Positions 1-64,000 of a DNA stretch of 64,000 nt are shown in pieces (position 1 is the stretch's first letter; the number at the start of each line of letters is the position of its first letter). The notes below the pieces were generated by a model. That model did no database searches and had not been told where the DNA came from. It worked only from the letters and a program-made list of their open reading frames with translations. The position numbers and the translations under genes are program-made. The stretch covers positions 93,124,001 through 93,188,000 of the forward strand of contig NC_043001.1 in the NCBI RefSeq assembly GCF_006345805.1. Reading direction: 5' to 3'. The stretch is from Octopus sinensis. Taxonomy: Eukaryota.

Positions 1-491
1 TGCACATACACACACACGTATACACCATCGCAAGCTAATGCGTGCACGCACACAAAACTAAAGGTGAGATGAATGTAAGAGCGATAACTGCATTTTGTAC
101 CATTTATTGGAATTCTTTGTTGTTGATTACTTGCTGGGAACGTAAGATTTAAAAGTGAAGAATTCCCTGGGAAAGATTTAATAACGAGAAATTAAGGAGA
201 TAAACAGTGGTATCTAAGTAACAAAACTATCGTTTGTTACTAAGGAATGGTGATAGTATCGATAAATTAGCAGCTTCAAAAAGCAAACGCCATACACTAG
301 TTCCCACACAATTTGTTTTATTCTTATGCTTTTAACTTGTTTTCTGTTGTCTTAAATCCTCTTGTGATTGCCTTCTGTTCATTTTGTATCATTTTACTGT
401 TAACAAATCGTAGACTCATCAAGTAAATGGGAAATACTCAGGTGGTTAGAATCGTTAAACTATCAACTAAAAGAGAATGATGAAACAATTA

Positions 492-707
492 TTTTACTCT
501 TTTACTCTTTTACTTGTTTCAGTCATTCGACTGTGACCATGCTGGGGCACTGCCTTTTAGTCGAGCATATCGACCCCAGGACTTATTCTTTGTAAACCTA
601 GTACTTATTTTATCGGGTTTCTTTTGCATAACCACTAAGTTACGGGGACCTAAACTCACCAGCATCGGTTGTCAAGCGATGTTGGGGGGACAAACACAGA
701 CACACAA

Positions 708-767
<60 letters not shown>

Positions 768-963
768 CACATATATATATATGTATACATACATATATTC
801 GACAGGCTTCTTTCAGTTTCTGTCTACCAAATCCAGTCACAAGGCTTTGGTCGGCCCGAGGCTATAGTAGAAGACACTTGCCCAAGGTGCTACGCAGTGG
901 GACTCAACCTGGAACCGTGTGGTTGGTAAGCAAGCTACTTACCACACAGCCACTCCATCGCCT
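492..963 (-). mobile_element. tRNA-derived SINE, family A (CORE-like, bipartite with internal microsatellite)
   Basis: On the minus strand: A-box-like TGGCTGTGTGGTA, B-box-like region, CORE-like CACCTTGGGCAAGTGTCTTCTACTATAGCCTCGGGCC, an internal (TA)/(TG) tract, a conserved 3' half and an (AAAAGAGT)n tail. Eight more copies occur in the window. Confidence 0.9.
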
Positions 964-1279
964 GTGTTTATTTTCTTTTAAGAGGGTTGCTGTGTACCGT
1001 GTTTTACTCCTTCATTGAATTTGTGACAAATTGTCTAGTTGAGAGAAGTAGACGGCATATGTTCCGGATATGTAATACTTTAGCCACGTATTCAGAAGCA
1101 CATTCAACACATATCCATGTAAAATCCAAGAATCCGAAACTAAATACCAGCTATATAACAGGACTTCAAATGGTGCATTGTGATGACTCTACAATTGTGG
1201 AGATGTCACTATCGTTATCGGTCATCATCTACCATTAAGCTCCCAACTAATTTTATTGAACACATTAATTTGGCTTATA

Positions 1280-1880
1280 ATTGATCCTTATTTTATTTAA
1301 TTTTATTTAAAAAGTATGGGTGGCACTTTCACACATCAACCAAAGCCATAACTTCTTTAGTTTCTAAATCCTCTTATAATATAGAAACATAAACCAAAAT
1401 GTATTTGTATCGTACCTCAGACTTGATATTTCGTTTAAGATGGATTCATCTTAGCCTTTTTGATGTTATTTTGGCCAACCTTCATCAAAGATTCTATCAT
1501 CTGATAACAGATGATCGAATAACTGAATGTGACCTATAAATATATTGCTCCAGTTACACCTTGCTTTCCCCAGCTTGAAAACTACACTTTCGCATGCGCT
1601 GATTTATCGCAAACGAATTCAAAGTAAACGTCTAAATATGCTGCATTTGTCTCCATAGTCAAATCTATTTCTATTAAATCTATGGGATCTGGTAGTTGTA
1701 GGATGCAAGTAAGTGGGGTCTATCAGAGCAAGACAGATATTCTTCTTCTACGCTTATCTCTGGTGACATGTAAACCGATACATTGATTCGTACATCATTA
1801 GATTCAATAAGATATTTTGAACCCTATTTGCTCCGTTGGACACTTTGTTGTGGAGATCTTGCGGCTGAGACAGTGAAGGT
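1280..1880 (-). pseudogene. Heavily degraded L1/Tx1-like LINE endonuclease remnant
   Basis: Minus-strand frames give RINVSVYMSP, a YLDR-like stretch, a frameshifted SDH-like motif and KMNPS (resembling WKLN.S), in the order expected for an APE domain. Many stops and frameshifts. Confidence 0.35.
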
Positions 1881-3492
1881 TTAATTCACGATGGATCAAT
1901 ATATATTATTTGAATACATACAAAATGATTTATATTTGACAGCGAAAACAATGTGAGCTCTCTTTTTGCATCAATGCATCATCTTGTTTCCTTTACTATG
2001 TCTTTACTATGAGCTGTTAATGATATTATTTCTAGTATTTGTGTCCACTGTTTATGTGATACATTTATATTGCACAGTGTTCTGGTCGGTTATGTTTGAT
2101 TTCGTTTATATGGCTAGTAAGAACAGAGATGCTTTGTTTGGTTAATATTGCTTTTATGTTATTTTTGAAGCCAGGTTTCCTGATGCTTGATGTAAATCTG
2201 AAGTAGATGTTCAGCTATTGTTATAGAGGGTAAAATTGATAACAAAAGTGTATGAAAAACAGCGTATACTTTGCATGATTAGGTGGGAAGGATCTGAAAG
2301 TATAAATGAAAAATGAAAAAAGAGAGGTTGAGAAAACAGATCCTAGTGGTCCTTCATTGGAAGAATTGTATATTCTAGACGCGTTATTAAATTTTACACA
2401 GGCTTAACACACCGAAGAAGGTGTTTAGGATTTTATATATAAGTAAGCAGCGAGAAATGAAGTGGAAAATTGTTGACGTCAATGGTACGTGGATCTCAAT
2501 CTTTTGTTGTTGAAGCCAATATGTATTGTGGGTAGTGTGCTGATTGCAAGTTAGAAAAAGAATGCATGGGTTTTTAATATAAAAAATGTGTCTTTTATTG
2601 GGGTTTTGAAAGAGTGAATAGGAATGAAATGGGGTTTATTTGATATTGCTCCGGTTGGGATTTTGATAAAGTTTTGAATTAAAATTTTGAAGAGGAAGCC
2701 GAATAATTTATTGAATACAGATCTTGGATATTTCTACATTTTGTTATCTCATGAAAAGAAGGGATCTTAAACATGGTAGGGTTTGCTTGCTGTTGCAATG
2801 TGTGTAAATGACGTGAAATTGTTATCGCGACTCGTTACTTGCTGAAGCCATGTTAAGAGTTATTGATGGTGTTAATTACTTTGTATAATTATGCATGTCT
2901 TCATGCATGTTCTGCGATACACAACCGAGAATATGTTTATCAGGTTTTCTGTTTTTTTTTGTTGGATTATCTATTTTTTTAATTATTATTTCCTTGTTAA
3001 TTTGTTTGAAGCTGAATAACATCTTCGTTTGCATGATTTGCTTTGGGTGTTCCTAACAGTGTAATGAATAAACACACAGAAATAATAATAAATATGCCAA
3101 TCAATGATACTCGCGACACAACAGTCCACACAGACAAACTCACTCGCTCGCATATGCGATCAGTCGCTTGCAAAAAGGCACATACTTTCATCCAGGTTAT
3201 TTCACCATTTCACATCCTCATTTTTAGATATTTTATCTAGGCTCTGATATCTCGTCAAGAGAAAGACATGACGATGGAGGGGTACTGATGTTGTGGAATT
3301 CATCTCTTAACCTAGATCCTAAGTATTTAAATAACATTTAAATATACTCAACATTTTCCTACTACGAGAAGTTTTCAGATATTTATATATCATCTCAGGC
3401 ACAACATATTTCAATTTAGACATATATAACAGTGGTATATATGTATGTATGTATATGCATGAATGTATGTATGTATATATTTATGTATATAC

Positions 3493-3540
<48 letters not shown>

Positions 3541-5081
3541 GACATATATAATCAGACAAGTAGAATCTATAGAAGGTGAACTAAACTCTCTTTATCTATC
3601 TGTAAATTTACCTTTCTATTATATACATACATACGTACATAAATACATGCAGACGCACACACACAAACATATACACACACACGTATATATATATATATAT
3701 GTGTATATATACATATACACACATACAAATACACACACACATATATATGTGCATACATATACATACATACATATGTATATATATATATATATAATACGCA
3801 TTGCTATATATATATATTTTCTTACATGTTTACCACTGTTGATTATGTTTCTATCTGTTTTGGTGAATAAATAAACAGCAAACAAAGCCAGGAATTAAAT
3901 TATCGTATAAATTGCTCACAGCTAAATTGCTAGATATAACCTCATAGAATGGTTTTCCGTTGGTGGAAGAAGAGTAGCACAAACACACACACACACACAC
4001 ACGCACACAAACACGCACACACACACACATACACACACACACACGTACACAGACACACAAACACACACATACGCACACAGACACACGCACACACACATAC
4101 GCACACACACACGCACGCACACACACATATGTAAACTAAAAGTATGTTTATATAATAAATAAATCTAAAAGTTTATATATTAACACGTATATATATATTA
4201 TATATGTATACATATATAAATATACATACATACATACATACATACATACATACATACATACACACACATACATATATATTTATATGCACATGTATATGTA
4301 TATATATATATATATATATATACATATATATATTTATAACGAAGGCCTCGTGTTCATGTACCACTTGCAACAGCATATATAGATTTCTACCATCTTAATT
4401 AACAAATCGAATTTGCCATACATTTGTTGAGATCCATTCCGAAATGCTTTTAGTAGTTTCTGAATTTCAAGAATAAATAAAGGTTACATTAATTCTAAAA
4501 AGAAATTCCATCTGTCTGCTTTCTAGTACGTTTATATACTTCAGCGTTGTTCTTTACTGCCTGCTTCTCATACAAATAAGTATATGAATCTTCTATCTTA
4601 AAGCGTTAGGTATATTTAGAAATATCACGCGCGTTTAATCACAAACAGGTATACAAACATACAAGCAGAGAGAAAAATTGTATGGGTAAATGAGAGAGAG
4701 AAAGAGAGAGTGGGAGGGATAGGAATTGAGGGGGGGGGAGAGGCAGGAAGCACCAAATATAATTATACATACACATACAGGCTCTCATACACACATATAT
4801 AGACATGTTGCTGTGTGTATGTGTGTGTGACGGTATACGTGAGTGCGTTTGTATGTGTGTGTACACACGCACTCATGGATGTGTGTATGTATGTGTGTGT
4901 ATATGTATAAACAGACACATGCATGCATACACACAGTGTAAAATTCCTTAAGCTCGTATGCCACTGGGAGAAGAGTCTCCGACGTTTCGTACTGAGTTTC
5001 TTCTGGAAGCAGAAGTGCTTTTTGATGTTTTGATGCTCAGCGTATGATAGCGGGACTTTGTCCCCGCCATTAGAATAGATA

Positions 5082-5124
<43 letters not shown>

Positions 5125-5373
5125 TACATAATATATACATATATATATATATATACGTTATATATATATATATATCTATATATATATATATATAGATATA
5201 TATATATATTATATATATATTATATATATATATGTATATATATGTATGCTTGCATGTGTAGATATATATCTATGTATATATATATATGTATATATATGTT
5301 TAATGTTTATATATATATACATGTATATGTGTATGTACATGTGTTTGTATATATTCATATATATTTATGCATT

Positions 5374-5460
<87 letters not shown>

Positions 5461-5699
5461 TTGTCTATCTATCTTTCTCTCTTTCTGTATGCTTGTATAA
5501 TAGTACCAATTAATCTCAAATTCCCGCTAGGTAAGATACAACTCAAACTTGGTGTCGAAATTCAATAGAAAGCTACGTTGCTTAGAACGGCAACAATCAC
5601 ATGAAGGGTCTCAAAGGTCTGAGGCCGCCGGAGGCAGCTTGCTCACAAGGTTTAATTTTTCTATTTCAATACTCTCAAACCAAGTTAATTTGGTTATAA

Positions 5700-6453
5700 C
5701 AACTGTACTGATAATAATAATTGTTTCAAATTTCGTTTAAAGACTAGCAGTTCCAGTAGGGGGTTCGTTAGTTGCATTAGGCTCTCTACTTGAGTGATAC
5801 TTATTTTATCTGCGGTATTTGAATTTAGAACTCAAAGAGCCGGGAGAAATGCGGCAAAGCATTTTGTTCGACGCACAAAGGAATCTCCCAGCTCACCGCC
5901 TGAATGATAATGACGATGTTTTCAATATAGGTTTAAAACCTGAATGTTTGGTGGAGGGAACTAGTCAAATACATCGACCCCCTGGCCTCTACTGGTACTT
6001 ATTTCATCGATCCCAAAAAGGATGAAAGGCTAACGATTCTGCCTGCTCACTACCTTAATAAGAATAATTTTAGAAGGGGACCAGCACAATCGACTACATC
6101 AACCCCAGTACTCAACTGCCACATTTTATCGATCAAGAAGGGATGAAAGGCAAAGTCATTCTCGCAGAATTTGAACTCCGAATCCAAAGACAGGCGAAAT
6201 GCCGCTGAGCATTTGGTCCAACTCACTAAAGATTCTACCAGTTTGCTGGGTTAATAATGTCTTCTGCTTTAGGTGTAAAGCCTGAAATTTTGTGGGAGGG
6301 GGCTAGTTGATTGCATCGACCCCAGTTTTCAACTGGTACTTATTCTATTGACCTCGAAAGGATGAAAGGCAAAGTCGAATTCGAACGCAGAATATGAAGA
6401 CGGATAAAAAAAAAAAACTGCTAAGTATTTTGCCCGGCGTTCTGTTTTGCCAG
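5700..6453 (-). mobile_element. Cluster of about four old family-B SINE copies
   Basis: Recurrent diverged ATCGACCCC...TGGTACTTATT...AAAGGATGAAAGGC...GAATTTGAAC motifs at about 5700-5901, 5925-6055, 6085-6255 and 6265-6453. Confidence 0.7.
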
Positions 6454-7140
6454 CTCATGATGACCATGATGATGATAATGACCATGATGATGCAAATAAT
6501 AAAAATGACAATAAAGATATATAATCAACAACTATTAACTCCCCTGTCCTTCCTAGACAGGTCGCAAGACAGTCAAAAAGCTAAATTCAATTCGCATCGA
6601 AATGAACGAGAGTGTGTTGAATAATATTTTCGTTTACTACAATATATATAGCAAACAGAAGCGTAGATTGCCGTAAAATCTCATTATCACAATAAATTTG
6701 TCTACCACACTCTCATAGTCAAACATCATTTCGCCTCTTTTCCTGTTGTTTTGGGACTAAATTTCCTATTTCTATAACAAGCTAGTAAGCTAAAAACCAG
6801 AAAAATCTATCTTCCACTGAACGTTCTTGTTCCCGACACACTGGAGAACAAGCGCTGCAAGAGTGACACATCAGATACATCGGGAAACATTGAAAAGCGT
6901 ATATTTATTACTCTTGTGTGAAATAAATAAATATTGATTTCTTTTCTCAAATAAATATTTACTGACAGATTGATATGTATGTGAAAAGGTATACATATAA
7001 ACATACATAATACATATACATATATATACATACATACATACATCATACATACACTACATACATACATATATGTATATGATATATATATATACATAAATTA
7101 TATAATATATTATATATATACTACATACATTATATATATA

Positions 7141-7203
<63 letters not shown>

Positions 7204-7561
7204 ATATATTATATAATGTGTGCTTGTGTGTGCCTCTGTTTGCATGTGGTATCTTTGTGTTTTTACGAGTGTGTAATTGAATATAAATTGGAGTAGAGAG
7301 ATGTTGATTTTACAATCTCGTTGTGTTTGGCGTGAAGCTTCGAGAAAGGCACGGTTTGTATCCGCTGTTTTGTATTCACGTTATTGGAGTTTTAGTATTT
7401 TCAGCTTGGAAGTTCACTGTTGTTCATTCGATTCAATCCAAAGACAATCTTGTTTATACTATCTCATCCATTATAAACATTTATCTTTGGTTAAAAGTTT
7501 GTGTGTAGCAAATGATTGTTTGTTAAAAGACAGAAAAGGAGAGGGTTAAGCTATCGCTTAC

Positions 7562-7589
7562 CTTCTTGACATTGACTTCGGCTTCTATT
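7562..7589 (-). other. Candidate small exon (unassigned)
   Basis: Minus strand: tgttcgtatag|AATAGAAGCCGAAGTCAATGTCAAGAAG|gtaagc. Strong donor and contains ATG. No linked downstream exon identified. Confidence 0.25.
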
Positions 7590-7693
7590 CTATACGAACA
7601 GATACAAATCATCCAATATACAGGAGAAACGCATACACAAACAATCAAGCTGAACAAACAGCCTGCACAGACGTGTGTAAATACTACATATGA

Positions 7694-7732
<39 letters not shown>

Positions 7733-7937
7733 CACATATATATACATACATATATATATATAATATATATATATATTATATATATATATATATACATATA
7801 TACATATATAATATATACATATATATATAATATACACATGTATATATATATAATTGCATATATATATATGCATATATATAATGTATATATATATACATAT
7901 ATATGTATATGAATATATATATGTATGTATCTATCAA

Positions 7938-7972
<35 letters not shown>

Positions 7973-8162
7973 ATATATATATATACATACATACATACAT
8001 ACATACATACACACGACCACACACATATATATATATATACACATCCACACATTATGTATATATATATAGACAGACACATATGTGTATATATATATATATG
8101 CGTGTGTTTGTGTGTGTACGAGTAACTTTGCTTTGTTAAGTTGTTCAATTCTATCGTTTCAG

Positions 8163-8232
8163 GTGTTTTTGTATGAAAACGATTTCTCTCTGTCACGTAG
8201 ACGGGAGGAAACAAGCGCTCTGGTCAACAAAG
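8163..8232 (+). other. Candidate 70-nt exon (unassigned)
   Basis: ctatcgtttcag| acceptor and AAAG|gtgaga donor; two frames are open. No recognisable product. Confidence 0.25.
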
Positions 8233-8691
8233 GTGAGAAATTCTTTGTGAACACTTTAATTTCACTTGTGTCATTCATAGCGTTCATTTTGCTTGCAGCC
8301 TCACAAGTTTCTAAAGTAAACCATGGTAGGAGTTGTAATGTGTGTTATCGTCTCGGAGGAAAGTAATCCTGCGATACAAATAAGCATTTTCAGCCGAAAC
8401 GGTTTCAATCTCAGCTTAGTTTCACATCTAAATATTTCAACAGTCTGTATGAATGATGCTTTTTTTCCAGAAGTGAGTTTGCCGTGAAATTCCGGTGTAG
8501 AAGCTACTGCTCCAGGAAATATGACAATCTAAATTCCATTTTCTGTTGCATAGATTGTAATTCAACATCATAACATCCCAAATTTAGTATTCCTAGCACC
8601 CCACCCCAGCTCCGCGGAAAATGAAGCACATTCATATCACCCCTGATGACGCGAGCGTGAAGTTCAAATATGTAGATGTGGGTGTCAGGTG

Positions 8692-8728
<37 letters not shown>

Positions 8729-8776
8729 CATTATTAAATCTCAGAATGAGATTGAAACGGTAATCGCTCGATAATG

Positions 8777-8953
8777 TAAAGTATAGAAGCCATCATAACA
8801 TGGCTAACCACATAGGGGAGGGGGTGTTACTGTAGCTTTATAGCCCCAAGAGATCGTCGTCTCAGTTGGCTTTAGACGATCTCTTGGGACTTTAAAGCTA
8901 CAGTAACACCCCTCCCCTATGTGGTTAGCCATGTTATGATGGCTTCTGTACTT

Positions 8954-8955
<2 letters not shown>
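8777..8955. mobile_element. Foldback / MITE-like near-perfect inverted repeat
   Basis: ~82-bp arms (TAAAGTA(T/C)AGAAGCCATC...CCCAAGAGATCGTC and its reverse complement) with a few mismatches and a loop of about 15 nt. TA at both ends; the right end abuts (TA)n. Confidence 0.75.
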
Positions 8956-9010
<55 letters not shown>

Positions 9011-9102
9011 CATGCATGTATATATATATCTATATATACACACACGCAATCTCACGTATATATATACATGTATACATGTGCGTGTATGCGTGAGATTGCA
9101 TG

Positions 9103-9137
<35 letters not shown>

Positions 9138-9187
9138 GCATGCAAATATGCATATGCATACATACATGTACACTCACATACGCACAC

Positions 9188-9609
9188 AGGAGTGACTCTG
9201 TGGTAAGTAGCTTGCTTAGGAACTACATGGTTTCGGGTTCAATCCCACTGCATGGCACCTTGGGCAAGTCTCTTCCATTATAGCATCGGGCCGACCAAAG
9301 CCTTGTGAGTGGATTTGGTAGACGGAAACTGAAAGAAGCCCGTCGTATATATGTATATACTTATATATGTGTGTGTGTGCGTGTGTACGTATGTTTGTGT
9401 GTCTGTGTTTGTCCCCCAGCATTGCTAGACAACCGATGCTGGTGTGTTTACGACCCCGTAACATTAGCGGTTCGGCAAAAGAGACCGATAGAATAAGTAC
9501 TAGGCTTACAAAGAATAAGTCCTGTGGTCGATTTGCTCGATCAGTTAAAGGCGGTGCTCCTGTATGGCCGCAGTCAAATGACTGAAACAAGTAGAAGAGT
9601 AAACGAGTA
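9188..9609 (+). mobile_element. SINE family A
   Basis: Head GGTTCAATCCCACTGCATGGCACCTTGGGCAAG, internal microsatellite, tail CAGTCAAATGACTGAAACAAGTAGAAGAGT. Confidence 0.9.
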
Positions 9610-9866
9610 TATATATCTGCGCATACATTCAGACACCACAACCTATCTGATATGTAGTTCTCTGCTCTTTAGCATGACCAATACTTTCAGAATATGACGG
9701 TTAGGTAGACATGGTCATCCACAGCTAAATTTCCACACTATAAATATACCAAAAGACCTATGACTGTAAACCAACCGATCGCATTCGGAAGGTCGGTGAA
9801 CCTCCTCATCGAATCAACCAACCGTATTTGGTCGCAAAGATAAGCGAACTAAAAAAAAAAAAAAAA

Positions 9867-10277
9867 TTACTCTTTTACTCTTTTACTTGTTTCAGTCATT
9901 TGTCTGCAGCCATGGTGGAGCACCGCCTTTAGTCGAGCAAATCGACCCCAGGACTTATTCTTTGTAAGCCTAGTACCTATTCTATCGGTTTCTTTTTCCG
10001 AACCGCTAAGTTACGGTGACGTAAACACACCAGCATCGGTTGTCAAGCGATATTGGCGGGGGGGGGGGTCAAACACAGATAACAAACACACAAACACACA
10101 TATATATATATATATACACATACATATACACGACGGGCTTCTTCCAGTTTCTTTCTACCAAGTCCACTCACAAGGCTATAGTAGAAGACATTTGCCCAAG
10201 GTGCCACGCAGTGGGACTAAACCTAGAACCATGTGGTTGGTAAGCAAGCCACTTACCACACAACTACTCCTACGCCT
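9867..10277 (-). mobile_element. SINE family A
   Basis: Reverse complement of the same consensus; tail-to-tail with the 9188-9609 copy. Confidence 0.9.
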
Positions 10278-11391
10278 GTTTGTAGAAAATAATCTCTACA
10301 CTATACCCTCGTTCAACAGCCAAAGGTGATTTGAAGCATAAAATATAAATATAAGGGAAATAAGATGTGCGCTACAGAAATTCTCGCCATTCTAAGTTTC
10401 TAGAGCGAGATACAAGACTAAAAAAATATAAAGAACCTGAAAATGAAGAAACATAAAGAATAAAATGATTGACTTACTTTTATGCAGTGTCGACGCCTCA
10501 GCCCCTTGGTCCCAAAAGTGTAAGGCGGAGACAAGCAGAAGATACGGAAAAATCTTCAGGGGGCACATCGGACTTCCCTGTTGAAATATAAAAAATAACT
10601 GAATGAAAGTTTTAAGTAAATAATCAATCAAATTCAGATATTTTCGGTAATCATGCAGATGTATGGATTTGCGCATTAGATCAATGATAAAAAGGGCTTT
10701 ATGCTTATACAAGTTAGTACATGTTTCTTACGAGAAAGGCATATTTACATATAAAGTCTTTGATAAATATTATTACATGGACATAGAGTTTATTTAGGCA
10801 TGAATGTACACACATGAAATACGATTTCATATATATATATACATAATTGTGCACCAACACTTATTTATATAAGCATGCATACACGTTTCTTGTAAACATA
10901 ATGATTCACATAGACACACGCACTTTCACACTTATTCATACACAGCATCGAATACTTATATAGTTTCTCCACGGCGTGAATAAACTAGAACGGTAGATTG
11001 AACGGGGTTGTATTTCATTCTCCTATATAGCCACTTCAAACACTACAGTAGCATATAATTCACTAACTACAAACACTAAAACGCATTCACCAGAGAGACA
11101 TTCGATCTGGTCCAATCTGTCATTGAGCTAGGACGTTAATAGCTGTATAGTTAACACTTCTCCTCCTTAACAAACATTCCCACAAAGACAACAAACTTCA
11201 TGAATAATAAAACAGGAGCAATATAAAAGTCAAGTGTTCCTTAATACTTTTTGTTAGAAGAGTAATTTCTTTTGATATAAATAGAATCCCTGGAAACACA
11301 TAAACCAACGACGACCAAAATTATCAATATATTGAGTCATATCCCTTAAATATATGACTAGAAGCATTCTGTCAGGCTACTACAACTGAGT

Positions 11392-11712
11392 GAAGGTGCC
11401 TGGCTCAGTGGCTAGAGAGTCGGACTCACAATGATGAGTTGGTGAGTTTGAGTCCCGTACCAAGCAACCTGAAATAAAGTGTCTTGCTCAAGACACTTTA
11501 TTTTACGTTGCTCCAGTTCACTCATTTGTAGAAATGAGTTGCGATGTCACTGTTGCCAAGCTGTATCGGCCTTTGCCTTTCTCTTGGATAACATCGGTGG
11601 CGTGGAGAAGAGAGGCCGGTATGCATGGGTGACTGCTGGTCTGCCATAAACAATCTTGCTCGTGAACTTTCTTTGTACAATCCACTGGTCATTCATGACC
11701 GAAGAGATTCTT
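11392..11712 (+). mobile_element. tRNA-derived SINE, family C (old)
   Basis: TGGCTCAGTGG A-box and GAGTTTGAGTCCC B-box-like, then CAAGACACTTTATTTTACGTTGCTCCAGTTCACTCA, shared with the 52175 element. Confidence 0.7.
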
Positions 11713-12217
11713 TGAAGTAAAAACAGAAGCTCGCAATATTGTGTCTATCAAGGAAAACGAAACTCATTTATGAGCCAATCATTGCAGCAAAGATATTTTA
11801 AACACTGCCACAGACGAAATAAAACATAATTTTTTTTCTCGAAACATATTTGACAGAGTAAAATATGAGTTTTCCAGCATTGCATGGTCTATCTTAGACA
11901 AAGGGATCGTATAAAATAGTTAATGAAAACCGCACAATTTATGCTTAACAGAGAAATAGCATACCACAAACCACACCAGCAATGAGGAAAAAGACAAAGC
12001 AAAAGAAAGTACACTAGCAAATACTACTTCTTTTTGAGGTAACAAAGTCGTAGTGGCGTCACATATCATATGTGACATTGTTATTGTGCCTTCTTCTTCC
12101 ACTCCTGCTACAGGAACTACAGAAGTCCAATGTACTGAAATTCGTAGAGACCAATATGAAACAGTGGTATGGAAGGAGCTACAAACATTATTCATATATG
12201 TATGTGTATATGTATAG

Positions 12218-12594
12218 ACTCTTTTACTCTTTTTCTTGTTTCAGTTATTTTGACTGCGGCTATGCTGGAGCACCGCCTTTAGTCGAGCAGATCGACCCCA
12301 GGATTTATACTTTGTAAGCCTAGTACTTATTCTATCGGTCTCTTTTGACGAACCGCTAAGTTACGGCGACGTAAACACACTAGAATCGGTTGTCAAGCGA
12401 TGTTGGACACACACACACATGCATATATATATATATACATATATATACAACGGGCTATTTTTCAGCTTCCGTCTACTAAATCCACACACAAGGCTTTGAT
12501 CGGCCCGAGGCTATAGTAGAAGACACTTGCCCAAGGTGCCACGTAGCGGGACTGAACCCGGAACCATGTGGTTCGTAAGTAAGCTACTTACCAT
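12218..12594 (-). mobile_element. SINE family A
   Basis: Matches the family A consensus; extreme 5' head is truncated. Confidence 0.9.
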
Positions 12595-13002
12595 ACATAC
12601 ACATATTCAGAGTGTAAGCGTATATGTGTGTTTGTGAGCACACACACACACATACCAATTGTAGCATGTATTCTAACACGACTCTGTCTTAACCCGTTCT
12701 TCAATGCACAATTACAGAAGAAGACGTGGCAATGAAAATCCTAATCTGATAACACCAATAGCTTGAAACTTTCGTCACCACACTCCTTTGCAAAAGTTGT
12801 TTATAACCGTTAACGACATTACAGAAGGAGAATATCTCTTGAAAATGAGGTGAGAAAAATATCAAATTTTTGCCGATCACGCATCAAGATAGCAATGAGG
12901 CAAAACGATATTCGATGTGCTTATTGGATAAAGCAAATATCTTATTCAAACATCCACTATCTCTGTGTAGAAGCTAGGAAATTTCGATCTGTTGTAAACA
13001 AA

Positions 13003-13372
13003 GGTGCAGGTGCCGTGTGTGGTAAGAAACTGCGGCGAGCTGGCAGAAACGTTAGCACGCCGGGCGGAATGCTTAAGCGGTATTTCATCTGCTGTTACGT
13101 TCAGAGCTCAAATTCCTCCGAGGTCGACTTTGCCTTTCATCCTTTACATACTGGGGTCGATGTAATCGACTTAATCCCTTTGTTTGTCCCCTCTATGTTT
13201 AGCCCCTTGTGGGCAATAAAGAAAGAAGAAGCTTGCTTCCTAACCATATTGTTTCAGGTTCATCCCCACTGCGGGGCAACTTGGGCAAGATTTTTTCTAC
13301 AATAGACACTACCGACCAAAGCTTTGTGAGTGGATTTGGTAGACAGAAACTGAAAGAAGCCCATCGTATATA

Positions 13373-13408
<36 letters not shown>

Positions 13409-13409
13409 A

Positions 13410-13485
<76 letters not shown>

Positions 13486-13720
13486 GTGTGTGTGTGTGTG
13501 TGTATGTGTGTGTGTATTTGTGTCGGTGTTTGTCTCCATTCACCGCTTAACAAACGGTGTTGGTGTGTTTAGGTCTCCGTGACATAGCGGCTCGGCAAGA
13601 GAGACGAATAGGATAAGTACTAAGCTAAAAAAATAGGTCCGGGAGAGGGGGTCAATTAATTCGGTTAAAAATTATTCACGGTGGTGCCCCAGCATGACCG
13701 CAGTTTAATGATAAAAAAAA
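13003..13720 (+). mobile_element. SINE family A interrupted by a nested family-B SINE
   Basis: A-head start (GGTGCAGG..GTGTGGTAAGAA) at 13003-13030, remainder (GCTTGCTTCCTAACCATA...) from about 13231, with a family-B SINE between them. Confidence 0.75.
13032..13224 (+). mobile_element. tRNA-derived SINE, family B (Meta-domain-like)
   Basis: GCGGCGAGCTGGCAGAAACGTTAGCACGCCGGGCG head, GAGGTCGACTTTGCCTTTCATCCTT core (resembles the Sauria/MetaSINE domain, from recollection), tail AGCCCCTTGTGGGCAATAAAGAAA. Confidence 0.85.
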
Positions 13721-14133
13721 TACGACAAATTTATGCCAAACATACTAACTTTTATTGAAGTCAAAACATTTAATGGAAATATGAAAAGATACCCCTTATC
13801 TCTCGGAAAAAAACAACCGTACGGGGCCAAAGAGTATTTATTAGTTCACTTTGATTTCCAGAATCAGCAATGGGGGCTGCAGCTCACCACTTATCATCTA
13901 CAAAATAGTGACAGCCAGGGAATATGTAGAGTTATTTCCATCATGGTTTTCAGTGTTTACTTGGAGGTTGAATTGTGATCTATGTGTAAAAATCCGTAGC
14001 AGCTATGAAATGAGTGATAACATTTCAGCAAATATATTCCATGACATATATTGAATCTTCTTTTCAGCGATTGCATTTCTAAAAATGTGTGTACGCATAC
14101 ATACATACATACATACATACATACATACATACA

Positions 14134-14166
<33 letters not shown>

Positions 14167-14170
14167 GTAT

Positions 14171-14214
<44 letters not shown>

Positions 14215-14443
14215 ATACACATATATATATGTATATAATATATACACACACATGCATACGTACATACATACAAACAAACATATATACCAAACCATATATA
14301 TATATATATATATATATCTGTACGTTTGCATGCGCATCTGTTTAAATCTTTGATATCTTACGATAAAAAAGAATTGGAGCTTTTAACTATAAAAGATAGC
14401 TCCATCATAGGGAGTATGTATATGTACTTATATAAATCTATAA

Positions 14444-14531
<88 letters not shown>

Positions 14532-15358
14532 GTGTGTGTATGGTGTATGTGTGTGTGCATGTAAATACATACATACCTATATATACGTATGAACATGTAT
14601 ATGTAAATGTATATTTATGTATGTATGCCTATGGACACATATTTGTATCTTCGTACGCATGGCCATACTAACGTTGAATCCTACACGGAGGAAAATAAAA
14701 GTTATGTAAAATGTATATCTTTGCGATGAAACTATGATTTTTTCATATAGAAAATTTTGATAAAGATATACAGAATACTGAAGCAAGTCATATACCCTTA
14801 TAATGGGTTGATTTAGATTTTTTTTTCTTTATTCTCCAAAGATGTTTGACGCAGCAAAACTTTAAATGAGTTCCATGATAGATAGAGAAAAGAGAAGACA
14901 AGTTTGATGCGAAGAGTTCTACACGAAAGAACAATATGGAAGTCGTTTTGAGAATTTTCCTTTTGCAAGCGTTTCCCATGCTGGCAGTTATGGCGGAGAT
15001 AGCAATGTGGGCAACAACGTTAAATGCAGCATCACAGCAACAAAGACAACAACAACAACAAGAAACAAACAACAACAACAACAACATGAACACTTATCAG
15101 CTACAAAACCAATAATAATAATGAGAATTATGTAAACAAATCCGATAAGAACATCGGCAGCAAAGAAAACAAGATCGATGTTTGAAGCAACAGCTGCACT
15201 CACAAAGAAAAAAAAATATGCTGTAACAGGAACTGCAACAGCAACTGAAAAGCTGATAATATCCAAAGAGTTAAACTAGGATACACACACACACACACAC
15301 ACACATATATGCACACGCATACACATATTTGCAAGTTTATGTATATACATACAAAACA

Positions 15359-15399
<41 letters not shown>

Positions 15400-15674
15400 A
15401 TATTTGTCTGTATGTATAAGCGTGCAATTCTAAAAGCAGCAGCGAGAGCAGTGACAACTGTAAAATAGATTCTAATATATTGTCGTTGACAGTCACATGA
15501 GAAATTTTTCCCAAACTCTTTCCAGCTCGGGATTTTTCAGTCCAAATAGAAGCCCACGAGTGCCAATCAGAAGAGGTTGAGCAAACTTCATGGTCTTTGC
15601 AGGACATGGCGTGAACAACAGAAAACAAAAACAATACAAAAACAAACAAACTATGAACCAAGTTTTAACTATAT

Positions 15675-15905
15675 ATTTCTTTACTACCCACAAGGGGCTA
15701 AACACAGAGGGGACAAACAAGGACAGACAAAGGGATTAAGTCGATTACATCGACCGCCAGTGCGTAACTGGTACTTAATTTATCGACCCCGAAAGGATGA
15801 AAGGCAAAGTCGACCTCGGCGGAATTTGAACTCGGAACGTAACGACAGACGAAATACGGCTACGCATTTCGCCCGGCGTGCTAACGTTTCTGCCAGCTCG
15901 CCGCC
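15675..15905 (-). mobile_element. SINE family B (young, full length)
   Basis: Full reverse complement of the consensus; near-identical to 30583-30812. Confidence 0.9.
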
Positions 15906-15999
15906 TTTCCCAAGGTTTAACTATAGACATGACTTTGTCTAGCGCTTTACCGTTTCGCTCTAAAACATATAAATAGGTTATTAGGTGGCTAATTGGAAG

Positions 16000-16125
16000 A
16001 GTCGTTAGCACATCAGATGAAATGCTTTGTGAATTTTATTCCGGCTCCTCACATTCTGAGTTCAAATACCGTTGAGATTAATTTTGCGTTTCATGTTTCC
16101 AGTGTCGATAAATACCGTGCCAGTC
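16000..16125 (+). mobile_element. Old SINE family B fragment
   Basis: GTTAGCACATCAGATGAAATGC...GAGTTCAAATACCGTTGAGATTAATTTTGCGTTTCATG. Confidence 0.55.
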
Positions 16126-18154
16126 TTGGTCAGTGGACTGATGAAATCTTTAACGTGTCGGTGGGATGCTTTCCTGTATTTATTCCAGCTCTTTGAGCTC
16201 TGATTTCAAACCCGCTCCTAGTCCTCGAGTGCACTTAGAGGAGTTTACTCCCCTAAATGCACCCAAGGATTTGAGTCAAGTCAGCAGTTTAATAGTATCT
16301 TCTTTCATTCCAGCAAATCTCGGAAACTTTTTTAAAGAGACATGAGCACTTTGCTTTCCTCCCAACTAAGCAATGAAGAGAGTCGTACCTTAGTCATCAT
16401 ACTGACTAAAGAAATTGTGGCTTGTTTCAGAATACGACTGTTGCTTAACGACCCCTCTTCACAATAAATGGACGAAAAGAAACACAAGTTAAACCGAAAC
16501 AGATGATCAGGATTAAGCTGTAGATGATGCTGTTGTTATTGTTATTGTTATTGTTGAAGTCTGACATAACAAAGCACTTTAATGTTCAAGTATAGTCTAA
16601 ACAAAACCACCATGTCTTTTATTCATTCAGAGCATACCTATGATTATATTGTGCAAAGTATAAATTCCGTTTAAAACAAAAGAGTTAACTGGAATGTCTA
16701 GCAGATGGAGAGATTACTTAGCGACTCCCTGAATTACTCGTTCAGGTTTTAATAATAAACCTCGGTTAATTTATTTAATTATGCCGATACTTTTCAACAA
16801 AACTTGGCATGACGCCAAGCAAAAATATGTAAGAGAAAAAAAAATCGTTGCCATTACTCGTATTGACGTATATGCTATTGGTGCGGTTGATGTTGGCAGT
16901 TGTGATAGTTTGTTGCTGTGTTGATATTCACCCACAATCACAGTTTTCAAGATAACACTGACAGTTTTAGCAATAGAAAATTTTCGAACTAGTAAAATAA
17001 AAAAAATAAAAAATTATAAAATATATAAATTATTGTATAAATAAAAAAAAATATTTAAAAAAGTTATAAATACAATTATAACAACTCGGAATGGTGAGAG
17101 CGCTAGAAAGTTTACTGTTATCAGCTCAAATGGAGAGAATAGGGAAAGCTTCTGTGGAAAACTTAGAAACGTTTAAACACATATCAACGTATACATGCAT
17201 ATTAATCTGTAATCTCTGTCCTCTTTTTCTCTCACCCACTTTCTTTCTTTCTCTCTCCTCTTATGGTATACATGCATACATACATATATGCATGCATGCA
17301 TACATATATATAATTTTATTTTATTTATATGTATATAAATATATATATATATATATATAAGCATGCACACAAACATATATACATACATATATATACATAT
17401 ATATATATATATATGTATATATATTTATATACATATATATTTATATACATATATATGAATATATATATGTATGTATATATATATATATATATACATACAT
17501 AAATACACATACACACACATATGCGGTGTCTATAAACATGCATACATATCTTTATTCAGGAAGATTTAGCAATGTAAATATCAGTTCTGTCGTGGTTTAA
17601 AATGGATAAATAAACAAATGAGCAAATAAATAATGGATAAATAAATAATGACTTGAAGAGAGTAACCCTGTATGAAAAGCATGAAATACAACAATGTGAT
17701 AAAGAAACCAAGAGAAACACAGACCAAAAAAAAAAAAAAAATGAAAAGCAAAAATGAAATTGGAATCGATATAAAAAAATAAATATGGTAAAGTCTATAA
17801 TTTCCTGATAGAATTCCTACAAAGTTTCTTCATATCTGTAAAAATCTCTTGCCGAAGTTGTGTTATATCGGTAACATTTTCAAACATTTTCGAAACATCA
17901 CCGCTCCATTTTTGTCCTTTTTAAATATATTTGCATGAAAATCAAAATAATAAAAAAAATCTGCCTACTGCCTATCACATTATTTTTACATTTCAAATGC
18001 TGTATAATTTACCACATTTTGTCAAAATATATTTATTGCTATTATTTCTAGTAACAATTTACAGTAAGCTCAAATTATGCCTGACTATAAGGTTAAATTT
18101 GTTTAGAGAAATTCGGACAAGACCTTTCTCAATATTGTTTCACTTACAAAGGCG

Positions 18155-18350
18155 AAGTACAGGCCAAAACGTTAGCATGCCGGGCGAAATGCTTAACACC
18201 ATTTCGCCCGGTTTTACATTTTGAGTTCAAATCCTGCCGAAGATGTCTTTGCCTTTCATCCTTTTAGGGTAGATAATATAAGTAGTAGTTGAGAACTGGG
18301 GTCGACTTAGTCTTTCCCCAGGAATTACTAGTCTTGCGCTAAAATTTGAA
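18155..18350 (+). mobile_element. Old SINE family B
   Basis: ACGTTAGCATGCCGGGCGAAATGC...GAGTTCAAATCCTGCCGAA...TTTGCCTTTCATCCTTT. Confidence 0.7.
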
Positions 18351-18546
18351 GTCAATATTGTTTTACTTAAACACGCACATACAAAAACCTACAGACAAAA
18401 TATCTCGACACCATCTGTATATAAAATTCTTTTAAAGCGGCTTTAGATAAGCCAACAATATGCACACTCGACGTGCTAGAAATAGTACCTTAATCTTTCA
18501 GAAATCGCACACTTTCATTTTAATGATGTAGAAGATACAACATACA

Positions 18547-19055
18547 AGCGCAGGCACGGCTGAGTGGTTGAAAATCTCGCTTTGTAACTATAAGTTTCTG
18601 GTTTATTCTCAGCATACGGCACCCTGGGCAAGTATCTTCTACTATTGTTCCAATCCAGATGATGCCTTAAGAATAAATTTGGTACACGAAATACCGTCAT
18701 GTAGTTACATAAAAAACAAAAAAAAATCAAATGATTAAATACAGAAGATATAAGTGGGTATATCTATGTCCATGTGTATCTTTGTGTCTGTGTTTGTCAA
18801 TACCTCACAGCTTGACAACCGGCGTTGGTTTGTTCAAGTCCTTATAACTTAGTAGCTTGGCAACAGTTACCGATAGAACAAGTATTAGACTACCAAAAAC
18901 AAAACAAAACAAACAAACAAAAAACGAAAGCAAAAAAAGAGCAAAAAACTAACAACATCAACACTGAGTTGATTTGTTCGACTAAAAACGCTTTCATATC
19001 GGTGCCCCAGCATGGCCGAAGTCCAGTGGCTGAAGCACGTAAAAGATAAAAAGAA
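18547..19055 (+). mobile_element. Old SINE family A relative
   Basis: GGCACCCTGGGCAAGTATCTTCTACTAT; CTTGACAACCGGCGTTGG; GGTGCCCCAGCATGGCC tail. Confidence 0.7.
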
Positions 19056-19180
19056 AGAAACAATAACCTATATAATGTAGTCATACACACACACATACAC
19101 ACCCACTGGCTCACGAGCACATATATGTGTGTGTATTAGTCAATGAAATTGATTCTTCTATACAGAGTCAAAGAATCTCG

Positions 19181-19230
<50 letters not shown>

Positions 19231-19231
19231 A

Positions 19232-19611
19232 ATATCGTGGCACTCTGTCGGTTACGATGACGTGGGTCCCAGGTCATCGATCAACGGAACAGCCTGCTTG
19301 TGAAATTAATATGCAAGTGGCTGAACACTTTACAGACACGTGTACCCTTAACATAGTTCTCGGGGAGATTCAGCGTGACACAGGGCGTGACAAGGCTGGC
19401 TCCTTTGAAATACAAGAAACAGGAAGAAAGAATGAGAGAAAGTCGGGGTGAAAGAGTACAATAGGGTTTGCCATCACCCCCTGCCGGAGCCTCGTAGAGC
19501 TTTCGGTGTTTTCGCTCAATAAACACTCACAACATCCAAGCTGGGAATTGAAACTACGATTCTACGACCGCGAGTCCACTGCCTTAACCACTGGGCCATT
19601 GCGTCTCCACA
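19232..19611 (-). mobile_element. tRNA-derived SINE, family D
   Basis: Minus-strand head TGGCCCAGTGGTTAAGGC...GTTTCAATTCCC; 3' tail ends in a (TG)n tract. Diverged copies of the tail at about 27820-27990, 31690-31850 and 52885-52935. Confidence 0.75.
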
Positions 19612-19612
19612 C

Positions 19613-19645
<33 letters not shown>

Positions 19646-19652
19646 TGTATGT

Positions 19653-20120
19653 CGTTTGAGAAATCTCGAGTTGCACATGAGAAAGTAAGGAGGGATGTCA
19701 GGAAGGGCAACGCTGTTACACTTCCAGAAGGGAAGAGTCTTCCTTTGATTCTGACATGCAATGTCTGTGCAAGACCCTGCCTCGGTAAAGCTGGACTCAT
19801 GAGTCATCTTCGTAGTCATAAAATAAGACAGATGAGTGCAACCTGGCCACTGATGGTGGTGTAATACACCATACTAATCATATCTGTCGGGCATGTGGAA
19901 GAGAGTGTAATCGGCAGGAGGACTTAAACGACATGCAAAGGTACATGAAGCCCAGTTACAACTACAACCGGTTATGACTAGTAAGGTCTTAGTTGCTAAT
20001 TTTGTACAAGACATTGTAGATCTTTAGCTGGGCTAAAAAGTCACATTCGATCACAGCACCAGTAACAGTTAAGCTTCGTGCAATGGCCATACTCGATAAC
20101 GAGGAGTCAGCCATAATAAT
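19653..20120 (+). mobile_element. 5'-truncated RTE-like LINE 3' end with C2H2-type fingers
   Basis: TCNVCARPCLGKAGLMSHLRSH, then (frameshifted) HICRACGREC.SAGGLKRHAKVH and RHCRSLAGLKSHIRSQH*. Short 3' UTR ending GCCATAATAAT; (ATGT)n on both sides. Confidence 0.7.
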
Positions 20121-20129
20121 GTATGTATG

Positions 20130-20163
<34 letters not shown>

Positions 20164-20187
20164 TGTATGTATGTATGTATGTATCTA

Positions 20188-20312
<125 letters not shown>

Positions 20313-21050
20313 ATATATATATAAATAAGATGAAATGGTCACGGCTCGAATGCTTTTGGTCATATATCTGCTACATCAGCTCTGATCTAGCCCAAAACAA
20401 CTTCGATAGTTATCGCCCATTTAATTAACTTGTTCATTTGTCTTTCAACTTGCGTTATTTCTTTTGCCAATTCAACCAATCGCCGTTAGCACAATCTCTA
20501 ATTCAAAATCTCTTTTCTGCCATTTCAAAGACTAACAGTTAATACTTATTATTTTTCGCTTGCTTTTTTTCCTTGATGTTATTCTCAGACAGGCCATATC
20601 AATAGTCTGCATATGCTTTAAGTAGTTATTCTCTAAACTTAAATCTGAACTTCTGAGAGTGGTAGATATTTGCATGCATTATTTAAAAATATCAATACAC
20701 TTTCTCTTCCTTATTCTATGTAGTGTCTGATCCACTGGATTTTACAACACATTGAAGTTTTAGAGTTTGTTAAGCTCTTGCTAAGACTATCAATTCATTG
20801 TTCCGTTACGTTATACCGTAAGAGCTGCATCAACAGCTTTACATCACATGCATCGAGTGTATTACGATTCACTCACACTTTTGTCGTTATACGACGGATT
20901 TTAAATATTTTATCTGTATATAGCAATGTATATATGTACATATGTATGTATATATTTATGTATGCATGTATGTAAGCTTGTGTATGTATGTATGTATGAA
21001 TTTACGTATTTAAGTATGTATGCATTTTCTCTACCTACCTACCTTCCTGC

Positions 21051-21133
<83 letters not shown>

Positions 21134-21142
21134 CCTACCTTC

Positions 21143-21185
<43 letters not shown>

Positions 21186-21240
21186 GCTATCTATCTATCT
21201 CTATCTATCTATCTATCTATCTACCTACCTACCTTCCTAT

Positions 21241-21346
<106 letters not shown>

Positions 21347-22036
21347 TGTGCTGTGACTAATAGTGCTATTCTGTGTATGTGTTATTAGTGCTCTTCTTCC
21401 TATTTCGGATATTCTGAATATTGTGTCTATCTCTCGATTTGCCTTCATTTTATAACTCTCAAGTGCTCTTACCATAGCTGAGTTGTTTAAATTTTCAGCC
21501 TCAACAATTTATTTATTTCCTTTCCTAAGTTTTCTCATTCAGACAGTCTCTCTAAGTTGTCCTTTCAAGGAAATGTTTTCATCCGCAAACATTTGAAATT
21601 TCATTAGCTGTGATTTTCCTTGCAATAACTCATCGTTTTTAACATATAAATTGATGATCTTAATTGTCTATCATTATGAATAAACCTGTCCAAACATATT
21701 GTTACCCTGTCATTTCTAGATACTGGCGGTGGCATATGATTGTTCAATTTATAACTCTGCTCTATCAGGGATTACCTGATGCTGTGTCAATTTTGTCGCT
21801 TTGATTAATATTTCAGGAAATATTTGATGGATAGATACTTATGTTAGGTTTCGAGTCAAAATTTTAAACCTGACCTTTAAAGTAAGTGGCATAATTCCTA
21901 TACCAACCTATTGTATAGCTTTATTGTTTTGCACATTTTGGATTTGCAGGTTTTCTTTATAAGGATGTCTTTCTTTGTATATAGTGGTGGTTGTTCAAAT
22001 CGTTGCTATTTCTCTTTAGTGTGTCTATTATATATA

Positions 22037-22427
22037 CTAGCAGTATCGCCCGGCGTTGCTCGGGTTTGTTTTGACCCTTTAGAATTGGAATTTTTGAAAG
22101 GTAAAATTTTGCATTATTTAGCTTGTTATTTCCTTTAAGTGAACATTTTTCTGGTTGAAATACACCGAAAAATGGCGACACAGCAGTCAAAAAATCGTAA
22201 AAAATAGGGATTTTCAGGGGGAAAAAGCACCTTTTTGATGTAAATAATTTTTGGTGTTAACATGGTCCGATTTGAAATTTTTCTTCTACGGAAGGAAGAT
22301 CAAGCCTTCTTCTATCATACTCTCAATTTTGATCAACTTGTGCCGCAGAGTCTCGGAGGAGATAGTGTTAGTTGAAGGCTACCAAACCTGCCATACACAG
22401 ACAACTTCAGCTTTATATATAGAGAGA
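22037..22427 (-). mobile_element. Non-autonomous Helitron
   Basis: Minus strand: A|TCTCTCTATATATAAAG ... CCCGAGCAACGCCGGG hairpin ... CTAG|T. Canonical TC/CTAG ends at an AT target. Confidence 0.8.
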
Positions 22428-25034
22428 TTAATGCATCATTTCCTTTGTCCTGCTACGCTTTTGATTTACTTGATGTCAGTGGTTAGGAACCTACTCACGC
22501 AAGCAATGGATAATTCTTAATGCTAGATAAGAGAAGTACCGAAATGGACCATTCTGTTACTCTTGATTTCTCCAAGATTTCTGTATCACACTTAAATTTA
22601 GTAGGAAATCGAATCGGTATTGTGGAAGAAAGTGAGAAAACAAAAGAACATTGCTGGAGCTTTTTGTATTTTTTGGATAATACAAAAATATGTCATGCTT
22701 TTTCATGGAAGCGTCGCTGGAAAGTTGTATTGTCCATGTTCTTTCCTTGAACGTTAGTAGTGCGAATTGATTTCAACCGGGAATTGAAACATGATCGCTA
22801 CTTGAGGAAACAAATAAAACCAAAACAGAAACTAAAACAAATAAAACAACTAAATAGTGTAATTTATTTAATCGGGCAATCAAGCGTTTATACCAAATCA
22901 TCACTCCATCACCATGACAACAATAATAATAATGATATAATCGTATCAGAAATATAAAGCAAAAAATATTTTACACAAAGCTCTAAAAGTTAAATAAAAT
23001 AAAATGTTCCCTAAACAGTACTTTTGATGCAGAGAATGACTTTTTTTTTTGCTGATCAACTGGGAATTTTTAAATACATAAAATTGTACAAACCCTTCAT
23101 TGCACCTAACGAATTAGAAAAGATATAGTCGAAGTGAAGTGGAGTAAGCTGAGATTTGGCTAAAGGGGAAGATTTCAAATTTCTGATAGTCTTTGATTGA
23201 TGTGTGTATTTAGGAGTTAGTGGTTGGAATGCGCAGTTATGCGACTGGAACATATAATTGAATCTAATCGTTTGAACTATTTTGCAATTAACCTGTTTTT
23301 CCTCTATCTCTTCCTCTTCTCTTTTTGCCCTTTTTTTAAAAAAAAATAATTCTCTATACAATTTAATTTTTTTTTGTTTGATCATGGTTATATTTCATAT
23401 TTTTGTTCTTTTGATGAATTATATTACAAGACGAACAGCAACAACAATAATGATGACGATAATAATAAACACAAATGAGAAAGAAAAAAAAACAACTATA
23501 AAAACAACACAACATCAATAAACAAGGAAAGAAGGACAAGCAAACAAACACTAAGCAATCATATAGTTCTCGTTTATTTTATAGTTTTCATTGATTTCCA
23601 CGGAAGGTGCCATTCAAGGTACCAAAATAAACAAAATCAACGTTAACCTTCAACACGAAACATTATTAGAAAAACACAAGATTACAAAAAAAGGAAGGAA
23701 AGAAAAATTGAATGTATTACTGAATAGATTAAAACGAAGTTAAAATGAGTAAAAAAAGAAAAAACAACGAACGGAATTCAAGCGGAAAGTAACTGTACAA
23801 AAGTATAATCACAGCATACCTACGTGGTCCCACCACCTGCTGGAAAGACCAGCCAAATCTCTTCTGAATCACATTCGGCTTTATGTGAAGAACAAATTCG
23901 ATAATGTAATTTTCTAGTTACACGCAATGTACTTCATAAAAAAGATGGGGTGGTCATGGTAGGGAAAAGCAGACCTATGCTCTGCATTCTGTGTCTGATC
24001 GGTGGTTTGATGTAATACGAAGCAGTAACAACAAAACATATGGATAACATACGTGAATCAATGAAGGAATCTTTAAGTATGCACTGACTCAGAATAAATT
24101 TTAAAAAAAACGAATTTTTTGCTAAACAAACCATTGTCTATTAAAGAAGGGAAGTCGTATTAGTTCATGTAGTCTTTCGAGCATTGTGTCAAAAAAAGGT
24201 TAATTATCAAAGTTGACATTAAATCAAACAGAACACAACTACCCAACTACCCGTGTATACACACACACACACACACACCACACACAACACACACACACAC
24301 ACCACACACAACACACACACACACACACACACACACCACACACACACACACACACATACATACATACACACACGCATGGATTTATTTAATGGTAGTAGGA
24401 TTACAGAACTATTCGTTACGGGTTGAATCTGGACAAGAGGCCCTGCCATGATCTTTGAAGGTCTGATTAGCTTGATGCTGTTAGTGTTTCATTTAAACAG
24501 GTCAACACCTGCATGAAAGAGATGCGAAATATTTCAGAGAAGGATTTTGTGAGGAGGAAGGATTGCATATATTAGTTTGTGCGAGGATGGAGGTAAGGGT
24601 GTAGGAGGAAATTAGCGTAACAAGAGATGAAAACAAACTAAAAAAAAAACTAATGAGTTGGGTGTGAGAGTACCTGAGTGGTAGAGAGACGAGACAAACA
24701 GGATTTGAAAACTAGAGGCCATCACTAGCGACAGAAAAAGCATTTCTGCGAAGAAAAACACCCTGTGGATACTTCCTTCTCAGCGAGGCCGATTTAGTCT
24801 TATAAAAGTCCAGTCCTTTCCCAGTTTTGCATGGTTTAAAGTAATGATCAGACAAAAAGTATGAAACGAAGAAAGCAAGAGTGCAATATTTTACTGGGAT
24901 ATTGTATGTATGCATGTCTGGTCTATGGTTCTAAATTCATTATTTTACCCATATGAAAAGAACTCAAATATCATCAATAATTCCAATGGCAATGATCGCT
25001 GGATAAATTATAATTCTTTTCTTTTCTTCTTTTC

Positions 25035-25065
<31 letters not shown>

Positions 25066-25105
25066 TGTATGTATGTATGTATGTATGTATGTATGTATGT
25101 ATGTA

Positions 25106-25219
25106 TTGTAGATCTTTAGCTAGGCTAAAAAGTCACATTCGATCACAGAACCAGTAACAGTTAAGCTTCGTGCAATGGCCATACTCGATAATGAGGGGCC
25201 AGCCATAATAATAAAAAAA
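25106..25219 (+). mobile_element. Short 3' fragment of the same RTE-like LINE
   Basis: About 110 bp nearly identical to 20005-20120, embedded in (ATGT)n. Confidence 0.8.
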
Positions 25220-25929
25220 TGTATGTATGTATGTATGTATGTATTAATGTATGTATGTATGTATGTATGTATGTGTATGTATGTAATGTATGTATGTATG
25301 TATGCATGCATGTATGTATGTATGTATGTATGTATTATGTATGTATGTATGTGTATGTATGTATGTATGTATGTATGTATGTAGGAAAGTTGATTGGTTG
25401 GTAAGCAGAGAGAAAGTAGGTGGGTAGATAGGTTGATAATGACCATAGTTCTTTCAGGTTTCTCAGTAACAGTTCTCTAGAGTTCGTCCTCTTGTTGCGT
25501 AACCACTGATCTAACAAAGCTAACTTTGTGCAGACAGAGACATTACTTTCGTTAGACCTCAACGTACATTTTACAAGAAAAACATATGAGCCGACTATCT
25601 CCTTGCTTACTTCGCCACGTTTAGAAGCTCACTTTCTTTATCATTGACTATTGACGAAACAGTGTAAAACAATATGGAGGATTATCTGTATTCCACTATT
25701 CATAACCATTAAAATACCTGAAATACAGGCATCCGTGTTATCTCTTTTCACAATATTCACTTTCCGATTTATGCAAGAATGATCAAGAAATCAATAAAGC
25801 AGAGATTAACATAACAGTAAACTATTTTCTCGAAAATTTTGGAAAGTTCAACATTTCCTGTTAAACAAACAACAGTATAAAACTAAAAATACGAACAACA
25901 ATAACAATACTGACATTAACAGCAAATTT

Positions 25930-26025
25930 AATAATAATAATAATAATAATAATATAATATTAATAATAATAATAATAATAATATATAATAATAATAATGA
26001 TAATAATAATAATATAATAATAATA

Positions 26026-26061
<36 letters not shown>

Positions 26062-26073
26062 TAATAATAATAA

Positions 26074-26123
<50 letters not shown>

Positions 26124-26135
26124 TAGTAGTAGTAT

Positions 26136-26170
<35 letters not shown>

Positions 26171-26215
26171 ATAATAATAATAATAATATAATAATATAAT
26201 AATAATAATAATATT
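25930..26215. repeat. (TAA)n/(TAG)n compound microsatellite
   Basis: Direct inspection. Confidence 0.95.
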
Positions 26216-28144
26216 TCTTGTAGTAATAATAAAATGAAAAAATGAAAAGGAAGGCAACAATGATTACACTGATAAAAGAACAACTACGAGTAATTTCTAT
26301 TTTAAATAAATTAATTCTAAACCGAGAAGTTTGTTTTCTTCTTAATTAACAAAAATTATTTCGTGAGTAAAAAAATAATCCAAGTCTTCGTTGTTTTGAA
26401 TCGTTAGCATTTGTCGTCTGTTTCATGATTCACCGAAATGTGTCCAGACTCATTGAAAAATAAAACCAACAAACAAACGTGTTATACAGCAGACAGTGTA
26501 GTGTGATTCATGACATATGTTTGCTTCGATGTTCGGTTGAAATTATTTCAAAACGTGTTGGAGGAAGAAGAAGAAAAACACAAACAAAACAACCGAAAAG
26601 GAATTCTTCTTCTAAATAATAAAAAATATGACTAAAAAAGAAAAAATGAAAGTAAAACGCTATAGTCTGCGACATGTTAAAGCAGTGACTTAATGAAAGC
26701 AAAATAAGTAAGGACAGAAAATAAAGAAAATGAATAATAACCCATTACTCATCTGCATATTGTCAGTACAAAAGTTTTGATAAAATAAAAACAATATCAA
26801 ACAAACAACAGTATGTACATTAGCACGTACAATTGCAATGACAGGAGGTCTGCAAAATGTTGAAATCAAAGTTATTAATTAAAAATACGAGCACAGTATC
26901 TGTCAAAAACGATGGGGTTTGTTCTTGTTTCTTTTTAGTAATTTTTTTTTATAAATATTCCTCCTCGAACCTTTCTCCATTTTCTTCCTGTATCCGTCTG
27001 ATTTCATCCTCTTTCAGTTATTCTTATGCTTTTTATCACTAGCCTTGCGTCTGTTTCCTCTCGTGTTTCTTATTGTCACCATGCAGCAATACTGCTCTCT
27101 AACTCACATCAAGCCTACTCACGTAGAATGTTCTTCGCTGACTCGAAACTCGTATAGTGTTGTTGCTTATCCCCATATAAACCTAGATTGGAGTCTTGTG
27201 CTAAAAAGGCTTCAAGTCGTGACTACTCGTCAGTGTGTATAATATAGAAGCTACATTCTCTGATGCATCTTTTATATTTAAGGCAGAAGGATGTGATTTG
27301 AGAAGCTTTCTATTTCTTGCAGGCCAGCTAGTCAAATAGAAATTCCGTTAGTTGTTGTTTAGCATCAGGTAATCCCTGATAGAGCAGAGTTATAATCAAG
27401 GGTGTTTCAGTCGTAACTCTTTTGTTTATCTTTTTGCATACTAGGGACCGTATTGCTAAATGTGTCATTTCTGTTTAATACGACGTCATTCTAAAAGATT
27501 TGAAGGAAATCAGGCAACTTCTTTCTATTTTGACTTTTTATAAAAGCCTTCTTGCAATGAGAATCCGTCTTCTCTACCAAGACTAAATACTCTACTGTGG
27601 TCCCCATTTTTAAGGCGGAAGGGTATTATTCAAAGAAATTCTTTGCTATATTTAGCAGATCAAGTAAATAAATGAAGCTTTACTCATTAGCTCGGCGTTG
27701 TTTTTGGCGTCAGGTCAGGCTTAATTTAACCCATCAATGATGAAAAGCGTTACATACCTATAGATACGCTGACTTGAATCACTGTAGTTTCTGAAATTGG
27801 TCCAAGAAAATTGATCACCATCAGTTTCCACGATGAGTATCCAGTTGTTTGATCGACTGAATTATGTGCTCACTGAATTACTACGTAAGTGGCTGAGTAT
27901 TCCACAGTCACGTGAATGTTTAACGTGATCGTCAGGTAGAATCAATATGGCAGTGTGCGACAAGGCTATTCTTTTGAAATACAACCACAATTTAACCAAC
28001 GGGATTATATACAGTTTCTACGTTCACAAATTCATCCAGATAGCTCGAGTCAACCCGAGTCTAAAAAAAATACATTGTTCAAGTAGCCATGATAGGGAAT
28101 GAAACAAGAGTTGTGAGATTGTGAAAAGTATTTCTTTATAACTA

Positions 28145-28650
28145 CTAGCAGTATCGCCCGGCGTTGCTCGGGTTTGTAAGGGAAATAACTATATAAGCAT
28201 TTTTAGAGAGTTACTTCCCTTATAAATTCAGGCTTTCTTAGCCATTTTTGTTTTGGTGTTTTCAAGCCATGAAGTCGTTGTTCTAAAAGAACGCTGGTTT
28301 CCTTCACAACGCATTACGACGTTGATTTCTTTACACTCCCTTCCCCACAGCTTCACGAGGGAGGGAAGGGGGAGAAGCAAACAGGTGCAGCTGTGAGCGT
28401 GGACGCCAACTCCGCCGCCATCGACACACGATGCATTTTATGCATTAAAATGGAATAAAAAATGATGTTAAATTATTTTTAAAATCGTAGACTCATCGTT
28501 GACGCGCGCTAATAGTCAGACGGGCTCGATATGAATCACGACTATAAGATACCCGGTTTTGGTTAAACTGCACCGCAAAATGTGGGAGGAGTTAGGAATC
28601 TAAATCGAAGGGGACAGACACTCACACAGCTAGAGTTTTATATATATAGA
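28145..28650 (-). mobile_element. Non-autonomous Helitron
   Basis: A|TCTATATATATAAAAC 5' end; same 3' hairpin and CTAG|T as the 22037 element; different body. Confidence 0.8.
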
Positions 28651-28944
28651 TTTCGTCTCTTTGGGTCCTTTTTCCTTACACAGTCACACATACAACCTCA
28701 CCCACATTTCACATACATAAGTATCCATGTGTGAGCATACAACTACAGAAATATGGTCCAATACTCATACAAACCCGACATACATAGCTTAGCCTTTTGA
28801 TGGAGGTAATATTAATGCTGCAACCCTATAAAAGGGCATTTCGTTATTTTCCTGTAAAATATGTTCCATTGTTTCGAAGCCAGTGAAGCCGATGCAATAA
28901 ACTGTGTACAAATATATATGTATATATGTTTGCATACTATATAT

Positions 28945-29081
28945 AGGCGTAGGAGTGGCTGTGTGGTAAGTAGCTTACTTACGAACCACATTGGGCAAGC
29001 GCCTTCTACTATAGCCTCGAGCCGACCAAAGCTTTGTGAGTGGATTTGGTAGACAGAACTGAAAGAAGCCTGTGGTATATA

Positions 29082-29178
<97 letters not shown>

Positions 29179-29334
29179 TTGTGTGTCTGTGTTTATCCCC
29201 CCAACTGGTGTGTTTATGTCCTCGAAACTTAGCGGTTCGGCAAAAGAGACCGATGGAATAAGTACTAGGCTTACGAAGAATAAGTCCTGGGGTCGATTTC
29301 CTCGACTAAAGGCGGCGCTCCAGCATGGCCACAG
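28945..29334 (+). mobile_element. SINE family A (B-box region deleted, 3' truncated)
   Basis: AGGCGTAGGAGTGGCTGTGTGGTAAGTAGC head jumps directly to TTGGGCAAG. Confidence 0.85.
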
Positions 29335-29820
29335 ATAATACATACATATGCATACACATATACATACATGCATACATACATACATACATACATACATACA
29401 TACATACATGCATACATACATACATACACACATATACATACAACAGAGGTACATATAATATATACATATATAAGCTTGCATGTGTGCATGCGTCTTCATG
29501 TGTGTGTGTGTGTTTGTGAGAGAGAGTGTGTATTTGTGTGCGAGTGTATGTGTGAGTGTGCGTGGATGTATATGTATGTGTTGTATGATTGTGTGTAGCT
29601 TGTGGTTCTCTGTGTTGTTAAGCTGACTAATGTTGGCAACAAAATTTGCACGCATACACAGTAATCTACACGTTCTGAGACGGACGTGTTTCAGACACTT
29701 TATGTCTATCCACTTGTTCTAACACCCTCATATATATTGTGCTTGATAGGTTGCTACATTCTTCACCAGCAAAATAACATTTACGCAGTCGCATACGAGA
29801 CAGATACGCGCCCACACAAA

Positions 29821-29904
<84 letters not shown>

Positions 29905-29988
29905 GTCTGTCTATCTGTTTATCTATCTATCTATCATCTATCAATCTATCAATCTTTCTACCTATAGTATATTACACATACACACTCA

Positions 29989-30075
<87 letters not shown>

Positions 30076-30582
30076 GATAGATAGATAGATAGATATGTAT
30101 ATATTAGACTATGCACGTATGTTTGTATACACACACGCACACACACATACACCCATGTTTGTGATTGTGCATACGTGAGTTTGTATGTATGTAAATCTTG
30201 ATAAATTTTCCGTTTCGCTGCCTTTATTAGTGAAACGTGCCTAGAATAAAATGTGGAATTTGTTCTCATGATACGTCGAAGTAGCAAGACGTAAGACGCA
30301 CGAACAATCGCAATATGGTGGAAGAGAAAATAAAAAAAAAACAAACAAAAAAGACGTCTTGAACAGATTCGATTTTGTCTTTGACACTGTCATTATAGTT
30401 AAATATATTTAAACGGACCTGCAATGATTAAAATAGACAGTACAATAAGTCGTGTGTATTCATAACTCTAACATAATTCTAGCGTTTACCAATCATTTCA
30501 TAAGAAATATTGGAGTAAAATGTGGTAAATATTTTCATCATCACTAAACTGCCTTACTACATTATTCACGGAAAATATATAT

Positions 30583-30812
30583 ATTTCTTTACTACACACA
30601 ACGGGCTAAACATAGAGGGGACAAACAAAGACAGACAAAGGGATTAAGTCAATTACATCGACCCCAGTGCGTAACTGGTACTTAATTTCTCGACTCCCGA
30701 AAGGATGAAAGGCAAAGTCGACCTCGGCGGAATTTGAACTCAGAACGTAACGGCAGACGAAATACGGCTACGTATTTAGCCAGGCGTGCTAACGTTTCTG
30801 CCAGCTCACCGC
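30583..30812 (-). mobile_element. SINE family B (young)
   Basis: Near-identical to 15675-15905. Confidence 0.9.
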
Positions 30813-32128
30813 AATATATAGTCCAGCCACTGGACTAGGTAGAAATAACAACCAAATTTCCTCAAAGTATTAAAAAAGATAAAGTGGTACTCCTTCAATA
30901 ACGTAATACTTGATGTACTATGCTTAAAAAGAACAAAAAAGAAAAAGGAAAAAGAACTGTTATATATCACCAGATATATATGGTTGGAAGACATTCCAGC
31001 ATAACTCTACTAGATTTTATGTTGACTTTGTTTTAATCAAAAGTGACAAGAACAAAGTCGAGTGGGTAATTGAAATATATATTCTATAAGGTTGTAAATA
31101 TGTTCTCTGTCTTACTGCTTCAGGAGGTATGTTTTTTTTTTAATCCTAACTATAAATCACTCGAATTTCTCGTTAACATATTTTGTTGATACTCTCGTGC
31201 AAACATAATATTCACTGATTCTTGAACTTGTTATATTTCGTTCTAACCCAGAAATCTCTCGTATTTACAAATGAAATAGAGAACCGATATTTGCTGTCTC
31301 ACTCTCTAGAAATAGACAAAAAAATATTTTTCTATCGTCTTAAAGAAGTAAGTACTCACTAGATAGGGTACTTCTGAATAATTTATATGAGAAAATATGA
31401 TAGTCTGATAAATCAGCTATAACAAATATAACAGGTATGACGATACAAATAATATCCAGTATTTATATTAACTAAATTAATTTTGATCTTTTCCAAGGAT
31501 TCTCTGAGGAACTCCTTTCTCATTTGCATTGCGAATCAAATTTTTACCAGTTTCCACTTGCATAATTCTGTTTGTGTTCCAATCTCAAACACTTATTTTA
31601 TAGATTTGGACATAATCTTTGTAACCTCTTAGATATGGCCTAAACTTATTGGTTTCTTTCATATTTATTCATAGAAATACAAATCGATCTCCGTCGGTTT
31701 CGACAATGAGTATTCAGTTTTTATATCAACTGAATTACCTGATCGGTGAATTCGAGTGTAAGCGGTTAAGTATTCCATAGCCATATGTATTCTTAAAATA
31801 ATTCTCAGGTAGAATCTGCGTGAGTGTGTGACAAGAGTGGAATACAAACCATCTCAATATAGAAAGCTTCCTGAAACTGAATCTACTTTCTTATTTTCGC
31901 TTGTTTCTATTCACTCAGTATAATGTTTACAAAAAATGTTTACAAAAAATACTGAGCTAAACCACCACGCTCAAGGAAGCCCCTTGTGGTCTACAAAAAC
32001 GTTTACATAACTACGCATGACATTTACTATGTTCAAATATATCCAAACGAACAATGTACTTGTATAATTTTAATTATACACACACACACACACACACATA
32101 TATATTTACATATATATATATATATATA

Positions 32129-32460
32129 TTAATAGCAATGGTATGACAACAAAAGAATGAATGAGACCTCGATATTATGTAAATAGAGGAATTTATCTAT
32201 AATATAATATGTGACAATTATTCGGTTGCCATAATAAAACTCCGAGTTTCGGATGTCGGGGCAGAAATCTGCTCCGGCATCTCGTCAGTTATCAAGATAA
32301 TCAAAAAATGCTATGAAAATGACCGTTAAACAAAGGGAAATTACTATGTGAGTGACCGTTATTAAGACAAAAAACCTATTAAAATGACCGTTAAATAAGG
32401 GCAAAAAACCGAAGAGGAGAAAGTAAAAAAGTAAAAAATGCGCATAGAAATTGCATATGC
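32129..32460 (-). mobile_element. Penelope-like pLTR fragment carrying a hammerhead
   Basis: T-rich upstream part with three AACGGTCA motifs, an HHR, and a ~110-nt tail ending in (TA)n. Homologous to 39013-39186. Confidence 0.65.
32233..32293 (-). ncRNA. Type I hammerhead ribozyme (GUU triplet)
   Basis: GATAA-CTGACGA-G[stem II, about 12/14 bp]C-GAAA-CTCGGAG-T-T^TTATT. Stem III is ACTC-G-GAGT. Predicted cleavage 32238/32237. Confidence 0.75.
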
Positions 32461-32668
32461 ACGCATGTACATAGATACACATGCACGCACGCACACCCAC
32501 GTACATGTGCCTATATGCATATGTTCACTCACACTCGCGTGAAACACATGCATGTATACCCACATATAAACGCAACGATACACATGTACATATACATGTG
32601 CATATATACATACCCGCGCACACGCACACACACACACACATATATGCATATGTATGTATATATATGTA

Positions 32669-32699
<31 letters not shown>

Positions 32700-32726
32700 G
32701 CATGTATGTATATATGTATGTATGTA

Positions 32727-33232
32727 TGCATGCATGTGCGTAATAAATTCGGAACATTCGACACATAGGTATAAGATATTCGTGTATATGTTTTTCTTAA
32801 TTTTACTTATCGACACAAATAAAAACAGAATGTATTTAAAAAAGCATTTTCACAGAAAAGTACGTCATATATTCATTCTTTAATGTAGCATATATATATA
32901 TATATATATATATATGCATGTATGTCTATATGTATGTATGCAAGCATGCATGTATGTATGTTTGTATATCTGTATGTATATATGTATGTATGTATGCAAG
33001 CATGCATGTATGTATGTTTGTATGTCTGTATGTATATATGTATGTATGTATGCATGCATGTGTGTAATAAATTCGGAACATTCGACACATAGGTATAAGA
33101 TATTCGTGTATATGTTTTTCTTAATTTTACTTATCGACACAAATAAAAACAGAATGTATTTAAAAAAGCATCTTCACAGAAAAGTACGTCATATATTCAT
33201 TCTTTAATGTAGCATATATATATATATATATA
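32727..33232. repeat. Tandem duplication, period 324 bp
   Basis: About 170 bp of unique sequence (TAATAAATTCGGAACATTCGAC...TAATGTAGC) at 32741 and 33065, separated by microsatellite. Confidence 0.9.
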
Positions 33233-33553
33233 TAAAGATATTTTTACAAGAAGTGAAAAATAAATGGAACGAGACACATTAATTTGACGACCTTTAATTT
33301 AGGAAGTTGTTTCCGCCTTCGTCATTCTGTATTTTGTTTAGCGGCAGATGAAAAAATGATTTTTATTTCCTTCCGATGTTGTGGCCGTAAGCTTGAAATA
33401 TTGTCTATCTGTCTGATTGCAACGCATGTCTGCCTGCATGTCAGTCTGTCTGATTGCACGCCTGTCTGCCTGCATGTCTGTCTGTCTATATGTATGGATG
33501 TATCTGTCTACCTACCTACCTACCTACCTACCTACCTACCTACCTACATCCTA

Positions 33554-33601
<48 letters not shown>

Positions 33602-36150
33602 ACTTTAGTAATCCTTCCCTGGTGTTGCAAAATAAATTACTTATCATGGCTAAAGAAGTTGACACTGAATTGTGAGGGGCTACAAAGTCATTTATTTCTT
33701 TCTTAAACATCGCTTAAAGACTGCAAAAACCGTCACCTCATACGGACATACGCCCTCTTAATACTATTATAAGAAGGATTAAAGATTACTTAGTTTCCAC
33801 TATTTTAGTTTGTTTTTGGTGGAGATTATCGTCACATGGAATAACAACGAAGAAATATTTTAAATGTTATTGGAGTTATTAAGGTCGTTCCTAGCCACGA
33901 AGCGGCGTCTTCGAAATTTTCTGTTGGTCCTAATATTTACAACTGCAGAGCAAGTAAATTATCATCCCGCTGTGGTAATCTTCCTGGAGGAATTTGTTTT
34001 CGCAAAGGAATTTCATCTTTTATCCAATTCCCTGTATCTTAAATGCATAATATTTATGTACATAGTATTTATATGCAGTATCTGATCGGCGCTTCGTTCT
34101 TATATGCATTGTGTGCATTGATTGACTCGTTGATATCGAGAAAGTCAAACCCATCGCTTTTTTTGAAGGCGCATATCCTTTTTCCTTGTCCATGATGTTA
34201 ACACATTTGAAAGCTATTTTCCTTCATACAATAAAAAATTGTTTGAATGCTATCAAGAAAATGTTTACCATCATTTTGTAGATAATTGCTTTTGTCAAGA
34301 ATTTCTTTTTTAAGGAGACTGTTCGGTTTTGTCCTGAAGTTACAGTCAGCATTTTAGATGTTTCTGTTGGTCCATCAAAGTTTATGCATTATTAGGCTCT
34401 CGAGATTCTTCATGCAGCCGTAACTTGGACTGACGTTGTTTTGGTACTTCTTGGGAAATGGCTTTAAATTGTGGTTCATATATTTCATTCGTTGTCTGCT
34501 TGATTTTCTCCCATTTCTCATACACACATAATTATACCATACGTTATATATTTATTATATCATACCTTGATACTATGTGAACTAAGATCACCGTTGACAG
34601 GTCACTGGCATTTATAGAGTGTTAAACTCTTTCTGTATGGAAGTTAGGGACTCTTTCATAGAGTAACTGCTGCATTTGGTGAGTATATAAAAAAGTTTAG
34701 CTGCTTGTTTATCTGGAGACTTTCAGAATGATGTGGAACCCAATAAGGTCTGAAAATCGATTAAGGTTTTTGATTGATTCTACTTTTCAGTCACATCTGG
34801 GCCATGCTGGGGCGTTCATCATTTGTTCAATCTGCAGAGAAATGGCTACAATTTTCCCTGTTTATAACTATACCATGTTCATACATGCATGCATGCTACA
34901 TACATACATACATACATACACACATACATACATACACACATACATACATACATACATACATACATACATACATACATACATACATACACACACATATGTG
35001 TTTATCTATCTTTCTTTCGCTCTTCCTCTCCCTCTTTATATATACATATGTGTTTATGTGTGTATGTATGTGCCTGTGTGTGTTATGAACAGTGAAGAAA
35101 CATATCTATCTATCTATATATCTACTTCACTCTCTTTCTTTAAGAATTTAGCTATCTCTCTCTTTCACTCTCTCCCTTTATTCTCTCTATATATATTAGT
35201 ATGTGTATATATATTAGTATGTGTATATACATACACACATGTATATATATATATATGCATGTATGTATGTATGTATGTATGTATGTATGTATGTATGTAT
35301 TATCTCACATATACACACAGAGGAAGACCCTTATAAAAACACAAAAGAAATGAATATAAACAGCACGAAAGCGTTTATGGTACAAGAAATGAATTTTTAT
35401 TCTTTTTGTTTCGTATTGATTTTGAGTTCCATATATATCTAATATAGTCGTATTATATTAGTCGCTGAGGGTTAGATAGAAAGTTAAAAACGTAGTGTGT
35501 TCTGAATAGAAAAGCAGGGAGGGATTTGTCCTCATCATTATTCTGCGTAAGAGGCTCACACATTAACACACACATACACACACACAGAGGCAAGCACATA
35601 TACACATACACACTGGCATACACTCATACATACACAACCATACCTGCATTCATAGACTCATACACATACACATATATTCTGAGCAGACTATTTTCTGATT
35701 CAATTATGAAGGAAAATTTCCTTGAGAATGGATAAATAACATCTAACAATGTACTTTTATGATAGTAGATAATATAATAAGTAAGTAGTGCTAGAAACAG
35801 ACTAAATACAACAGCAACAACATAAGGAATAATAAAAATAACCGAACAAATACAACGTCTGTGTTATCATCTTTCTCAACAGCAACAACACACACAATAT
35901 AATAGAAATGTTAGAAATTACTACAATAAAATACGGAGACAGCTTCATTTGGTTCCATAAATATTTACTAAATATTTGTAGGTGTTGAGAAAGAAAAATT
36001 TAACAAACATCTACCTCTCTGTCTGTCTCTCTGAATATATATCTACAAATACGTACGGACATACATACATACACGCACACACACACACACACACACACGC
36101 ACACACAGACACACAGACACACACACAGACACAAACACACAGACACACAG

Positions 36151-36188
<38 letters not shown>

Positions 36189-36238
36189 GTATGTATATAT
36201 ATATAAATATTCAAATATATATATATATACATACATCT

Positions 36239-36309
<71 letters not shown>

Positions 36310-36473
36310 GATATATGCACACACACACACACACAGATATATACAGGAATATATATATATATATATAAGAATATATTTCTACCCGTGTTCAATAAAATAA
36401 CTTCGTTTTCTACTCTCTCTCTATATACACATATATATTTATGAAAATAAATAAATATATGTATATATAAATA

Positions 36474-36537
<64 letters not shown>

Positions 36538-37551
36538 ATGCGTGTGTGTGCATAATGTATATATAAACGTAAATAATAATGATGAAGAAGATGGTACACC
36601 GTGCATTTACTTATGACGAAAGGATTCCCGCGACAGGCCTAACTGGACTTTACTCATCAGAGAGTATGGAAGTATACTAGACATAGATTCTACACATTTC
36701 TTACATGGGTGTATATTAAGCTATTCAAGTCTTTGCCCAAATCACAAAGAAAACATGCATACATGCATGCACAAACATACATACATATTCAAAAAAGATT
36801 AAACGTAGTATAATAGAATAATGTAACAGACAATGAGAATAAGAGTTTAGTTGTTACAGGTTTTGCTCTTCAACAGTTTCCATATCTTTAATCCGTCGAT
36901 CTATCAATGTGGATAAATAGATTCGTTGACGGATTAAAAAGATAGAAAAACGGGTGGGTAGATATATCGACACATAGTTAAACCAAAGAGAAATAATCAT
37001 AGCGAATAGCTGTGGATGTTACTTCTACCTTTTGGTATAGCAACCCAGAGGTTGATGTCATGCTGGGGTATCGCCTATTGTTATTTTTTTTTTAGTTAAT
37101 TGGTTTTAAAGTTTATCTGTATTGTTAGAGAGTAGACAGATTCATACACTGAACGAAATGTAAGTAGAACATGGTAGAAAGATATATTGATTGATTGCCC
37201 CTTTTACATCTTCTCAAGAATCGGATGTTCAGAAAAACATAACATTTCATCATACATTTTTCAAAATAAACCTGGTATTTCCACAGGTACTGCTAGTCTA
37301 TATATTAATGCGCTAAGACCAAATGCGTTACGCTGTCATGTGGTTAGGTGAACGGAGAGGCGAAGAGGGAAGGAAAAGTTGGAAGAGGGAAATTAAAAAG
37401 GTAGGACATAGATGTTAATGACGTATGGTAGAAGGTAAGTAATAGTTATTACGTGGCTAAAAATTTGTTGGAGGGAGTGATATAGAAAGAGTTAGAAATA
37501 CTATGTTGGCAGAGGTGAAATGTTCAGGTAGTCAAGTTAAAAAAACAAAGC

Positions 37552-37599
37552 AGAGAGAGAGAGAGAGGAGAGAGGAGAGAAAGAGAGAGAGAGAGAGAG

Positions 37600-37632
<33 letters not shown>

Positions 37633-37644
37633 AAGAGGAGAGAG

Positions 37645-37685
<41 letters not shown>

Positions 37686-37695
37686 GAGGGAGGGA
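37552..37695. repeat. (GA)n purine tract
   Basis: Direct inspection. Confidence 0.95.
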
Positions 37696-38256
37696 AGGGA
37701 AAATTTAAGCCCCAGATAATATATTTTTTTGTGACTAATAAGAAAATAATATATTAGTTTTCAGTTTTTATCCCATTGCCAAATACATCGATGGGTAGAA
37801 CAGTAAAATGAAGGGTTATATTCGCTATAACAACAAACTTATCATAGACAGATTATGAGGTAAAATATGAATAAAAAGAATACAGTAGTTATTTACAACA
37901 GATAAGAAAGCGCGCTCGAGATAGAATAGGAAATGAAACTGTGAGAGAAGGTCAGAAAAATCTTAACATATAATGGAAAGCATAAACGTTAATGACACGA
38001 ATATTCTCTGTAATCAACACTCAAGCTCTTAGATTTATAAATTAACACCTGAAATATTGAGAGAATGGAGAAGCCATGTTCCCTCAATTACAGCGTTATC
38101 CAGAAGAACTGAAAGGTATTTTAAAATGAAAGTAATGCGGAATATGCAATTTCAAAACGTAACACTAATTTTTATGATTCTCTGTAAACTTCCAGCCATC
38201 TAAAAATTTCGTATTTACCGTGGGATCTCCATGATAATAACATGTATGTATTACAC

Positions 38257-38292
<36 letters not shown>

Positions 38293-38293
<1 letters not shown>

Positions 38294-39000
38294 TAGCATT
38301 AAAGACCCGTCGTTGCCGGGTCATAGTGCTAGTGCATGTATATATGTGTATATATATGTGTACATATTACATGTACATCTATATATATACATCTACACAT
38401 AAAATGCAAAATACAAAGTTATATCTTGATATCGCTAGTGATAACAATACTCAAAATATATAACAGACTGGAATTGTTAGCTCTTCTTTTTTTCTCTACA
38501 TTGTATACTTTATAGACAATAGTCTTTTCTTTAATTAAATGTTTTATTATCCATCTGGACAATTCCATTTCTGCACGCTAATTTTATTTTTAATTTATTC
38601 CCATTCATGTGAAACCACTTATTCAAGTTCAAATCATTGATGCAATTTTATACCAATTGCTATTTTAACTTTTGTTATGTTACGATTATAATTATTAGTT
38701 ACTACATATAATTCAATTGTTATTATTATTTTTATTGTTAAAATGAAAGCATCTGACATAAGATAGAGAAATATTTTTGTTTCACTTTTAACACGTAATA
38801 CTGAAATAGTGAAGATATGATATTGCTATGGGCTTGCTCTAGGCAAGAAGTTGAACATTTCTTATTGCCCATGAAACTACATGGACCCTAAGTAAGGCAT
38901 GTGTAAAATTTGAATGAAATTGGTTGTGTAGTTCTCAAGTTTTAGGGAAACACACAGACAGACAGACGGACACATATTCTCAGTTTTATATATATAAAGA
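38293..39000 (-). mobile_element. Non-autonomous Helitron (second family)
   Basis: A|TCTTTATATATATAAAAC...(TCTG)n 5' end; GACCCGGCAACGACGGGTC hairpin and CTAG|T 3' end, inside (TA)n. Confidence 0.8.
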
Positions 39001-39012
39001 TATATATATATA

Positions 39013-39186
39013 TTGATAGAAATGGTAAGACAAAAGAACGAAATAGATATCGATATTATGTAAACAGAGGAATTTATCTGTAAATATAATATGTGACAAT
39101 TATTCGGTAGCCATGATAAAACTCCGAGTTTCGGATGTCGGGGCGGAAACCCACGCCACCATCTCTTCAGTTATCCGGCCATCGAA
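39013..39186 (-). mobile_element. Penelope-like HHR-bearing fragment
   Basis: Homologous to 32129-32293; flanked by (TA)n on both sides. Confidence 0.65.
39108..39182 (-). ncRNA. Type I hammerhead ribozyme (GUU triplet)
   Basis: GATAA-CTGAAGA-G[stem II]C-GAAA-CTCGGAG-T-T^TTATC. Stem I extends via TGGCC/GGCTA. Predicted cleavage 39120/39119. Confidence 0.78.
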
Positions 39187-39243
39187 ATATATATATATAT
39201 ATATTACATACATATAACATAATATCCATCCATCCATCTATCT

Positions 39244-39321
<78 letters not shown>

Positions 39322-39323
<2 letters not shown>

Positions 39324-40313
39324 CTATAGGGGATTAGTGGAGGGGAGGTACGACGACGAGCTCGGGGCGAACCTGGACGTCGACGAGGAATACCTGACCC
39401 GCCTGTTCGGGACGACTTTCGGGCCAGGGCCCATGGACAACTTCCAGAGATTCCTGGCCTGGCAGTGCTACCGAGAAGCGCTACCCGTTCGGGATAAGCT
39501 CTCGACCTGCCCGAGATGCGGTCAGAGCGACGAAACCGTTCTGCACGCACTCGTGCAGTGTCCAACAATTTCCGACTTGTGGGCTTATGTCGAACAACTG
39601 CTGTCACGTGTGGGACAAGTCAGTTTATCAGCTGAGTCTATCGTCAATATTGTCACGCCTCCTTCCTTCAAACAGGAAGGAAGAGCTATTTTCATCATCC
39701 TAGTGGCTATGGCGAAAGAATGTATCTGGTAGACGCGTCTGAAAGGATTGGAGACAAACACTTTCCTCTCTGGTCAATCTCTCATCAACTTCTTCAAGTA
39801 CCACTTGAAAAGGAAAGTGAGAGTAGAGAGGCAAGTTTTGTCTAGCGAATGTTTTAAAAAAAGATGGGTGAATGTAGCAAGGATGGCACGTATGAATGAC
39901 GAAGCCACCTTGAGCATAATCCTATGAATCCAGAAATTGAAAACAGAGGGTTACCCACTTGCAAACAAATGTGGTAACATATAACAATATTGACCGAAGT
40001 TATCGTGGTCTTTTTCGTAGGCTTTTCTTCCCACGGATAAATCTTATCTGCTTCCCCCTTTACATCGTACATCATGACACTGTGATATACAATCCCTATT
40101 GATCGTTTTCTTTTCCTCTTCCCCTTTTTTTCCTCTTTTTTTCTTTTTTATTTTTCTTTTCCTTTTTTTCCCTTTTTTTTCCTTTTCCCCTTTTACGATC
40201 CCTTTTGATCGAAAACCTACGCCACTTTCTTTTTTTTTTCATCCCACAAAAGAAAAGCTCTACCTTGTAATTTGTCCCATCTGTGTGCAGCCCTGTGTGG
40301 CCAATAAAGAAAC
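39322..40313 (+). mobile_element. 5'-truncated Tx1/L1-like LINE (ORF2 C-terminus and 3' UTR)
   Basis: FYRGLVEGRYDD...CPRCGQSDETVLHALVQC (zf-RVT-like), premature stop at 39730-39732, frame continues to about 39927. Pyrimidine-rich 3' UTR and AATAAA; (TCTA)n on both flanks. Confidence 0.8.
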
Positions 40314-40774
40314 TTATCTATCTAGTCAGCTACTTGCAAGCGCGCGCAAATACACCCACACACACACGCACAAACATACGCACACACATTAACACGCACA
40401 CACACATGTATATAAATATACATAAACAAAAATGTCATGTTCTTTCAAACCTGCAGACATACATATATATGTACTTGCATATTTATGTATGCTGTTACAT
40501 TTTCGGACATATTTCAGTATATTTTATGTACACGAAGACATGAATACACACGTATGCGTAAATATATGTATATTCATGTTTACATACGTTTACTCGCTCC
40601 TATCTCCCCACAACAGACTTTCACCACACACACACACACTCATATACACACACACATGCACAAACACACATACGCATATCCATAAATTCTAAGACCTTCG
40701 TATATAGCTCCATCAATCATTTGGTGTTCATCCGCCTTTTCCTTTTTCTTTCTCGCTATAAAACATGATATGCA

Positions 40775-40834
<60 letters not shown>

Positions 40835-40928
40835 AACACACACACATACACAGACATATACATATATATATATATACATACATACATACATACATACATA
40901 CATACATACTATATATATACATACATAC

Positions 40929-40989
<61 letters not shown>

Positions 40990-41133
40990 TATTGGTATTT
41001 TATTGCTTTTAATCGGTAGAATTTATAAAGTGACTAATGGGTCAAAGTTTCATGTATGGCACTTATCAAACTATAACTAATCTGATCTAATCTGAGTCTT
41101 CGAAACTAATGTGCCCTGATTACTTATTTAAGT

Positions 41134-41169
<36 letters not shown>

Positions 41170-44083
41170 TAGTAGTAGTAGTAGTAGCAGCAGCAGCAAC
41201 AACAGCAGCAGAAGTGGTAGGTCTAATCGGACAGAGATGAAACATGTTAAAAGGCATTCCAGTTATGACCATCCCGTATTTATTGGGTATATTAAAAAAA
41301 AACTACATTTTTAAAAATCCATTCTGTTCTTTTCTTTCCAAAGACAGAGGGTCTGATTTCACGGAGATGCTTGTAGGTTGCGAGGCCACGTAGAGAACTG
41401 TGATATGAGAACGTAGCCCTCACTGTGTTTGTGGTGTGTATGCGTGTATGAGTTTGTGTGTCTGTGTTCCCTTCAACGTTTGTAAATGTCTGTGTGCATA
41501 TCTATGTGTGTCCCAAAAGAAAATTCTTCGGGGTGAATGCAACTGTTTGAATTCCTCCAGAAGAGTACATACAAATGTTTAATAAGCACCGAGTAAAATA
41601 GCTAATGCCATGCTTTTGTCGCAAGATGCGTGACCTTTGCCTTGCCATGAAGTAGGCTCTAGAAAAAGTTCAATAGTGATCAGAGGGTAAGTTTCAGAAA
41701 GAGACACACGGATGTCTCCTTATTGATTTACTACGGCTATTTGAAAGCGAAAGGGGCGACCTCAATTAATGGATAAACTTGTATACTTGATAGGATGTCT
41801 TCATTAACGGTTAGATGGAAACATAGTTGAGAGCTGAAGGACTAAATACTCGAATCTTCTCAGCTAATATCAATACTGTTTGGCAACGATAAATAGAATG
41901 ATACTGTTAGAAGATGCTAAAATCATTATATTGACAAAGGAATATCGAGTAATACTGTAATGATTTAGCCAATATAGCATCCGCTTTGTTTTATGTGAAT
42001 ACTATTGATTTATATTCATATGTTATCAATATAATTTGAAATTTAAAAAGGAATAACTAAGATGATATCTTTCTGAAGAGAATTATAGCTTGTGTTTCCT
42101 GCAGCGACAAAGTAGATATCGCTTTTGTCGTAAATAAATAAATAAATTCTGAGAATTAGGAAGAATTTATCTCCAATAATATTCAGTGTAAATCTCTTCT
42201 TTATACCAAATCTGTTTCGTGTTAAACAATAGACTTGTACAGTAGTTAAATTAGTTCCAATACAGGAAGAATCAAGATGATAACTAGAAATATTTATGTG
42301 GTGAGGAAAAACAATTTTAGTTAATGAATAATATTAAATTTAGACATGTTTTGTTATCATTGCGAGCTCGTTAGCGTAGCGTTGTTCTTAATCTATGGCT
42401 GAGATATCCGTGAGTCATTTAAACGTATATGTCTGAAAAACAATTATCTCAATTTGAGAGTCACTGCTGGGTGACTCATTGAAATGTTGGGTTGTCAACT
42501 TTAACATGTATAATTTGTTACTGATTTTACATATTGTATTCAAGACAGTTAACTTGTAACTGCTTGCGTATGTTCAGAACAACAGGACCTTCTCCCACCC
42601 GACATAACTGAAGCTTGACTTGCGCTACTAAGTTCCAATTTTAACACCCACACTGGCTGAAATGATGCATTCCACATTAAATCTGGAAAACTTAGCTGAA
42701 AGATAAACTTCACAATACTGTCCTCCATTAACTCTAGCAACCATGTTCAAAGTACTCTTACACACTTGACTTGCTAGTTGAAATAGATATCTGAAATTTA
42801 ATATACGCAGAATAGTATATTTTTAATTATTAATTCAATGTAAGTTATATTTCGGAATCTCATTGAATATTTGCGCCAGAGTCTAGACATTGAACCATTA
42901 TAAACCATTATAAATCGTGCGAATTGCTTCAACTTTGCTTTCAGCATTTCATTTTAAAAACGTCTTTCACCTGTTTGATCTTCCATATCCTCCCCTCATT
43001 CACTAAAGATATTTTTACCGATATTCCAATCATCTCTTTGCAGTCGATCTAATATCTCACCGTTCCTAATAATATCACTTATCCAGTTCGGAATGACTTC
43101 ACACGCAGAAAAATATCGTAAAAATTTCTCATTCCAAATGATTATGTCTTTAACAATTTCCAATCAATCATTTTGATTTAAAATCTACAAAAGCCGACAA
43201 GGCTTGCAAAGAAGCTCGATCGAATACCATAAAGCTTTTACCAATGAATAGATGGTTAATCAAAGGCTGATTGGCAAGTAAAGGTTACAAACGGAGTCAT
43301 TTGATTGTCAATGAATACGAAGTGTTGTCTACGGAGAGAATAGGATCAAGGAAAATAAATTCAATCGGGTCTAAAGCAGCCTTAGACATTACAGAAACAT
43401 TTTATGAGTGGCTCCTGTAGATCATCATAAAAGTCCATGGGTCACTACATATTTCTACATGAGCGTTAATATATTCAAGTCAACGCTGGTTCACTCATAA
43501 AATATATCACACTATATCAATCACGTATTCACTTATGTACGTAATATTCCTCTTGGTCTATTTCATCAAAATTTTCTCTTACTTTATGGAGGAGAAAAAA
43601 GATAAGGAAGGTGAACAAGAAAACTAACCACAATATGTATGTATGTATGCATGCAGGCACGCACACACACACATACATACACACACATACATACACAAGC
43701 ATATATATATGCTTGTGTGTGTGTGTGTGTTTGTGCGTGCGTGTATGTGGAGGGGGTCACGCACACAAACATACGTTGATTTTTACAAGTTAGTGATTTC
43801 CAAGTTTCGCATTCGTCACTATTACCAGACATATGCATACATGCATGCATGAATAGTCATTTGCATATCTACCGGCCTACCTGCCTACCAACCTACCTAC
43901 CTACCTACCTACCTACCTACCTACATACATACATACATACCCACTTACCTACCTATCTACGTACGTACCTACATACCTACGTACGTACGTACGTACTTAC
44001 CTACCTACCTACCTACATAGCTATCTACTTACCTGTCTACCTTACTACTAACCTATTCCCAATATATATATGTTATATATATA

Positions 44084-44449
44084 GTCTTTTATTCTTTTAT
44101 TTGTTTCAGTCATTTGACTGGGGCCATGCTGGAGCACCTCCTTTTAGTCAAAGAAATCGGCCCAAGGATTTATTATTTGTAAGCCTGGTATTTATTCTAC
44201 TACCAAGTTACGAGGATGCAAACACCAGAACCAGTTATGAAGCGGTGATGGGGGAACAAACTCAGACACAAAGACACACACACACACACATATATAAATA
44301 CACGACGGCTTCTCTTAGTTTCCGTCTACCAAATCCACTCACAAGGTTCTGGTTGACCCGAGGCTATAATAGAAAACACTTGCCCAACGTACCACGCAGT
44401 AGGACTGAACACGGAACCATGTGGTTGGGAAACACAACAACGCCTGCAC

Positions 44450-44452
<3 letters not shown>
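44084..44452 (-). mobile_element. SINE family A (diverged)
   Basis: Reverse-complement consensus motifs. Confidence 0.8.
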
Positions 44453-44511
<59 letters not shown>

Positions 44512-47125
44512 GTGTGTGTGTGTGTGTGTGTCTATAGGCAGATTCATGCTTTGTAGATCATACCTTCAATGCTTGGCTCCGTGTAGTAAATCGTAACTGG
44601 GGTATTATTCCAGTCGCTGTATTTAGAGTTAACGCGAATAGTTTCAGTTGTTCAGCGAAGTCATTTTACGTGATCTCAATTTTCCGGCTACGAAATAGTG
44701 AACGTATTACAACTACTGCATTACACACCTTCTTAAAGAAGCTGAACATTTTTTGTTGAGTCTCGTGAGTATCTATCTGGTTTTCTGGATAATTGGAACA
44801 ATTTCCTTGAGGCTGGAACCATCATTGAATATTTTGATATTTAGTTATTTGAAATTCTGTCTTTGCTTCTGTGACGAATTGTAATATAACGTAACATATA
44901 TATTGGAGGCATATTCTATCTTTGAAAGATAGTTAAGCTCCCTAGACTGATTCTGATATATACTTTTAATAATGTATTATTTTAATCATGTGTGTATACT
45001 ACCTATGTATAAACACATTAGTACATACATACATACATACATACATACATACATACATACATACATACATACATACATACATACATACATACTACATACA
45101 TACATACATACATACATACATACATACATACATACATGCATACATACATACATAATACATACATACATACATACAGCAATCAGCTGTTTGTTGGCTGTAA
45201 ATGCATCATCTAAATATGAGACTATCTATGGTGAACTAATGCCGAACTTACAGATCTTTCTTCCAATCACCTTCTTGTCGTCATAGGTCTTTTGCACTTA
45301 ATAAGAACAGCTTTACATAACTTGAAATATTAGGGCCTTTCAAGAAACCGACTCGTACCCTGACAATTCAATTGATTAGCGGATTCGTGGATTTGTAAAC
45401 CATTCCAAAGATTCTCTCTTTAAGTTTCTCGGCTGAGCATGCACACAAAATCATATGTACTTATTGTGTACACCTACAGACATAAGATATTTACGCATAA
45501 TAAATACCTTAAAGACATTTACATTCACTAAAAGATTCCATGTACATATATGTATGTACTCATTAACCCAACCACGTAATCAAAAACCCGTTCAACTTTT
45601 TGATTAATAAGGAACCAGAAACACCCCATCTCTTTATTAGTGATTATTTTAAATTCTACGCAGACGAACTTAAGTATGTCTCAAAGGCAAAATACTCGTG
45701 TGTGTTCCCACACACCGATCATTTGTGAATATTTTTCCGCGTGACTTTCTTGCAAGTGCTGCAGAGTGTAAAAGGTAAAAAAATAAATAAAAGATCAGCT
45801 AAAAATAAAAGATCAAAAGACTAGCTGAAAAACAATTCATTATTTATCTTTCCAAAGCAACCATTCCAACCATAGCTGCAATAAGAATCACATCAGCAAT
45901 CCGCAACCATTCCGACTGCACCAGTTACATACAGCATGTTTACACTGAAGTAGATATTACGTGACCTGTCGTTCATTAATGTAGTAAAAACCCATGAAAT
46001 TGTTGATAGTACGCTGTACCGACAACTATGCAACCACAATTTTCCCCGACATCATCAATGTGAATGTAAGCCATTCCAATGTCTTCAATTTCATTCCATT
46101 GCCTGTACATATAGCCTTGTCTCATTTATATTGTCAACAATACAAAGCAACCAATCCGACATTTTGGAATGTAATTTTCTTCTTCTTTGTTATGGATCTT
46201 TGCTCTTGTTTCCTATGTCGTTTCATTAATTCCTTCTAGCTTTTAATTGAGTCATGATTTCGAATAATCTTTCGGGCTGTTGTTTCTTAATGAAACAAAC
46301 AGAAACTGCATAGGTAATGAATAAATGATGGAACATTTTTATTATTCATGTATTTATTGAGTTTCTAAAGCGGTAAGCGCGGTAGAGAACCGAACTAAAT
46401 AAACTGCCGTAATTAGTTTCATATCTTAACATTGTAAGTACGACTCCAACCATGATTAACTATGTCCATCATCCCAATGAAATTAAGAAAACATGGACTT
46501 ATGCTATATTGAGTTCGTGGAAAAGCCATTATTTATTTAATGTTTTCAAAAACCACCACTGATTAGACTGTGTGCAGGTTGCATTTTATTCAAACTTTTT
46601 TTTTATTGAAAGAGATCAAAGAAATGAGTAAAATGGAATATAGTCATGAAAAAGAGATACTTAAAACGTAATCGCATTAATTGAAGAATAGAAAAAAGTT
46701 GATGTTTGATAAATTGAATATATAATTGCTATGTAGCCCTAGTCTAATTAAATGTAAGTAGCAGTGGCATAAAAATATAACTGGTTCTGGCTACGGTCAA
46801 CGTCAGATGAATTCTGTTAATGCTAAATATATGAAATACGTATTTAGCCTTGCACTGCAAAATACCCTACTTGACTACGGAGGATTAAGTGCTAAGAATG
46901 AATAAATAAGCAAGGAGGGTGCAGTTATAGACAGACAATTAGACACTGAATATATATCAATATAATGATCTTCAAGTCACATTGTATCCACCAAGTCTAA
47001 TTAAGTCATCACCCCGATTATCTTCCCTTATTCTTTTCTGTCACGTATTAGGATCCTATTTGTGTTTTCTGTACGACGGTGTTGCACTGTGCTCATGACC
47101 AAAATACTTATTCAAATATTTAGTA

Positions 47126-47680
47126 CATTTATCCCCTGCCATATGGCGGTTCACCCATCGCGCACTCAGAACATTGCGGTTCATAAATCGCGCACTCAGA
47201 ACATCGCGGTTCATAAATCGCGCACTCATTACATCGTGGATTTTTCTGGCTAATATATGTAAATTTATACCACAAACTCCTCAGTATATCGCGGGTTTCT
47301 GCGGACGATAGTAGGTATTTATATTTTTTATATTTTAATTATTTCTGTGGTAAAATAAGCATTTTCACACATAAAAATAAGAAACTGGTAAGTAAAAATA
47401 CAGTACAGTACTGCACTATGAAACACATTAATCAAAATATATTAACAGAAAATACGTACTGTACTGTAGATGAGTAAACAAAGAATCGCACATACTGTAC
47501 GGAAAACGAAACTAGGGAGGCGAGTGTGTGATGTTGTTTTGCATTTATAATAAAATAAATATATACAGATTATAGAAACGATAAAAAATACATACAGTAC
47601 AGTACTGTTCTACTTCGAAGATTTTCACCTATCGCGGGAGGTTTTGGAACGTATCACCCGCGACAGTCGAGGGATTACTG
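47126..47680. mobile_element. Tigger/pogo-like non-autonomous DNA transposon
   Basis: Right end reverse complement CAGTAATCCCTCGACTGTCGCGG; left end TA|CATTTATCCCCTGCCATATGGCGG (degenerate TIR). Contains 3 x 30-bp repeats. Confidence 0.6.
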
Positions 47681-48300
47681 TGTATTTAGAGATAACAGAT
47701 ACCTGAAGCTGGTAAATCCGTTCCTGGCACCAACGGAAGCGCAGTGAAATTCATTCGTAAGCTTTTAGTGCCCAGTTCGTATCGTCTTTATATAATTTGG
47801 AGAGGTATTGGCTTTCAGAAATTAACTTCTCTTCAATGTACTGAACTGAAAAATGAGTCTTCGGTGGTGTGTCCCTTTGAATTAATGGATTTTTTGGGAA
47901 GTATTAGATAGAATTCTTGGGAAGTATTTAATCAACAACTTATTTGCTCTTGTTATCTGTCCCAGCAGTCACTGGCAATATAACACTTAAAATGTTCACA
48001 TACCGAAGAGAATACGATATAAAAGATTCGATTGCTTTCTCATATCAAACAAAAACAAGCAAAGAAATTGGTGTGTCTATTCGAAAGATTTATCTTTCTA
48101 CTTTCAAATATAAAAATAGTATTTCAGTTTCACACAAACACACACGTACATGCACATGCACATACGCACACACACCCCCTCACACATAAACACAGCAACA
48201 CACCATAACATTATTCTCATAAAATTACACACATAATAAAAAAAGTACAAGATGCGGGTATAAAAGAGGAGAGAAACGCGCGTATGTGCGCCTGTATGCG

Positions 48301-48343
<43 letters not shown>

Positions 48344-48584
48344 TTGTATGTTATGTGTGCGTGCGTGTGTATAATATTCATATATATATATATATATACA
48401 ATATAATATAAACATATATTATACATATATAATATAAAAATAATTATAAATATATATAATATATGTGTATGTATGTAGGGAAGTAAGTAAATATATACGC
48501 AGATGTACACACAACACACACACGCATATATATATATGCATACGTATGTATATATATATGTGTGTGTGTGCCTGTGTATATTTT

Positions 48585-48642
<58 letters not shown>

Positions 48643-48761
48643 ATATATATACACATATATATAATATAAATATATATGTATATATTTATATATATGTGTA
48701 TGTATATATGTATGTATATATATATATGTTTATATTTATCTGTCTATCTATCTACCTATTA

Positions 48762-48842
<81 letters not shown>

Positions 48843-48950
48843 CTATATATATATATCTATATAGGGTCAAAAGTACAACTATTTATATAAGTATATAAGT
48901 ATATGTACTCATTTTTCTTTCCATATATACATAACCAGAGACATGAAAGA

Positions 48951-48983
<33 letters not shown>

Positions 48984-49339
48984 GAAGTAAATGAAGTCAA
49001 TAGATAAATAAGCAAAATATCTATAATGAGATGCCAAATGAAAATCGATAGATGAGAGAAATCACTCCTATGGTAAATCTTATGAATGGATTTTAATTTC
49101 CCTCCAAGAGAGTTCTTACACGCATATATATTCTTTTCTTTTTCTTCTTAATATTTCAGCCTTGAGGTTACTGCCATGCTGGAGCACCGCCATATATATA
49201 CATACATTCATGCACAAACACACACAACTCAATATGTAGACGCATATTCGTGTATCTATCATCATTCCCTCTCTCCCTCTCTCTATCTATCCCCCTATCC
49301 ACCTATCTACCTATCAATATACATTTACATATATATATT

Positions 49340-49690
49340 ATATAGCAAATATTCGCTAGTTGGGTGTCTGGCATGGTTTGTCCGATGTTACAGATATCGG
49401 ACGGGTATGTTTGATTCTTAGTATTTTCAAATCTAACTAAATCAGAAGAAATCTCTGAGCTGATGAAGGAAAAGTGGCGTTTTACCCACAAATCCAGAAA
49501 CAGACTGTCCTCGGGTATCGTATATGGATGTGATCTTCTGTTTTTCCCTTATACCTATGTGAGTTATTTTTCTGAGTATGCATTGTCTGGAGACTTTTAT
49601 TTGCAGTTGAAGAAATAGCCAAATTTTTGGCTGCTATTTCTGAAAAGTTCGGTGTGTGGTAAAGTGAATTCTTTTACTTTACCATATTTT
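49340..49690 (+). mobile_element. Dispersed Penelope/retrozyme-like fragment related to the 598-bp unit
   Basis: HHR followed 100 nt later by GAAGAAATAGC..GCTATTTCT..TTCGGTGTGTGGTAA, as in the array unit; AT/(TA)n flanks. Confidence 0.6.
49443..49539 (+). ncRNA. Type I hammerhead-like ribozyme (GUC triplet; A-A at 10.1/11.1)
   Basis: TCTGAG-CTGATGA-a[GGA..GTGG/CCAC..TCC]a-GAAA-CAGACTG-T-C^CTCGGG. Stem III is ACAG-A-CTGT; distal stem I is CAGAAGA/TCTTCTG. Predicted cleavage 49509/49510. Confidence 0.65.
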
Positions 49691-49715
49691 TATAAATTTT
49701 TATAATAATATATAT

Positions 49716-49760
<45 letters not shown>

Positions 49761-49870
49761 ATATATATATATATATAATATATATATCAAGACAGAGATA
49801 AATCGATAAACATATGTAATTATGGTATATATATGGATATATATTGCCTTTATTCATCTATCTATCTCTG

Positions 49871-49915
<45 letters not shown>

Positions 49916-50028
49916 ATATCTATCTATATATCTATCTATCTATCTATTATCTATCTAATATCTATATATATATATATATATATAGATATATATGAATATT
50001 TATATGTATATATATGTATGTATATATA

Positions 50029-50072
<44 letters not shown>

Positions 50073-50162
50073 ATATATATTTGTATATATATACTTATCA
50101 ATGTATATATATTACTGTAAGAATATTAATATATATATCTATAGATTTATATATATATACTA

Positions 50163-50204
<42 letters not shown>

Positions 50205-50699
50205 GCCTACAAATAAACAAATAAATGTCACACAAACGCACACACATGCATATATATGTTTACACCTATCAATTTCTGTCTATGTATCTATCTCCATATA
50301 AAGTTGCATATACACACCTAATCAATATATATATCTATATATATATATATAATATATATACACATGTACATATATATGTACATATATAAGAGAAATATAG
50401 GTAAGTATGTATCTTTTTATATTTTCGAAGTAAGAAATTAATTTCTAACTTAGGAACCATAATAGCCCAGATCATATGCTTGGTGCACTTGAACAAAGGC
50501 AAAGATCGTGAGGTATCAACTCCGGTAACAGATATTAATAACAACAACCACTGCTACAACAACATCGGCAACATTATACTATCGAAATAAATAGATCGAA
50601 AATAAAAACTTATGAAAGTAGAATATATATATGTATATGTATATTTACACACACATACATATATATATATCCATATCTATCTATCTATCTATATATCTC

Positions 50700-50740
<41 letters not shown>

Positions 50741-50889
50741 ATATATCTATCTATCTAATTATCTATCTTTCTCTCACTCTCTCTCTCTCTCTCTCTATAT
50801 ATATATTATATATATATATATATATACAAATACATATATATATAGTTTTATCTATTTTTTATCTGTTTTTCTCTCTCCCTCTCTCCCTC

Positions 50890-50922
<33 letters not shown>

Positions 50923-52174
50923 ATACATATATATACATAGTTTTTATCTATTTTTTATCTGTTTTTCTCTCTCCCTCTCCCCCCCCCCCTCTCTCTCTCT
51001 ATATATATATATATATGCACACGCATACATACATACATACATACATAGATACACCCGCATGCATGCACACACACCTTTTTATATGTGTGTGTGTGTTTAT
51101 GTGTGTATTCGTGTCTATGTTTGTATCTTTGTGTGTTTAATGATTTCTAAAAATTTCTGAGAAATATCGACAGTGGTAAAGCACTAAGAGGAAGACGGGA
51201 ATTGTACAAGCAAGGGAAAGCGGTATTTATAATGTCAGTGTTGCTAAGAGAGAAACTACCCGCTTCTGTTTTTAGTTTAATCACTTCCGCTATGATTTCC
51301 TCTCAACAGTCAGTTAATATTGTCCATTAACACAACGCGTGCCATTTTTATATGCATGCTATATTTATAATATGTGTATCTTTCTTTCAACATATCTGCC
51401 CTAACCATTTGTTTGTGTGTAGGTACACTACTCTTTCTGTCTCAAGAATATGGACTTCAAGCTTTGAGAATTAAACAAAAGTGTATGACTCAATACCTAC
51501 AAATTACTTTAAATATTTAAATATGAATCGAACCTATATAATAGAAAGCTACACTTCACTTATTACGTTTATCGATATTTCATTCATGTTTTTATCTGAT
51601 TATAATTTTGTCTGTCACTCCGCTACTTAGCCAGTCCGTAACGCTTCCATTTGATTAGTTGAAGGGGAGGGGAGGAGAGATAGGGAGAATAGAGGGAAGG
51701 GTGGAGGGAGAGGTGGTGGTAAGTTAAATGTGTAATCTTTTAAAATTAATTTTGTTTTGCTCCGTTACGCAGCCCGTCTATAATGCTTTAATGTGATTAG
51801 TTGAAGGGAAAGGCGAAGTGCGAAAGAAAAAGGAGCAAGAAAAGGAGGGTAAGGTGAGGAGTGAGAGAAGAAGATGGTGAGCGTTGTGTATTAAATCTAT
51901 AAAATTGTGTATAAAGTATATGACGTGTATATATAAAGTGCAATAGTAATTATCGTATTCTAATTATCTTCGCTTTTCAATGATTAACAGATGAACGATA
52001 ATCTTTGATACAGACACAACACAGTTTCAGGTTTCTTGGATAAAGTTTTCAGAAATGACCCAATACGTTTTCCATTAATTCAGTGAAATATTCACGGGGC
52101 CTACTTGTTATATCTTGTTTACGATATGACGGGTGTTGTTTTTATTGTTTCACCCTATGTCAGCCACAATGTGT

Positions 52175-52410
52175 GGAGGCACGTGGCTTAGTGGTTAGGG
52201 TGTCAGCATCACGACCGTAAGATTTTGGCTTCGATTCCTGGACCGGGCGATGCGTTGTGTTCTTGAGCAAAACACTTCATTTCACGTTGCTCCAGTCCAC
52301 TCAGGTGGCAAAAATGAGTAACGCTGCGATGGTCCAGCTGGGGAACACATACGCCAAAGAAACCGGGAAACCAGGCCTATGAGCCTGGTTAGGCTTTAAA
52401 AGTGTGCATT
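52175..52410 (+). mobile_element. tRNA-derived SINE (V-SINE-like)
   Basis: TGGCTTAGTGG A-box, GGCTTCGATTCC B-box, TTGAGCAAAACACTTCATTTCACGTTGCTCCAGTCCAC, AAACCGG, (TTA)n tail. Confidence 0.75.
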
Positions 52411-53241
52411 TATTATTATTTTATGTCAGCCATAATAGAGCAAGCTTCGACCATCCGTCAAAATACTACATCATGCTAAAAGTTCTCTTTTTTAAAACCG
52501 TTTGGTATGTTATGAAGTACATTTGGTAGCTGTTTTATAGGTAAGCTCCTCGCTAATTAAATTTCAACTGTATTTCTCTGCCATTCACCCGAAATATTAA
52601 GACCTTGTTGCTGTAGTTTTGAGCGGGTAGCGATATATTTTGCCTCAAACTATGTCCAATCTAAAATAATCTTTTTGAATATAAAATATTGTCAGTGATA
52701 AAGCATGAGATCATCCGATCCGTAATATAATATTATTATTTTCTAGACAATGAGCTCCAATTTTAAAAGAAAGCGATGTCCAGTGATTATCTTCTCGGTT
52801 CTGTAGGTAAAAATTGTTTCAAATAAAGCCTTGAAATGTTTCCTTTCAATTCATCATTCTAAAAATATTGACGGGGTATCTTCGATATCTAACGATGAAA
52901 ATACTGGTGTTTGATCAACTGAATTATCCCCTCGTGATTATTCCCAGACATGCATAACTTTAGCATAATCTTTGGCGGAAGCAGTATGAATGAGGGTGTC
53001 ATAATGGGCTGTACATTTAGGGTTACAATCTACCCAATGGGCTTCTAAACAGTTTCCGTCTACCCCAAACTCTGAGGTATTCGAGCTGTTCCAAAGAGTG
53101 CTGTTTCTGCAAGCTCTTCATCTGTATTGCAATCCCTGTTATTGTTGTTATCATCACCATCATCATCATCATCATCATTGAGCAATAGCGAAGTTGAGTG
53201 GCAGGATCAGAAGAGTGCTGAAGCGAGTGCTACACACTATA

Positions 53242-53287
<46 letters not shown>

Positions 53288-53396
53288 ATACATACACACA
53301 CAAGCGCACACACACATATATGCATATTTATATGTATATATATATATATATATTATATATATATATATACATACATATATGTATATATGCATATAT

Positions 53397-53500
<104 letters not shown>

Positions 53501-53714
53501 CATATATATATGTATATATTCATATATACATGTATATATATGTATAAATAGTAACAGCATAGTGCTTTCTGTATTAAAACCTATTGGAGATCCGTTTCAA
53601 TTTTCATCTTTCCGGTGTCAATAAATACGTACGAATTTCCTAATGTAGCCAGTATAATCGATTATACGCCACCTATATCTGTGGCCTTGTTCCTAAATTA
53701 GAAATAATAGCGAT

Positions 53715-53802
53715 ACTGCTACCACCACCACAACCACCACCACAACCACCACCACCACCACCACCACCACCACCACCACCACCACCACCACTACCACCAC
53801 TT

Positions 53803-53850
<48 letters not shown>

Positions 53851-54040
53851 AACCTTTCTATGTAAATTAAATCTTATTCAGTGTTACCATTTTTTAATAC
53901 TTAGGTATCAGCTTTTCATTTCATTGCACCTCACCTGTTAGCACCTACAGGTGTAAAATCTAGATTGCCGTCTCTGGTTGAGAGCCGAATGCAACTCGAT
54001 TAAATTAAAGGGAAACCAAATAGTGTAGTAATAATAATAA

Positions 54041-54087
<47 letters not shown>

Positions 54088-54090
54088 TAA
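53715..54090. repeat. (ACC)n/(ACT)n and (TAA)n triplet tracts
   Basis: Direct inspection. Confidence 0.9.
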
Positions 54091-54091
54091 T

Positions 54092-54760
54092 GTCAAATTT
54101 TCTTCTCAAGTGAAACTTGAAAAAGTTGACGAGGGCTTGGCCAAAGAGGAAAGTATCTGAATTTAACCCTTTCAAACAATTCCACTATATTACCTCTTTT
54201 GCTATAGCCACCAGAAAAATGAAAATTGCCAGCCCCTCCCGATTAAAGGGGGCCTGCGGAACAATCTTCCCCGTAGATTCAGCTGATCCGTCCTACACCC
54301 AGCTGCAGCTGTTCGACATAAACCCATAGATCAGCAGTGCTCGGGCACTGGATGAGTGCGTTCAGAACGGTTTCGTCGCTCTGAGCGCACCACGGGAAGG
54401 CCCGGCTAAAGGACACTTCCGTGCCCGTAAAGTTTATCCCGAACAGGCAGCGCCCCATGGTAACACTGCTAGGCGAGGGATTTCTGGAAGTTATCCATAG
54501 GTCCCGGCCCGAAAGTTCTTCGAAACAGACCAGTAAGTTGATCCCCGTTGACGCCTGGAGTTTCCCGAGAACGTCGTCGCGCTTTTCCTTCACAAACCCT
54601 CTATAGAACGCCAGTGTGGAACTACTATCGATCTCATTGCCCGACTGTGGGAGGGTTGTGGGCGCTTGACGGCACTCGAGGTGTCAAGCGCCCTTCCTCG
54701 GTCTAGCCCTATTGGCCAACAGGGCCGACATATAGGGTACAATACAGTGGACAGTGGCGG
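54092..54760 (-). mobile_element. Tx1/L1-like LINE fragment, related subfamily
   Basis: Frameshifted FYRGFVKEKRDD...CAQSDETVLNALIQC...AIFIFLVAIAKE...NFFKFHLRRK aligns by eye to the 39322 element; broken off at (ATT)n. Confidence 0.8.
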
Positions 54761-55139
54761 GGTTTTACATAAAACAACGATAATCTGTAACAGCAGCAAA
54801 TAAGGATAAAATATCTCAGGGTATTCTCATCGCCACTAACATTTTACTTCGGTCAACATCCCAATCTTCGTCATCACCATCATAATCCACGCCATTGCAA
54901 AAGCAAACCTCAGCAACTACTGGACGTGGAAGAACTTCCACATAATCGGTAACCTGCTTAAAATAACATCTAAATCACCTTCAAAATCAGACTCAACAGA
55001 CTTTAAAAGAAGGCAGGAAACGTTGAATAGTGTAGTCCTAAAAGCATTAGAACTGGAAACGAAATAATAATAAAAATGGTAAAAAAAAATGGGATGGTTC
55101 TAGCTAGAACGCCTTTGATCATAGTTCTTGTTCAATCAG

Positions 55140-55442
55140 AGTTGACCTTTGCTCAACAGTAGCAACAGCAACGGCAAGCAACAACAACAAAACAACACCA
55201 TTAACAACAATAACGACAGTTACCTTAACGACCAGAAAACAACTACGGTTATCACTAACGCTAACGTCGTCTCTATAATCATTGCTGTCTTCATCGTCAT
55301 TAATTTTAAGGCTACCTACCACCATGCACATCCCACACCACCACTACTACTACTACCACCACCACCACCACCGCCGCCACCACCGCCGCCACCACCACCA
55401 CCACAATCACCACAATTGCCACCACCGCCGATAATAATAATA

Positions 55443-55474
<32 letters not shown>

Positions 55475-55739
55475 AACAATAACGGCAAGAATACAATCAT
55501 AAAATTGAAAATTAGCATCGACTTCAGTCATTAATGTTATCATTAACACAAGCACCGCCACCACCGCTCTATCATCATTATTACCATGACCATCAGCACC
55601 GACACTTCCACCACCACCGCCACTATCATCATCGTCATCATTATCATCATCACAACCACCACCACCACCACCACCAGCACCATCATTATCGTCATCGTCG
55701 TCGTCATCGTCGTCATCGTCATCGTCATCATCATCATCC

Positions 55740-55775
<36 letters not shown>

Positions 55776-55870
55776 GTATCAGCATTAACAACGTTAGCAA
55801 TAACAGCACAGCAGCAGCAGTAGCAGCACTAACGTCGCCGTCTTTGTCGTTATCGTCATGTTTGAAGAAG
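55140..55870. repeat. Cryptic trinucleotide low-complexity region (CAA/CCA/ATG/CAT)
   Basis: Successive triplet tracts produce spurious poly-P/H/T/I ORFs in several frames. Confidence 0.85.
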
Positions 55871-56503
55871 TTGAACACGACTAAAATCCATCCCTCGATA
55901 CAAACAACAAAAATAACGCTATTAATATGTTATTAGGGGTTTGTTCATCTGGAATTTTTTTCCCCATGTTTTCCAACGCTTTTGCGATAATTGCCGCTCA
56001 TCAATTATGCAGTGGTTCATAATGTTGACGCTGTAGGCAGCAGGAACAATGCATAATTGACGATTGTTTCATTAGCTTGTAGTGTTAAATTCAACTCCCA
56101 TGAATGGGATGTCTTGGACGGGTATGGGCTGTAACAGTCTGAGTGCCATTGGCCTTTTGTTGGTGTCCTTATGTTCTTATGATCCAGCGGGTTATTACGA
56201 GACGTGGACATTATGTTACGGACTTGTGTTTGACTTTCAGAAAGGCTACCTTCTAGATTTTTTTAAAAATACTGATTTGTTTTGAGATAAGCACGAAACA
56301 AAGACAAAATTGACTGACATGCATACACACACATAAATGAATACATACATACATACATACATACATACATACATACATACATACATACATACATACATAC
56401 ATACATACATACATACATGCATACATACATACATATATACATGCATGCATGCATACATATATATACACATATACACACATGTATATATGTATATATATAT
56501 ATA

Positions 56504-56871
56504 ACTTTTATTCTTTTACTTGTTTCAGTCATTTGACTGCCGCTATGCTGGAACACCGCATTTAGTCGAACGAATCGACCCCAGGACTAATTCTTTGTAT
56601 ACCAACAACTTATTCTAATGCTCATCATTTCCGAACCGCTAAGTAATGGAGACGTAAACACACCAAACATCGGTTGTCAAGTGATAGCGGGGGAAACACA
56701 CGCACACACACATACACACATACACGACAGGTGTCTACCAAATCCACTCACAAAGCTTTTGTCGGCCCGAGGCTATAGTTGAAGATACTTGCCCAAGGTG
56801 CTACACAGTGGGACAGAACCCGGAAACCATGTGGTGGGAAGTAAGCTTCTTACCACACAGCCACTCCTGTG

Positions 56872-56874
<3 letters not shown>
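56504..56874 (-). mobile_element. SINE family A
   Basis: Full reverse-complement consensus directly upstream of the (TA)n that precedes the array. Confidence 0.85.
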
Positions 56875-56918
<44 letters not shown>

Positions 56919-56922
<4 letters not shown>

Positions 56923-57009
56923 TAAGCAATAAGGGTTCAGCAACGAATTGCCTTACCACATACCGAATTTAGAAATAGCAGTCAAAGGGTTATAGCTATT
57001 TCTTCTACT
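56919..57009 (-). repeat. 91-bp inverted copy of array sequence 57108-57198
   Basis: Exact reverse complement by eye; joined to (TA)n on the left. Confidence 0.92.
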
Positions 57010-60000
57010 TTAAAAGAAACATGTTTGATAGATTGCGGTTAATTCATTCTCTCTTACCTGTTTGTGTCAGCCTTCCAATTGCTGTTTTTACTGAGATCTC
57101 CCTTTTTAGTAGAAGAAATAGCTATAACCCTTTGACTGCTATTTCTAAATTCGGTATGTGGTAAGGCAATTCGTTGCTGAACCCTTATTGCTTAGTATTA
57201 CTTAAATTTTCCTCAATGAGGCTTTTACATGCCGAAGACTACTTGGTGTAATTGATAATTATTCCAAATTAATTATTTCACCCTTCATTATTACGGATAA
57301 CCATATTTTATCTCAGTAGATGACCACAGCATCTGTTTGGCTGCACGCGGGTGGGAAGGGGCTGTTGACACAATCGTTTCATTCACAAATTTGAATTCGG
57401 TGATACTAGTTGAGGATTCTAGCTCGCTCTGATACTGAGTTGAGTGGTACCTCCTAGTATCTCAAAATCATATATAATCATTTATGATTATAGTATTCCA
57501 CGCTGAAGAGAAAAGAAGTTTCGGTAAGATAGAATTATTTAATATAATATTTTAATTCTTATGCTTTCCTAAAACTTGATTTCGAAACGTACGTCCGTGG
57601 ATAACTTTAAAAATGTTGATAGATTGCGGTTAATTCATTCTCTCTTACCTGTTTGTGTCAGCCTTCCAATTGCTGTTTTTACTGAGATCTCCCTTTTTAG
57701 TAGAAGAAATAGCTATAACCCTTTGACTGCTATTTCTAAATTCGGTATGTGGTAAGGCAATTCGTTGCTGAACCCTATTGCTTAGTATTACTTAAATTTT
57801 CCTCAAATGAGGCTTTTACATGCCGAAGACTACTTGGGTAATTGATAATTATTCCAAATTAATTAATTTCACCCTTCATTATTACGGATAACCATATTTT
57901 ATCTCAGTAGATGACCACAGCATCTTGTTTTGGCTGCACGCGGGTGGGAAGGGGCTGTTGACACAATCGTTTCATTCACAAATTTGAATTCGGTGATACT
58001 AGTTGAGGATTCTAGCTCGCTCTGATACTGAGTTGAGTTGGTACCTCCTAGTATCTCAAAATTCAATATATAATCATTTATGATTATAGTATTCCACGCT
58101 GAAGAGAAAAGAAGTTTCGGTAAGATAGAATTATTAATATTTAATATTTTAATTCTTATGCTTTCCTAAAACTTGATTTCGAAACGTACGTCCGTGGATA
58201 ACTTTAAAAATGTTTGATAGATTGCGGTTAATTCATTCTCTCTTACCTGTTTGTGTCAGCCTTCCAATTGCTGTTTTTACTGAGATCTCCCTTTTTAGTA
58301 GAAGAAATAGCTATAACCCTTTGACTGCTATTTCTAAATTCGGTATGTGGTAAGGCAATTCGTTGCTGAACCCTTATTGCTTAGTATTACTTAAATTTTC
58401 CTCAAATGAGGCTTTTACATGCGAAGACTACTTGGTGTAATTGATAATTATTCCAAATTAATTAATTCACCCTTCATTATTACGGATAACCATATTTTAT
58501 CTCAGTAGATGACCACAGCATCTTGTTTTGGCTGCACGCGGTGGGAAGGGGCTGTTGACAATCGTTTCATTCACAAATTTGAATTCGGTGATACTAGTTG
58601 AGGATTCTAGCTCGCTCTGATAGAGTTGAGTTGGTACCTCCTACTAGTATCTCAAAATTCAATATATAATCATTTATGATTATAGTATTCCACGCTGAAG
58701 AGAAAAGAAGTTTCGGTAAGATAGAATTATTTAATATTTAATATTTTAATTCTTATGCTTTCCTAAAACTTGATTCGAAACGTACGTCCGTGGATAACTT
58801 TAAAAATGTTTGATAGATTGCGGTTAATTCATTCTCTCTTACCTGTTTGTGTCAGCCTTCCAATTGCTGTTTTTACTGAGATCTCCCTTTTTAGTAGAAG
58901 AAATAGCTATAACCCTTTGACTGCTATTTCTAAATTCGGTATGTGGTAAGGCAATTCGTTGCTGAACCCTATTGCTTAGTATTACTTAAATTTTCCTCAA
59001 ATGAGGCTTTTACATGCCGAAGACTACTTGGTGTAATTGATAATTATTCCAAATTAATTAATTTCACCCTTCATTATTACGGATAACCATATTTTATCTC
59101 AGTAGATGACCACAGCATCTTGTTTTGGCTGCACGCGGGTGGGAAGGGGCTGTTGACACAATCGTTTCATTCACAAATTGAATTCGGTGATACTAGTTGA
59201 GGATTCTAGCTCGCTCTGATACTGAGTTGAGTTGGTACCTCCTAGTATCTCAAAATTCAATATATAATCATTTATGATTATAGTATTCCACGCTGAAGAG
59301 AAAAGAAGTTTCGGAAGATAGAATTATTTAATATTTAATATTTTAATTCTTATGCTTTCCTAAAACTTGATTTCGAAACGTACGTCCGTGGATAACTTTA
59401 AAAATGTTTGATAGATTGCGGTTAATTCATTCTCTCTTACCTGTTTGTGTCAGCCTTCCAATTGCTGTTTTTACTGAGATCTCCCTTTTTAGTAGAAGAA
59501 ATAGCTATAACCCTTTGACTGCTATTTCTAAATTCGGTATGTGGTAAGGCAATTCGTTGCTGAACCTTATTGCTTAGTATTACTTAAATTTTCCTCAAAT
59601 GAGGCTTTTACATGCCGAAGACTACTTGGTGTAATGATAATTATTCCAAATTAAATAATTTCACCCTTCATTATTACGGATAACCATATTTTATCTCAGT
59701 AGATGACCACAGCATCTTTTTTGGCTGCACGCGGGGGGGAAGGGGCTGTTGACACAATCGTTTCATTCACAAATTGAATTCGGTGATACTAGTTGAGGAT
59801 TCTAGCTCGCTCTGATACTGAGTTGAGTTGGTACCTCCTAGTATCTCAAAATTCAATATATAATCATTTATGATTATAGTATTCCACGCTGAAGAGAAAA
59901 GAAGAGTTCGGTAAGATAGAATTATTTAATATTTAATATTTTAATTCTTATGCTTTCCTAAAACTTGATTTCGAAACGTACGTCCGTGGATAACTTTAAA

Positions 60001-63000
60001 AATGTTTGATAGATTGCGGTTAATTCATTCTCTCTTACCTGTTTGTGTCAGCCTTCCAATTGCTGTTTTTACTGAGATCTCCCTTTTTAGTAGAAGAAAT
60101 AGCTATAACCCTTTGACTGCTATTTCTAAATTCGGTATGTGGTAAGGCAATTCGTTGCTGAACCCTTATTGCTTAGTATTACTTAAATTTTCCTCAAATG
60201 AGGCTTTAAATGCCGAAGACTACTTGGTGTAATTGATAATTATTCCAAATTAATTAATTTCACCCTTCATTATTACGGATAACCATATTTTATCTCAGTA
60301 GATGACCACAGCATCTTGTTTTGGCTGCACGCGGGTGGAAGGGGCTGTTGACACAATCGTTTCATTCACAAATTTGATTCGGTGATACTAGTTGAGGATT
60401 CTAGCTCGCTCTGATACTGAGTTGAGTTGGTACCTCCTAGTATCTCAAAATTCAATATATAATCATTTATGATTATAGTATTCCACGCTGAAGAGAAAAG
60501 AAGTTTCGGTAAGATAGAATTATTTAATATTTAATATTTTAATTCTTATGCTTTCCTAAAACTTGATTTCGAAACGTACGTCCGTGGATAACTTTAAAAA
60601 TGTTTGATAGATTGCGGTTATTCATTCTCTCTTACCTGTTTGTGTCAGCCTTCCAATTGCTGTTTTTACTGAGATCTCCCTTTTTAGTAGAAGAAATAGC
60701 TATAACCCTTTGACTGCTATTTCTAAATTCGGTATGTGGTAAGGCAATTCGTTGCTGAACCCTTATTGCTTAGTATTACTTAAATTTTCCTCAAATGAGG
60801 CTTTTACATGCCGAAGACTACTTGGTGTAATTGATAATTATTCCAAATTAATTAATTTCACCCTTCATATTACGGATAACCATATTTTATCTCAGTAGAT
60901 GACCACAGCATCTTGTTTTGGCTGCACGCGGGTGGGAAGGGGCGTTTGACACAATCGTTTCATTCACAAATTTGAATTCGGTGATACTAGTTGAGGATTC
61001 TAGCTCGCTCTGATACTGAGTTGAGTTGGTACCTCCTAGTATCTCAAAATTCAATATATAATCATTTATGATTATAGTATTCCACGCTGAAGAGAAAAGA
61101 AGTTTCGGTAAGATAGAATTATTTAATATTTAATATTTTAATTCTTATGCTTTCCTAAAACTTGATTTCGAAACGTACGTCCGTGGATAACTTAAAAATG
61201 TTTGATAGATTGCGGTTAATTCATTCTCTCTTACCTGTTTGTGTCAGCCTTCCAATTGCTGTTTTTACTGAGATCTCCCTTTTTAGTAGAAGAAATAGCT
61301 ATAACCCTTTGACTGCTATTTCTAAATTCGGTATGTGGTAAGGCAATTCGTTGCTGAACCCTGATTGCTTAGTATTACTTAAATTTTCCTCAAATGAGGC
61401 TTTTACATGCCGAAGACTACTTGGTGTAATTGATAATTATTCCAAATTAATTAATTCACCCTTCATTATTACGGATAACCATATTTTATCTCAGTAGATG
61501 ACCACAGCATCTTGTTTTGGCTGCACGCGGGTGGGAAGGGGCTGTTGACACAATCGTTTCATTCACACATTTGAATTCGGTGATACAGTTGAGGATTCTA
61601 GCTCGCTCTGATACTGAGTTGAGTTGGTACCTCCTATAGATCTCAAAATTCAATATATAATCATTTATGATTATAGTATTCCACGCTGAAGAGAAAGATG
61701 TTCGGTAAGATAGAATTATTTAATATTTAATATTTTAATTCTTATGCTTTCCTAAAACTTGATTTCGAAACGTACGTCCGTGGATAACTTTAAAAATGTT
61801 TGATAGATTGCGGTTAATTCATTCTCTCTTACCTGTTTGTGTCAGCCTTCCAATTGCTGTTTTTACTGAGATCTCCCTTTTTAGTAGAAGAAATAGCTAT
61901 AACCCTTTGACTGCTATTTCTAATTCGGTATGTGGTAAGGCAATTCGTTGCTGAACCCTTATTGCTTAGTATTACTTAAATTTTCCTCAAATGAGGCTTT
62001 TACATGCCGAAGACTACTTGGTGTAATTGATAATTATTCCAAATTAATTAATTTCACCCTTCATTATTACGGATAACCATATTTTATCTCAGTAGATGAC
62101 CACAGCATCTTGTTTTGGCTGCACGCGGGTGGGAAGGGGCTGTTGACACAATCGTTTCATTCACAAATTTGAATTCGGTGATACTAGTTGAGGATTCTAG
62201 CTCGCTCTGATACTGAGTTGAGTTGGTACCTCCTAGTATCTCAAAATTCAATATATAATCATTTATGATTATAGTATTCCACGCTGAAGAGAAAAGAAGT
62301 TTCGGTAAGATAGAATTATTTAATATTTAATATTTTAATTCTTATGCTTTCCTAAAACTTGATTTCGAAACGTACGTCCGTGGATAACTTTAAAATGTTT
62401 GATAGATTGCGGTTAATTCATTCTCTCTACCTGTTTGTGTCAGCCTTCCAATTGCTGTTTTTACTGAGATCTCCCTTTTTAGTAGAAGAAATAGCTATAA
62501 CCCTTTGACTGCTATTTCTAAAATCGGTATGTGGTAAGGCAATTCGTTGCTGAACCCTTATTGCTTAGTATTACTTAAATTTTCCTCAAATGAGGCTTTT
62601 ACATGCCGAAGACTACTTGGTGGTAATTGATAATTATTCCAAATTAATTAATTTCACCCTTCATTATTACGGATAACCATATTTTATCTCAGTAGATGAC
62701 CACAGCATCTTGTTTTGGCTGCACGCGGGTGGGAAGGGGCTGGTTGGCACAATCGTTTCATTCACAAATTTGAATTCGGTGATACTAGTTGAGGATTCTA
62801 GCTCGCTCTGATACTGAGTTGAGTTGGTACCTCCTAGTATCTCAAAATTCAATATATAATCATTTATGATTATAGTATCCACGCTGAAGAGAAAAGAAGT
62901 TTCGGTAAGATAGAATTATTTAATATTTAATATTTTAATTCTTATGCTTTCCTAAAACTTGATTTCGAAACGTACGTCCGTGGATAACTTTAAAAATGTT

Positions 63001-64000
63001 TGATAGATTGCGGTTAATTCATTCTCTTTACCTGTTTGTGTCAGCCTTCCAATTGCTGTTTTTACTGAGATCTCCCTTTTTAGTAGAAGAAAAATAGCTA
63101 TAACCCTTGACTGCTATTTCTAAATTCGGTATGTGGTAAGGCATTCGTTGCTGAACCCTTATTGCTTAGTATTACTTAAATTTTCCTCAAATGAGGCTTT
63201 TACATGCCGAAGACTACTTGGTGTAATTGATAATTATTCCAAATTAATTAATTTCACCCTTCATTATTACGGATAACCATATTTTATCTCAGTAGATGAC
63301 CACAGCATCTTGTTTTGGCTGCACGCGGGTGGGAAGGGGCTGTTGACACAATCGTTTCATTCACAAATTTGAATTCGGTGATACTAGTTGAGGATTCTAG
63401 CTCGCTCTGATACTGAGTTGAGTTGGTACCTCCTAGTATCTCAAAATTCAATATATAATCATTATTGATTATAGTATTCCACGCTGAAGAGAAAAGAAGT
63501 TTCGGTAAGATAGAATTATTTAATATTTAATATTTTAATTCTTATGCTTTCCTAAAACTTGATTTCGAAACGTACGTCCGTGGATAACTTTAAAAATGTT
63601 TGATAGATTGCGGTTAATTCATTCTCTCTTACCTGTTTGTGTCAGCCTTCCAATTGCTGTTTTTACTGAGATCTCCCTTTAGTAGTAGAAGAAATAGCTA
63701 TACCCTTTGACTGCTATTTCTAAATTCGGTATGTGGTAAGGCAATTCGTTGCTGAACCCTTATTGCTTAGTATTACTTAAATTTTCCTCAAATGAGGCTT
63801 TTACATGCCGAAGACTACTTGGTGTAATTGATAATTATTCCAAATTAATTAATTTCACCCTTCATTATTACGGATAACCATATTTTATCTCAGTAGATGA
63901 CCACAGCATCTGTTTTGGCTGCACGCGGGTGGGAAGGGGCTGTTGACACAATCGTTCATTCACAAATTTGAATTCGGTGATACTAGTTGAGGATTCTAGC
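57007..64000 (+). repeat. Tandem array of ~598-bp HHR-containing units (retrozyme-like satellite)
   Basis: About 11.7 near-identical units with periods of 596-600 bp; runs off the window end. Confidence 0.97.
57494..57603 (+). ncRNA. Type I hammerhead ribozyme, first of 11 copies in the array
   Basis: CCACG-CTGAAGA-G[long stem II]C-GAAA-CGTACG-T-C^CGTGG. Predicted cleavage after 57595, 58192, 58788, 59386, 59984, 60582, 61181, 61778, 62378, 62978 and 63578. Confidence 0.9.

What the first reader, a model, noticed from the sequence alone, without database searches (positions are those of the whole stretch)
57007..64000. Tandem array of ~598-bp units each encoding a hammerhead ribozyme: candidate cephalopod retrozyme / circular-RNA system
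Seen: 11 intact copies of CCACG-CTGAAGA-G...C-GAAA-CGTACGT-C^CGTGG at 596-600-bp spacing, no coding ORF, and differences mostly 1-bp indels. Established: newt satellite 2, schistosome Sm-alpha, cricket pDo500 and metazoan non-LTR retrozymes are tandem HHR repeats whose transcripts self-cleave into monomers that can circularise, and are thought to be mobilised by Penelope-like RTs. Inference: this locus yields ~598-nt linear or circular RNAs and is a large, possibly undescribed retrozyme family. Novelty needs a database check.
Basis: partly seen in the sequence, partly recalled or inferred. Interest (0 to 1): 0.95.

Follow-up and report, generated by a model that had tools for sequence, protein, structure and literature searches.

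The report
Octopus hammerhead-ribozyme tandem repeat (retrozyme)
A non-coding 601-bp DNA unit carrying a self-cleaving hammerhead ribozyme motif is repeated head-to-tail at least 11.7 times in what looks like an octopus genome; it is a new member of the known "retrozyme" class, and the way it was inserted points to Penelope-like retrotransposons as its helper.

Summary
Eleven complete motifs, CCACG-CTGAAGA-[74-77 nt helix II]-GAAA-CGTACGT-C^CGTGG, lie on the + strand at 596-600 bp spacing, and the array runs off the window end. The consensus unit is 601 bp, 34% GC and non-coding. Copies differ about 1%, mostly by private homopolymer indels that look like long-read noise.

The motif has every conserved hammerhead core base and three helices. 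Helix III is 2 bp plus a palindromic loop. A dimer fold gives the double hammerhead, as in newt and axolotl repeats. The circular + strand RNA is unusually structured (z = -7). No Rfam hammerhead model matches; I attribute this, untested, to the ~75-nt helix II.

- The left edge is (TA)24, then an inverted 91-bp partial unit, then the forward array starting 8 nt past the predicted cleavage site. This is the published insertion signature of Penelope-like elements.
- Diverged relatives lie next to (TA)n at 49.45-49.69 kb and in Octopus vulgaris.

SINE matches support an octopod host.

Verdict: a new member of the known metazoan non-LTR retrozyme kind, with an unusually long unit and helix II. 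Cleavage, circles and transcription are untested.

The parts
57007..64000 (+). Head-to-tail array of the 601-bp unit. It comprises a first unit starting at unit position ~9, ten full units, and a last unit (1-424) cut by the window end. Predicted cleavage sites follow C at 57595, 58192, 58788, 59386, 59984, 60582, 61181, 61778, 62378, 62978 and 63578.
60483..60587 (+). Representative hammerhead motif; the other ten start at the positions given in the observation check. Helix I is UCCACG/CGUGGA (6 bp), followed by a 2x2 internal loop and further pairs. The core is CUGAAGA. Helix II is GAAA/UUUC (4 bp), a 2x2 AG/GA internal loop, then a long imperfect extension (74-77 nt in all). Then come GAAA, helix III (AC/GU, 2 bp) with a GUAC loop, and C17 as the cleavage site.
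60688..60778 (+). Unit positions 105-195, shown here in one copy. They hold the hairpin AGAAAUAGC...GCUAUUUCU and the downstream GGUAAGGCAAUUCG segment. This is the part of the unit conserved in the diverged relatives, and it is the part present as the inverted copy.
56919..57009 (-). Inverted partial unit (unit 105-195, 91/91 identical to the consensus). It abuts the (TA)n on its outer (unit 195) side and joins the forward array through an ACT microhomology. A 5-nt GAAAC insertion lies just inside the first forward unit at 57016-57020.
56874..56921 (.). (TA)24 microsatellite flanking the insertion on the left. It is the presumed target site.
   Evidence: PMC8557442 for (TA)n as a preferred PLE target
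49454..49515 (+). Hammerhead-like motif of a diverged relative: UCUGAG-CUGAUGA-A-GGA..UCC-A-GAAAC-AGAC-UGUC^CUCGGG. It keeps a 6-bp helix I of different sequence. It has an A.A, or an extra A on each side, at the base of helix II, so it may be decayed.
49541..49674 (+). Segment homologous to unit 41-173, on the same strand and colinear with the motif above. The hairpin segment begins 95 nt after the predicted cleavage site here, against 104 nt in the unit. An (AT)n tract follows at 49708-50203.
   Evidence: nhmmer E=1.8e-5; score 55 vs shuffles 22.4+-2.6

Best explanation
The locus is a young tandem array of a non-autonomous, non-coding retroelement of the metazoan 'non-LTR retrozyme' kind, in an octopod genome.

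Inferred life cycle:
1. The + strand is transcribed through several units.
2. Each unit's type-I hammerhead has a helix III too weak to fold alone (2 bp). Two neighbouring hammerheads pair through the 8-nt palindrome ACGUACGU into a double hammerhead and cut after GUC.
3. [quoted passage not shown]
4. A host RNA ligase (RtcB type) can close the monomers into highly base-paired circles.
5. Circular or multimeric RNA is copied into DNA by the reverse transcriptase/GIY-YIG endonuclease of a Penelope-like element. Copying is primed from a nick in a (TA)n microsatellite at UA-rich internal sites of the RNA. This produces multimeric head-to-tail DNA plus a short inverted 5'-truncated copy on the other side.

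Shown by sequence: the array, the complete ribozyme core and helices, the strong + strand structure, the (TA)n/inverted-copy junction, and the dispersed relatives next to (TA)n.

Inferred: transcription, cleavage, circularisation, the helper element and the template form.
For: 1. There are 11 of 11 exact core motifs with intact helices I and III. The chance rate is about 0.015 per 114 kb, and there are no other strict hits in the window.
2. All conserved positions are present: C3 U4 G5 A6 N7 G8 A9, G10.1-C11.1, G12 A13 A14, A15.1-U16.1 and C17, with the GUC triplet.
3. The geometry is a 6-bp helix I and a 4-bp helix II, each followed by a 2x2 internal loop. These are the helix lengths described for canonical metazoan type-I hammerheads (PMC4209133).
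4. Helix III alone is +1.7 kcal/mol, while the palindrome duplex is -11.2. The MFE of two 136-nt segments is the double hammerhead, -59.2 against 2 x -23.4. This matches the dimer-dependent newt and axolotl ribozymes (PMC7229834).
5. The circular + strand monomer has an MFE of -162.5 kcal/mol, z = -7.0 against dinucleotide shuffles, and contains helices I and II. The minus strand gives z = -3.4, and 8 control chunks give +1.0 to -4.6.
6. GC is 34%, there is no ORF, and the units are head-to-tail multimers. All of these are listed traits of non-LTR retrozymes.
7. The left edge is (TA)24, then an inverted 5'-truncated copy, then forward tandem copies. This equals the PLE insertion architecture and target bias described in PMC8557442.
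8. The forward array begins 8 nt 3' of the predicted cleavage site (sequence).
9. Relatives next to (TA)n are found in three places:
   - window 49454-49674 has a hammerhead-like motif at the colinear place;
   - O. vulgaris L008 1567-1749 is about 80% identical to unit 113-298 and flanked by (TA)n on both sides;
   - another O. vulgaris hammerhead-like element has an inverted plus forward layout between two (TA)n tracts (L007 8862-9293).
Against: - No Rfam hammerhead model matches the motif at gathering score or at E<=10. I attribute this to the ~75-nt helix II, but could not test a trimmed version.
- The canonical loop1-loop2 tertiary contact is absent in its usual form.
- There is no usable covariation. 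The 11 copies are near-identical, and the only relative with a hammerhead-like motif is non-canonical at the base of helix II and is not its own MFE.
- The unit (601 bp) is longer than the 150-450 bp given for the class.
- No Penelope-like RT/EN ORF is in the window.
- The right end of the array is outside the window, so target-site duplication and the predicted 3' junction cannot be seen.
- No expression data could be reached.
Confidence: 0.72

Rival explanations
1. It is a satellite DNA that merely carries a hammerhead relic. A single insertion of a Penelope-like terminal repeat or hammerhead element was amplified locally at the DNA level (unequal crossing-over, replication slippage or eccDNA rolling circle). 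It is not itself mobile through RNA. The ribozyme may or may not still work.
For: - Only one array is seen; the other copies are fragments.
- The 2026 preprint 10.64898/2026.07.22.740005 proposes exactly such local amplification after a PLE insertion.
- Near-identical copies are also expected after recent DNA-level expansion.
Against: - The intact core in 11 of 11 copies, the very strong + strand-specific structure and dispersed relatives at other (TA)n sites fit an RNA-mediated element.
- The array's 5' end lies 8 nt from the predicted RNA cleavage site.
- There is no higher-order repeat pattern; 67 of 73 variant columns are private.
Confidence: 0.2
2. The array is the repeated terminal part (pseudo-LTRs) of an autonomous Penelope-like element whose RT/endonuclease ORF lies beyond the window end.
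For: PLEs carry hammerheads in pseudo-LTRs and insert as partial tandems with an inverted 5'-truncated copy upstream (PMC8557442, PMC4209133). The right side is unseen.
Against: - More than 11 consecutive complete non-coding units is not the usual two-copy pseudo-LTR layout.
- No RT or GIY-YIG signal is found anywhere in the window.
- The hammerhead has canonical 6-bp/4-bp helices I and II and a 2-bp helix III with a palindromic loop. It is not the minimal, helix III-less type described for animal PLEs.
Confidence: 0.05
3. The hammerhead motif arose by chance in an ordinary minisatellite, or the tandem or inverted structure is an assembly artefact.
For: - Rfam models do not recognise the motif.
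- Homopolymer indels show that the assembly is noisy.
- Fold-back junctions can be long-read artefacts.
Against: - The descriptor's chance rate is about 1.6e-4 per 601-nt unit on both strands.
- A second hammerhead-like motif sits at the colinear place in a diverged relative.
- The same inverted-plus-forward layout between (TA)n tracts occurs in an independent O. vulgaris assembly for another hammerhead-like element, and it is described in the literature.
Confidence: 0.03

Closest known systems
Metazoan non-LTR retrozymes (Cervera & de la Pena 2020, PMC7229834; coral, mussel, axolotl)
   Same: - Type-I hammerhead in every unit of a head-to-tail, non-coding, low-GC tandem repeat.
- Predicted highly self-paired monomer RNA.
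- Weak helix III that favours dimeric cleavage, as in axolotl.
   Different: - The unit is 601 bp against the ~170-400 nt RNAs (150-450 bp repeats) described.
- Helix II is extended to ~75 nt beyond an internal loop, instead of a 4-bp stem capped by loop 2.
- Expression and circles are not shown here.
- The host is a cephalopod, for which I found no report.
Newt satellite 2 / axolotl HHR_Amex repeats
   Same: Tandem genomic repeats whose hammerhead has a 1-2 bp helix III with a palindromic tetraloop and works as a double hammerhead. Here the 8-nt palindrome is ACGUACGU.
   Different: Those are 330-350 bp units with conserved loop1-loop2 contacts. They occur in vertebrates, in 10^5 copies.
Penelope-like elements and their non-autonomous derivatives (PMC8557442; PMC4209133; preprint 10.64898/2026.07.22.740005)
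   Same: - Insertion layout: head-to-tail copies, an inverted 5'-truncated copy at the upstream edge, and a (TA)n microsatellite target.
- Hammerhead in the repeated part.
   Different: - There is no RT/GIY-YIG ORF in the window.
- The hammerhead has a 2-bp helix III with a palindromic loop and 6-bp/4-bp helices I and II. It is not the minimal helix III-less type described for most animal PLEs.
- (TA)n preference is documented for Naiad, which lacks canonical hammerheads, and a microsatellite bias was hypothesised for Neptune. Which clade would be the helper is therefore open.
Cave-cricket pDo500 and Schistosoma Sm-alpha hammerhead repeats
   Same: Animal repeats of a few hundred bp (about 500 bp for pDo500) that carry a type-I hammerhead.
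   Different: No sequence similarity was tested. Sm-alpha is a dispersed SINE-like element rather than a long array.
Plant LTR retrozymes (PMC4918200)
   Same: The RNA size class (600-1000 nt), the non-coding nature and the circular RNA model are shared.
   Different: Those have type-III hammerheads inside ~350-bp LTRs, a tRNA-Met primer binding site, a polypurine tract, 4-bp TSDs and high GC. None of these is seen here.

Membership tests
Hammerhead ribozyme, type I | Conserved core: C3 U4 G5 A6 N7 G8 A9, G10.1-C11.1, G12 A13 A14, A15.1-U16.1, H17 | tested here: met
   CUGAAGA-G...C-GAAA-C-GUAC-GU-C^ is exact in 11 of 11 copies.
Hammerhead ribozyme, type I | Three helices around the core, with helix I open | tested here: met
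   Helix I has 6 bp plus an extension, helix II has 4 bp plus a long extension, and helix III has 2 bp plus GUAC. The constrained fold is -22.3 against an MFE of -23.4 kcal/mol.
Hammerhead ribozyme, type I | Match to the curated covariance models (Rfam hammerhead families) at gathering score | tested here: not met
   There is no hammerhead hit at gathering score or at E<=10 on 56800-59400. The likely cause is the 74-77 nt helix II, but this was not tested directly.
Hammerhead ribozyme, type I | Tertiary contact between loop 1 and loop 2 | tested here: inconclusive
   The 6-bp/4-bp spacing is kept and both helices are followed by 2x2 internal loops. The canonical loop nucleotides cannot be recognised.
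Hammerhead ribozyme, type I | Covariation supporting the helices | tested here: inconclusive
   The copies are near-identical. The one relative (49454-49515) keeps a 6-bp helix I with two pairs changed on both sides and two on one side, but n=2 and the motif is non-canonical.
Hammerhead ribozyme, type I | Site-specific self-cleavage | not testable with these tools
   This needs in vitro transcription of monomer and dimer constructs.
Metazoan non-LTR retrozyme | Type-I hammerhead in every unit of a head-to-tail tandem repeat | tested here: met
   There are 11 motifs at 596-600 bp spacing. The preprint's definition of an 'active' retrozyme is met.
Metazoan non-LTR retrozyme | Monomer of 150-450 bp (RNAs of ~170-400 nt) | tested here: not met
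   The consensus is 601 bp. The authors mention constructs and circles from 150 to >1000 nt only as a possibility.
Metazoan non-LTR retrozyme | Low GC (<45-50%), non-coding, no LTR | tested here: met
   GC is 34.4%. The longest frame is 80 codons and there is no protein homologue. The junctions are simple head-to-tail. PBS and PPT were not searched for specifically.
Metazoan non-LTR retrozyme | Stable, highly self-paired monomer RNA | tested here: met
   The circular MFE is -162.5 kcal/mol, z=-7.0, with 64% of bases paired.
Metazoan non-LTR retrozyme | Expressed as linear and circular unit-length RNAs | not testable with these tools
   No transcriptome of the host can be searched by DNA here.
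Penelope-like element (autonomous) | ORF with telomerase-like RT and GIY-YIG endonuclease between the repeats | tested here: not met
   There is no such ORF in the window. The only RT-related hit is a LINE-type zf-RVT fragment at 39337-39732. Sequence beyond 64000 is unseen.
Penelope-like element (insertion signature, also of its non-autonomous derivatives) | Partial or multiple tandems, an inverted 5'-truncated copy at the upstream edge, and microsatellite ((TA)n) target bias | tested here: met
   (TA)24 lies at 56874-56921, the inverted unit 195->105 at 56919-57009, and the forward array from 57007. These were compared with PMC8557442.
Plant LTR retrozyme | Type-III hammerheads in LTRs, with PBS, PPT and 4-bp TSD | tested here: not met
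   The hammerhead is type I and there are no LTRs.
Viroid-like / deltavirus-like RNA replicon | Ribozymes in both polarities; not encoded in host DNA | tested here: not met
   No ribozyme motif is on the minus strand. The element is a genomic DNA array.

The most novel reading that the evidence does not exclude
Octopus genomes hold a large, so far undescribed set of hammerhead-bearing non-autonomous retroelements. At least three or four sequence families appear in about 118 kb sampled. All insert into (TA)n microsatellites with the Penelope-type forward/inverted layout. Their 3' junctions fall at different UA-rich internal positions of the unit (about 195, about 175-195, and about 298). That would be direct genomic evidence that the template is a circular (or multimeric) RNA primed internally by the nicked (TA)n target. 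It would also give the first mechanistic link, by insertion signature, between animal retrozymes and a specific (TA)n-targeting Penelope-like endonuclease. The 601-nt unit with a 75-nt helix II would be a new structural variant of the retrozyme hammerhead.
Probability: 0.3. Interest if true: 0.6.

Novelty: new member of a known kind. Interest (0 to 1): 0.42.

Why it matters
Retrozymes are the main known source of ribozyme-made circular RNAs in animals. The review literature says their repeats show no motif that reveals which retrotransposon mobilises them (PMC7761336).

This locus shows a clean insertion edge: a (TA)n target, an inverted 5'-truncated copy, and an array that starts next to the cleavage site. 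That edge matches Penelope-like elements. It is a different kind of evidence from the sequence phylogeny in the 2026 vertebrate preprint.

It also extends the class to cephalopods and to a longer unit with an extended helix II. Standard covariance models miss this motif, so such elements are probably under-counted.

If the RNA is abundant in octopus tissues, it would be a ready system for studying ribozyme-derived circles in a neurobiologically interesting animal.

Tried and rejected
- **Rfam scans.** Gathering on the whole window gave no hammerhead hit. E-value mode also gave none among the listed matches on 56800-59400, 49300-49800, 32000-39400 and the O. vulgaris loci L007 and L008 (its 48 lowest-scoring rows were not shown). 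The many miRNA 'hits' are microsatellite or hairpin artefacts, including the MIR6224 hit on the 91-bp inverted repeat.
- **Protein route to related loci.** A concatenate of all unit reading frames found nothing.
- **Exact-pattern scans.** JGI metagenome contigs and IMG/VR were scanned for the hammerhead with its helix I and III flanks, with no hits.
- **Host identification through run accessions.** LINE-fragment homologues led to SRR11869384 and related runs, and to ERZ23872314. No paper cites them. The SINE peptide search did work.
- **Exact look-up of a window ORF** to fetch flanking contig sequence found nothing on record, so the right end of the array could not be reached.
- **Pfam on the best non-repetitive ORFs** found only a LINE zf-RVT fragment and no Penelope-like RT/EN. 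The 905-aa ORF near the O. vulgaris fragment is a C2H2 zinc-finger gene.
- **Extending the 49.5-kb homology.** Homology upstream of its hammerhead-like motif, and across unit 1-105, is not significant on its own. Only unit ~41-173 is supported.
- **Pol III transcription** was considered and rejected. Several T runs of four or more occur in both strands of the unit (sequence).
- **Selection on the core.** There are 0 variants in 319 core, helix I and helix III bases against about 3.6 expected. This is too weak to use, and it is confounded by the homopolymer bias of the errors.
Full report
**Observation**

The + strand from about 57007 to the window end is a head-to-tail array. They start at 57498, 58094, 58690, 59288, 59884, 60483, 61082, 61681, 62279, 62879 and 63479, with spacings of 596-600 bp. 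TRF missed the array only because its longest period is 500.

Cutting at the predicted cleavage sites and aligning the units gives a 601-bp consensus. BLAST of that consensus shows the following:
- ten full units at 98.2-99.8% identity;
- a first unit that starts near unit position 9-14;
- a last unit (1-424) truncated by the window end.

The differences are 48 deletions, 10 insertions and 21 substitutions. Of 73 variant columns, 67 are private to one copy, and 36 of 48 deletions fall in homopolymers. Every copy is shorter than the consensus. This is the pattern of uncorrected long-read errors, so the true copies are probably almost identical and the array is young.

The unit is 34.4% GC. Its longest stop-to-stop frame in a trimer is 80 codons. 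A concatenate of all its frames finds no protein homologue among 5.8 billion sequences.

**The ribozyme motif**

Read as RNA, each unit has these parts:
- Helix I is UCCACG/CGUGGA.
- The core is C3 U4 G5 A6 A7 G8 A9.
- The G10.1-C11.1 pair opens helix II.
- G12 A13 A14 follow helix II.
- A15.1-U16.1 and C15.2-G16.2 close a GUAC loop.
- C17 is the cleavage nucleotide, in a GUC triplet.

A strict descriptor (helix I >=4 bp, helix II >=4 bp, helix III >=2 bp with A-U at its base, H17) hits 10 of 11 copies. The 11th has a 1-nt deletion in helix II. The descriptor hits nothing else in the window on either strand, and it gives 0.015 hits per shuffled 56.9 kb scanned on both strands.

Helix I has 6 bp followed by a 2x2 internal loop and more pairs. 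Helix II has 4 bp followed by a 2x2 AG/GA internal loop and then a long imperfect extension, 74-77 nt in all. Six and four base pairs are the helix lengths given for canonical metazoan type-I hammerheads (PMC4209133). The usual capping loop 2 is replaced by an internal loop and an extension, so the tertiary contact cannot be assessed.

Helix III alone is unstable (+1.7 kcal/mol). ACGUACGU is an 8-nt palindrome whose duplex is worth -11.2 kcal/mol. The MFE of two 136-nt segments is exactly the double hammerhead, -59.2 against 2 x -23.4 kcal/mol. This is the arrangement described for newt and axolotl repeats, which cleave poorly as monomers and well as dimers (PMC7229834).

No Rfam hammerhead model matches, at gathering score or at E<=10 in a 2.6-kb slice. 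I attribute this to the ~65-nt excess in helix II, but I could not test a trimmed version. It is recorded as a membership test that was not met.

**The whole unit as RNA**

Folded as a circle, the + strand consensus reaches -162.5 kcal/mol with 64% of bases paired. Dinucleotide shuffles give -119.3 +- 6.2, so z = -7.0 and 0 of 100 shuffles are as stable. Helices I and II of the hammerhead are part of the global MFE. The minus strand gives -129.4 (z = -3.4). Eight control 601-nt chunks of the window give z from +1.0 to -4.6. The structure is therefore strong and biased to the strand that carries the ribozyme, as expected for retrozyme RNAs.

**The left edge**

The array is preceded by (TA)24 at 56874-56921. 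An inverted copy of unit positions 195->105 follows at 56919-57009, 91/91 identical to the consensus. It is joined through an ACT microhomology to the forward array, which begins at unit position 9. A 5-nt GAAAC insertion lies at 57016-57020.

Craig et al. (PMC8557442) describe insertions of Penelope-like elements in just these terms:
- high 5' truncation;
- partial or multicopy head-to-tail tandems;
[quoted passage not shown] The forward array starts 8 nt downstream of the predicted cleavage site. This would be expected if the template RNA had a hammerhead-made 5' end. It is a post hoc observation with about 1.5% chance.

**Relatives**

nhmmer with the unit finds one more place in the window, 49541-49667, matching unit 41-166 (E = 1.8e-5). 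A local alignment of the hairpin segment (unit 105-173 with 49605-49674) scores 55 against 22.4 +- 2.6 for shuffles.

A relaxed hammerhead descriptor (one unpaired base allowed on each side of helix II; 0.05 hits per 114 kb of shuffles) finds UCUGAG-CUGAUGA-A-GGA..UCC-A-GAAAC-AGAC-UGUC^CUCGGG at 49454-49515. It is on the same strand, and its predicted cleavage site lies 95 nt before the hairpin segment; in the unit the distance is 104 nt. Helix I is again 6 bp but with a different sequence: two pairs changed on both sides and two on one side. The core is intact.

The base of helix II in this relative is A.A. The motif is not its own MFE, and Rfam does not see it. It may be a decayed copy. Homology outside unit ~41-173 is not significant by itself. 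An (AT)n tract follows at 49708-50203.

**Host and cross-species evidence**

The window's abundant SINE, translated, finds its best matches in 'hypothetical predicted protein [Octopus vulgaris]' entries on chromosome-scale records. Three 20-kb O. vulgaris loci (GCA_951406725.2) were fetched through these matches. They carry the same SINE head.

In L008, positions 1567-1749 are about 80% identical to unit 113-298 (nhmmer E = 7e-18). This fragment is flanked by (TA)n on both sides.

In L007, another hammerhead-like element has a 57-nt helix II and an AC-GGUU-GU helix III. It lies between two (TA)n tracts, as a diverged inverted partial copy followed by a forward copy.

The window also holds two copies of a third, short hammerhead-like family on the minus strand (39115-39175 and 32232-32294). 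Each ends about 130 nt downstream in (TA)n.

So hammerhead-bearing short elements associated with (TA)n appear common in octopus DNA, at roughly seven in 118 kb sampled. That is a rough figure from a small sample.

The 3' junctions of the main family to (TA)n differ: unit ~195 at the array edge, ~175-195 at 49.6 kb, and ~298 in L008. This fits internal priming on a circular or multimeric template, but n = 3.

**Interpretation**

The sequence meets the working definition of an animal non-LTR retrozyme. It has a type-I hammerhead in every unit of a non-coding, low-GC tandem repeat, with a highly paired monomer (PMC7229834; preprint 10.64898/2026.07.22.740005). It departs in unit length (601 against 150-450 bp) and in the extended helix II.

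The review literature states that these repeats show no motif that identifies their helper element (PMC7761336). The junction described here is such a clue, and it points to Penelope-like machinery. No Penelope-like ORF is in the window, and the right end of the array is unseen.

Rivals are ranked as follows:
- DNA-level satellite amplification of a hammerhead-bearing fragment (0.2);
- the repeated terminus of an autonomous element beyond the window (0.05);
- chance or artefact (0.03).

Transcription, cleavage, circularisation and the helper are all inferred.

**Novelty**

Full-text searches found no paper that treats hammerhead ribozymes or retrozymes in cephalopods. The only co-occurrences are Craig et al., on cephalopod Naiad remnants, and an unrelated twister study. 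The supplement of the 2020 retrozyme paper does not mention octopus. Dfam and Repbase could not be queried.

I rate this a new member of a known kind.

Noticed in passing
window 39115-39175 (-) and 32232-32294 (-); elements about 39200-38995 and 32300-32130: These are two copies of a different short hammerhead-like family: (U)GAUAA-CUGA[A/C]GA-GAUG..CAUC-C-GAAAC-UCG-GAGUU^UUAU. Each is followed by about 130 nt of shared sequence and ends in (TA)n. Copy A also has (TA)n on its 5' side. One extra C lies between helix II and G12. Rfam does not match them.
   Followed up: partly
L007 8862-9293 (O. vulgaris OX597820.1): A hammerhead-like element with a 57-nt helix II (9081-9168) lies between two (TA)n tracts, preceded by a diverged inverted partial copy (about 8880-8960). 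This is the same forward/inverted layout as at the array edge.
   Followed up: partly
L008 2647-2704 (-) and L007 17992-18037 (+): Two further hammerhead-like motifs occur in O. vulgaris. One has a perfect 6-bp helix I (AUUCCA/UGGAAU) and a 3-bp helix III. The other is of the minimal, Penelope-like type, with an unpaired A after A9.
   Followed up: no
five of the six extra motifs: Five motifs carry an unpaired nucleotide between the 3' strand of helix II and G12. This recurs across unrelated octopus hammerhead-like families. I do not know it as a described variant. It may mark inactive copies or a lineage-specific variant.
   Followed up: no
window 56919-57197: The inverted partial unit and the first forward unit form a perfect 91-bp inverted repeat separated by about 95 nt. 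It produces a spurious MIR6224 hit in Rfam. If transcribed, it would give a long hairpin RNA.
   Followed up: partly
unit positions 41-66 (e.g. window 57044-57069): TTCTCTCTTACCTGTTTGTGTCAG resembles the head of the abundant octopus SINE (TTACTCTTTTACTTGTTTCAGTCATTTGACTG). This causes weak nhmmer hits at SINE heads in L007 and L008. It could be shared origin or chance; this was not resolved.
   Followed up: partly
window 517, 9587(-), 9890, 44104, 56523 and others: There are many copies of a SINE shared with O. vulgaris. Its translated frames give the only 'protein' matches of the window to named records.
   Followed up: yes
window 39337-39732 (+) and 54114-54683: These are fragments of the C-terminal zf-RVT region of a LINE-type reverse transcriptase (Pfam PF13966, E=1.3e-5, just below cut-off). 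A second, inverted, related fragment lies near 54.1-54.7 kb. Homologues exist only in ENA and Logan contigs.
   Followed up: partly
whole window: Microsatellite density is extreme: 135 TRF rows, mostly (TA)n, (TATC)n, (ATAC)n and (AC)n. This supplies many potential (TA)n targets. The microsatellites also generate dozens of false miRNA matches in Rfam E-value mode.
   Followed up: no
L008 4540-7257 (+): An intronless 905-aa C2H2 zinc-finger ORF (16 fingers) lies 3 kb from the retrozyme-like fragment in O. vulgaris. It is consistent with the zinc-finger gene expansion known for octopus (my own knowledge).
   Followed up: yes
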